31,195 nt of DNA from Promethearchaeota archaeon (lineage in GTDB: Archaea; Asgardarchaeota; Lokiarchaeia; Sigyniarchaeales; SOKP01). The notes under the pieces were generated by a model. It had not been told where the DNA came from. It saw only the letters and a program-made list of their open reading frames with translations, and ran no database searches. This document shows positions 1-31,195 of the stretch, piece by piece. The translations under genes and the position numbers were made by a program. The stretch spans positions 1 through 31,195 of the forward strand of contig JBHLMP010000046.1 of the NCBI GenBank assembly GCA_048938025.1, in the 5' to 3' direction. Position 1 is the stretch's first letter; each line of letters opens with the position of its first letter.

Positions 1-615
1 GAGATTGACAATTACTACAAAGAACATGAGATATATGAATCAATTTGTCAAGTATCATTCGGTATCAATCATAAATTTGAAAAAACTCCACATACAATTT
101 TTTACTTCCCAAAAGAAGAAATATCTACAGATCCTAAAACACTAATTGATTACTTAGTAATGCATATACATAGTTACGATCCAAAATTAGCACCTAACGG
201 AAAAACAGTTGTGACATTTACCATAAAAGCTAGTGACTTTGAATTCTGGCAAAACCTTAGAACAAATAATCGCACCAAATATAATGAAGAAAAGGAACGG
301 ATAGCAAATATTGCTTTGGAAATACTTGAAAAGTTTTTTCCTGGAACTCAAGATAAAGTAGAAATACGTGATGTTGCTACTCCTGCTACTTATTATAGAT
401 ATACAAATAATTGGCAAGGAAGCTGGGAAGGATGGATACCTACACCAGTAATAACTAATAAAATGAAACGAAAAATTCCTGGCTTAGAATCATTCTATAT
501 GGTAAGTCAATGGGTTAATCCTGGAGGAGGATTGCCACCAGCACTACTTGCAGGAAGAAATGTTACACAGATTATTTGTCACGAGGATAAAAGGGTATTT
601 ACAACCAAACAATGA
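1..615 (+). CDS. Phytoene desaturase-like FAD-dependent oxidoreductase, C-terminal part (5'-truncated by window)
   Basis: Frame is open from base 1 (EIDNYYKEH...). DVATPATYYRYTNNWQGSWEGW and IPGLESFYMVSQWVNPGGGLPPALLAGR match the C-terminal motifs of the CrtI/COG1233 family. Confidence 0.85.
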   Translation, partial: EIDNYYKEHEIYESICQVSFGINHKFEKTPHTIFYFPKEEISTDPKTLIDYLVMHIHSYDPKLAPNGKTVVTFTIKASDFEFWQNLRTNNRTKYNEEKERIANIALEILEKFFPGTQDKVEIRDVATPATYYRYTNNWQGSWEGWIPTPVITNKMKRKIPGLESFYMVSQWVNPGGGLPPALLAGRNVTQIICHEDKRVFTTKQ

Positions 616-723
616 TTTATCGTTGATTTCATATCTAATTTTCTCAAGATGAAAGGTTACACTTCTTAATAGCTTGAAAACATTAGAAATCCTTAAATAA
701 TTAGTATGAATATAGGATTATGG

Positions 724-745
724 TGTATGGTTTAGGTACCATACA
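724..745. promoter_or_regulatory. Perfect 8-bp inverted repeat (operator or 5' leader hairpin)
   Basis: TGTATGGT-ttaggt-ACCATACA, located about 25 nt downstream of a TATA-like CTTAAATA (692-699) and upstream of an AAGGAGG RBS. Confidence 0.45.
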
Positions 746-785
746 AAATCCAATCCAATATCAAAAATATTAAGGAGGATATAAA

Positions 786-1100
786 ATGATTTTTTTGGCG
801 TATTGGGAACTTAATACAGATTTCGATCCATCAGAATTAGCAGGAGTGGCCCAAACGTTAATAAGTAAAAAATTGTGGCCGGTGGAAGGTACTAAAGAAA
901 TCGCATGGTATGTTAGTGCTACTGATTATTGGGGTATAACCATAGTAGAAGCTGAGAGTGAGGAGCAAATGACAGAAATAGTAGGTATGTGGAGAATAGC
1001 TAAACCTGGTATTTTTAAGTTAGTTAAAGCCACTCCTGCCATGGAAATAGTTAAAGTACTCCCAATACTAATGAAATTGGCAAAGAAAATAAAAGAATAA
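786..1100 (+). CDS. DUF3303-like small ferredoxin-fold protein
   Basis: 104 aa with strong AAGGAGG RBS. The pattern MxFLxxW...EGxKxIxWY...GxxIVEAES resembles the DUF3303/GYD-like family. Confidence 0.6.
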   Translation: MIFLAYWELNTDFDPSELAGVAQTLISKKLWPVEGTKEIAWYVSATDYWGITIVEAESEEQMTEIVGMWRIAKPGIFKLVKATPAMEIVKVLPILMKLAKKIKE

Positions 1101-1130
1101 GAAAAATAATAAAAAAACTTATTTCAAATC

Positions 1131-1144
1131 TTCTTTTTTTTTTT
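1131..1144 (+). terminator. Archaeal oligo-T terminator
   Basis: Run of 11 T (1134-1144) about 35 nt after the stop at 1100. Confidence 0.5.
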
Positions 1145-1164
1145 ATTGATTGTTGTGATAAAAT

Positions 1165-1722
1165 ATGGTGTTTTTATTCTATAGTACTTTTTCCTCTCCA
1201 TTTGATACTTTTACTATTATATGGAAAGAAACTGGCGCTAGTATCCAAATACAACGAATATATCTTAGTGATCCAGATCTCAAATCAGAGTTTAAAGCTC
1301 TGGAATCTTTCAAACAAATTAAGATAGGATCTTCTTCACCAATTGCATTGCTTGGTGAAAAAATTCAAAAGTTTTTAAATGGAGAAATAATAGAATTTAG
1401 CCAAGAATTACTTGATTTTAATCAATGCTTTGAAATTCAAAAGAAGGTACTTTTAGTTGAATATGGGATTCCAAGAGGATGGGTTAGCACCTATAAGCGA
1501 ATAGCCAATAAAGTAGGGAAACCAAACGGAGCAAGAGTAGTTGGAAATGCTTTAGCTAGAAACCCTTTCCCAATCATTATTCCTTGTCATAGAGCAATTA
1601 AAACAAATGGTGATCTCGGAGGTTATCAAGGTGGTATAACTATGAAACGTAAACTGTTACAGTTAGAAGGAATACAGATATCAGAGAGAGGAAAAGTTAT
1701 TACTGATAAAATTCATTATTAA
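1165..1722 (+). CDS. ogt: Methylated-DNA--protein-cysteine methyltransferase
   Basis: Active-site PCHR within ARVVGNALARNPFPIIIPCHRAI, plus IPRGWVSTY and LGGY...KRKLLQLEG. Confidence 0.95.
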   Translation: MVFLFYSTFSSPFDTFTIIWKETGASIQIQRIYLSDPDLKSEFKALESFKQIKIGSSSPIALLGEKIQKFLNGEIIEFSQELLDFNQCFEIQKKVLLVEYGIPRGWVSTYKRIANKVGKPNGARVVGNALARNPFPIIIPCHRAIKTNGDLGGYQGGITMKRKLLQLEGIQISERGKVITDKIHY

Positions 1723-1741
1723 AATCTATTATCAATAAGAA

Positions 1742-1909
1742 TTAAAAATACATTTGTATAATCATAAGGAATGAAATAATAATCATAATTACAATAAATA
1801 TTAAGAGCCATTGAAAAATATTAATCAAACGAAAATTTCTTGTAACTGCTGTTTCTAAGATCTTAATTCTATCTTCTATATCTTTTATATCTTTATCGTC
1901 ATTTTTCAC
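1742..1909 (-). CDS. Small tail-anchored membrane protein, 55 aa (not in ORF track)
   Basis: Translated by hand from GTG at 1909 to TAA at 1742-1744: MKNDDKDIKDIEDRIKILETAVTRNFRLINIFQWLLIFIVIMIIISFLMIIQMYF. A GAGGA RBS-like element lies upstream; the product is a charged heptad helix plus one C-terminal TM. Confidence 0.6.
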   Translation of the reverse strand: MKNDDKDIKDIEDRIKILETAVTRNFRLINIFQWLLIFIVIMIIISFLMIIQMYF

Positions 1910-2086
1910 TTTTATTCATCCTCTTTATAATAAATCTTTTATATTAATCAATTAAATTTTATATCTTATCAATTATAAATTTAGGTTAAAAATCTCCAGA
2001 ATGGAAGTTTCTACTATTTGGAAAAAAATATGATTATCACGATTAGTTTATTCTTAAGGAAATAAATAGATGAAAAAATCTAATAA

Positions 2087-2106
2087 AAAATTGATTGGTC
2101 AATTTT
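2087..2106. promoter_or_regulatory. Inverted-repeat operator candidate overlapping a TATA-like element
   Basis: AAAATTGA-ttgg-TCAATTTT is a perfect 8-bp IR overlapping TTTTAAAA (2103-2110), about 55 nt upstream of the start at 2161. Confidence 0.45.
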
Positions 2107-2160
2107 AAAAGTTTTGAATTAACTCTATATATTATAAAAATTATTTAGAGAGTTATTAAA

Positions 2161-3192
2161 ATGATTGAAACAAATATCACCAAGATGTTTGGATTAAAAC
2201 ATCCAATTTTTAGTGCACCAATGGGACCATTTTTCACGCGTGAATTGGCACTTGCCGTCAGCGAAGCGGGCGGTTTGGGTGTTTTATCAAATGTTAATAT
2301 AGTTGGGACGGATCCAGTAGAAGAGCATAAAGCAAGCTTAGAATATATGGTTGAACATACAGATAAACCTTTTGGTCTAAACATTCTTACTTCTCGTAAT
2401 AATAGGGGTGTTAAACAAATGGTTAGGCAATTACCACAGATAGTTATGAAAAACCCCAAAATGAGAGATCAGTGTAAATATTGGCTTACTTCAGCTGGTT
2501 CATCAAAAATATTACCTAGTTCAAAATATTTCCAAGAATTAAGGGAAAATTCGGAAGTAAAGCACTTCCATGTAGCTCCTGCTGTATGGTTAGCACAGAA
2601 ATGCATAGATTCTGGAGTAGACGGAATAGTAGTTACTGGTACTGAAGGAGGTGGTCACCAATCTTATGAAAGAGTTACAACACTTGTTTTACTCCAACAA
2701 ATTAATAATGCATTTCCTGATTTACCCAAGATCGCATGTGGAGGATTCGCTACAGGAGAGGCATTAGCAGCAGCCTTATCATTAGGTGCAGGTGCGATTG
2801 CCATGGGTTCACGATTTATTGCTTCAAAACAAAGTGAGTTCCATGAGAAGTATAAAGCATTAATACCACCAGGCAAACCTCAAGATACAGGGCTTTATAC
2901 AGGCGCATTTGGACCAATTCGTCTTTACAAGAATAAATATGCATTAGAACATCCTGCTCCTTCTTCTAAAGAAGAAATGATAGCTTATGAAGAATCTATT
3001 ACTCCAGAACAAAGAGTACACGATTTAGGAGCATATGATAGAGTATATAATGGAGATATTGATACAGGGGCTGTCTTACTTGGACAGTCAATTGGGATTA
3101 TTAATAGTATTGAGGATGTCAATGATATTATTGAAAAAATAATTAAAGATGCCGAAGTCGTTATAAAAAATAACTATTCAATGATAAGTTAA
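2161..3192 (+). CDS. Nitronate monooxygenase / FabK-like FMN-dependent enoyl reductase family protein
   Basis: Motifs HPIFSAPMG, ELALAVSEAGGLG, GTEGGGH (catalytic His), IACGGF, ALSLGAGAIAMGSRF and GQSIGII. Confidence 0.9.
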   Translation: MIETNITKMFGLKHPIFSAPMGPFFTRELALAVSEAGGLGVLSNVNIVGTDPVEEHKASLEYMVEHTDKPFGLNILTSRNNRGVKQMVRQLPQIVMKNPKMRDQCKYWLTSAGSSKILPSSKYFQELRENSEVKHFHVAPAVWLAQKCIDSGVDGIVVTGTEGGGHQSYERVTTLVLLQQINNAFPDLPKIACGGFATGEALAAALSLGAGAIAMGSRFIASKQSEFHEKYKALIPPGKPQDTGLYTGAFGPIRLYKNKYALEHPAPSSKEEMIAYEESITPEQRVHDLGAYDRVYNGDIDTGAVLLGQSIGIINSIEDVNDIIEKIIKDAEVVIKNNYSMIS

Positions 3193-3238
3193 TAAAAAAT
3201 CATAATACAAAATAAATGGGAAAAGTGATTCAATAAAT

Positions 3239-3934
3239 TTGGAAAAGTCAAAAAAGATTGGGATCTTGGGTGGAATGTCCTATGAATCCACTATTAAATA
3301 TTATGATTTAATTCTTCAGAAATATTATGAGAAATATAATGATTATAATTATCCTGAAGTAATTATTTTCAGTTTGAATTTCCAGAAATTAATTGATTAT
3401 GAACTAGGTGTTGAGAGGATTAAATATATAGACTATCTTATGACTGGGATTAAATCATTAGAAAATGCTGGATCAAGTTTTATAATCATGGCAGCAAATT
3501 CACCACATGTTGTATATAATGATTTGGAGAAATTATCTAAAATTCCCATTTTAAGTATTGTAAAAGCTACAATGGATAAAGCAAAACAATTAAACATGAA
3601 GAAATTACTACTTTTGGGTATAAAATTTACCATGCAATCCACATTCTATCAAAATTATGGTAAAAATTTAGGCTTAAAAGTGATAACGCCTTCAAATGAA
3701 GAACAAGATGAAATTGATAAGATTATTTTTGATGAGTTAGTGATTGGTTTTTTTAAACAGGAATCCAAGAGGAATTTACTTCGTATAATTAATAATTATA
3801 AAGTAGACGGAGTAATTTTAGGTTGTACTGAATTACCTCTAATCTTAAATCAAAAAGACACAAAAGCAAAGTTGCTTGATACTGTAGAACTTCATACAGA
3901 CGCAGCCTTAAAATATTATTTATCATTGAAATAG
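3239..3934 (+). CDS. Aspartate/glutamate racemase family protein (YgeA/RacX-like)
   Basis: KIGILGGMSYEST and VILGCTELP are present. The first catalytic motif reads AANSPH. TTG start. Confidence 0.9.
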   Translation: MEKSKKIGILGGMSYESTIKYYDLILQKYYEKYNDYNYPEVIIFSLNFQKLIDYELGVERIKYIDYLMTGIKSLENAGSSFIIMAANSPHVVYNDLEKLSKIPILSIVKATMDKAKQLNMKKLLLLGIKFTMQSTFYQNYGKNLGLKVITPSNEEQDEIDKIIFDELVIGFFKQESKRNLLRIINNYKVDGVILGCTELPLILNQKDTKAKLLDTVELHTDAALKYYLSLK

Positions 3935-3994
3935 TAGTTTGTAACTTTTTTTAACTTTCAAATGCTATTTATAATAATTAAGATTAAGTGGTAA

Positions 3995-6271
3995 TTGCTT
4001 ATCGGACGATTTAAACTAACAACAGTAAAATTCAAAGATCTTGCTCCAATTGCATTAGTAATGTTATTGCTATTCGTCTCAATAGCATGTGCTAATATGC
4101 TTATTCCTAGTTACGCTGCAATTAGACAAGAATTTAATATTCCAGAAGCATTGATTGCAATACCAGATGCCTTTTTTATACTAATAAGTGCCATTTTTGC
4201 TTTATTATGGGGTTATTGGGCAGATAAAATTGATAGAGAAAAAGTTTTATTGGCGGGAGCATTTTCATGGACACTTGGAATGCTTCTAACAGCGTTCTCT
4301 AATTCATATTTAATGTTAATCATATCAAGAGTATCAAGTGGAGCAGGATTAGGATGTGTTTTGCCAGTTGGTTATTCAATTATTTCAGACGCAATTCCAG
4401 CTGAAGAAAGATCTGGGTGGTTTGGAACTCTTGCAATTTTAAGTTCAATATCCAATGGTGCTGGTCAGGGATTATCTTCGTTTTTAGGCCCAATTTTCAC
4501 TTGGAGATTTCCATTTATCTTACTTTCAGGGATAAGTGTGGTAGTTATTCTTATACTCTTCTTGGTCAAGATCCCTCAACGTGGTGCAAGTGAGGATGAG
4601 CTTTTAGATTTAATAGAATTAAATTTAGAATACAGCTATCGAATTTCTAAAGAGGATTTAGCAGCTATTGTAAGGAAAAAAACCAATTTTTACTTAATAA
4701 TTCAGGGATTCTTCTCTATCATACCCGGTACGGTTTTGGTATATTTCACCACATCAATGTTAACACTTCAATATTTTAATGATATACCATCAGAAATACG
4801 GCTTCAAACTGCTGCAATTTTCGCAGGTATGATTGGTATAGGATATCTTGTGGGTAATGCTGTTTTTGCTCGTTTAGGAGATGTATTATTTCGGCGAAAT
4901 AAAAAAAATAGGGCTAGATTGGGAACTATTTGCATGATACTTTCAATTCCTTTTGCTATTATATTACTTATATCATTACAACCAATTAATGTAAATAAAT
5001 TCACTTCTTTTGATTATCCTGCTACAATTCCCCCGGAGAAGATTTGGCATTATATTTTTCTAACAGTTGGTGAAATTTTTGTAGTCTATCCCACATATAT
5101 TATAGTTTTTATTTTTGCATTAATGGCTTCAATGTTAGGCGCAGGACCTGTTGCTAATCGAAATGCAGTTATGATTGACGTTAATATGCCAGAACATAAA
5201 GGTACTGCAGCTTCATTTTTTAAACTTTCTGAACAAATTAGTAAAGGTGTGACGCTTTTACTATCATTTACCCTTATTACATTACTAGGGAGTATCTTTA
5301 ATATGATCTTTATTACTATCTTTTTTTGGATTCCAGCAGCAATTTTATGGTTTTTTGCCAGTAGAAATGTAGAAAAAGACATGAATCAAAAAGCTATGAT
5401 TCTTTCTGAAAGAAAGCAAATCAGTTTAATTGATTATATCTTTGAATTAGAAATCCAAATAGACAGAGCAATTCAGAAAGTACAAGATTCAAAATATTAT
5501 ATATTCACAGATAATAAAAAATTTAATCAACTATTAAGAGATGCAATTATTATATTTAAGTTCTGTGAGCGAGAAGGAGACTCCCGTAGTATTACCAATA
5601 TTGAACAAAAAGCTCATATAATGAAATTAAGAACTTTATTATTCTTACAAGAGACAAATAAAATATACAGACAATTAAATGAAGAAGATTTATCCCCTTC
5701 AGAAAAAGACCAACTACAAGAAGATTTAAAACAAATATATATAAGAATTAGTGACGGAGAAAAAAGTACATATGGAATGATTCAAACCTATTATGAAGAT
5801 GCCTATCTTAAAATTCTTGAAGCAAGACTATATCGTAAGAACCATTTAATAAGAGGATTAGGTAAGATTTTAGAAGCAATAAGTATCTATGAAAGAGTTA
5901 AATATTTATTAAACGAAAGGATTGAAGCAGTAAAAGAAAAAAATGATTTGTCAGAAGAGGATTCCTTAGTTTTACAAAAAGAACAGGAATTATTAGATAA
6001 ATGTTTAAAATCTCTTAGAGCTACTATCAAATTAAAGGAAGAAGTTGAAAATGCATTTAACCAGCTTAGAGTAAAAGGCATTGATAAGATAAATTTATTA
6101 AAGATTTCTGAACTAACTCAGGAATTTAATGTGGATCTCTATGATGTGATTGTTGATACGTTTAGAAATGATAATAAAACTAGAAATGCTTTAATTGAAG
6201 CTCTAAACAATATCGATAAAATATTCATTGATTACGATAAATGGAGAGAAGTTGATCTTAAAGTATTCTAA
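3995..6271 (+). CDS. MFS transporter (spinster-like) with a ~300-aa C-terminal helical extension
   Basis: About 12 TM segments in the first ~460 aa, with motif A WGYWADKIDR, ISDAIPAEERS and LGDVLFRR. The remainder is hydrophilic and helical. Confidence 0.85.
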   Translation: MLIGRFKLTTVKFKDLAPIALVMLLLFVSIACANMLIPSYAAIRQEFNIPEALIAIPDAFFILISAIFALLWGYWADKIDREKVLLAGAFSWTLGMLLTAFSNSYLMLIISRVSSGAGLGCVLPVGYSIISDAIPAEERSGWFGTLAILSSISNGAGQGLSSFLGPIFTWRFPFILLSGISVVVILILFLVKIPQRGASEDELLDLIELNLEYSYRISKEDLAAIVRKKTNFYLIIQGFFSIIPGTVLVYFTTSMLTLQYFNDIPSEIRLQTAAIFAGMIGIGYLVGNAVFARLGDVLFRRNKKNRARLGTICMILSIPFAIILLISLQPINVNKFTSFDYPATIPPEKIWHYIFLTVGEIFVVYPTYIIVFIFALMASMLGAGPVANRNAVMIDVNMPEHKGTAASFFKLSEQISKGVTLLLSFTLITLLGSIFNMIFITIFFWIPAAILWFFASRNVEKDMNQKAMILSERKQISLIDYIFELEIQIDRAIQKVQDSKYYIFTDNKKFNQLLRDAIIIFKFCEREGDSRSITNIEQKAHIMKLRTLLFLQETNKIYRQLNEEDLSPSEKDQLQEDLKQIYIRISDGEKSTYGMIQTYYEDAYLKILEARLYRKNHLIRGLGKILEAISIYERVKYLLNERIEAVKEKNDLSEEDSLVLQKEQELLDKCLKSLRATIKLKEEVENAFNQLRVKGIDKINLLKISELTQEFNVDLYDVIVDTFRNDNKTRNALIEALNNIDKIFIDYDKWREVDLKVF

Positions 6272-6292
6272 CACTATTAAATTCTCCTATTT

Positions 6293-6559
6293 TTAGTTAT
6301 TAAACTCACTTTTTAATAAGGTATGCACAGTATTTTTTTCTTTCCTTGAAAGCTGATGGATTATTTTTCCTTTATTATTATAATTATCTGGACAACCAAG
6401 ATCAAAGCATAAGTTAATTACTAACAAGAGACAATCTCTAATTTTTAAAATATTTGACGAATTTTCCTTGAGATCCCTCATTAATTTAATTAAAATAAAA
6501 TATTTTGTAGCCTCATTATTATCATAGATTTCCAAAATCTTCTTGATACAGTCTGCCAT
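6293..6559 (-). CDS. Hypothetical protein, 88 aa
   Basis: ATG start with a GGGGTT RBS-like element and an upstream TATA box (TTATATAAAT on the minus strand, 6631-6640). No family recognised. Confidence 0.65.
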   Translation of the reverse strand: MADCIKKILEIYDNNEATKYFILIKLMRDLKENSSNILKIRDCLLLVINLCFDLGCPDNYNNKGKIIHQLSRKEKNTVHTLLKSEFNN

Positions 6560-6655
6560 TTTTAACTATACTTAACCCCTTGAATAAAATAACTTATAGA
6601 GAGATCTCAATGACTTACATGATGAAATACATTTATATAAGTATCTATTTTCTTT

Positions 6656-6706
6656 TTTCTCCTATGAGAAATGGAGTTTTTCTCTTTTTTCCTATGAAAA
6701 AGAGAA
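6656..6706. repeat. Two tandem imperfect palindromes with identical CCTATG cores 30 bp apart
   Basis: TTTCTC-ctat-GAGAAA (6656-6671) and TTCTCTTTTTTC-ctat-GAAAAAGAGAA (6680-6706); the cores start at 6661 and 6691. Confidence 0.6.
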
Positions 6707-6791
6707 TTAAAAATTAAATTATATAAATAGTACCAAACGTTCATAGATTTAATTTAAAAGGATACTCTTTTTATCCCAGATAAGATAATTA

Positions 6792-7340
6792 TTAAACTTC
6801 GATACTTTGCACAAATTGTTCTATTTCTTGTTCTAAATCTATGAGATCTTTAATTGAGATAATATCAGAACTAGCAAGTTTATTTAAAAATTCTTTTAAA
6901 AGCTTCTCCTTAGTCTTATCTGTAGGAAATAGCAAACTGGACTTATAATGCTCCCAATCAAGAATATTGGTGAACACCAAAAATAAAATCTCGATGTGGC
7001 TATACTCAACCAAGCTTTTTAACTTTTCTTTAGTTATTAAAATTTTAGTATGATCCTTATAAAAATCAGATAAATCATCATAATAATTTGTGAGTCGGGC
7101 AATATTATCGAGCTGAGTACGTAATGCTGCTTGATTTATAGGACTTTCTTCGTCCCTATACATTATTTCAAAGTACTTCATAATAAAATCTTTTAATTTT
7201 TGTAGTTTAGTTTGGAAGACACGAGTTTTAACGATTCGCTCGAACATCGGACTCTCTTTATCTTTATAGAAATTCAATTCAAACTTCAATATTGATAATA
7301 TGTCAAAGAATAACTCCCGGATATCAATATTTTCAGCCAA
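6792..7340 (-). CDS. Hypothetical all-helical protein, 182 aa
   Basis: Long ORF with TTG start preceded by GGGGGTT and protein-like composition. No family recognised. Confidence 0.75.
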   Translation of the reverse strand: MAENIDIRELFFDILSILKFELNFYKDKESPMFERIVKTRVFQTKLQKLKDFIMKYFEIMYRDEESPINQAALRTQLDNIARLTNYYDDLSDFYKDHTKILITKEKLKSLVEYSHIEILFLVFTNILDWEHYKSSLLFPTDKTKEKLLKEFLNKLASSDIISIKDLIDLEQEIEQFVQSIEV

Positions 7341-7481
7341 TTATGAACCCCCTTTTTTTCTATTATACCTTGTTAAATTACAAATATAAAAATCTACTAT
7401 TTATAGAATTCTATATTAATTAAAATATTTTTATTTTTTCTTTAATCAAAATTTTTTTATGAAGTCTTATCATATATTTTT

Positions 7482-8486
7482 TTAGAAATTTAACGGAAAA
7501 GTTCGTTCATCTACTATAGGTTTAAAATGCTTAGGAGCAGTTCGAAAATGTTCTTTTCTTCTTACTGTCTTTTTGAATAATATTGCTTTTGTGTGAATTT
7601 TCACAATTCTAATAGGACATTTGATCATAAAGCTTAGTGCCTTACGAGGAGACCTCCTCAATAGAAGAAATTCAGAAAAAAATTTTTTTGCTCTTTTTTG
7701 GTGCCTTGGTTTTTCGAAAGAGATAAAACGTTCAGTAATCTTATCAAGACTTTTTGAATCTCTAAAACAATAAAAGTTTGAAGCTCTTAATGACCATTTA
7801 ATCGCTTCTAATTGATATTTTGTAGGATCAAGATTTTTAAAGAGTGATATCCCCATAGAAAAAATAGATATCATTATATTCATAATTGTACTTCTAATCA
7901 TTTCTAAAAAAGTAATATGGATTTTTGGACTAATCTTATTTCGTAAATCTTCTCCATATAAAATAGTACTATTTAAAATTACATTACCTAAAACAATGTT
8001 GCGAGGAGCAAAAATGCTTGAAAATACTTTATTTACTCGAAAGATTTTATGAAAAACTACATGTTCCCAATATCTTCTTTTAGTTAAAAAGTGACTCATG
8101 AACATTCCTGTTGTTTGCTGAATTACTCCCAAAATTTTATTTATGAGCTTTGAATCATACTCCCTAAAATTATGTTTAATTTCTAAGAACATAAAGTATC
8201 TTTCAATTTCTTTAATATGTCTATTAGAAACTCTATCTTTAAAAATAAGGAGTAAATCGCAATCTGAAATTTTTGTTTTATCTTTCTCTTTTGATCTCTG
8301 GCTTCCAAATAATACAATTGACAAAATCTTATTAATTCCAATCTCCTTGTTAACCAGAGTTATGATATCCTTAATATAATTACGGGATTGTAAGTTTACC
8401 TTCTTTAAATTATCAGAAATTTTGTTTTTTATCTTATTATTAATTTCTATTAGGGTATGATCCTCAGAGAAAACGTCATTCGCCAT
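7482..8486 (-). CDS. Pol-beta superfamily nucleotidyltransferase-domain protein
   Basis: SIVLFGS...SDCDLLLIF matches the hG[GS]x(n)DxD signature; the C-terminal region is basic and helical. Confidence 0.8.
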   Translation of the reverse strand: MANDVFSEDHTLIEINNKIKNKISDNLKKVNLQSRNYIKDIITLVNKEIGINKILSIVLFGSQRSKEKDKTKISDCDLLLIFKDRVSNRHIKEIERYFMFLEIKHNFREYDSKLINKILGVIQQTTGMFMSHFLTKRRYWEHVVFHKIFRVNKVFSSIFAPRNIVLGNVILNSTILYGEDLRNKISPKIHITFLEMIRSTIMNIMISIFSMGISLFKNLDPTKYQLEAIKWSLRASNFYCFRDSKSLDKITERFISFEKPRHQKRAKKFFSEFLLLRRSPRKALSFMIKCPIRIVKIHTKAILFKKTVRRKEHFRTAPKHFKPIVDERTFPLNF

Positions 8487-8617
8487 TTTGAAAGGACTTA
8501 AAAATTAGATTTGTATTTTTTTGATTTAATTCTATAATTAATTTATTTTATTAAAAACTTGTTTAAAAAAAATTAGTATCTAATTTTTCAAAACTGGTAA
8601 CTATATTTATAGAATAT

Positions 8618-9412
8618 CTAACGAAAATAAGAATCTGGGCCTCTATCTTCTCGTCTTCCCTTCATAAAATGATCTGCTTGTTTTTTAAATGAATCTAAGA
8701 TACTCTCCATTTCTTTTATCTTTTCGTTAAGTCTACTAAAATCCATATCTATTGAGAAGTAATCCTTTATTAAAGTTACTAAAGCTTTAGAAGAACGAGG
8801 GTCTAGAGTCATCATTGGTAATGGTAATGTTTCAGCTAACAAGCAAACTCCTGGAGCAAAACCTTTATTACCTGCATATGCAGGTAAGATTCCATTAGCA
8901 CCAGCAATTATTCCACCTTCCATCAATTTAGTATTTTCAAACTTTAAGAATGAATGAACAAGATCTTGATCAGTACCACATATATGTACTTTTGGTTTAT
9001 CCTCAACGATATCAGAGATCATCGCTCCTGTACTCACATACATCTGGATTTTCCCATTAGTAATTCCGTGCATTTCTTCACAAAATCTTTTGGAAAATTC
9101 ATAAACGCCTTGTGGATCCTGAGGCTGATAATTTGCTGTTAAAATAAAAATATCATTACCTTTAGCTTTATCAGTTGATTTATAATATAACTTAGCAGTA
9201 GGAATTTCTAAGTTTCCTTTTTCAACATTAGCTTTAGCAGGAAAGTTGAAATATTCAATACTCAGAAACTCTTTAGCTTTAATTGAATCAACTATAGATG
9301 TAATTGCCAGTTTTCCTACAAGAGCAATACCAGGGAACCCTATTAATACTACTGGGTTATTTAAATCTTCTACTTTTAAATCAAATTTTTTTTCAATATT
9401 TATTATGAACAT
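8618..9412 (-). CDS. PAC2-family proteasome assembly chaperone
   Basis: NPVVLIGFPGIALVGKLA, IAGANGIL, CLLAET and DPRSSKALV are archaeal PAC2 motifs; the C-terminus is SYFR. Confidence 0.9.
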   Translation of the reverse strand: MFIINIEKKFDLKVEDLNNPVVLIGFPGIALVGKLAITSIVDSIKAKEFLSIEYFNFPAKANVEKGNLEIPTAKLYYKSTDKAKGNDIFILTANYQPQDPQGVYEFSKRFCEEMHGITNGKIQMYVSTGAMISDIVEDKPKVHICGTDQDLVHSFLKFENTKLMEGGIIAGANGILPAYAGNKGFAPGVCLLAETLPLPMMTLDPRSSKALVTLIKDYFSIDMDFSRLNEKIKEMESILDSFKKQADHFMKGRREDRGPDSYFR

Positions 9413-9528
9413 ACAAATTTCTTTAAGTTATAATTATAATACGAAGAAAAAAGAGAAATTGTAAAAATATCTCACTTTGCTTCAATATTAGGATTCTTAT
9501 TTATTATAGTTCAATAAATCACAAATCA

Positions 9529-10614
9529 TTATTCATTAATAAATGAAATGTCTTCTCCACACTTTGGACAAAATTTTTTGGGACTTTTTATATGATGCCC
9601 ACAAAATGGACAATAGAACCCCTCTTTTAATGGTATTCCATATGAGGGCACTTCTTCATAAGATTCAGGTGTGTAAGGTTCTTGATAACCGATACTTATT
9701 GGATAAGCTTCTCTCCTATAATCATATCCCAAGTCTTTTTTTGCTTTTGTAGTAGCAAATAATGAGGTTAATAAGCAAATAAATAACGGAGCAAATAGAA
9801 TATCAACAATACTATAGAGAATTTGATAAAGAATTATCATTCCAAAGTTCCTAGTTGCAGGATCATACCAAGAGTTATACATATCTGAAAAGGTTGTTGA
9901 ATCAACATTAATTTCAATGATAGAATCGATAATTGTAGTATATATCATATTTATAGTTGCTAAAATCAAGAAATTAATTACAAAAACTCCAATTAATTTC
10001 CAAAATGCGCCTTTAGCAAAAAACCGTGCCCTTGAAGTTGGCTTATCAATATCTTTCATATTGTAAGTAAATATTAAAAAAATAAAGAAACCATATATGA
10101 TAACGGCAGGAATAAAAAATAAAAAAGTTCCAATTGGAATGAATATTCCTATTATAAGAATAACTAATAACATTTTTGCATTAAATGAACTCTTGAAAGA
10201 AGACATAAAATCGGCTTCTCCTTGTACATATTTTTTATAAAGAAATGTACTAACAGAACACATAGCAATTGTTGTAATTATCCCTCCAACTCCCATTCCA
10301 GCAATTAAATTATTTAGAAATATCAAAGCAAAGTACATTAGTAGATATTTTAGTAAAAGATTCCAATCAGATTCAGTTAGATCAGATTCTCCTAAATTCT
10401 CCATTATTTGAGTAACAGATACGTCTAATTCATTAACACGCCACTCAAGATCAGTCAATAAAAAAACTTGTAGGATAATGGAAATAATCGAAAACATCAT
10501 AAGAGGTAAAATTATATATCCATAACTGTTACTGAACAATTTAAAACCCTCTCTAAGAATATCGCCAAACCGTTTATTAGCTATAATTGCTAACCTTTGC
10601 TGATCCACTTCCAT
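9529..10614 (-). CDS. Multi-pass membrane protein with C-terminal zinc ribbon
   Basis: About 6 TM segments, N-terminal RxFGDILxxGF, a Tyr/Pro-rich linker, and CPFCG-x8-FCPKCG. Confidence 0.8.
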   Translation of the reverse strand: MEVDQQRLAIIANKRFGDILREGFKLFSNSYGYIILPLMMFSIISIILQVFLLTDLEWRVNELDVSVTQIMENLGESDLTESDWNLLLKYLLMYFALIFLNNLIAGMGVGGIITTIAMCSVSTFLYKKYVQGEADFMSSFKSSFNAKMLLVILIIGIFIPIGTFLFFIPAVIIYGFFIFLIFTYNMKDIDKPTSRARFFAKGAFWKLIGVFVINFLILATINMIYTTIIDSIIEINVDSTTFSDMYNSWYDPATRNFGMIILYQILYSIVDILFAPLFICLLTSLFATTKAKKDLGYDYRREAYPISIGYQEPYTPESYEEVPSYGIPLKEGFYCPFCGHHIKSPKKFCPKCGEDISFINE

Positions 10615-10755
10615 ACTTAACTTAAGAACTCTTGAATTAAAAAATTATTTATAATTTATTAATAAAAGTTATAATTGTATTATTCAATTATTAAAATTGA
10701 GGTATTGATGTCTATTAAAATATCTTCTTAAAATAATTATTCGATTTAAATTTCG

Positions 10756-12645
10756 ATGTATAGATTAAAGCAACCTTCTCGCCAAATACCGGGAATAATA
10801 TCATATATGGAATTCTTCTCTTCTAAAAGATTAGCTTATTCTATATTCCTTGGTATGCCAATTCTTTTAGGTCTAATCTCAATGATACTCAATAACATAT
10901 TTATTGAAGAAATAGATTTTTTATATTTCATTATTTTTGTAAGTCTTTTTTTATTGATTTCTGGAACTGGGTTTGTTTTTACACTTGTATTTTATTCTAG
11001 AAAAGCTCCTATATTGCGAGCACCACCTAATGGTTGGTCGATTCAAATGAACACCTTCTTTAATACAATTATAGGACTCACTTATCTTTTAGGTCAAATT
11101 TTAGCTATTATTTTAGAGAATGGCACTTTTCGTTACGTTTTTTTTATGTTGGGGACTATTATATCTTATATAATCGCTTTTGTTATCTATTTTTCATTTA
11201 CAACTGTCGGGCGTCCTGGTAATATAATATTAGCACTTTTACAACCTATTTCCGCAATCCTTTTTTATAGTGTTTACACTTTTCAATTATCTTTTGACTT
11301 TTTCATCAGGTCGTTAATCTTTTTTGTATCATGTGCGCTTCTATTTGCTATTCCTTATAGAAGGGGTTTATTTCAAGTAAGCAATGTATATAAAGAAGCA
11401 ACAGGAATGAGTGGTTACCCATTCATCAGAGCTTTCATATTATCTATGATGACAGATGGGAATGATGACTTGCTTGAGAAATATTTCGATAAAGTAGGTG
11501 TAGAATCACATATAAAATTACAATATCTACTCATTAGAAGTGTAAAGACTGAAAGAATTAAAGGATTATTTATTATTCCAGATGTTCATTTTGGCCCCTT
11601 TAAAACATGTGGGTCTTCCGATTTACCTGAACATATCTATAGGGAATTTAAAGATATCCCTGGGACAACAGTTTATCACACTGCTAATGATCATGCTCAA
11701 AACCTTACTTCACAAAAATATGTGGATAAAATAATAGATAGAATAAAGCTAGATATTAATGAAATAAAATTGAATTCAGAATTAGAATGGTTAAAAGAAG
11801 TTAGTGATTTTTCAAGGAAAATTTCCAATAGCGCGAAACTTCTTGGAATAAAAATAGGAGATATTCCATTAATATTTATTACCAGGCACCCTCTCCCTTC
11901 TGATGATATTGAAGCTAATGTTGGAGAGCGAATTAGAGATAACGCAAAAAAATTGGATTATCGTGATATCATTATTATTGATGCTCATAATGCTATTATT
12001 GGAGATGAAATTTTAATCAAGAAAGACTCAATTGAAGCAAATGATTTAATTAATGTCTCGAGAAAATTTTTAAAGAGTAGTATAATAGAAAATATGCAGA
12101 AATCTCTAATGTTTTATGGTGTTGCTAAAGATCCATTGAAGGAATTTACAGAAAAAGAAGGAATTGGGTATGGAGGTATTGTGGTTCATCTATTTAAGAA
12201 TTCAAATACAAATCAAAAAACAGTATTGATCAATTTCGATGCAAACAATGCTTATATAGATATTCGTTCATATCTCTTGAATTTACTTCAAAATAGAGGA
12301 ATAGAGAAAGGAGAAATAACAACTTCTGACAGCCATACTGTTGCAAGGCAACTAACAAGTAGAGGTTATTCACCTATAGGTGATAAAATAAAAATTGATT
12401 ATATTCTAGATAAAATAGATTTCTTACTCCAAGAAGCAGAAAATAATTTAGAACCAGTTGAGTTTTATTATAATGATTCAATTGAACATCACATTAAGAT
12501 TTGGGGAGATTCCAATTATTTTAATGCTATTATGGATACTCTAAAGGAATGTATTAAAGTATCTCAAAATCTTTTAACATTTAGCCTCATTGTTCCCACA
12601 TTTTTTTCACTTGTATTATTATTGTTTTTTAATATAATATTATGA
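10756..12645 (+). CDS. DUF2070 family membrane protein (predicted lipid hydrolase, neutral-ceramidase-like)
   Basis: N-terminal TM block followed by PDVHFGPF, HxxxxH, IDAHN, FDANN and TSDSH, with a C-terminal TM. Confidence 0.88.
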   Translation: MYRLKQPSRQIPGIISYMEFFSSKRLAYSIFLGMPILLGLISMILNNIFIEEIDFLYFIIFVSLFLLISGTGFVFTLVFYSRKAPILRAPPNGWSIQMNTFFNTIIGLTYLLGQILAIILENGTFRYVFFMLGTIISYIIAFVIYFSFTTVGRPGNIILALLQPISAILFYSVYTFQLSFDFFIRSLIFFVSCALLFAIPYRRGLFQVSNVYKEATGMSGYPFIRAFILSMMTDGNDDLLEKYFDKVGVESHIKLQYLLIRSVKTERIKGLFIIPDVHFGPFKTCGSSDLPEHIYREFKDIPGTTVYHTANDHAQNLTSQKYVDKIIDRIKLDINEIKLNSELEWLKEVSDFSRKISNSAKLLGIKIGDIPLIFITRHPLPSDDIEANVGERIRDNAKKLDYRDIIIIDAHNAIIGDEILIKKDSIEANDLINVSRKFLKSSIIENMQKSLMFYGVAKDPLKEFTEKEGIGYGGIVVHLFKNSNTNQKTVLINFDANNAYIDIRSYLLNLLQNRGIEKGEITTSDSHTVARQLTSRGYSPIGDKIKIDYILDKIDFLLQEAENNLEPVEFYYNDSIEHHIKIWGDSNYFNAIMDTLKECIKVSQNLLTFSLIVPTFFSLVLLLFFNIIL

Positions 12646-12742
12646 TAAATTAATAACAAGTCAGTCGATTTAGTTTCAACATTTATATAATTTATCTACA
12701 TATTCTTTATTTATACATAATTATTCTTAACAAGGAATAGTA

Positions 12743-13465
12743 ATGGCGTTAGAAGCTCTAGATATTGTCAATGGAATTTTTAGTCTTATTTTTGTTGCAA
12801 TCTCATTATTAGTTGGTTTTATTATCCTTTCGAAATATTTTCAATATAGAGAAAGAATATATTTTTTAGTTGGGTGTACATGGATCCTCATATCTGAACC
12901 TTGGTGGCCAAGTTCTCTATCTTTTCTAATAGCAATAGCTAATGATGTAGGACTTTCATCTCAAATATATTTTTTAATTGGTAACCTATTTGTCCCTGTT
13001 GCTATAGTAATTTGGTTGATTGCTTTTACAGAATTTTTATATAAAGAAAAGCGTAAACTTATTCTAATGATATTTGGAATTTATGGAATACTATTCGAAA
13101 TTATTTTTTTCATCCTTCTATTTTTAAATCCTGAATTAATTGGAGAATTAAATCCTCCTGTAGATGTAAATTATAAATTCTTTATTATGGCATCTTTAAT
13201 CTCTTTTTTATTAATTGTTGTGATTAGTGGTTTCTTATTTGCCAATCTATCTCTAAAATCTGATGACCCTGAGGTTAAATTAAAGGGGAAATTACTTGTT
13301 GTGGCTTATATATCGTTTTCTATTGGAGCTTTGTTAGATTCATCAATTCCTTTAAACGAAATTACAATCATTATAACAAGAATAATTTTAATATCAAGTG
13401 CTATTGAATGGTATGGCGGATTTCTCTTACCTAATTGGATGAAAAAAATATTGAAGAAAAAATAG
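12743..13465 (+). CDS. Stand-alone 7-TM membrane protein
   Basis: 240 aa with seven hydrophobic segments counted by eye, a basic C-tail and no soluble output domain. Confidence 0.75.
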   Translation: MALEALDIVNGIFSLIFVAISLLVGFIILSKYFQYRERIYFLVGCTWILISEPWWPSSLSFLIAIANDVGLSSQIYFLIGNLFVPVAIVIWLIAFTEFLYKEKRKLILMIFGIYGILFEIIFFILLFLNPELIGELNPPVDVNYKFFIMASLISFLLIVVISGFLFANLSLKSDDPEVKLKGKLLVVAYISFSIGALLDSSIPLNEITIIITRIILISSAIEWYGGFLLPNWMKKILKKK

Positions 13466-13526
13466 AATCCTATATACTTTTCTTATTTTATTTTTTCAGA
13501 TTGGTCTGATATGATATTAGCATAAT

Positions 13527-13542
13527 ATATCGATATTATCGA
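13527..13542. promoter_or_regulatory. Overlapping palindromes upstream of the GTPase operon
   Basis: ATATCGATAT (13527-13536) and TCGATA-T-TATCGA (13530-13542), about 60-75 nt before the ATG at 13603. Confidence 0.4.
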
Positions 13543-13602
13543 GATTCATATTCTAAGTTTCTTCATTTTTTCTTAATAAATAAATCTATAAAAGAAATAT
13601 AA

Positions 13603-14130
13603 ATGTTAAGTTCTGAAATAGATAAATTAGTGAAGATAACATTAGTCGGAGCACCAGCCGTTGGGAAGACAACAATGTTAAGACTGTTAGCGAAAGAAAC
13701 TATTGATAAATTATACCTCCCCACTCATGGATTAGATCTTAAGACTGTTAAATTTGAAGATTATTACCTAAGGGTATGGGATCTCGCAGGACAGAACTCT
13801 TATCTGCGAACCTATTCAAAAGATTACCTTTTAGGCTCCGACATCATTTTTATTGTAACTGATTCAAGTCCTCGAAATGTATTAAACTCAAGAGAATTAA
13901 TTAATTATGCGTGTCACTTCGTAGGTAAAGAATGCCCAATTATCGCAATTGCGAACAAACAAGATTTAGTAAAAACTGATGGTCGAATGGATGTTAAAAG
14001 GGTTGAAGATATACTTCATGTAAAAACATATGGACTTACAGCTATAAATCCTTCAGAACGCATAAGATTAATGAATATTATTAAAAAAGAATTAGATCAA
14101 ATTGTAATAAGAAGGGGGTTAAAAGAATGA
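13603..14130 (+). CDS. Small GTPase, Arf/Rag-like (Ras superfamily)
   Basis: G1 GAPAVGKT, G2 PTHG, G3 WDLAGQ, G4 NKQD, G5 TA. Confidence 0.92.
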   Translation: MLSSEIDKLVKITLVGAPAVGKTTMLRLLAKETIDKLYLPTHGLDLKTVKFEDYYLRVWDLAGQNSYLRTYSKDYLLGSDIIFIVTDSSPRNVLNSRELINYACHFVGKECPIIAIANKQDLVKTDGRMDVKRVEDILHVKTYGLTAINPSERIRLMNIIKKELDQIVIRRGLKE

Positions 14131-14690
14131 ATTTTAGTGAAAATGAACTTTTTGGGGTAGCATTAATCGGATTTGATATGATTGATGGACCATTTCTCAA
14201 ATGGAAAAAGGAATACAATTCTGACAATAATCTAGTGAAATTAGATGATTTTGCTATGAATTTTTATTTAGCATTTCGAGGTGGAAATCGAGGTAAAGAT
14301 AAGAAAACTCCAAGGGCAATATTATATGACAATTTCTATATAGTTGCTTTCCCTAAAGATTTAGAACTATGCTGTCTATTCATGAAACCTAAAGGAATTG
14401 ATAATAATATAAAGCAATTAAATAAGATTGCTACAAGGATTATCAGCGAAATGGAATTAAATGAAGAAGAGGATTCTCAATCTGAAAATTCCGATGAAGA
14501 TACTATAGAAGAAATTAAAAGATTAATTTCAAATCTACTAAATGGAACAGAAATGTCAACCCCAGAATTAAGAAGATATTTCAAGTTAAGTAATTCTCAG
14601 ATTTGGAAAGTAATGTCGGATTTAGAGAATTCTAAAAAAATCAAGCGAACACGAAAAAAAGGAAGAACCATCTTATGGACTGCTATTTAG
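14127..14690 (+). CDS. Longin/uDENN-like domain fused to a C-terminal winged helix-turn-helix
   Basis: N-terminal VALIGFDMIDGP (hhhxFDxxxGP hairpin typical of longin/uDENN), an acidic linker, then MSTPELRRYFKLSNSQIWKVMSDLENSKKIKRTRKKGRTILW (wHTH pattern). ATGA overlap with the GTPase stop. Confidence 0.7.
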   Translation: MNFSENELFGVALIGFDMIDGPFLKWKKEYNSDNNLVKLDDFAMNFYLAFRGGNRGKDKKTPRAILYDNFYIVAFPKDLELCCLFMKPKGIDNNIKQLNKIATRIISEMELNEEEDSQSENSDEDTIEEIKRLISNLLNGTEMSTPELRRYFKLSNSQIWKVMSDLENSKKIKRTRKKGRTILWTAI

Positions 14691-14697
14691 TAATTCC

Positions 14698-14714
14698 TTT
14701 TTTTTAGCTTTTTT
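14698..14714 (+). terminator. Oligo-T terminator
   Basis: T8 (14698-14705) and T6 (14709-14714) directly after the stop at 14690, between convergent genes. Confidence 0.5.
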
Positions 14715-14721
14715 ATTTATA

Positions 14722-15528
14722 TTATCTTGTCCTGTGTTGCCAATTTTTTAATTTGGTATAGTATCTTGAAAACATGATATGGCAGATATCAGGTAAATCT
14801 TTATCTAAGTTATTTACAGTAATATATCTTAGTATATGGTTAATAGTAAAAATCCCTAAAAATTCAATATGATAACTACTGATTTTCTCTAAATTATCAC
14901 CTGAATAAGAGATATCCAATCCTTTTTGATCATTGTACTTAATTTCAGTTAAAATTTTTGGAAACACTTCTCTTTTAATTCTCCAACCTTCAGACGTTTT
15001 CCAGATTTTTGCTCCAAGAAAAGATTCCAATTTGTCTTTATCTACTTCCTTCAGCAATTTGAAAGGTTCGCTTCTTTGTATCAGGACTTTTTCCATCATT
15101 TCAGTCTTTTTACTATACGTCTTTTCGAATGGTGTTTTACCCTTAATTTGTCTTTCTATAAAATCCATTACAATATCAATATAAGTAGCACTATCTTCTC
15201 CAGGAACCCACGTAGCATGTTCCCCTGAAAAATAAAACTTAAATCCTGCTTCAATTTCATCACCAAATTCATTACCAAAATAGGAGTAAGCCATATGTAT
15301 ATTCACTTCAGGAAACATTTGAACTGTTATGGTCCAATCTTCACTCAAACCGATATTTTCAATTTGCCCTCCCAAATCTTCATGGATAATTCTTTCTAAT
15401 CTATCATTATCTAAATCTATAAATAAATGATATTTTGCTTTACTAATCTCTGTCAATTCTTTTTCATGTGGTCCTCTTACACCTGTAGCATCAATTTGGC
15501 CTACTGTCCAATATTTTCGTTTTGACAT
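14722..15528 (-). CDS. Hypothetical protein, DUF3786-like, internally duplicated
   Basis: LGGQI...DWTITVQMFPEVNIHMAY...DEIEAGFKFYF resembles DUF3786. A second copy reads LGAKI...GWRIKREVFPKILTEIKY. Confidence 0.6.
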   Translation of the reverse strand: MSKRKYWTVGQIDATGVRGPHEKELTEISKAKYHLFIDLDNDRLERIIHEDLGGQIENIGLSEDWTITVQMFPEVNIHMAYSYFGNEFGDEIEAGFKFYFSGEHATWVPGEDSATYIDIVMDFIERQIKGKTPFEKTYSKKTEMMEKVLIQRSEPFKLLKEVDKDKLESFLGAKIWKTSEGWRIKREVFPKILTEIKYNDQKGLDISYSGDNLEKISSYHIEFLGIFTINHILRYITVNNLDKDLPDICHIMFSRYYTKLKNWQHRTR

Positions 15529-15711
15529 ACTGAATTAAATTATTATTTTTTTTTGAATTTTGCGATAAAGAAACCTTATATATCTTGCTGAGCTGGAAAT
15601 AACCTAGCAGTTCTAAAATAAATTTATCCAAAAGACTTAAATGTTATCTAAATAACTTTCTTTGATTTTATACAGCCTCTTCTTATTTATCCTCAATTAA
15701 ATAAAAATAAG

Positions 15712-16959
15712 TTACTCCATAAATTGCTTTATAACACGTTCTAATTCCTTTTCCTTAATGAATTTCTTTTCAGTGATTATGGAGTGAACTTTTTTCATAA
15801 TCAGAGGTAATAATTTCTCACAATTTTTAATTCTCATTTGCTCACATTTCATTTTGACAGCATCTCCATGTAAGGTTGTAGGACCAAAAATGATATTCTC
15901 TTCTTGACCCACTATTTCGGGTCTATAAGGCGTAAAACACATCCAATACTTATCCTTCTCTAAAGCACTCATTACATGCAACTCACTTTCATGTAAGAAA
16001 GTATTTCTCCCTACTATTGGCTTATTATATGGCAATGGTACACCTGATACCTTTTCTATAAACTTACAGAAATCATAAAGCTTAGATATTTCGATTCCCG
16101 TATCAACTCCATAGAGCATTTCTAAAGCTACAACAACTTCTTCAAAAGAAGTGTTTCCTGCACGATCTCCTAGTTTATTTGCTACTAAATCCATATAAAC
16201 TGCTCCCTGCTCAATTGCTGCAATTGTAGAAGCCGTACCTAACCCAAAATCATCATGGACATGTATTCCAATAGGGATATCTTTTACTAAAGGCTTAATT
16301 TCCTTAATCAAATAAGAAATAGCCGGAATATTACAAGCACCAACTGTATCATATAACATTACCATATTTGCACCAAACTTTACACCTTTTTCGATTGCCC
16401 TCTTTAAAATATTAATATCCGAACGTGTAGCATCCACACAATCTAATATTGCCTTGCCTCCTAATCGCTTTATTCTCTTTAAAATAGATGGAATTAGACT
16501 AATCATAACATCAGGAGAGATATTTTCATCACCTGTAAACAATTGAAGTTGCCACTTAGTTAAAACAATTCCAAATCCAATATAATCTAATTTGGCTTCT
16601 AATGATTTCTTGATTTCATCAGTCCAACGCGAGGGATTTGAGCTTAAATGAGAATATGTTCTTAATTTTAACCCTAATTCTTTAATTTGATTAGCAAGAT
16701 CCCATTGATCCTGAACTTGACCAATGTAGCCACAATCAATATGCTCTACACCTAGTTCTTCTAATTTTTCCACAATTTTAATTTTCTGATCTAGTGTATA
16801 GTACACACCTGGAGTTTCTTCTCCTTCTCTAATGGTAGAATCTCGAACATAAACTCTTTTTGGGAGATTAACTAGTTTTCTTACCTCATCAGAGTAATTT
16901 AAAGGTGATAACCACCATTTTTCATTAAACCACTTTGTTTTTTCTTCCATAACTTCCAC
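15712..16959 (-). CDS. DRE-TIM metallolyase (homocitrate/isopropylmalate/citramalate synthase family), no C-terminal regulatory domain
   Basis: DSTIREGEETPG, YDTVG, HVHDDFGLG, LGDRAGNTSFEE and PIVGRNTFLHESELH. The true start may be the ATG at 16950. Confidence 0.9.
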   Translation of the reverse strand: MEVMEEKTKWFNEKWWLSPLNYSDEVRKLVNLPKRVYVRDSTIREGEETPGVYYTLDQKIKIVEKLEELGVEHIDCGYIGQVQDQWDLANQIKELGLKLRTYSHLSSNPSRWTDEIKKSLEAKLDYIGFGIVLTKWQLQLFTGDENISPDVMISLIPSILKRIKRLGGKAILDCVDATRSDINILKRAIEKGVKFGANMVMLYDTVGACNIPAISYLIKEIKPLVKDIPIGIHVHDDFGLGTASTIAAIEQGAVYMDLVANKLGDRAGNTSFEEVVVALEMLYGVDTGIEISKLYDFCKFIEKVSGVPLPYNKPIVGRNTFLHESELHVMSALEKDKYWMCFTPYRPEIVGQEENIIFGPTTLHGDAVKMKCEQMRIKNCEKLLPLIMKKVHSIITEKKFIKEKELERVIKQFME

Positions 16960-17001
16960 ATCTATTAGGATTAATTTTTATCTTATTTTATAGACTTTAA
17001 T

Positions 17002-18213
17002 CTAGCCTATAATCTCTTTTGCTATATCTTCAAGTTCTTTTTCAGAAATGAAATTTTTAGTTTGAAGGCTTTCCTTAATTTTAGCACGTATGATATCTAT
17101 ATGGTTATTGGTTGGATGTAGGTCCATTTTTTCCAATTTTGCTTTTATTGCCCTATCTTGAAGGGTAGTTGCTCCAAATATCAGCCTTCGTGTCTGTCCA
17201 ACCACATAAGGTTGAAATAATTCCCAAGTAACCCAATTACCGAGTAAAATCTGCTCAACGTGTAAATCAGATTCATGTATAAAACAATTTTTTCCTACAA
17301 TAGCTTTATGAGATTGCAAAGGGGTTTTGCTATATTTTTCGATAAGTTGAGAAACCTCCATAATTTTTCCTAATTTTAAATTTAGATTAAATCCATATAA
17401 AATCTCAAGAGCCATTATAACTTCTTCAGTTGCCGCATTTCCTGCTCTATCTCCCAAACCATTAAATACCACATCAACAACTTCAGCTCCTCCTTCTACT
17501 CCTGCAAGGGTAGTTGCCACGGCTAATCCAAGATCATTATGCGTATGGACTTCTATGGGTATATCTTTGACAATATTTTTAGTAAAAATGACTGTTTCTT
17601 TAAATGCTAATGGTAATGCGCATCCGTTTCCATCATAAACCACCACCCGATCTACTCCAGCATCAACAGCAAGTTGTAAAAATTTTTCCCAAAATCGTGG
17701 AATAACACGACCAGAACCAAAAGCTACATATGCTCCCTGAGATTTTGCATATTCTATACCTTCGGTTATTCTTTCAAACACTTCTTTCTTAGTTTTTAAG
17801 GTGGGACTGGGGACAAGTAAGAAATTAATAGAATCTGCTTCTGAAGCCAAGATATCATCGACTTCTTTTTTTACATCTTCCACATACATTCTCGCGTGCG
17901 ATGATAATTTCATTTTTATGCCTTCTTTTTTGAGAACTTTAAAAGTGTCGGCATGTTCTTTAATTCCTGCGGCATACCCTACTTCAATTTCCTTTATTCC
18001 CATTTCTTCCAATAATTTAGCAATTTCAACCTTTTGGTCAATTGTAAAGTAGGTTCCTGGTGTCTCTTCACCCTCTCTTAATGTGTCATCTTTAACAATT
18101 ATTTTTTCTGGCAATTTCATCTGAGTTCTTACTGATTCTGCAAAATTCCATTCATAACTCCACCAACGTTGTTCTTTATCCATTCTCATTGATGCCCAAG
18201 CATTTAACCACAT
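17002..18213 (-). CDS. DRE-TIM metallolyase paralog (homocitrate synthase-like), no C-terminal regulatory domain
   Basis: DDTLREGEETPG, HTHNDLGLA, GLGDRAGNAATEE and AIVGKNCFIHESDLH, with a GGGGTGA RBS. Confidence 0.9.
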   Translation of the reverse strand: MWLNAWASMRMDKEQRWWSYEWNFAESVRTQMKLPEKIIVKDDTLREGEETPGTYFTIDQKVEIAKLLEEMGIKEIEVGYAAGIKEHADTFKVLKKEGIKMKLSSHARMYVEDVKKEVDDILASEADSINFLLVPSPTLKTKKEVFERITEGIEYAKSQGAYVAFGSGRVIPRFWEKFLQLAVDAGVDRVVVYDGNGCALPLAFKETVIFTKNIVKDIPIEVHTHNDLGLAVATTLAGVEGGAEVVDVVFNGLGDRAGNAATEEVIMALEILYGFNLNLKLGKIMEVSQLIEKYSKTPLQSHKAIVGKNCFIHESDLHVEQILLGNWVTWELFQPYVVGQTRRLIFGATTLQDRAIKAKLEKMDLHPTNNHIDIIRAKIKESLQTKNFISEKELEDIAKEIIG

Positions 18214-18346
18214 AACTTCACCCCTTAAATTTTTTACTAAGATTAGTTCAATTAGTAAATTTGTTTTATCATATAAACTATAAATGCTTTTGAAGTATAA
18301 AAATTAAATCTTAGAAATATTAAATATATTAAATCTAACTTAATAT

Positions 18347-18922
18347 CTAAACTTCAATATTTAATCCTTTTTTAATTCCTTCAAAAAGGATTATCCCAAG
18401 GGTAGCTAAAATAACCTCAGCGATTAAGACTTGAATAAACATTAACCACAGTGGTAATAAGAGAACAATATACAAAATTACAGCAACATAAAAAGAAATA
18501 ATTATAGCATACAAAATTCCTCCTAAATATTTCAAAATTCTCTTATCCTTAAAATAAATTATACAAAGTAACGCTGGTACATTTACCCAACAACTGTTTA
18601 AATCAATTAATCCTAATGGAGAAGTCAAATTTACTAAAAATACTCCCAAAACATTACCAATTAAACCCTCAAATGGAAAAATAATACACATTCCAACTAT
18701 TAATTCAGCAACGCGAAATTGAATCCCTAAGTAACTAATAGGCTGAAAAATATAACCTAAGGCGGTATATAAAGCAGCAGTTACTCCAATTAAAGCAACT
18801 GTTAAGCTTATGTTTTTTGGTTTAAATTCTATAACTTTTTCTGCGCTATTCTTATTTTCACTTATCAAATTTCTTCTTTTAATAATTAGAATTTCAATAT
18901 ATGGATTTAGTGATTTATACAT
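18347..18922 (-). CDS. queT: QueT-family ECF transporter S component (putative queuosine/preQ precursor)
   Basis: AALYTAL...PISYLGIQFRVAE and NLTSPLGLID motifs with 5-6 TM. The true start may be the TTG at 18868. Confidence 0.85.
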   Translation of the reverse strand: MYKSLNPYIEILIIKRRNLISENKNSAEKVIEFKPKNISLTVALIGVTAALYTALGYIFQPISYLGIQFRVAELIVGMCIIFPFEGLIGNVLGVFLVNLTSPLGLIDLNSCWVNVPALLCIIYFKDKRILKYLGGILYAIIISFYVAVILYIVLLLPLWLMFIQVLIAEVILATLGIILFEGIKKGLNIEV

Positions 18923-18949
18923 TAAAATTTTATGAATATTTGCATCAAT

Positions 18950-18980
18950 AAAAAAAAATTTAAGTAAAAATAAAAAAAAA
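18950..18980 (-). terminator. Oligo-T terminator on the minus strand
   Basis: Two A9 runs on the + strand (18950-18958 and 18972-18980) just downstream of the stop at 19004. Confidence 0.45.
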
Positions 18981-19003
18981 TGGAATTTAACATTTAGTAA
19001 TTT

Positions 19004-19864
19004 CTATTTTTTCTTCATTATCACGTAAATAACACAAATTATTGTTCCTATTGAAGTGGCTGTTAAAACCAGAAGTTCAAATCCAGGTATTTCTTCGGCC
19101 GAAGGAGTTACTAATGCCGTTTCATAAGCTACTGTCCCATTATTATGTACTAATTTATAACCCAAGAATGTCCCATACGAACTAGAATATCTCCAGGTTT
19201 CAGTACAATCTATTCCGTATACTCCAAAAAAACCAATATAAAATCCTGTAATCGTATGAGTGACTGTTGTGCCTTGAATTACATAATCATTATCCCAAAG
19301 AAGTTCAGATAAATAATCCTCTGGATTATAAGGAAGACCATTTAAGTAGGGAAATGCATTTCTCTCAGAAACATTTCCTTCATAGACAGTATATGTAGCC
19401 CCCAAAATTTGACAATATGTTGTAAGATTTTCTGGATGCATGAAAATTATAGTAGCAGAGCTATACAGATCCGGAGTATCTCCGAAAGGACTTGTTGTCC
19501 ACCACCATACATCTGCAAGGATTATACATGCATCAACAGGGGCCATCACGAGGTAAGGAGGGACAGTTGTAGGGTCAAATATATAGCTAGAATTTACGTA
19601 TGTAACTTTTGTTTTCATTTTCGCACCAACAACACTAGCACCCGTTCCAAATGAATTTTCAATAGTAGTTACCCAAGTAGGACCAAAAATTGCCTCCAAT
19701 GTGCCGTTATTAACAGTTTTAACTTTCCAAGTAGCTTCTGCATCAACAACTCCAGTACAATAATATGTAGTGCCTTGAGCTGATGCAATTGGAACACTTA
19801 GCATTATGGAAACTAATATAAATCCGATTAGGGCATAAGAAATCTTTTTCATTTTAAAACCCAC
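19004..19864 (-). CDS. Secreted cell-surface (glyco)protein with PGF/Loki-CTERM sorting signal
   Basis: Signal peptide MKKISYALIGFILVSIMLSVPIASA (likely ATG at 19852), five N-x-S/T sequons, and C-terminal IPGF + TM + KKK. Confidence 0.85.
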   Translation of the reverse strand: MGFKMKKISYALIGFILVSIMLSVPIASAQGTTYYCTGVVDAEATWKVKTVNNGTLEAIFGPTWVTTIENSFGTGASVVGAKMKTKVTYVNSSYIFDPTTVPPYLVMAPVDACIILADVWWWTTSPFGDTPDLYSSATIIFMHPENLTTYCQILGATYTVYEGNVSERNAFPYLNGLPYNPEDYLSELLWDNDYVIQGTTVTHTITGFYIGFFGVYGIDCTETWRYSSSYGTFLGYKLVHNNGTVAYETALVTPSAEEIPGFELLVLTATSIGTIICVIYVIMKKK

Positions 19865-20069
19865 GTTTTTCGCATAATTATTTTTAATTTAAAATTGTGT
19901 ATGTTATTATTATTTAATAATTTGGTATATAAACATTTCTTAGTAATAACTGAAATTTTAATATCTTGTAAATTTATAAATAATTTAAAAAATAATTGGT
20001 ATTTAACCTAGTTAATTAGTTATTTTAGATTTTAATGTAAAAATTGTGTTATCAATAGGTGATTAAATC

Positions 20070-20846
20070 ATAGAATATTTTTCACCTGAAAAAGGATTTG
20101 AGATTGCTTATGAAATAATTGGAGATATAAATAAACCTAAGATGGTATTAATTCATGGTCTTTTCTTAAATGGTGATTGTTGGAGAGAACAGTTACCAAT
20201 TTTCGAAAAAGAGTTCAATATTCTTCGTTATGATCTTAGGGGTCATGGAAGAACTACAAAACCTAAAAAACGGTTTACAATTAGAAACTATGTGGACGAT
20301 CTTTATGCTTTACTTGCTCACCTTGATTGGATAAAAGATCTTTATTTAGTTGGGCATTCATTAGGGGGCATGATTGCTATGGTATATGGATTAGAGAATC
20401 CTTCGCATGTAAAAAAAATGGTAGTTGCTGATAGTTTTTGTTTTATAAGTCAGGAAGCAATTACAGATGTTTTGGGTCGCGTTAATAACGCCAAGCTTGA
20501 GGATTTTGCCAGGGGAATTAGCGTAAGAGGATTAAATCCCTTTAATGAAGAAATTGCGGAATATGTGGCGAAAATGGTGACTAATCATATGACAAAGAAA
20601 GATTGTCTTCGAGCAACAGCCGCTTCAGCAGGATTTAATATTTGTGAAAATCTAAAATCATTAAATATCCCTATTTTAGTGTTAGTAGGTAAAAAAGATA
20701 TAACTACTCCTGTTTGGGCTAGTGAAATGATACATGAATGGTTACCTCAATCAGAGCTAGTTATAATGCCTGAAGCAGGGCATTTAACAATTTTTGATCA
20801 TCCAAAAGAATTTAATGAGCTTGTTTTATCATTTTGGGAAAAATAA
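20070..20846 (+). CDS. Alpha/beta hydrolase (PcaD/MhpC-like)
   Basis: LIHG, DLRGHG, nucleophile GHSLGG, VGKKD and AGH. The frame extends upstream of the track ATG (20142) to ATA at 20070, behind an AGGTGA RBS. Confidence 0.9.
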   Translation: MEYFSPEKGFEIAYEIIGDINKPKMVLIHGLFLNGDCWREQLPIFEKEFNILRYDLRGHGRTTKPKKRFTIRNYVDDLYALLAHLDWIKDLYLVGHSLGGMIAMVYGLENPSHVKKMVVADSFCFISQEAITDVLGRVNNAKLEDFARGISVRGLNPFNEEIAEYVAKMVTNHMTKKDCLRATAASAGFNICENLKSLNIPILVLVGKKDITTPVWASEMIHEWLPQSELVIMPEAGHLTIFDHPKEFNELVLSFWEK

Positions 20847-20874
20847 AAAAAAATATTTAAACCTAAATTTAGAT

Positions 20875-21897
20875 TTATGTACCCCATCTAATTACTCCAG
20901 CATTCCATGCCCAACCAATTCCTGCGGCAGTAAGTACTACAATATCTCCATCCTTAATTTTACCATTTTTAGTACCATATTCTAAAGAAATTATTCCATC
21001 ATTCTGTCCATTATGACCAATATTTTCTAGATATGTTGCTTGTTTATAAGGATCTACACCTACAGCTTTTGCAACATACTCAAATGCACTTCTTTTCATG
21101 TGTAATAGTGCCAAGTAACTAATATCTTCTCGTTTATACCCTGATTGTTCCAAAGCATTATCGATAACTTTAATAAAAGAATCCATTGAAAAATTATCTA
21201 ATCTTTCCTTTAAACCTTCAGGATCGGGAACATCTAAATAGATTAAATCTTTTTCGATAGCTTCAGCGGAAATAGGTTCTACCGTTCCTCCTGCGGGAAC
21301 ATATACATCATCAGCAAATCTTCCATCTGATATCGCAGAAATTCCTAAAATTTCATTAGTTTTGTAATCAGCCCTAATAATGGCAGCAGCTCCACTTGCA
21401 GCAAGACTAATCATAAATCGAGATCTTTGATTCTTATAATTAATTAAATCACAATTCCTATAACCACTGGCAACTAATACTCTTTTAATATTCATATTAG
21501 TTTGCATTAAACTTTTAGCTAATAACATACCAACCAAAAATGTGCCACATCTTTGATTTATATCGAAAGCCCAAGGTTTCGTGGGATTTCCTAAAAGTTG
21601 CTGCAATTTTATTCCATATGTCATCATTGGACGTTCAGCATACACCTCACCTGCCCATATAATTAGATCCAGATCATCTGCTGTGATGTTTGCTCTCTTA
21701 AGTGCTTGTAAACTTGCCTTCGCTCCCATTGCTACCGTATGATCTTTAGGACCGGGAACTGTTTTGCTTTTTAAACCAAATTTTTCCTCAATTACATCTC
21801 TAGGGATTCCAGTTTGTTTGGCAATATATTCACTTGTATGCATTTCTTTAGGAAGATAAATTCCCCAAGATTCTAATCCCACAGGTCGATAACTCAT
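20875..21897 (-). CDS. fabH: 3-oxoacyl-ACP synthase III (FabH/KAS III)-like condensing enzyme
   Basis: AFDINQRCGT (catalytic Cys), LLHMK (His), IGHNG, and GDIVVLTAAGIGWAW. Confidence 0.85.
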   Translation of the reverse strand: MSYRPVGLESWGIYLPKEMHTSEYIAKQTGIPRDVIEEKFGLKSKTVPGPKDHTVAMGAKASLQALKRANITADDLDLIIWAGEVYAERPMMTYGIKLQQLLGNPTKPWAFDINQRCGTFLVGMLLAKSLMQTNMNIKRVLVASGYRNCDLINYKNQRSRFMISLAASGAAAIIRADYKTNEILGISAISDGRFADDVYVPAGGTVEPISAEAIEKDLIYLDVPDPEGLKERLDNFSMDSFIKVIDNALEQSGYKREDISYLALLHMKRSAFEYVAKAVGVDPYKQATYLENIGHNGQNDGIISLEYGTKNGKIKDGDIVVLTAAGIGWAWNAGVIRWGT

Positions 21898-21908
21898 AAA
21901 TATTTCAC

Positions 21909-23459
21909 CTATTCTAAATCTTTTTTCAATATTTTACCAGTAGCACTTGTGGGGAGCGAATCTCTTATTTCGAAAAACTTGGGAACTTTATATTTAGCTA
22001 ATTTTTCAACCAAATAATCTCGAATTTCATTAATCGTTAACTTTTCTCCTTTTTTCAGAGTTAAAAATGCTTTACCAACTTCACCCCATTTTTCATCAGG
22101 AACGCCTATCACAGCAGCTAAGTCAATCGCTGGATGTTTAAAAAGTAGCTCTTCAATTTCAACAGGATAAACGTTTTCTCCTCCACTAATATACATTTCT
22201 TTTCTACGTCCCACAATATAATAAAATCCTTCATCATCTTGCATCGCTAAATCTCCAGTATGTACCCAACCATCTGGTTCAATCGTTTTATTTGTTTCTT
22301 CTGGTTCATCCCAATATCCTGAAAATATATGAGGGCCTCTAAGCAAAAGTTCTCCAACATCTCCTTGTTTTACGATTTCATCTGTTTTGGTATCAATTAT
22401 TTTCATATCGCAATGAAATACGGGTAAACCAACTGAAGTAGGTTTTTGCTTGATTTTATCTTCAGGAAGGTAAAAATTATTTGGTCCAACTTCAGTTAAT
22501 CCATACCCCATTTTAAATGGTTTATTTTTTGACCAATAGTTTTCCATAATTGCAACTGGACATGGTGCTCCCCCTGAAATGAAAATTCTAACTGACTCAA
22601 ATTTTACATCTTGAAATTCGGGAGCATTTGCCATCATATGAAACATTGTAGGAACCCCAATCACAATCGAGCATTTTTCTTTCTCGATAATTCTGATAAT
22701 TTCTTTTGGATTAAAATCTCCCATTAAAATTGTTTTTGCTCCAAGATGATAAAACGGAACCAAGAGTACATTCCATCCACCTGTATGAAATAGGGGAAAT
22801 AGAAGTGGTTGAATATCATCTGGTTCTAAACCCCATGAAAGTATAGTATTTACCGAATTCCAAAAAATTAGCCTATGAGAGAGAGTTGCTCCTTTAGGAA
22901 GACCGGTAGTACCACCTGTGAATAAAATGAGATGCGGATCTTCGAAATTTATTGTTGGTCTCTCAATGGGAGTACCTGAGAACTTCTGTATTAAGTTTTG
23001 AGAGGAAGGATCACTTAAAATTGCTTCTTTTCCCATTACAACGTATTTTGATACCAAATTTTTTTCTTTTATTTGAATTACTTGAGATTCTAATTTTGGT
23101 TCATAGAAAAAAATAGATGGTTTAGTTTTTTTAATTAAATAATCTAATTCCTGAATTGAGAGTCTTATATTGAATGGAACTAAAATAGCTCCAATTTTTC
23201 CTGTCGCTAAAAAGAGATCAACACATTCAATCCTGTTTGTAGAAAACATGGCTACGCGATCTCCTTTTGAAATTCCATTTTCCCTTAAAACTCGTGCGAA
23301 TTGGTTTGCTCTGAAATCAAGATCCTTAAATGTATGCAATTTTTTTTCAATGTTATCAAAAATAGCTTCACGATTAGGAGTTAATATTGCACGACGTCCA
23401 GACCAATCTCCAATCCAAGAGAAATCCTCTGATATTAGATTTTCTCCTGCTTTAACCAT
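21909..23459 (-). CDS. Acyl-CoA synthetase (long-chain fatty acid--CoA ligase family)
   Basis: FTGGTTGLPKG, GYGLTE, HTGDL, ISGGENVYPVEIE and GKILK. Confidence 0.93.
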   Translation of the reverse strand: MVKAGENLISEDFSWIGDWSGRRAILTPNREAIFDNIEKKLHTFKDLDFRANQFARVLRENGISKGDRVAMFSTNRIECVDLFLATGKIGAILVPFNIRLSIQELDYLIKKTKPSIFFYEPKLESQVIQIKEKNLVSKYVVMGKEAILSDPSSQNLIQKFSGTPIERPTINFEDPHLILFTGGTTGLPKGATLSHRLIFWNSVNTILSWGLEPDDIQPLLFPLFHTGGWNVLLVPFYHLGAKTILMGDFNPKEIIRIIEKEKCSIVIGVPTMFHMMANAPEFQDVKFESVRIFISGGAPCPVAIMENYWSKNKPFKMGYGLTEVGPNNFYLPEDKIKQKPTSVGLPVFHCDMKIIDTKTDEIVKQGDVGELLLRGPHIFSGYWDEPEETNKTIEPDGWVHTGDLAMQDDEGFYYIVGRRKEMYISGGENVYPVEIEELLFKHPAIDLAAVIGVPDEKWGEVGKAFLTLKKGEKLTINEIRDYLVEKLAKYKVPKFFEIRDSLPTSATGKILKKDLE

Positions 23460-23472
23460 CTGAATTTATCAC

Positions 23473-24711
23473 CTATACTGCTCTATATATTGGCCATTTT
23501 CTCCAAACATAAGCAAACAATATTTCTATCCAAAGAAATAATAATACAAATGGAGTTGCGTTTACTTCCCAATAATTACTTGGTTCTCCAAAAAGAAGCG
23601 GGGCCAGCAAATAGAATCCAAAAAATCCTACTGTACCAATTATTATAACCAATATAAAACGGATAATCAAATTTAACCATTGGGGATATTTTTTGGGCCA
23701 ATTATCAAAAAACAACGATACTACTACTACTGCACATATCAAAAAAATAGCATATGATATTGCCATGTAATAAACACCAATAACACGTTCAATCTCTCCA
23801 GGAGGATTTCCACCCATAATTTGAAAAATACCATCGAATATGTATCCTATTGGTTCTAATAATACCATAAATAGAAATCCTAATAAAACACAACAAGCGA
23901 AAGCAATTATACCCATAAATGGTTGTTTCCTGCCAAGTTTATTCCAAGGCCAATATTCAAACACCATCATTGTTAACAAGGAAAAGAAAATTATCCATTG
24001 TGTCCATCCAAGCGATAATGGATACGAATTTGGGAAGGAAAATTGTATACCCTTTATTGCAGTAAGTTCAGTTGTACCACTTGCATAACCAGTATTGAAA
24101 AATATGAGGAACCACACTAAAATAGTAATCGCATTTCCTATTACCCATATTATTAACCCTCGTTTTGGTTGTTTATATTTAAAAAAGGGCCAATACATGG
24201 TACCCGCGACCCAAAGAACAGCAAATGAAAACAAAGAACCACTCAATGCTCCAAATATAGACGCACTACGATACCATAAAATATAGTCTGAAGCCCCTGG
24301 ATCTGCTCCAAGATAATTATCATAGAATATTTGAAATAAGGGCAGCAAAATAAGTGTAAAAATAATGATAATTACAGCATTAATCGCAGTTCCAACTAAA
24401 CCTACTTTCCAAGGTGTTCGAAACCAATTATAATACGGCCAGTTTTCAAACCAGATCGCCCACACTACTCCAATCAACCCAAAACCTCCAATGACCGATG
24501 CCCAAGCTGTTACTTCATTATTCCATATTGGTAAGGGGTCATGCCAACGTGGATCAAAAAAAATCCACCATGAAACTATACTTATAATGAAAACAATTAA
24601 TAATGAAATAAGTCCGGCAAGTGGCTGTTTAAATCTTGCCATTACCACCATGGGAGCTTCATCAGCAGAAGGAATTCCTACTTTTTCACCAGCAAGAGCC
24701 ATAAATTTCAC
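23473..24711 (-). CDS. Polytopic membrane protein (~10 TM), probable transporter, with five xxWP repeats
   Basis: FENWP, MYWP, FEYWP, FDNWP and WRKWP each close a pair of TM helices. First gene of a tight operon; likely ATG at 24702. Confidence 0.7.
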   Translation of the reverse strand: MKFMALAGEKVGIPSADEAPMVVMARFKQPLAGLISLLIVFIISIVSWWIFFDPRWHDPLPIWNNEVTAWASVIGGFGLIGVVWAIWFENWPYYNWFRTPWKVGLVGTAINAVIIIIFTLILLPLFQIFYDNYLGADPGASDYILWYRSASIFGALSGSLFSFAVLWVAGTMYWPFFKYKQPKRGLIIWVIGNAITILVWFLIFFNTGYASGTTELTAIKGIQFSFPNSYPLSLGWTQWIIFFSLLTMMVFEYWPWNKLGRKQPFMGIIAFACCVLLGFLFMVLLEPIGYIFDGIFQIMGGNPPGEIERVIGVYYMAISYAIFLICAVVVVSLFFDNWPKKYPQWLNLIIRFILVIIIGTVGFFGFYLLAPLLFGEPSNYWEVNATPFVLLFLWIEILFAYVWRKWPIYRAV

Positions 24712-24840
24712 TTTTTTTTTAAAATATTTTTTTGAATAATTAAATTTTAATAAATAAAATCAGTTTTTAATACATTTAAAGTTTTAAAAAAATAATTCTA
24801 TTAAACTAATCCCAAAAAATATAATATTTAGAAAGAGGAC

Positions 24841-26181
24841 TTATAAAAAAGTATCTATTGTTTTTTGAGTTTTTATAAAATTTATTAATTTACTACTTTT
24901 TTTCCAATATTTTAGATTAACCATAAAACCTTCTGCCATTTTTTTAATAGAATCATCAAAGTTATCCAATATTGTAGAAGCACCTAAAGCCATTGCATTT
25001 TTTACAGTTTCTCTGATGACCCAAACTCCCAAAGGAACAAGATAACCTCCACGAACTTCACGAAAAATCAATACTCTCGCCTGTCTTCCAATATTATAAA
25101 GATATTCACATACTTCTTTTCTCGCAGCATAATAAGCACCTGTAATATTGCTTGCGTAATTTTTTCTTCCTTGATAAAATTCATAATCAGTCATTATCTG
25201 AGGTTTCAGATTTTGATTGCGACCATCGAGAGAAATATTCCATAAAGTATTTGGTGCCCATACTTCGTTCATTTCATAAGTGAACTTTCCTGGGAAAAGG
25301 AGAATTTTAAAATGATTATCAAGATAACTACTTTCAAAAATTTGATGATCATTAATTTCAGGGAATCTTTTAATCTCTTTAATTAGTGCTTTTGAAATAA
25401 TATCATCCACAGCCGTAATAGTCCAGCGAGTAGGTACTAATCTACGATTTTTCTTTTGGCCAAGCAATCCAGCAGAAAATATTCTTTTGATTGTTGATTG
25501 AGGCACATGACCATTAAAATACAAATGCTCTGATACAGCATCTGTAGCTTTAAGATCTGTATCTGACACACAATATTCTACTTTAGGATGAACTTTTACA
25601 TTTTCAGTAATTCTAATTTTTTCAGTCATTCCAGTTGGACCAATTGGTGGGGCATGGTTATCCATTAGCATTCTAAGATTCATTTTCTCTAATTTAGTTT
25701 CTGTATCAACAGGACGAGCAGCCATGGCTAGCTCTTGAGATGTGTCTAATAGTCTTTGTACTTTTAAAGGAGGGGTATTCTTCCTATTTGGTTGACCTAT
25801 GAAAACATTGGTTTTAAAATTACTTCTAACTAAGCTGCTTCTATAACTTACAATTTCAGCCATTTGTTTCCCAAACCAGAGCTCTGGAGCATCAAGAATA
25901 TAATTATCAGGAACATCTAAATTCAACTTAAATTCTTGAAAGGGAACAAGGGGTCCTAAATATACATTAGGGTAACTGAAATGCCCTACAAAGAAACCGG
26001 GCGGACTTGCACCAAAAATATCTATGTCTCTAATGGTTTTATCTAATTTATAAGGAACCAGAGATTTCATTACAGACTTTTTTAATAAGATTGGGCAAGA
26101 TTTTTTACCACATAAGAGTCTTGCTCCTTTACAACGAAGACATATGTTTTTTTCTGTCGGAGGAACTGGAGGTCGGACCAC
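24841..26181 (-). CDS. nreA: Nre-family archaeal DNA repair protein
   Basis: N-terminal CLRCKG..LCG..CP, SPPGFFVG..YPNV, RRLVPTRWTITAVD, PLGVWVIRE, and C-terminal PIP box QKTIDTFL. Confidence 0.92.
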   Translation of the reverse strand: MVRPPVPPTEKNICLRCKGARLLCGKKSCPILLKKSVMKSLVPYKLDKTIRDIDIFGASPPGFFVGHFSYPNVYLGPLVPFQEFKLNLDVPDNYILDAPELWFGKQMAEIVSYRSSLVRSNFKTNVFIGQPNRKNTPPLKVQRLLDTSQELAMAARPVDTETKLEKMNLRMLMDNHAPPIGPTGMTEKIRITENVKVHPKVEYCVSDTDLKATDAVSEHLYFNGHVPQSTIKRIFSAGLLGQKKNRRLVPTRWTITAVDDIISKALIKEIKRFPEINDHQIFESSYLDNHFKILLFPGKFTYEMNEVWAPNTLWNISLDGRNQNLKPQIMTDYEFYQGRKNYASNITGAYYAARKEVCEYLYNIGRQARVLIFREVRGGYLVPLGVWVIRETVKNAMALGASTILDNFDDSIKKMAEGFMVNLKYWKKSSKLINFIKTQKTIDTFL

Positions 26182-26329
26182 TATTTTCTCTTAATTTATT
26201 TTTGTTTAATAATAAAAAACGTTCTTTATTATTAAAAAGGTAAAGGAGTTTAAATTTTTAATATTTATATTAAAGAATAAACAATTCAAATTTGCCAATT
26301 TAGAATAAGATTTTTCAAAATAAGATTAA

Positions 26330-26950
26330 TTAAAGAATTTTATCATAATCTAATTCATGAGAATCCATTATTTTTTTGGTCATTTCTTTAAAACTATGTA
26401 GGATATTTGTATTTTCCTTTGAAGAGGTCTTCAAAAAATCTTTTTCATCATGTTTATCAAGGAAATTCTCAATAGTTAATTCATCAACTTTATGCTTTTT
26501 ATTATTTTTTTGAACCAAATCAAGTTTAGTTCCAATTAAAACTTTTGGGCGCTCATGAAGATTATGTTCAATTAAATTATCATACCACCAATCTAATTTA
26601 ATAAGGGTTTCCATTTTTAATAAATCAAAAACCAAAAAAATGCCATTCGCCCCATTAATATAATACTTAAATAACTTCTTAAATTGTTCTTGCCCCCCAA
26701 AATCCCAAATTGAAAGCCTTACTTTGTTTTTATTGCCTCTTACTATTATAGGGATGTCATAGGTATAAAAATCTATTCCAATGGTCAATTGAGTGTTTGC
26801 CTCAAATGTATCAAAACATAGCCTCCGCGCAATACAGGTTTTTCCTACGCCGCCGTCACCAATGAGACAAATTTTGAAAACGTATGCGATTTTTGTTTCA
26901 AAAGAACGTCTTTCTTGTTCCTGAATGGTATCATCTTCTCTTTCAAACAT
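26330..26950 (-). CDS. Rab-like small GTPase
   Basis: FKICLIGDGGVGKT, TIGIDF, IWDFGGQEQF, LVFDL, GTKLD and TSSK. No C-terminal prenylation Cys. Confidence 0.93.
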   Translation of the reverse strand: MFEREDDTIQEQERRSFETKIAYVFKICLIGDGGVGKTCIARRLCFDTFEANTQLTIGIDFYTYDIPIIVRGNKNKVRLSIWDFGGQEQFKKLFKYYINGANGIFLVFDLLKMETLIKLDWWYDNLIEHNLHERPKVLIGTKLDLVQKNNKKHKVDELTIENFLDKHDEKDFLKTSSKENTNILHSFKEMTKKIMDSHELDYDKIL

Positions 26951-27086
26951 TAATTACTCACTTTTCTAATAGAGGAACTTTTATTTAAAAATTTACTATA
27001 ATTTCGTAATTTTATCTATATCAATATTATCTTTATATCCAAATTCAATAAAAATAAATTCTTTATACTTTAAAAATGAATAAGAA

Positions 27087-27677
27087 TCATAATTTTCTAC
27101 ACAATAATTCTCCTTTACCTATAGGTATTATTAGTGCGTCCACTCGCTTATCAGCTAAAGCCTTTTCCAACATAGGTTTTAAAGTTTCATAATGATTAAT
27201 TGCATTATCTGCAACAAAAATTCCTCCCCTAACCATATTTGGAATAACTAAATCATAGCATTCTTCATATATCTCTTTCTCAGCATCTAAAAAGCAAAAA
27301 GATATTTCCTTAAAGTTTTTTATAAACTTACGGGCATCATCTTCAATCAATTCAATATAATTTTCCATTTCTGTTATTTTAAAGGTTTCTTTGGCTAATT
27401 CTACTTTTTCCTTTAAAATTTCGAAGGTTATTACTTTATTCGCGGTAAATTTACAAGCAATAGCAATCCATAGAGTGGAATAACCAGCACTAGTTCCAAT
27501 TTCTATAAATTCTCCTTTAGGCGCACTTGCAGCTAAAATTGAAAGAAATCTACCAGTATCAGGTGTTATTTGCCGCAATCTTCTTAATCTTGGAGTACCA
27601 TCATTTCGATCTCTTGAATCAATACCTTCTAAATATTCCATCCTTTTTTTTATATTTTCAGGTATATTATGAAACAT
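27087..27677 (-). CDS. SAM-dependent O-methyltransferase (COMT/YrrM-like)
   Basis: [19 protein letters not shown] and GGIFVADN. Confidence 0.9.
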
Positions 27678-27702
27678 TTTCCATCATTAAATTTTATTCG
27701 AA

Positions 27703-28173
27703 TTAAAAATATTTAATCCAAATTGTAGCATCATCGTCAGGACAAAATGCGGGGATAGTTGAGACTTCCCGGAAGCCCACATTCTTATAGAAAAATCTGC
27801 CAATTTTGTTTCCTCTTTCCATAAAGAGATAAATAACCCGTAGTTTATAGCCATCCGCGGAAAAGTATTTTTTTGCTTCATCAATTAATGAGATTATCAA
27901 TAGTTTAGCAATACCTTGACGCCTAAAACTAGAATTAACCCCTAATGCAACTAATTCTATAACACCATCATTTAGACCACCACGCTTATCCCATGAAACA
28001 GTTCCAATTATTTTTTCATCAGTTATACATAAAAGTGTATTTACTTTATATATTAAATCCTTAGCAAACTGTTTTGCACGCTGGTGATGATTTTCAACTT
28101 CCGCTAAATACATATTCATGAGTGGTTCAAAATCTTCCTCCGAAGCATATCTTATTATTTTTTCCATTAACAT
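27703..28173 (-). CDS. GNAT-family N-acetyltransferase
   Basis: LGVNSSFRRQGIAKLL (acetyl-CoA motif A) and N..GRFFYKNVGF (motif B). Confidence 0.92.
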   Translation of the reverse strand: MLMEKIIRYASEEDFEPLMNMYLAEVENHHQRAKQFAKDLIYKVNTLLCITDEKIIGTVSWDKRGGLNDGVIELVALGVNSSFRRQGIAKLLIISLIDEAKKYFSADGYKLRVIYLFMERGNKIGRFFYKNVGFREVSTIPAFCPDDDATIWIKYF

Positions 28174-28368
28174 TATCTCTTTTAAAATAAATTTATCATT
28201 GTAACTTAATTTAATTAAAATAAACTATAATTTTATTGAAAAAATTTTACTTTTAGTTACCCCTCTCATTATTTTTAAGTAACTTTAGACTTTAACTTAC
28301 AATTCAAATAAGGAATTATCTATAAAATTGATAAATAAAATAATAATTGCAATTACTGGTGGTTAGTT

Positions 28369-28641
28369 CTGGGTTATATTAAAGAAACTGCTGAAGTAAT
28401 TAAAGATTCATTAAAAGGAATTTCAAACAAAAAGAAGTTTAAGAAACTTATTAATAATATGATTTTTGCTATAGAGACAAAAACAGTTAGTGAATACTTT
28501 TTTTATAAATTTAAAGTCTTAGAAGAATTAGCACCACTAATTAATTTGAAAAAAGAAAAGGATAAAGAATATTTAGGGAAATACAAAAAAGTGAAGCGTT
28601 ATTATAAAAATCACTTCAAAAAAGCAACATTTTCCATTTAA
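28369..28641 (+). CDS. Hypothetical basic protein (60-90 aa)
   Basis: Track ORF starts at ATG 28459, but the frame stays open upstream to CTG 28369 behind GGTGG. Lys-rich, helical-looking sequence. Confidence 0.5.
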   Translation: MGYIKETAEVIKDSLKGISNKKKFKKLINNMIFAIETKTVSEYFFYKFKVLEELAPLINLKKEKDKEYLGKYKKVKRYYKNHFKKATFSI

Positions 28642-28654
28642 GAATAAATAAATT

Positions 28655-29677
28655 TTAAGTTTGAGATAATAATTCAATTAAAGCTCTTGGTATTTCTTTA
28701 TAATCCTTTACAGCATAAAATTTACCACGTCCCGCTTGAGCTAGATCTCTACATGTTTCAATACCTCTATCGGCATCATTCTCAGCAGGCATTCCAATAA
28801 CATGCAATTTTGGATATTTTTTTGCCAATTCAATAGGATCCTGCCCTCTATTACTTATGCCATCGCTTATAAGGATTCCAAAGCGATTTTTTCTATTTTC
28901 CTTTATTTTATTTAACTCTTTTAATCCCTTTTCTAATCCTATATAAATATTTGTAAAACCAACAGCCTCAGAATCTAAAATATCATCAATTATAGAACTA
29001 ATTGGCTTTTTCTGATTAATTTTTTTCATAACCATAGCAGTCGAATTAAATAAAACAATAGCAAAATCTTCCTTTTCCATATTATAAGCCAATACTGAAG
29101 TTGTAAGTGCCGCATTTAATAGTAAACGCCCATACATACTTCCACTAGTATCTAGAATCAATGCAACTTTTCTTTTTTGTCTTTTTCTTTCAATTCCATA
29201 AATATCTCGGTAACTTAAAGATCTATTAAGAATCTTTAATGGATTATGCTGAATAGTTTCATCCATATTGAATTCAGGCATTCCAATTTGGTAATATGGA
29301 ACAGTCTTTTTATATTGTCCCCTTATTCCTTTGCTTGTTATTTTTAATGATAATTTTAAAATACTTTGGCGTGCCAATCGTCTAAAAATCTTTTTATATT
29401 TTTCAGAAATTGGACGCCTGATGAAAAAGTAAATTTCTGGCATAAATTCTCCTGACTCTTTAGCTTTTTCTGAAAAGAATCTAACACCTTCATCAGTATC
29501 TATAGCATCTGTTGCTGCATACACATTTGATTTTAAAAGTCCGATTATAGCTTCAAGGTTTTTGTATTGAATTGCTACATATGTTAATTCTTTTATCTGC
29601 TTATAATCTAGAGAACTAGCTAAATGTTTATAATAATCAGGTTTTTTCTTTTTCTTTCTTATTATTTCATACCTCAA
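28655..29677 (-). CDS. von Willebrand factor A domain protein (CoxE/MoxR partner)
   Basis: MIDAS DTSGSM, GFTNI and ILISDG. The frame is open upstream to 29779, overlapping the end of moxR. Confidence 0.9.
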   Translation of the reverse strand: MRYEIIRKKKKKPDYYKHLASSLDYKQIKELTYVAIQYKNLEAIIGLLKSNVYAATDAIDTDEGVRFFSEKAKESGEFMPEIYFFIRRPISEKYKKIFRRLARQSILKLSLKITSKGIRGQYKKTVPYYQIGMPEFNMDETIQHNPLKILNRSLSYRDIYGIERKRQKRKVALILDTSGSMYGRLLLNAALTTSVLAYNMEKEDFAIVLFNSTAMVMKKINQKKPISSIIDDILDSEAVGFTNIYIGLEKGLKELNKIKENRKNRFGILISDGISNRGQDPIELAKKYPKLHVIGMPAENDADRGIETCRDLAQAGRGKFYAVKDYKEIPRALIELLSQT

Positions 29678-29763
29678 AATCTCTTTATCAGGTGGTCTTT
29701 CAGTAAGTCTAACGTGCAGTCTCTTCTCAATCTCTTCGGAATTTTCCTCTGAGAAATCATCGA

Positions 29764-30636
29764 TTATTGAAAATCCGATTCATTTAAAACAGCAAGAACA
29801 ATATTAGTAATTATTTCTTTTTTTGATTGAGTCAAACCATCTTCTAGTTCGATCTTATTATATAAGGACATTACAGCTGATTCAACCCAATTCTTTGAAC
29901 TATTATCATTACCATATTGACTAATTAAAGCAGCCATATCGATTGCTCCTCTAATAGAGCTCCCCCTACGTATTGATGTGTTTTCTCTTGTTTTTTGGAT
30001 TATATTTTGAGATATTGTAGCAATTTTATCGACATTGCCATCACTTAAATTCGCTTCTTGTTTAATAATTAGAATTTCTTCTTCGGGATTTTGATAATTT
30101 AATTTTATCCAAACAAATCGATCAACCAATGCTTCTCCTAATACAGTTACGCCTACATGAGCAGATGGATTTTGGGTTGCTATTACAAAAAAATCTTTAT
30201 GAGCATGAATAGTTTTTAATTTTGGAATTTCTAAAATTCCTTCATCCAATGCTGTTAATAATTCATTTTGAGTACTTTCAGGCATTCTATTGATTTCATT
30301 TATAAATAAACATCCTCCTTCTAACATAGCACGTACAAGTGAGCCTTGTACATAAGTATCTTCAATATATCCCTTTGCAATTACTAAAGGAGGATCAAAA
30401 TAACCGACAAGATTATGTGTGAGAGTTTCTTCTGAACAGTCAATACGATAAAAATTCCAATCAAAATAAGCGGCTACAGCTTTCGCAATAGTTGTTTTTC
30501 CTACTCCAACTTCTCCTTCTATTAATATATGTTTACCTACTGAGTGAGCTAAAAGAATTTGTTTTAACTCTTCTGTTCTACCAATTATCTTATATTTCTC
30601 TTGTATTTCTTTTACTATTTTGGTTGTATCAACCAT
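29764..30636 (-). CDS. moxR: MoxR-family AAA+ ATPase
   Basis: IIGR, Walker A GEVGVGKT, Walker B LFINEINR, QNELLTALDEG, VIATQNP, ALVDRF and SIRG. Confidence 0.92.
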   Translation of the reverse strand: MVDTTKIVKEIQEKYKIIGRTEELKQILLAHSVGKHILIEGEVGVGKTTIAKAVAAYFDWNFYRIDCSEETLTHNLVGYFDPPLVIAKGYIEDTYVQGSLVRAMLEGGCLFINEINRMPESTQNELLTALDEGILEIPKLKTIHAHKDFFVIATQNPSAHVGVTVLGEALVDRFVWIKLNYQNPEEEILIIKQEANLSDGNVDKIATISQNIIQKTRENTSIRRGSSIRGAIDMAALISQYGNDNSSKNWVESAVMSLYNKIELEDGLTQSKKEIITNIVLAVLNESDFQ

Positions 30637-30742
30637 ATGTCTTAGAATTAAACATATCTAAAATAATTTTGCATTAGAAAACTGGATATCTGATTTAAAA
30701 GATAAATAAATAGATGTAATTTTAGAAAAAGAAGGCTTTTAA

Positions 30743-31195
30743 TTAATTTAAAAATAGCTTTATTAACACCTTTTCTCCCTTCTTTAATCCTTCTTGATAG
30801 GGTGGAATCTCTACTATGCCATCTGATTCCGTTAATGAGCTAATTATTCCTGAACCTTTTAATCTAATAGGAATAGCAATAAAATCATTATCAGATTTTT
30901 CGATTTTCACACGAAGATGATTAACATACCCCATACTCGAAACAGGAACGTCTTTTATAATTGTAGCATAAATCTCTCTTCTCGGATCATGCTTAATACA
31001 CCCTAACATTTTTCTTATTGTTGGTCCTACAAACGTTAAAAATCCAATATAAGCTGCAACTGGGGTTCCAGGTAAACAAAAAATTATAGTACTATCTTTA
31101 TGACCAATTAAAATTGGCGAACCTGGTCTCATGGCAATTCCATGGGTTAAAACTACAACATTTTCATACATAATTTCTGGCAATAAATCTTTAGT
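30743..31195 (-). CDS. moeA: Molybdopterin molybdotransferase, C-terminal part (5'-truncated by window)
   Basis: HGIAMRPGSP, IFCLPGTPVAA and GSGIISSLTESDGIVEIP...EGLKKGEKV. The frame is open to the window edge. Confidence 0.9.
   Translation of the reverse strand, partial: TKDLLPEIMYENVVVLTHGIAMRPGSPILIGHKDSTIIFCLPGTPVAAYIGFLTFVGPTIRKMLGCIKHDPRREIYATIIKDVPVSSMGYVNHLRVKIEKSDNDFIAIPIRLKGSGIISSLTESDGIVEIPPYQEGLKKGEKVLIKLFLN

Follow-up and report, generated by a model that had tools for sequence, protein, structure and literature searches.

A small GTPase gene and the gene directly downstream of it in a lokiarchaeial genome may form an autoregulated, co-translated two-gene module, in which an Arf-like GTPase is combined with a longin-type winged-helix (wHTH) protein. 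We tentatively favour this reading for the Loki-type Asgard archaea in which the pair occurs. The window, by which we mean the whole stretch of DNA that was analysed, measured 31,195 nt and was taken from contig JBHLMP010000046.1 of assembly GCA_048938025.1 (Promethearchaeota archaeon; Lokiarchaeia; Sigyniarchaeales; SOKP01).

The gene pair and its conservation

The GTPase gene (13603-14130, forward strand) is an ORF of 175 aa, which encodes an Arf-family-like small GTPase consisting of the GTPase domain only. The partner gene (14127-14690, forward strand) is an ORF of 187 aa, encoding an N-domain, an acidic linker and a C-terminal wHTH. In the first-pass annotation this layout had been given as an FDxxxGP hairpin domain that an acidic linker connects to a basic wHTH at the C-terminus, and it was confirmed by sequence and predicted structure. 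The ATGA overlap of the two genes reported there also agreed with the ORF coordinates: it spans 4 nt, with the partner ATG at 14127 and the GTPase TGA at 14128-14130. A G-rich stretch (14114-14119, forward strand), read from the sequence 7 nt 5′ of the partner ATG and within the end of the GTPase gene, is a putative Shine-Dalgarno-like site for the partner. Directly 3′ of the partner stop codon lies a T-rich stretch (14696-14716, forward strand; also read from the sequence), which is likely the end of the transcript and is shared with the convergent gene, whose own end is at 14722. The genes around the pair encode a DUF2070 protein, a membrane protein of 240 aa and a protein of 268 aa that has no family assignment, and no kinase gene was present among these neighbours.

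Judging from the sequence comparisons, both ORFs are real genes and not chance ORFs, because database relatives of the partner are many (498 at E ≤ 1e-3, mostly 74-94% identical) and the partner was matched in 175 out of 400 genomes of the phylum. These matches provide over 100 pairs of GTPase and partner from the same genome. A metatranscriptome run (X1), with 5% of the sampled words present, yielded a single 222-nt contig on the window, over 14193-14395 with 6 differences; transcription is not thereby demonstrated, and the contig does not bear on transcript ends or on the rest of the pair.

Conservation of the gene neighbourhood, on which the first-pass annotation had staked its interpretation, was borne out for the pair itself. 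GTPase and partner were adjacent on the same strand in 49 of 49 other loci, and the pair was retained while the identity of the partner dropped to about 26% (26-35% at the most divergent loci). The intergenic spacing ranged between −41 and +15 nt across the 49 loci, with an overlap in 39 and an overlap of 4 nt in 17. Flanking genes varied and were not conserved outside same-family loci. In a single lineage (L053) a partner lacking the wHTH was still found directly downstream of its GTPase. In this partner and in another (P0145), a run of arginines takes the place of the wHTH. A search for longer fused forms of the pair recovered none, which is weak evidence. The three closest paralogues of the GTPase in the window genome, scoring 130-136 bits, have no adjoining partner of this kind. 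A profile search with the partner N-domain detected the same family again, with entries that were unnamed or automatically named.

The persistence of the pair bears on a different reading of the partner, as a ligand-sensing one-component transcription factor whose N-domain, a common α/β sandwich, senses a small molecule or peptide and for which the GTPase is a mere target gene and not a binding partner. It is the norm for one-component regulators to control themselves from a site beside their own gene, and the candidate operator described below is present in a single copy. However, a 4-nt overlap of regulator and target, with the regulator downstream, rarely persists over class-level divergence as it does here, and in the wHTH-less locus the longin gene still follows immediately after its GTPase gene. 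We consider this reading improbable, also in view of the structural neighbours of the N-domain (see below).

The GTPase

The GTPase had been described as intact and Arf/Rag-like, and only the Rag-like part of this description did not stand. The Pfam Arf model matched at 3.3e-18 (66.2 bits, cut-off 22.3), with Roc at 57.3 bits and Ras at 47.5 bits, and NCBIfam small_GTP scored 45.8 bits (cut-off 42.5). The best solved relatives of the GTPase profile were Arl3 (6.3e-23), Arl2, Arf1 and Arl8, in a range of 6e-23 to 1e-20. All G motifs are intact, and the P-loop, T41, WDxxGQ and NKQD were kept in the 20-21 orthologues compared, among which P-loop G16/G21/K22, T41, D60/G63 and N118-K119-Q120-D121 were invariant. 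The catalytic glutamine, Q64, was present in at least 90% of the sequences and was replaced by histidine in 2 of 21. Only about 10 residues precede the first β-strand. Since a C-terminal roadblock domain is absent from the protein and the Gtr1_RagA model scored 21.8 bits, just below its cut-off of 22, the GTPase is on this sequence evidence Arf-like, not Rag-like.

The N-domain of the partner

The N-domain (residues 1-118; 14127-14480, forward strand) was modelled with AF2, both alone (pLDDT 81.1) and within the whole partner protein (pLDDT 76.7). Its predicted elements were E8-17, E21-29, H39-51, E64-66, E71-77, E80-86 and H92-119, and in both models their order was β-β-α-β-β-β-α, which is the longin order. 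The best VIA-align match of the N-domain was LAMTOR (Z 8.2, rmsd 2.5, 75 residues aligned), followed by AP-3 sigma (Z 7.7) and MglB (Z 7.2), and the C9orf72-SMCR8 entry 7o2w_A was matched at Z 6.4 (rmsd 4.3, 83 aligned). The whole-protein model matched TRAPP longin-type subunits at Z 9.4. About 47 of the best 50 structural neighbours of the N-domain were GTPase-associated roadblock/longin proteins, the Loki longin 8yqg being among the neighbours, and this argues against a ligand sensor. The match list also includes a histidine-kinase sensor domain and profilin at Z 5.9, and the Z scores of the N-domain fall in a range that VIA-align treats as common; these two points are in favour of a sensor.

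The structural scores were moderate throughout, with Z at most 8.2 and a best Foldseek E of 2.5e-3. These scores, including those of the Foldseek comparison proposed in the first-pass annotation, did not separate longin from roadblock. Since roadblock proteins match the N-domain as well as longins do, it is the strand order that places the N-domain among the longins of the superfamily. Sequence models did not extend the earlier claim of a longin N-domain, which the strand order and the roadblock/longin neighbours uphold: the Pfam longin, NPR2 and Folliculin models gave no match at E ≤ 10 in any of 24 N-domains. A PDB sequence search with the N-domain profile detected no homologue and a single chance-level MarR match. 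In the ESM Atlas, the best cluster for residues 1-118 (0.78) consisted of 141-aa proteins from Promethearchaeota, 19% of them with Pfam NPR2; this value is below the level that shuffled proteins attain in one of three cases, and we treat it as no more than a lead. Four sub-threshold matches to the Folliculin model were found in the window genome. They were rejected as a sign of the family, because the model also matched in 8 out of 14 control genomes.

The motif F16-D17-x3-G21-P22 is placed in the β1-β2 hairpin of the N-domain. D17, G21 and P22 were invariant in 24 of 24 partner sequences and F16 was present in at least 90%. G21-P22, the GP motif, lies between strands E8-17 and E21-29, that is, in the loop before β2. 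A GP motif at this position marks the GAP longins FLCN, SMCR8, NPRL2 and C9orf72 (PMC12290439). The N-domain alignment of the same 24 sequences contained no invariant arginine. Position 63 was R in 13 sequences, K in 5 and L, M or Q in 6, and R51 was not conserved. With no N-domain arginine invariant, a classic arginine-finger GAP is not supported by the alignment.

These observations are relevant to a simpler reading, in which the partner serves the GTPase alone, as its own GAP, GEF or platform for docking, the wHTH dimerises or binds protein, and the DNA element upstream of the pair belongs to another regulator. The partner would then act like MglB, C9orf72-SMCR8 or GATOR1, with a wHTH used as in NPRL2/NPRL3, ESCRT-II and cullins. 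A conserved pair and a longin-type fold are equally expected in this case, and the GP motif speaks for it, while the lack of an invariant arginine speaks against it. We regard this reading as possible, if rather doubtful, and the evidence from the wHTH and from the upstream DNA, considered in the following two sections, falls on both sides of it.

The linker and the winged helix

The acidic linker (residues about 108-127; 14448-14507, forward strand) was read from the translation and is of low confidence or disordered around residues 115-122, where pLDDT was below 50. The wHTH (residues 124-187; 14496-14687, forward strand) was predicted with a pLDDT of about 90. By VIA-align it matched PH1932 and DNA-bound NolR (Z 10.6, rmsd 2.5-2.6, 62-63 residues aligned), and its translated wing is rich in lysine and arginine. 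Pfam HTH_11 was matched in 9 of 20 members of the partner family (best 7.3e-8), and other members matched DeoR (1.3e-7), ArsR-type HTH_5 (1.1e-7), GntR or MarR. The wHTH of the window itself matched HTH_11 at E 0.024 (15 bits, cut-off 25) and was below every Pfam cut-off. A PDB sequence search with the full-length partner profile detected the wHTH only (AdcR, E 1.6e-3).

Matches of the family to prokaryotic DNA-binding families, down to E 1e-7, argue against a wHTH that serves only a GAP, GEF or platform. The fold also serves protein, RNA and Z-DNA binding, and the structural neighbours reflect this. They include the cullin WHB, ESCRT-II and Rpa2 WH domains (Z 8.7-9.6), as a protein-binding role would predict, and the available text of PMC3521125 mentions no DNA-binding role for the wHTH domains of NPRL2/3. 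The replacement of the wHTH by an arginine run in one lineage points the same way, since a sequence-specific reader is then not indispensable.

RNA-binding SelB and Z-DNA-binding domains were also near the wHTH (Z 9.8-10.4). Together with the Lys/Arg-rich wing and the arginine runs of L053 and P0145, they are what one would expect if the basic C-terminus were a tether. In that case the wHTH or the poly-arginine tail would anchor the pair non-specifically to a polyanion (nucleoid, RNA/ribosomes or acidic lipids) and would set the place of GTPase action. Such a tether leaves the conserved, phased, single-copy repeat block at the promoter unexplained, and we consider it very unlikely.

A conserved repeat block upstream of the pair

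A conserved direct-repeat block upstream of the pair is new here. It covers 34 nt (13518-13551, forward strand) and contains three units of about 8 nt, starting at about 13521, 13532 and 13543 with a spacing of 11 nt; it lies about 51 nt before the start codon of the GTPase. The block was conserved in 23 out of 29 same-family loci (at least 23 of 34 positions identical to the block of the window, at a fixed distance to the start codon), in genomes that are related and hence not independent samples. Shuffled controls gave 18.2 ± 1.2 matching positions with a maximum of 24, and 17 same-family loci were above every shuffle. The self-similarity of the weight matrix had its maximum at a shift of 11, and the block includes an inverted 7-mer pair (13522-13528 and 13533-13539). 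It is A/T-rich in a genome of 29% G+C.

When the matrix was trained without the window, the block scored 42.2 bits, and no other site in the genome (3.52 Mb) scored above 18.5 bits. The block is therefore a single copy in the window genome, which leaves the switch without a visible output other than itself. A regulon for the block was considered and rejected, since of the seven sites that rank directly after it, five fall within ORFs. Detection outside the family was weak: among 21 non-training loci, 19 of them outside the family, 8 scored ≤0.05 against composition-matched shuffles and 13 were not significant. The L053 locus, whose partner has no wHTH, had no such block (0.895).

Between the block and the GTPase, a TATA-like box was read from the sequence (13572-13581, forward strand). 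It is A/T-rich and centred about 26 nt before the GTPase ATG, and most same-family loci showed, by eye, an identical or similar box in the corresponding position. Under the −26 placement rule for archaeal promoters, this position predicts a leaderless or near-leaderless first gene.

The block is a candidate operator for the wHTH protein, and it fits the DNA-binding half of a link from GTPase to DNA, although it could instead be the site of another factor. A partner that acts only as a GAP, GEF or platform would need such a factor. The single-copy, conserved direct repeats lie at exactly the promoter of the operon, and no other regulator gene travelled with the pair in the neighbourhood comparison; both points weigh against that reading.

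Proposed mechanism

The autoregulated module that we tentatively favour starts from what was observed, namely how the genes are arranged, how the domains fold, that the pair is conserved, and that the block is both conserved and unique. Beyond these, we infer that the partner binds the GTPase, that the wHTH binds the block and that nucleotide state affects DNA binding. The Arf-like product of the first gene would cycle between GTP and GDP, and the partner would dock on it through the longin-type N-domain. The invariant Asp-x3-Gly-Pro hairpin would face the nucleotide pocket, as in longins of the C9orf72/SMCR8/FLCN/NPRL2 type, and the N-domain would either read or change the nucleotide state. 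The wHTH would bind the three repeats, spaced 11 nt apart, that shortly precede the TATA-like box, so that the state or the amount of the GTPase would in turn affect how the pair, and possibly further targets, are transcribed. Complex prediction from the GTPase and partner alignments together with GTP and Mg gave scores of 0.16 and 0.06, where the mark is 0.32; it was run without controls and counts neither for nor against binding.

A bolder form of this idea makes the partner a GTPase-gated transcription factor, through which an Arf-family GTPase would talk directly to DNA, and a surviving minimal relative of the longin and winged-helix subunits, of the NPRL2/NPRL3 type and with a C9orf72-type hairpin, that serve eukaryotes as GAPs of nutrient-signalling GTPases. 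We hold it to be unlikely.

Comparison with known systems

C9orf72-SMCR8(-WDR41), a GAP of Arf GTPases that is built on longins, combines a longin with an Arf-family GTPase, as the pair here would. The aromatic residue, Asp and Gly-Pro of the partner hairpin are spaced as in C9orf72 W33-D34/G38-P39, residues to which the Traffic 2025 paper (PMC12290439) ascribes an essential role or a central place in the catalytic pocket. In contrast to its two large DENN-type proteins and WD40 subunit, the archaeal system has one small protein without DENN/d-DENN. SMCR8 supplies an arginine finger (R147), whereas the partner has no invariant arginine, and C9orf72 itself has no finger. The partner carries a wHTH, which C9orf72-SMCR8 does not, and no sequence-level match between them was found.

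NPRL2/NPRL3 of the Rag GAP GATOR1 (SEACIT) have the same order as the partner, an N-terminal longin followed by C-terminal wHTH domains; this architecture, cited in the first-pass annotation, is described so in the available text of PMC3521125. NPRL2 also has the GP motif (PMC12290439). Unlike the partner, which has one wHTH, NPRL2/NPRL3 have three, and the GTPase here is Arf-like and without the C-terminal roadblock of Rag. Pfam NPR2 had no match in the partner or anywhere else in the window genome, and the sole link through sequence features is the ESM Atlas cluster at 0.78, below chance level. According to the accessible part of 10.1101/2020.10.19.343400, NPRL2-like longins are abundant in Asgard archaea and are fused to varied signalling domains. 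The same portion of that work describes a conserved Asgard operon of LAMTOR1-like, Rab-like GTPase and DENN genes. It too joins a small GTPase to roadblock-superfamily regulators, but it has three genes, a Rab-like GTPase, DENN and no wHTH, whereas the pair here is Arf-like.

Two further systems are also comparable. MglA-MglB, which occurs in bacteria and archaea, is likewise usually encoded by an operon of two genes, one for a small GTPase and one for a regulator of the roadblock/longin superfamily, and the partner matched MglB structurally at Z 7.2-9.1. MglB works as a GAP although it has no arginine finger. Compared with MglB, the partner has a longin-type strand order, no N-terminal helix and a long C-terminal helix; compared with the MglA-MglB system, the GTPase scores best as Arf, a wHTH is fused to the regulator and the promoter region carries a conserved element. 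In the actinobacterial conservons (CvnA-D; MfpB-E), roadblock and HTH proteins are separate, while here they are fused. The conservon core has four genes including a histidine-kinase-like sensor, and no kinase adjoins the archaeal pair. Among them MfpC, a DUF742 protein, is reported to be a GEF in which a DNA-binding domain is predicted and which may also be an effector, as far as the available text of PMC11343762 goes.

Implications

Native regulators of Asgard Arf-like GTPases have not been identified, according to the accessible text of PMC11914678, and the GTPase partners of GP-motif longins are unknown (PMC12290439). In a cultured Loki strain, GTPase genes are generally outside roadblock/longin operons, so that matching them is hard (PMC10933270, available part). 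The locus described here offers one concrete case in which an Arf-like GTPase and a longin protein with the GP motif are paired, strictly conserved as a pair and coupled in translation. Both proteins are small (175 and 187 aa) and should express easily, and they come with a defined 34-nt DNA candidate. The GAP/GEF/effector question and the transcription link can therefore be tested at the bench. If the partner were a GTPase-gated transcription factor, the operon would reveal which native protein regulates an Arf-like GTPase of Asgard archaea or acts as its effector, and the winged helices of eukaryotic NPRL2/NPRL3-type complexes would have begun as DNA-binding domains. A gene pair behind a conserved, single-copy repeat element suggests a G-protein switch that is wired to gene control.

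Operon structure and the GTPase

The host genome (3.52 Mb, 29% G+C, 88 contigs) carried the pair in the window, its contig C57. ORF calling placed the GTPase at 13603-14130 and its partner at 14127-14690, both on the forward strand, the partner ATG overlapping the GTPase TGA (ATGA), as the first-pass annotation had described. A Shine-Dalgarno-like G-rich stretch (14114-14119) was read from the sequence 7 nt 5′ of the partner ATG, as were a TATA-like A/T-rich box (13572-13581) centred about 26 nt 5′ of the GTPase ATG and a T-rich run 3′ of the partner stop. Together with the ATGA overlap, these features suggest that the pair is expressed as one short bicistronic transcript, which is probably leaderless.

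The GTPase had previously been called Arf/Rag-like. The Arf part of this label held, since Arf was the best Pfam model (66.2 bits), but the Rag part did not, as Gtr1_RagA scored marginally under its cut-off and the protein, at 175 aa, was without the extra domain that would make it Rag-like. Among solved structures, the orthologue profile matched Arl3, Arl2, Arf1 and Arl8 best (6e-23 to 1e-20), and it also picked up three entries carrying the name “Arf GTPase” or “GTP-binding protein” (about 1e-20). Orthologues were invariant in the P-loop, T41, the DxxG motif and NKQD, and the glutamine following DxxG was nearly so, with histidine in 2 out of 21. The profile matched 84 ORFs in the host genome (E ≤ 1e-2), where the GTPase of the pair scored 254.6 bits against 130-136 bits for three paralogues. 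No comparable partner gene was found beside any of these three.

In one paralogue of 714 aa (134 bits; contig C20, 33186-35330, reverse strand), the GTPase domain was followed by a long tandem repeat rich in proline. The window also encoded another small GTPase (26330-26950, reverse strand), which was of the Ras/Rab-like type (Pfam Ras, 122 bits).

Conservation of the pair

The partner family was narrow, with 28 representatives at 50% clustering among 1.84 billion proteins, and its named database relatives were labelled Promethearchaeota or Lokiarchaeota, that is, Asgard archaea. Partner matches (E ≤ 1e-3) were found in 175 of 400 genomes: 122 out of 134 in the host's own family, 13 out of 14 and 3 out of 4 in two families of the same order, and all 7 genomes across three other families within the class, with patchy occurrence in other classes. 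Beyond the window, 49 loci were examined (L002, L004-L051), and each of them had its best GTPase match directly upstream on the same strand, an adjacency that persisted down to 26-35% partner identity. Spacing ranged from -41 to +15 nt, taking the first start of each ORF, and 17 loci had the 4-nt overlap. The flanking genes were shared only within the taxonomic family and changed outside it. The neighbourhood check proposed in the first-pass annotation thus came out in favour of a conserved pair, and such strict coupling across deep divergence argues, from gene order, that the two proteins would act together in fixed proportion.

Five more distant loci (L052-L056) matched the N-terminal domain only. 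In L053 the GTPase was still directly upstream of a 131-aa partner (1447-1842, reverse strand) with the same longin domain, ending in a run of about 10 arginines instead of the winged helix-turn-helix (wHTH). No GTPase was found within about 1.5 kb on either side of the longin-only proteins of L052, L054, L055 and L056, L052 ending at a contig end.

An Arg/Lys run like that of the L053 partner also closed the relative protein P0145. ORFs of about 110 aa with cysteine pairs close to their ends (L053, 2388-2729, forward strand; L052, 997-1320, reverse strand) lay divergently beside longin or GTPase genes; by eye they resembled each other and a wHTH plus zinc ribbon.

Around the pair in the window, a convergent 268-aa ORF (14722-15528, reverse strand) had no Pfam or NCBIfam family. 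Each of the other same-family loci that extended to that side, 30 in all, carried it in the same position (60-90% identity). Beyond it stood tandem HMGL-like genes (15712-16959 and 17002-18213, both reverse strand) of the homocitrate or isopropylmalate synthase type, the second with an HCS_D2 domain. Upstream, both on the forward strand, were a DUF2070 membrane protein (10756-12645, 298 bits) and a multi-pass membrane protein of 240 aa (12743-13465); the latter adjoined the pair in only 14 same-family loci, and in others DUF2070 was directly upstream.

Fold of the partner

The partner matched no Pfam or NCBIfam model over cut-off. An AF2 model of the whole protein (20-row alignment; mean pLDDT 76.7) gave strands at 8-17 and 21-29, a helix at 39-51, strands at 64-66, 71-77 and 80-86 and a long helix from 95. 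An acidic, disordered stretch (pLDDT under 50 for 115-122) came next, and after it a confident wHTH at 124-187. Modelled alone from 24 rows, which included the distant longin-only relatives, the N-domain kept its element order (pLDDT 81.1, pTM 0.67). The predicted order, beta-beta-alpha-beta-beta-beta-alpha, is that of longins, and the N-terminal helix of the roadblock kind was absent from the models.

Foldseek returned an almost purely roadblock/longin list for the N-domain (LAMTOR2, MK-D1 roadblock, AP-3 sigma, zeta-COP, a Loki longin, GATOR1/SEA chains, DENND1B and CPLANE), though no match fell under E 1e-3. VIA-align, run against 48,161 representative chains, placed LAMTOR first (Z 8.2, rmsd 2.5, 75 aligned), followed by Dynein LC7 (8.1), AP-3 sigma (7.7), MglB (7.2), BLOC-3 (7.0), Mon1-Ccz1 (6.8), the C9orf72-SMCR8 entry 7o2w_A (6.4) and a GATOR1 chimera (6.3), with unrelated proteins in about 3 of 50 rows. 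Since the tool itself cautions that best scores of Z 7-8 are common, the case is built on how uniform the list is, together with the strand order. These support the longin reading of the first-pass annotation as far as the roadblock/longin superfamily, but cannot place the modelled domain within it.

The proposed three-part layout, with acidic linker and C-terminal wHTH, agreed with the AF2 model and with wHTH structural matches at Z 9-10.6 (PH1932, NolR-DNA, Z-alpha, MarR and ArsR-type proteins), which also included protein- and RNA-binding winged helices. By sequence, HTH_11 matched 9 of 20 family members (best 7.3e-8), and others matched DeoR, ArsR-type, GntR or MarR models.

The hairpin motif

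D17, G21, P22 and P62 were invariant in the 24 N-domains compared, which went down to 19% identity, and F16, Y47, F50, G53, F70 and F85 were nearly so. No arginine was invariant among these 24 sequences, position 63 being R in 13 of them, K in 5 and L, M or Q in 6. This speaks against a GAP of the classic finger kind, though not against one like MglB, which is not known to use an arginine finger.

According to PMC12290439 (Traffic 2025, sections 2.4 and 2.6), the GAP-type longins FLCN, NPRL2, SMCR8 and C9orf72 are marked by a GP motif that lies within the second longin strand or immediately ahead of it, other longins being without it; in C9orf72, W33-D34 is essential and G38-P39 lies close to it. 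The same sections describe Asgard longins with GP and an arginine finger, whose GTPase partners the paper calls unknown. The spacing W33-D34-x3-G38-P39 equals F16-D17-x3-G21-P22 of the partner, a resemblance of motif and position and not demonstrated homology. From its fold and hairpin motif, the modelled N-domain is predicted to be the part that faces the GTPase, on which it may act as GAP, GEF or effector.

No description of the pair or of a longin-wHTH fusion was found in the literature searched, most subscription papers being outside its reach. For Asgard archaea, Liu et al. (10.1101/2020.10.19.343400) report fusions of NPRL2-like longins with various signalling domains, as well as a different operon of the GTPase-roadblock-DENN type. 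As its supplements may already catalogue the partner family, we do not claim it as categorically new.

A conserved upstream block

The first-pass annotation did not have the 34-nt conserved block (13518-13551) in the 137-nt spacer 5′ of the GTPase gene. At least 23 of 34 positions were identical to the window's block, the reference, in 23 out of 29 same-family loci; L012 and L017 were left out, their upstream DNA being cut off. This count and those that follow overstate the support because related genomes are not independent. A control of 960 shuffles gave 18.2 ± 1.2 (maximum 24), and 17 loci lay above all shuffles. In the 23 loci the block ended 38-62 nt before the called start, a nearly fixed distance, and no conservation was seen between it and the TATA-like box.

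A weight matrix from 21 distinct non-window blocks (29.6 bits) had its self-similarity peak at shift 11, which indicates three units of about 8 nt one helical turn apart. The middle unit was GATATTAT, and the block contained an inverted 7-mer pair. In a genome-wide scan of both strands, the block scored 42.2 bits, whereas the runner-up reached 18.5 bits and so fell short of even the weakest training block (25.8 bits); 5 of the 7 next-best sites fell within ORFs of at least 100 aa. The 21 non-training loci, of which 19 lay outside the family and 2 belonged to its other genera, were tested with a looser three-unit score, and 8 of them came out at ≤0.05 against 1000 composition-matched shuffles. 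L053, the pair without wHTH, gave 0.895. A tiled-window control on the same loci was set aside as biased by coding composition.

A single-copy, phased and conserved block at the promoter of a wHTH operon is, judged by sequence, most simply the partner's own candidate operator. We tentatively favour a putative autoregulated GTPase-plus-longin-wHTH switch, in which the wHTH protein would act at its own operator, the repeat block, to autoregulate the GTPase-partner operon.

What the first reader, a model, noticed from the sequence alone, without database searches (positions are those of the whole stretch)
28655..30636. Candidate programmed -1 ribosomal frameshift fusing the MoxR AAA+ ATPase to the vWA protein
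Seen: moxR ends ...TCG GAT TTT CAA TAA. The vWA ORF lies in the -1 frame and is open only from 29779 (a TGA is at 29780-29782), so the two frames overlap by 16 nt. A correctly phased heptamer G_GAT_TTT (29776-29770) sits inside that overlap, one codon before the stop. The 31 codons upstream of the vWA TTG read as a plausible acidic linker (SIIDDFSEENSEEIEKRLHVRLTERPPDKEI) with no in-frame ATG. A possible TTCTCA...TGAGAA stem follows about 15 nt downstream. Established: GGAUUUU is the -1 slippery site of red clover necrotic mosaic virus, and frameshifted chlD chelatase genes yield both a short AAA+ subunit and a long AAA+/vWA subunit. Inference: this locus could make a 290-aa MoxR plus a ~660-aa MoxR-vWA fusion at a set ratio. 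Alternative: reinitiation at the ATA overlapping the stop (ATAA).
Basis: partly seen in the sequence, partly recalled or inferred. Interest (0 to 1): 0.85.

Follow-up and report, generated by a model that had tools for sequence, protein, structure and literature searches.

The report
Conserved frameshift fusing MoxR to vWA
In this Asgard archaeon and most of its relatives examined, the gene for a vWA adaptor protein has no conserved start codon of its own and seems to be made only when ribosomes slip back one base at the end of the MoxR ATPase gene, which would make it a rare conserved case of programmed frameshifting in a cellular archaeal gene.

Summary
moxR (30636..29764, minus strand) ends TCG GAT TTT CAA TAA. 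The vWA frame is the -1 frame, open from 29779. G_GAT_TTT (29776-29770) is in phase, one codon before the stop.

Comparative evidence supports a programmed -1 ribosomal frameshift. I examined 100 loci from 24 Asgard families, and 99 had moxR upstream.
- In 88 of the 99 (20 families), vWA is in the -1 phase. All 88 have an in-phase slip-permissive heptamer 0-2 codons before the moxR stop; about 25% would by chance. 31 of the 88 are canonical X_XXY_YYZ.
- Two loci are natural in-frame MoxR-vWA fusions.
- Nine loci are in the +1 phase after TTT_TTT_CGN.

There is no conserved vWA start codon, yet the linker shows coding periodicity in the -1 frame from the junction on. Codon choice at the heptamer goes against genome bias in GC-rich relatives. 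A hairpin follows in most families. In the window's own family it is weak and shows no covariation, but 26 nt there are nearly invariant, including at synonymous sites.

The predicted products are a 290-aa MoxR and a 660-aa MoxR-vWA fusion. No protein-level evidence exists. My searches found no published MoxR frameshift. The closest precedents are the chlD chelatase frameshift and the pea enation mosaic virus G_GAU_UUU site with its nearby stop codon.

The parts
29764..30636 (-). moxR CDS (290 aa, stop TAA 29766-29764): the zero-frame product, a MoxR-type AAA+ ATPase
   Evidence: ORF list. Pfam AAA_5 E 2e-21 and AAA_3 E 2.6e-19. Nearest NCBIfam model is GvpN, 84 bits, below its cut-off.
30115..30531 (-). 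AAA_5 domain of MoxR (residues 36-174), with Walker A GEVGVGKT and a Walker-B-position motif INEINR
29770..29776 (-). Proposed -1 shift site G_GAT_TTT (Asp codon in the P site, Phe codon in the A site)
   Evidence: Positions 2-7 are invariant in 43 of 43 family members. The equivalent in-phase heptamer is present in 88 of 88 -1-phase loci.
29764..29769 (-). Zero-frame CAA plus the TAA stop directly after the shift site
   Evidence: The stop lies 0, 1 or 2 codons after the heptamer in 28, 58 and 2 of 88 loci. Precedent: pea enation mosaic virus G_GAU_UUU_UGG_UAG (PMC5009743, passage read).
29780..29782 (-). TGA that closes the -1 frame upstream, limiting the shift window to 16 nt
   Evidence: In relatives L039, L095 and L096 the window is only 10 nt, which pins the shift to the heptamer.
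29751..29776 (-). 26-nt block GGATTTTCAATAATCGATGATTTCTC, nearly invariant in the family, including synonymous sites of the -1 frame
   Evidence: column entropy 0-0.5 over the block against 0.2-1.6 after it. In four metagenome runs no variant letters were listed between 29751 and 29799.
29725..29763 (-). Candidate downstream hairpin (outer stem UGAUUUCU/AGAGAUUG, inner stem GGA/UCC). Weak and unproven.
   Evidence: MFE -7.7 kcal/mol, at percentile 0.087 of windows from the same genes. 92% of cells pair in 43 sequences, but no covariation beyond shuffles.
28655..29770 (-). vWA part read in the -1 frame after the shift (371 aa plus stop): an acidic linker, a helical N-terminal region, then a C-terminal VWA domain
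29675..29677 (-). TTG, the first canonical start in the vWA frame (gene callers' 340-aa start); not conserved
   Evidence: It is TTA in L003, and the first start varies from codon 21 to codon 113 within the genus. Database entries for this protein have 289 to 367 aa.
28688..29167 (-). VWA domain, with the MIDAS motif DTSGS at 29152-29138
   Evidence: Pfam VWA E 1.7e-9. D, S, G and S are invariant and T is nearly invariant across 20 families. Coordinates checked.

Best explanation
moxR and the vWA gene form one recoded unit.

Most ribosomes translate moxR to its TAA and release a 290-aa MoxR AAA+ ATPase. A fraction slip back one base on G_GAU_UUU (29776-29770). The A-site tRNA-Phe re-pairs UUU to UUU, and the P-site tRNA-Asp re-pairs poorly, GAU to GGA. 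These ribosomes then read UCA AUA AUC GAU GAU ... in the vWA frame. The result is a 660-aa MoxR-linker-vWA fusion with the junction ...VLNESDF|SIIDDFSEE...

The stop codon one codon downstream, and an RNA element in the nearly invariant 20 nt after the heptamer, probably act as stimulators. That element is a hairpin in most other families.

Slip efficiency would fix the ratio of free MoxR to vWA-tethered MoxR, for example one tethered adaptor per hexamer.

Shown here: the geometry, conservation of phase and heptamer, the coding signature of the linker, the lack of a conserved start, and the natural fusions.
Inferred: that slippage happens, its efficiency, the role of the stop and hairpin, and the stoichiometric purpose.
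For: 1. Phase. Of 99 loci with moxR upstream (24 families), 88 have vWA in the -1 phase, 2 are in frame and 9 are in the +1 phase.
2. Heptamer. All 88 carry an in-phase A-site-permissive heptamer 0-2 codons before the stop, against about 25.5% expected. The counts are G_GAT_TTT 41, A_GAT_TTT 12, T_TTT_TTC 9, A_AAT_TTT 8, T_TTT_TTA 7, G_GGT_TTT 2 and A_AAT_TTC 2, plus C_CCT_TTT, A_AAC_CCT and others. 31 of 88 are canonical, and 15 of 20 families have a canonical member.
3. Codon choice against bias. In L046 (62% GC) the rest of the genes use TTT for 0% of Phe codons and GAT for 21% of Asp codons, yet the junction reads GAT TTT TTC. L039 uses AAC, which is 10% of its Asn codons. The product of these probabilities over 20 families is 10^-5.6.
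4. No conserved start codon, while the amino-acid sequence is conserved from the junction on. Codon-position entropy switches to the -1 frame at the junction: 0.23/0.14/0.68 in the genus and 0.44/0.46/0.76 in the family.
5. Shift windows of only 10 nt in L039, L095 and L096.
6. Natural in-frame fusions with AAA_5 + VWA.
7. The downstream 45 nt fold better than windows from the same genes. The family-median percentile is 0.10 or lower in 12 of 20 families, and the stems differ in sequence between families.
8. No indel in contigs from four runs.
9. Precedent. GGAUUUU is a mutationally verified -1 site in pea enation mosaic virus, where a stop 3 nt downstream is required (PMC4737148 and PMC5009743, passages read). 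AAA+/vWA chlD genes use -1 frameshifting (PMC3711429, passages; PMC9227772, abstract and introduction).
Against: - There is no direct evidence for the fusion protein. No RNA run was found, and no proteome or Ribo-seq data are available here.
- In the window's own family the heptamer is non-canonical. Its first base varies (G, A or T), so P-site re-pairing is poor.
- In that family the downstream hairpin is weak (-7.7 kcal/mol), starts about 10 nt after the heptamer, and shows no covariation.
- The -1 phase is also the phase of ordinary 4-nt stop/start overlaps. Seven of the 88 loci have a TTGA or ATGA overlap that could serve coupled initiation.
- Families f12-f15 have a conserved in-frame ATG about 60 nt downstream.
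- The D/N-F ending of MoxR is conserved as protein. In AT-rich genomes this alone would often give NAT TTT.
- Related genomes are not independent samples.
- Two of 20 families have no better-than-average fold: f3 at 0.51 and f10 at 0.96.
Confidence: 0.8

Rival explanations
1. These are two separate proteins. The vWA protein starts on its own by termination-reinitiation, or by coupling at a non-canonical codon at the junction. In this family that would be the ATA/GTA overlapping the stop. In some families it would be TTG/ATG in a TTGA/ATGA overlap.
For: The -1 phase equals the phase of a 4-nt overlap. Seven of 88 loci have TTGA or ATGA at the stop. The window has ATAA. Purine-rich, Shine-Dalgarno-like GGAGG follows the stop in many families.
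Against: The overlapping codon is not conserved. It is ATA in 38 and GTA in 5 of 43 family members, and TTA or CTA in other families. Neither ATA nor GTA is a usual archaeal start. This reading does not explain the in-phase T_TTY kept against codon bias. It also does not explain the 10-nt shift windows or the natural in-frame fusions.
Confidence: 0.12
2. vWA starts at whichever canonical ATG/GTG/TTG comes first downstream (the TTG at 29677 here). The upstream open stretch is untranslated, and the heptamer is a by-product of the conserved D-F end of MoxR in an AT-rich genome.
For: Gene callers annotate it this way, with 289-367 aa. GAT is 97% of Asp codons and TTT 84% of Phe codons in this locus. 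So the heptamer alone is weak evidence in this genome.
Against: The first start moves between codon 21 and codon 113 within one genus, and L007 has none before codon 113. Meanwhile the intervening residues are conserved with third-position periodicity in the vWA frame. The frame stays open back to the heptamer in 88 of 88 loci. GC-rich relatives keep the heptamer against their bias.
Confidence: 0.05
3. The junction is an assembly or sequencing indel, or a decaying pseudogene of a once-fused gene.
For: Fused forms exist in two lineages. Homopolymer runs are prone to errors.
Against: The same phase is seen in 88 independent assemblies. No indel appears in contigs from four runs. Both frames are under purifying selection.
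Confidence: 0.01
4. The frame change is made at the RNA level, by transcriptional slippage on the T run.
For: The shift site is a T run. T6-T8 runs occur in some families.
Against: The run has only 4 T in this family. Published slippage-prone runs are 8-9 or longer (PMC3711429, passage read). No RNA data were available.
Confidence: 0.02

Closest known systems
chlD (magnesium/cobalt chelatase) programmed -1 frameshift (Antonov et al. 2013, PMC3711429; Kuznetsov et al. 2022, PMC9227772)
   Same: An AAA+ ATPase ORF is followed by a vWA-containing ORF in the -1 frame. The short AAA+ product and the long AAA+-vWA product come from one locus. The pair is annotated as two genes. Fused homologues exist in other genomes. 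[quoted passage not shown]
   Different: The ATPase here is MoxR-type (AAA_5/AAA_3). The BchD-ChlD model scores 27 bits against a cut-off of 499, and Mg_chelatase gives only a weak partial hit. The shift site is X_XXU_UUY, not A_AAA_AAR. The stop lies 0-2 codons after the site. No chelatase large-subunit gene was seen among the ten flanking ORFs scanned from seven relatives. The taxon is Asgard archaea.
Pea enation mosaic virus RNA2 -1 frameshift site G_GAU_UUU_UGG_UAG (PMC4737148; PMC5009743)
   Same: The heptamer GGAUUUU is identical and in the same phase. A zero-frame stop lies one codon downstream, and in the virus that stop is needed for efficient shifting. Only one Watson-Crick pair re-forms in the P site.
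   Different: That is a plant RNA virus read by eukaryotic ribosomes, and it uses a long-range 3' element. This is a cellular archaeal gene. Function of the heptamer in archaea is untested.
Saccharolobus solfataricus fucA1 -1 frameshift (reviewed in PMC8211752)
   Same: A cellular archaeal gene split into two overlapping ORFs, joined by -1 slippage at a heptamer with a putative downstream stem-loop.
   Different: fucA1 uses an A-rich heptamer and is interrupted only in S. solfataricus strains P2 and 98/2, while other Sulfolobales genes are full length. The site here is conserved across 20 families of a phylum and would yield two functional products.
MoxR AAA+ / vWA partner pairs (NorQ-NorD, CbbQ-CbbO; PMC13036017)
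   Same: A MoxR-type ATPase gene sits next to a gene for a MIDAS-containing vWA protein. In NorQD a finger of the vWA domain enters the hexamer pore, a mode the authors presume to be general.
   Different: Those partners are separate polypeptides with their own starts. Here the vWA partner appears to be made only as a C-terminal extension of the ATPase. The client is unknown. The Walker B position reads N-E instead of D-E.

Membership tests
Programmed -1 ribosomal frameshift signal | In-phase heptamer that lets the A-site tRNA re-pair in the -1 frame (N_NNY_YYZ) | tested here: met
   G_GAT_TTT at 29776-29770. Present in 88 of 88 -1-phase relatives.
Programmed -1 ribosomal frameshift signal | Canonical X_XXY_YYZ, so the P-site tRNA also re-pairs | tested here: not met
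   The window and all 43 members of its family have N_GAT_TTT only. 31 of 88 relatives, and 15 of 20 families, do have a canonical heptamer. GGAUUUU is nevertheless functional in pea enation mosaic virus (PMC4737148).
Programmed -1 ribosomal frameshift signal | Stimulatory RNA structure 5-9 nt downstream | tested here: inconclusive
   In the window: -7.7 kcal/mol, spacer about 10 nt, no covariation. Stronger hairpins occur in other families, for example -25, -18 and -17.5 kcal/mol, and the family-median percentile is 0.10 or lower in 12 of 20 families.
Programmed -1 ribosomal frameshift signal | The -1 frame is open from the site and evolves as coding sequence | tested here: met
Programmed -1 ribosomal frameshift signal | Trans-frame protein detected | not testable with these tools
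   No proteome, Ribo-seq or RNA run is available.
chlD-type chelatase frameshift | ChlI/BchI-type AAA+ module and BchD-ChlD family membership | tested here: not met
   TIGR02031 scores 27 bits against a cut-off of 499.55. PF01078 gives only a partial hit, E 4.3e-5. The best hits are AAA_5 and AAA_3.
chlD-type chelatase frameshift | A_AAA_AAR poly-A shift site | tested here: not met
   The site is G_GAT_TTT.
MoxR AAA+ / vWA system | MoxR-type AAA+ domain with Walker A | tested here: met
   AAA_5 E 2e-21 and AAA_3 E 2.6e-19. Walker A is GEVGVGKT.
MoxR AAA+ / vWA system | Canonical Walker B hhhhDE (motif recalled, not taken from a call) | tested here: not met
   The motif is INEINR, with N-E in 87 of the 88 sequences where the pattern matched; 11 of 99 did not match it.
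MoxR AAA+ / vWA system | Adjacent vWA protein with MIDAS DxSxS | tested here: met
   DTSGS is present, with D, S, G and S invariant and T nearly invariant across 20 families. Pfam VWA E 1.7e-9.

The most novel reading that the evidence does not exclude
An ancient recoding signal, found across the Asgard phylum, makes the vWA adaptor only as a tethered extension of its own MoxR ATPase. In this reading:
- Slip efficiency sets how many subunits of the hexamer carry the adaptor.
- The nearby stop codon is part of the signal, as in the plant umbravirus site with the same heptamer. That would hint at a shifty-stop mechanism shared by archaeal and eukaryotic ribosomes.
- The junction has been re-solved several times in evolution: as a -1 shift, as a +1 shift on UUU_CGN (Heimdall-type family f18), and as an in-frame fusion.
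Probability: 0.3. Interest if true: 0.85.

Novelty: new member of a known kind. Interest (0 to 1): 0.68.

Why it matters
A 2021 review states that only one programmed -1 frameshift in a cellular archaeal gene has been demonstrated (PMC8211752, abstract and passages read). A site conserved across 20 families of Asgard archaea would help in three ways.
- It would give recoding research a conserved archaeal model that can be tested in cultured relatives. Named Promethearchaeum sp. genomes carry A_AAT_TTT at the same junction.
- It would correct the annotation of this gene pair. Database entries start the vWA protein at more than ten different positions.
- It would offer a concrete hypothesis for how MoxR/vWA machines fix their subunit ratio.

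My searches found no paper describing a MoxR frameshift. Supplementary tables of the GeneTack papers, which I could not open, might list such a cluster.

Tried and rejected
- Longer, fused close relatives in the protein database: none at E <= 1e-10 among proteins of 656-2000 aa. The tool itself calls this weak evidence.
- Rfam on 29550-29900: only a chance miRNA-like hit, E 0.35, below the gathering score.
- RNA evidence: no RNA holder was listed.
RNAalifold gave -7.9 kcal/mol in the genus. Single-sequence z-scores were mostly near 0, with L027 at -2.95.
- The paralogue at G000:C73 has an 826-aa open frame but is a long vWA protein without an AAA+ domain. It is not a fusion.
- Conserved gene neighbours that might name a client: none. 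The ten flanking ORFs scanned were TPR, BcrAD, HisRS, flavoprotein, PAPS reductase, enolase-like, HypF and Ras-like, plus two with no Pfam hit.
- Earlier scan notes near this place: none.
- Relatives outside Asgard: the genome scan returned 80 loci, all Promethearchaeota/Asgard. It was capped, so it says nothing about other phyla.
- The out-of-frame ATG at 29760-29758 lies in the moxR frame and runs into a stop after 27 codons. Rejected as a start for vWA (read).
Full report
**What is in the window.** On the minus strand, moxR runs from 30636 to 29764 and encodes 290 aa. It ends AAT GAA TCG GAT TTT CAA TAA. The next gene's frame is one base back, the -1 frame. That frame carries a TGA at 29782-29780, is open from 29779 and runs to 28655, giving 374 codons. 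The two frames overlap by 16 nt. GGATTTT (29776-29770) sits in that overlap in the phase G_GAT_TTT, one codon before the stop. The first ATG, GTG or TTG in the downstream frame is the TTG at 29677. Pfam finds AAA_5 (E 2e-21) and AAA_3 in the first protein, and VWA (E 1.7e-9, residues 205-364) in the second. The nearest NCBIfam model for the ATPase is GvpN, below its cut-off. The BchD-ChlD model scores 27 bits against a cut-off of 499.

**Relatives and the sample.** The vWA open frame has orthologues in 40 of 41 sampled relatives and in 254 of 400 genomes of the phylum at E <= 1e-30. Named records show that the phylum is Asgard/Promethearchaeota. I fetched 100 loci, L002-L101, the window's own included, from 24 families. 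They are not a random sample. There were 23 from the genus, 20 from other genera of the family, one to eight from each other family, and extra members of family f18 chosen after it proved an exception. One locus (L055) ends before moxR. Of the other 99, 88 have vWA in the -1 phase (20 families), 9 in the +1 phase, and 2 are single open reading frames. A later genome scan gave 79 loci at -1 and 1 at +1 among 80 named Asgard loci. These largely repeat the same genomes and are not counted again.

**The heptamer.** All 88 -1-phase loci have an in-phase heptamer that lets the A-site tRNA re-pair. It ends 0, 1 or 2 codons before the moxR stop in 28, 58 and 2 loci. The types are:
- G_GAT_TTT, 41 loci
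- A_GAT_TTT, 12
- T_TTT_TTC, 9
- A_AAT_TTT, 8
- T_TTT_TTA, 7
- G_GGT_TTT, A_AAT_TTC and T_GAT_TTT, 2 each
- T_TTA_AAG, C_CAT_TTT, T_CAT_TTT, C_CCT_TTT and A_AAC_CCT, 1 each

31 of the 88 are canonical X_XXY_YYZ, and 15 of 20 families have a canonical member. The window's family has only N_GAT_TTT. Within the body of moxR the same in-phase pattern occurs at 9.4% of codons, so about 25.5% of genes would have one in their last three codons by chance. In L039, L095 and L096 the -1 frame opens only 10 nt before the end of moxR, which leaves nothing but the heptamer as a place to change frame.

**Protein conservation or nucleotide selection?** MoxR ends in a conserved D/N-F motif. In this AT-rich locus GAT is 97% of Asp codons and TTT is 84% of Phe codons. 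Taken alone, the window's heptamer is therefore weak evidence. The GC-rich relatives settle the question:
- L046 (62% GC) uses TTT for none of its other Phe codons and GAT for 21% of Asp codons, yet its junction reads GAT TTT TTC.
- L041 and L042 use GGT, which is 17% and 23% of their Gly codons.
- L039 uses AAC, 10% of its Asn codons, to form A_AAC_CCT.

Taking one locus per family, the probability of the observed codon before the slip codon multiplies to 10^-5.6. Families are related, so this figure is only a guide.

**Start codon and coding signature.** Within the genus the first ATG/GTG/TTG of the vWA frame lies anywhere from codon 21 to codon 113 of the open frame. L007 has none before codon 113. 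Yet the residues from GFSIIDDFSEE onward are conserved. Database entries for this protein begin at more than ten different positions, giving 289 to 367 aa. Over all 88 loci the first downstream start lies from -1 to +326 nt from the heptamer. Codon-position entropy changes register exactly at the junction. Upstream it is 0.37/0.17/1.01 in the moxR frame. In the 90 nt after the stop it is 0.23/0.14/0.68 in the vWA frame, and 0.44/0.46/0.76 for 43 family members. The linker is therefore translated, and it has no conserved way to be initiated.

**Natural fusions.** L060 (family f24) is a 714-aa ORF with AAA_5 at 42-180 and VWA at 548-664. L061 (f21) is a 588-aa ORF with AAA_5 at 43-181 and VWA at 434-546. 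A search for longer close relatives in the protein database found none, which the tool rates as weak evidence.

**Downstream RNA.** I folded the 45 nt that start 3 nt after the heptamer and compared them with all windows of the same two genes. The family-median percentile is 0.10 or lower in 12 of 20 families and 0.5 or higher in 2. The hairpins have different sequences in different families. The strongest windows fold at -25.0 kcal/mol in L056, -18.4 in L046, -18.0 in L081, -17.5 in L041 and -15.7 in L052. They start about 6-10 nt after the heptamer. Many have a GGAGG-like 5' arm and a CCUCC-like 3' arm.

In the window's family this segment is missing. The best fold there is a weak two-part hairpin of -7.7 kcal/mol at 29763-29725. 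In 43 sequences 92% of its cells pair, but covariation does not exceed shuffles. What the family does show is a 26-nt block, 29776-29751, that is almost invariant in 43 species of 11 genera. It includes five consecutive synonymous sites. Contigs from four sediment metagenome runs pile up on this block. They show no listed variant letters between 29751 and 29799 and no indels. Some RNA-level constraint acts there, and its nature is open.

**The stop codon.** A stop 0-2 codons after the shift site in all 88 loci recalls pea enation mosaic virus. Its site is G_GAU_UUU_UGG_UAG. [quoted passage not shown] The window has the same heptamer, phase and stop spacing. It matches my recollection, but I did not check it.

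**Rival readings.**
- *Coupled initiation.* The -1 phase is also that of a 4-nt stop/start overlap. Seven loci have TTGA or ATGA, so coupled initiation may contribute in those families. In the window's family the overlapping codon is ATA in 38 and GTA in 5 of 43 loci, and it is TTA or CTA in other families.
- *Internal start.* Families f12-f15 keep an in-frame ATG about 60 nt downstream. The residues before it are conserved too, for example KPYVFRGKM in f13.
- *Assembly error.* Excluded by 88 assemblies and.
- *Transcriptional slippage.* Unlikely on four T.

I put the frameshift at 0.80, non-canonical or coupled initiation at 0.12, a downstream canonical start at 0.05, and the rest at 0.03.

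**What it would do.** The two products would be a 290-aa MoxR and a 660-aa MoxR-linker-vWA fusion. The vWA domain has a conserved MIDAS motif, DTSGS. In NorQ-NorD, one finger of the vWA domain enters the pore of the ATPase hexamer, and the authors presume this mode to be general (PMC13036017, abstract and a discussion passage read). By inference, a low-efficiency slip would give rings of free MoxR with about one tethered adaptor. No neighbouring gene is conserved, so the client is unknown.

**Comparison and novelty.** The closest known system is the chlD chelatase frameshift. There an AAA+ ORF is followed by a vWA ORF in the -1 frame, shifting on A_AAA_AAR reached 10-63% in reporters, and fused homologues exist elsewhere (PMC3711429, passages read; PMC9227772, abstract and introduction read). 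The present pair fails the membership tests for that family. It is a MoxR-type pair with a different shift site. A 2021 review records only one demonstrated -1 frameshift in a cellular archaeal gene (PMC8211752). My searches for MoxR with frameshifting, Asgard or Lokiarchaeota with frameshifting, and AAA+/von Willebrand with programmed frameshift found no description of this case. I file it as a new member of a known kind.

Noticed in passing
L033, L062-L067 (family f18; a named Heimdallarchaeota record is L176), L058 (f32), L059 (f24): In 9 loci vWA lies in the +1 phase, after a conserved TTT_TTT_CGN near the end of moxR. This could be a +1 shift of tRNA-Phe from UUU to UUC with an Arg CGN codon in the A site. 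It could also be an own start: a TTG in the overlap, or an ATG 7-10 nt after the stop, which L062 lacks.
   Followed up: partly
window 29762-29758; relatives within 78 nt after the moxR stop: GATGA in the vWA frame (coding D-D/E) is present in 70 of 88 -1-phase loci and in 17 of 20 families. Only one locus has GACGA instead. It lies just 3' of the hairpin in most families. Whether it is a protein motif or an RNA element is undecided.
   Followed up: partly
window 30636-29764 (MoxR motif INEINR) and relatives: The Walker B position reads N-E rather than the usual D-E in 87 of the 88 MoxR sequences where the pattern matched; L061 has E-E, and 11 of 99 did not match. That the usual motif is hhhhDE is recalled, not taken from a call.
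   Followed up: partly
window 29744-29791: Summed contig depth in four sediment metagenome runs peaks 10- to 100-fold on the junction block relative to its flanks. Contigs of many related organisms share these about 45 nt almost exactly.
   Followed up: no
G000:C73:12400-14880 (L182:1601-4081, minus strand): The same genome holds an 826-aa vWA protein (VWA_2, VWA_CoxE) without an AAA+ domain. Its vWA part is 27% identical to this one. Orthologues of about 830 aa occur throughout the genus.
   Followed up: partly
L105:3057-3644: In one close relative a Ras/Roc-family small GTPase gene lies directly downstream of vWA. The other relatives scanned have unrelated genes there.
   Followed up: no
window 29760-29677: An ATG in the moxR frame, two codons after the stop (TAA TCG ATG), opens a 27-codon ORF that ends at a TGA overlapping the TTG. 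It follows from the I-D-D coding of the vWA frame and is probably meaningless.
   Followed up: no
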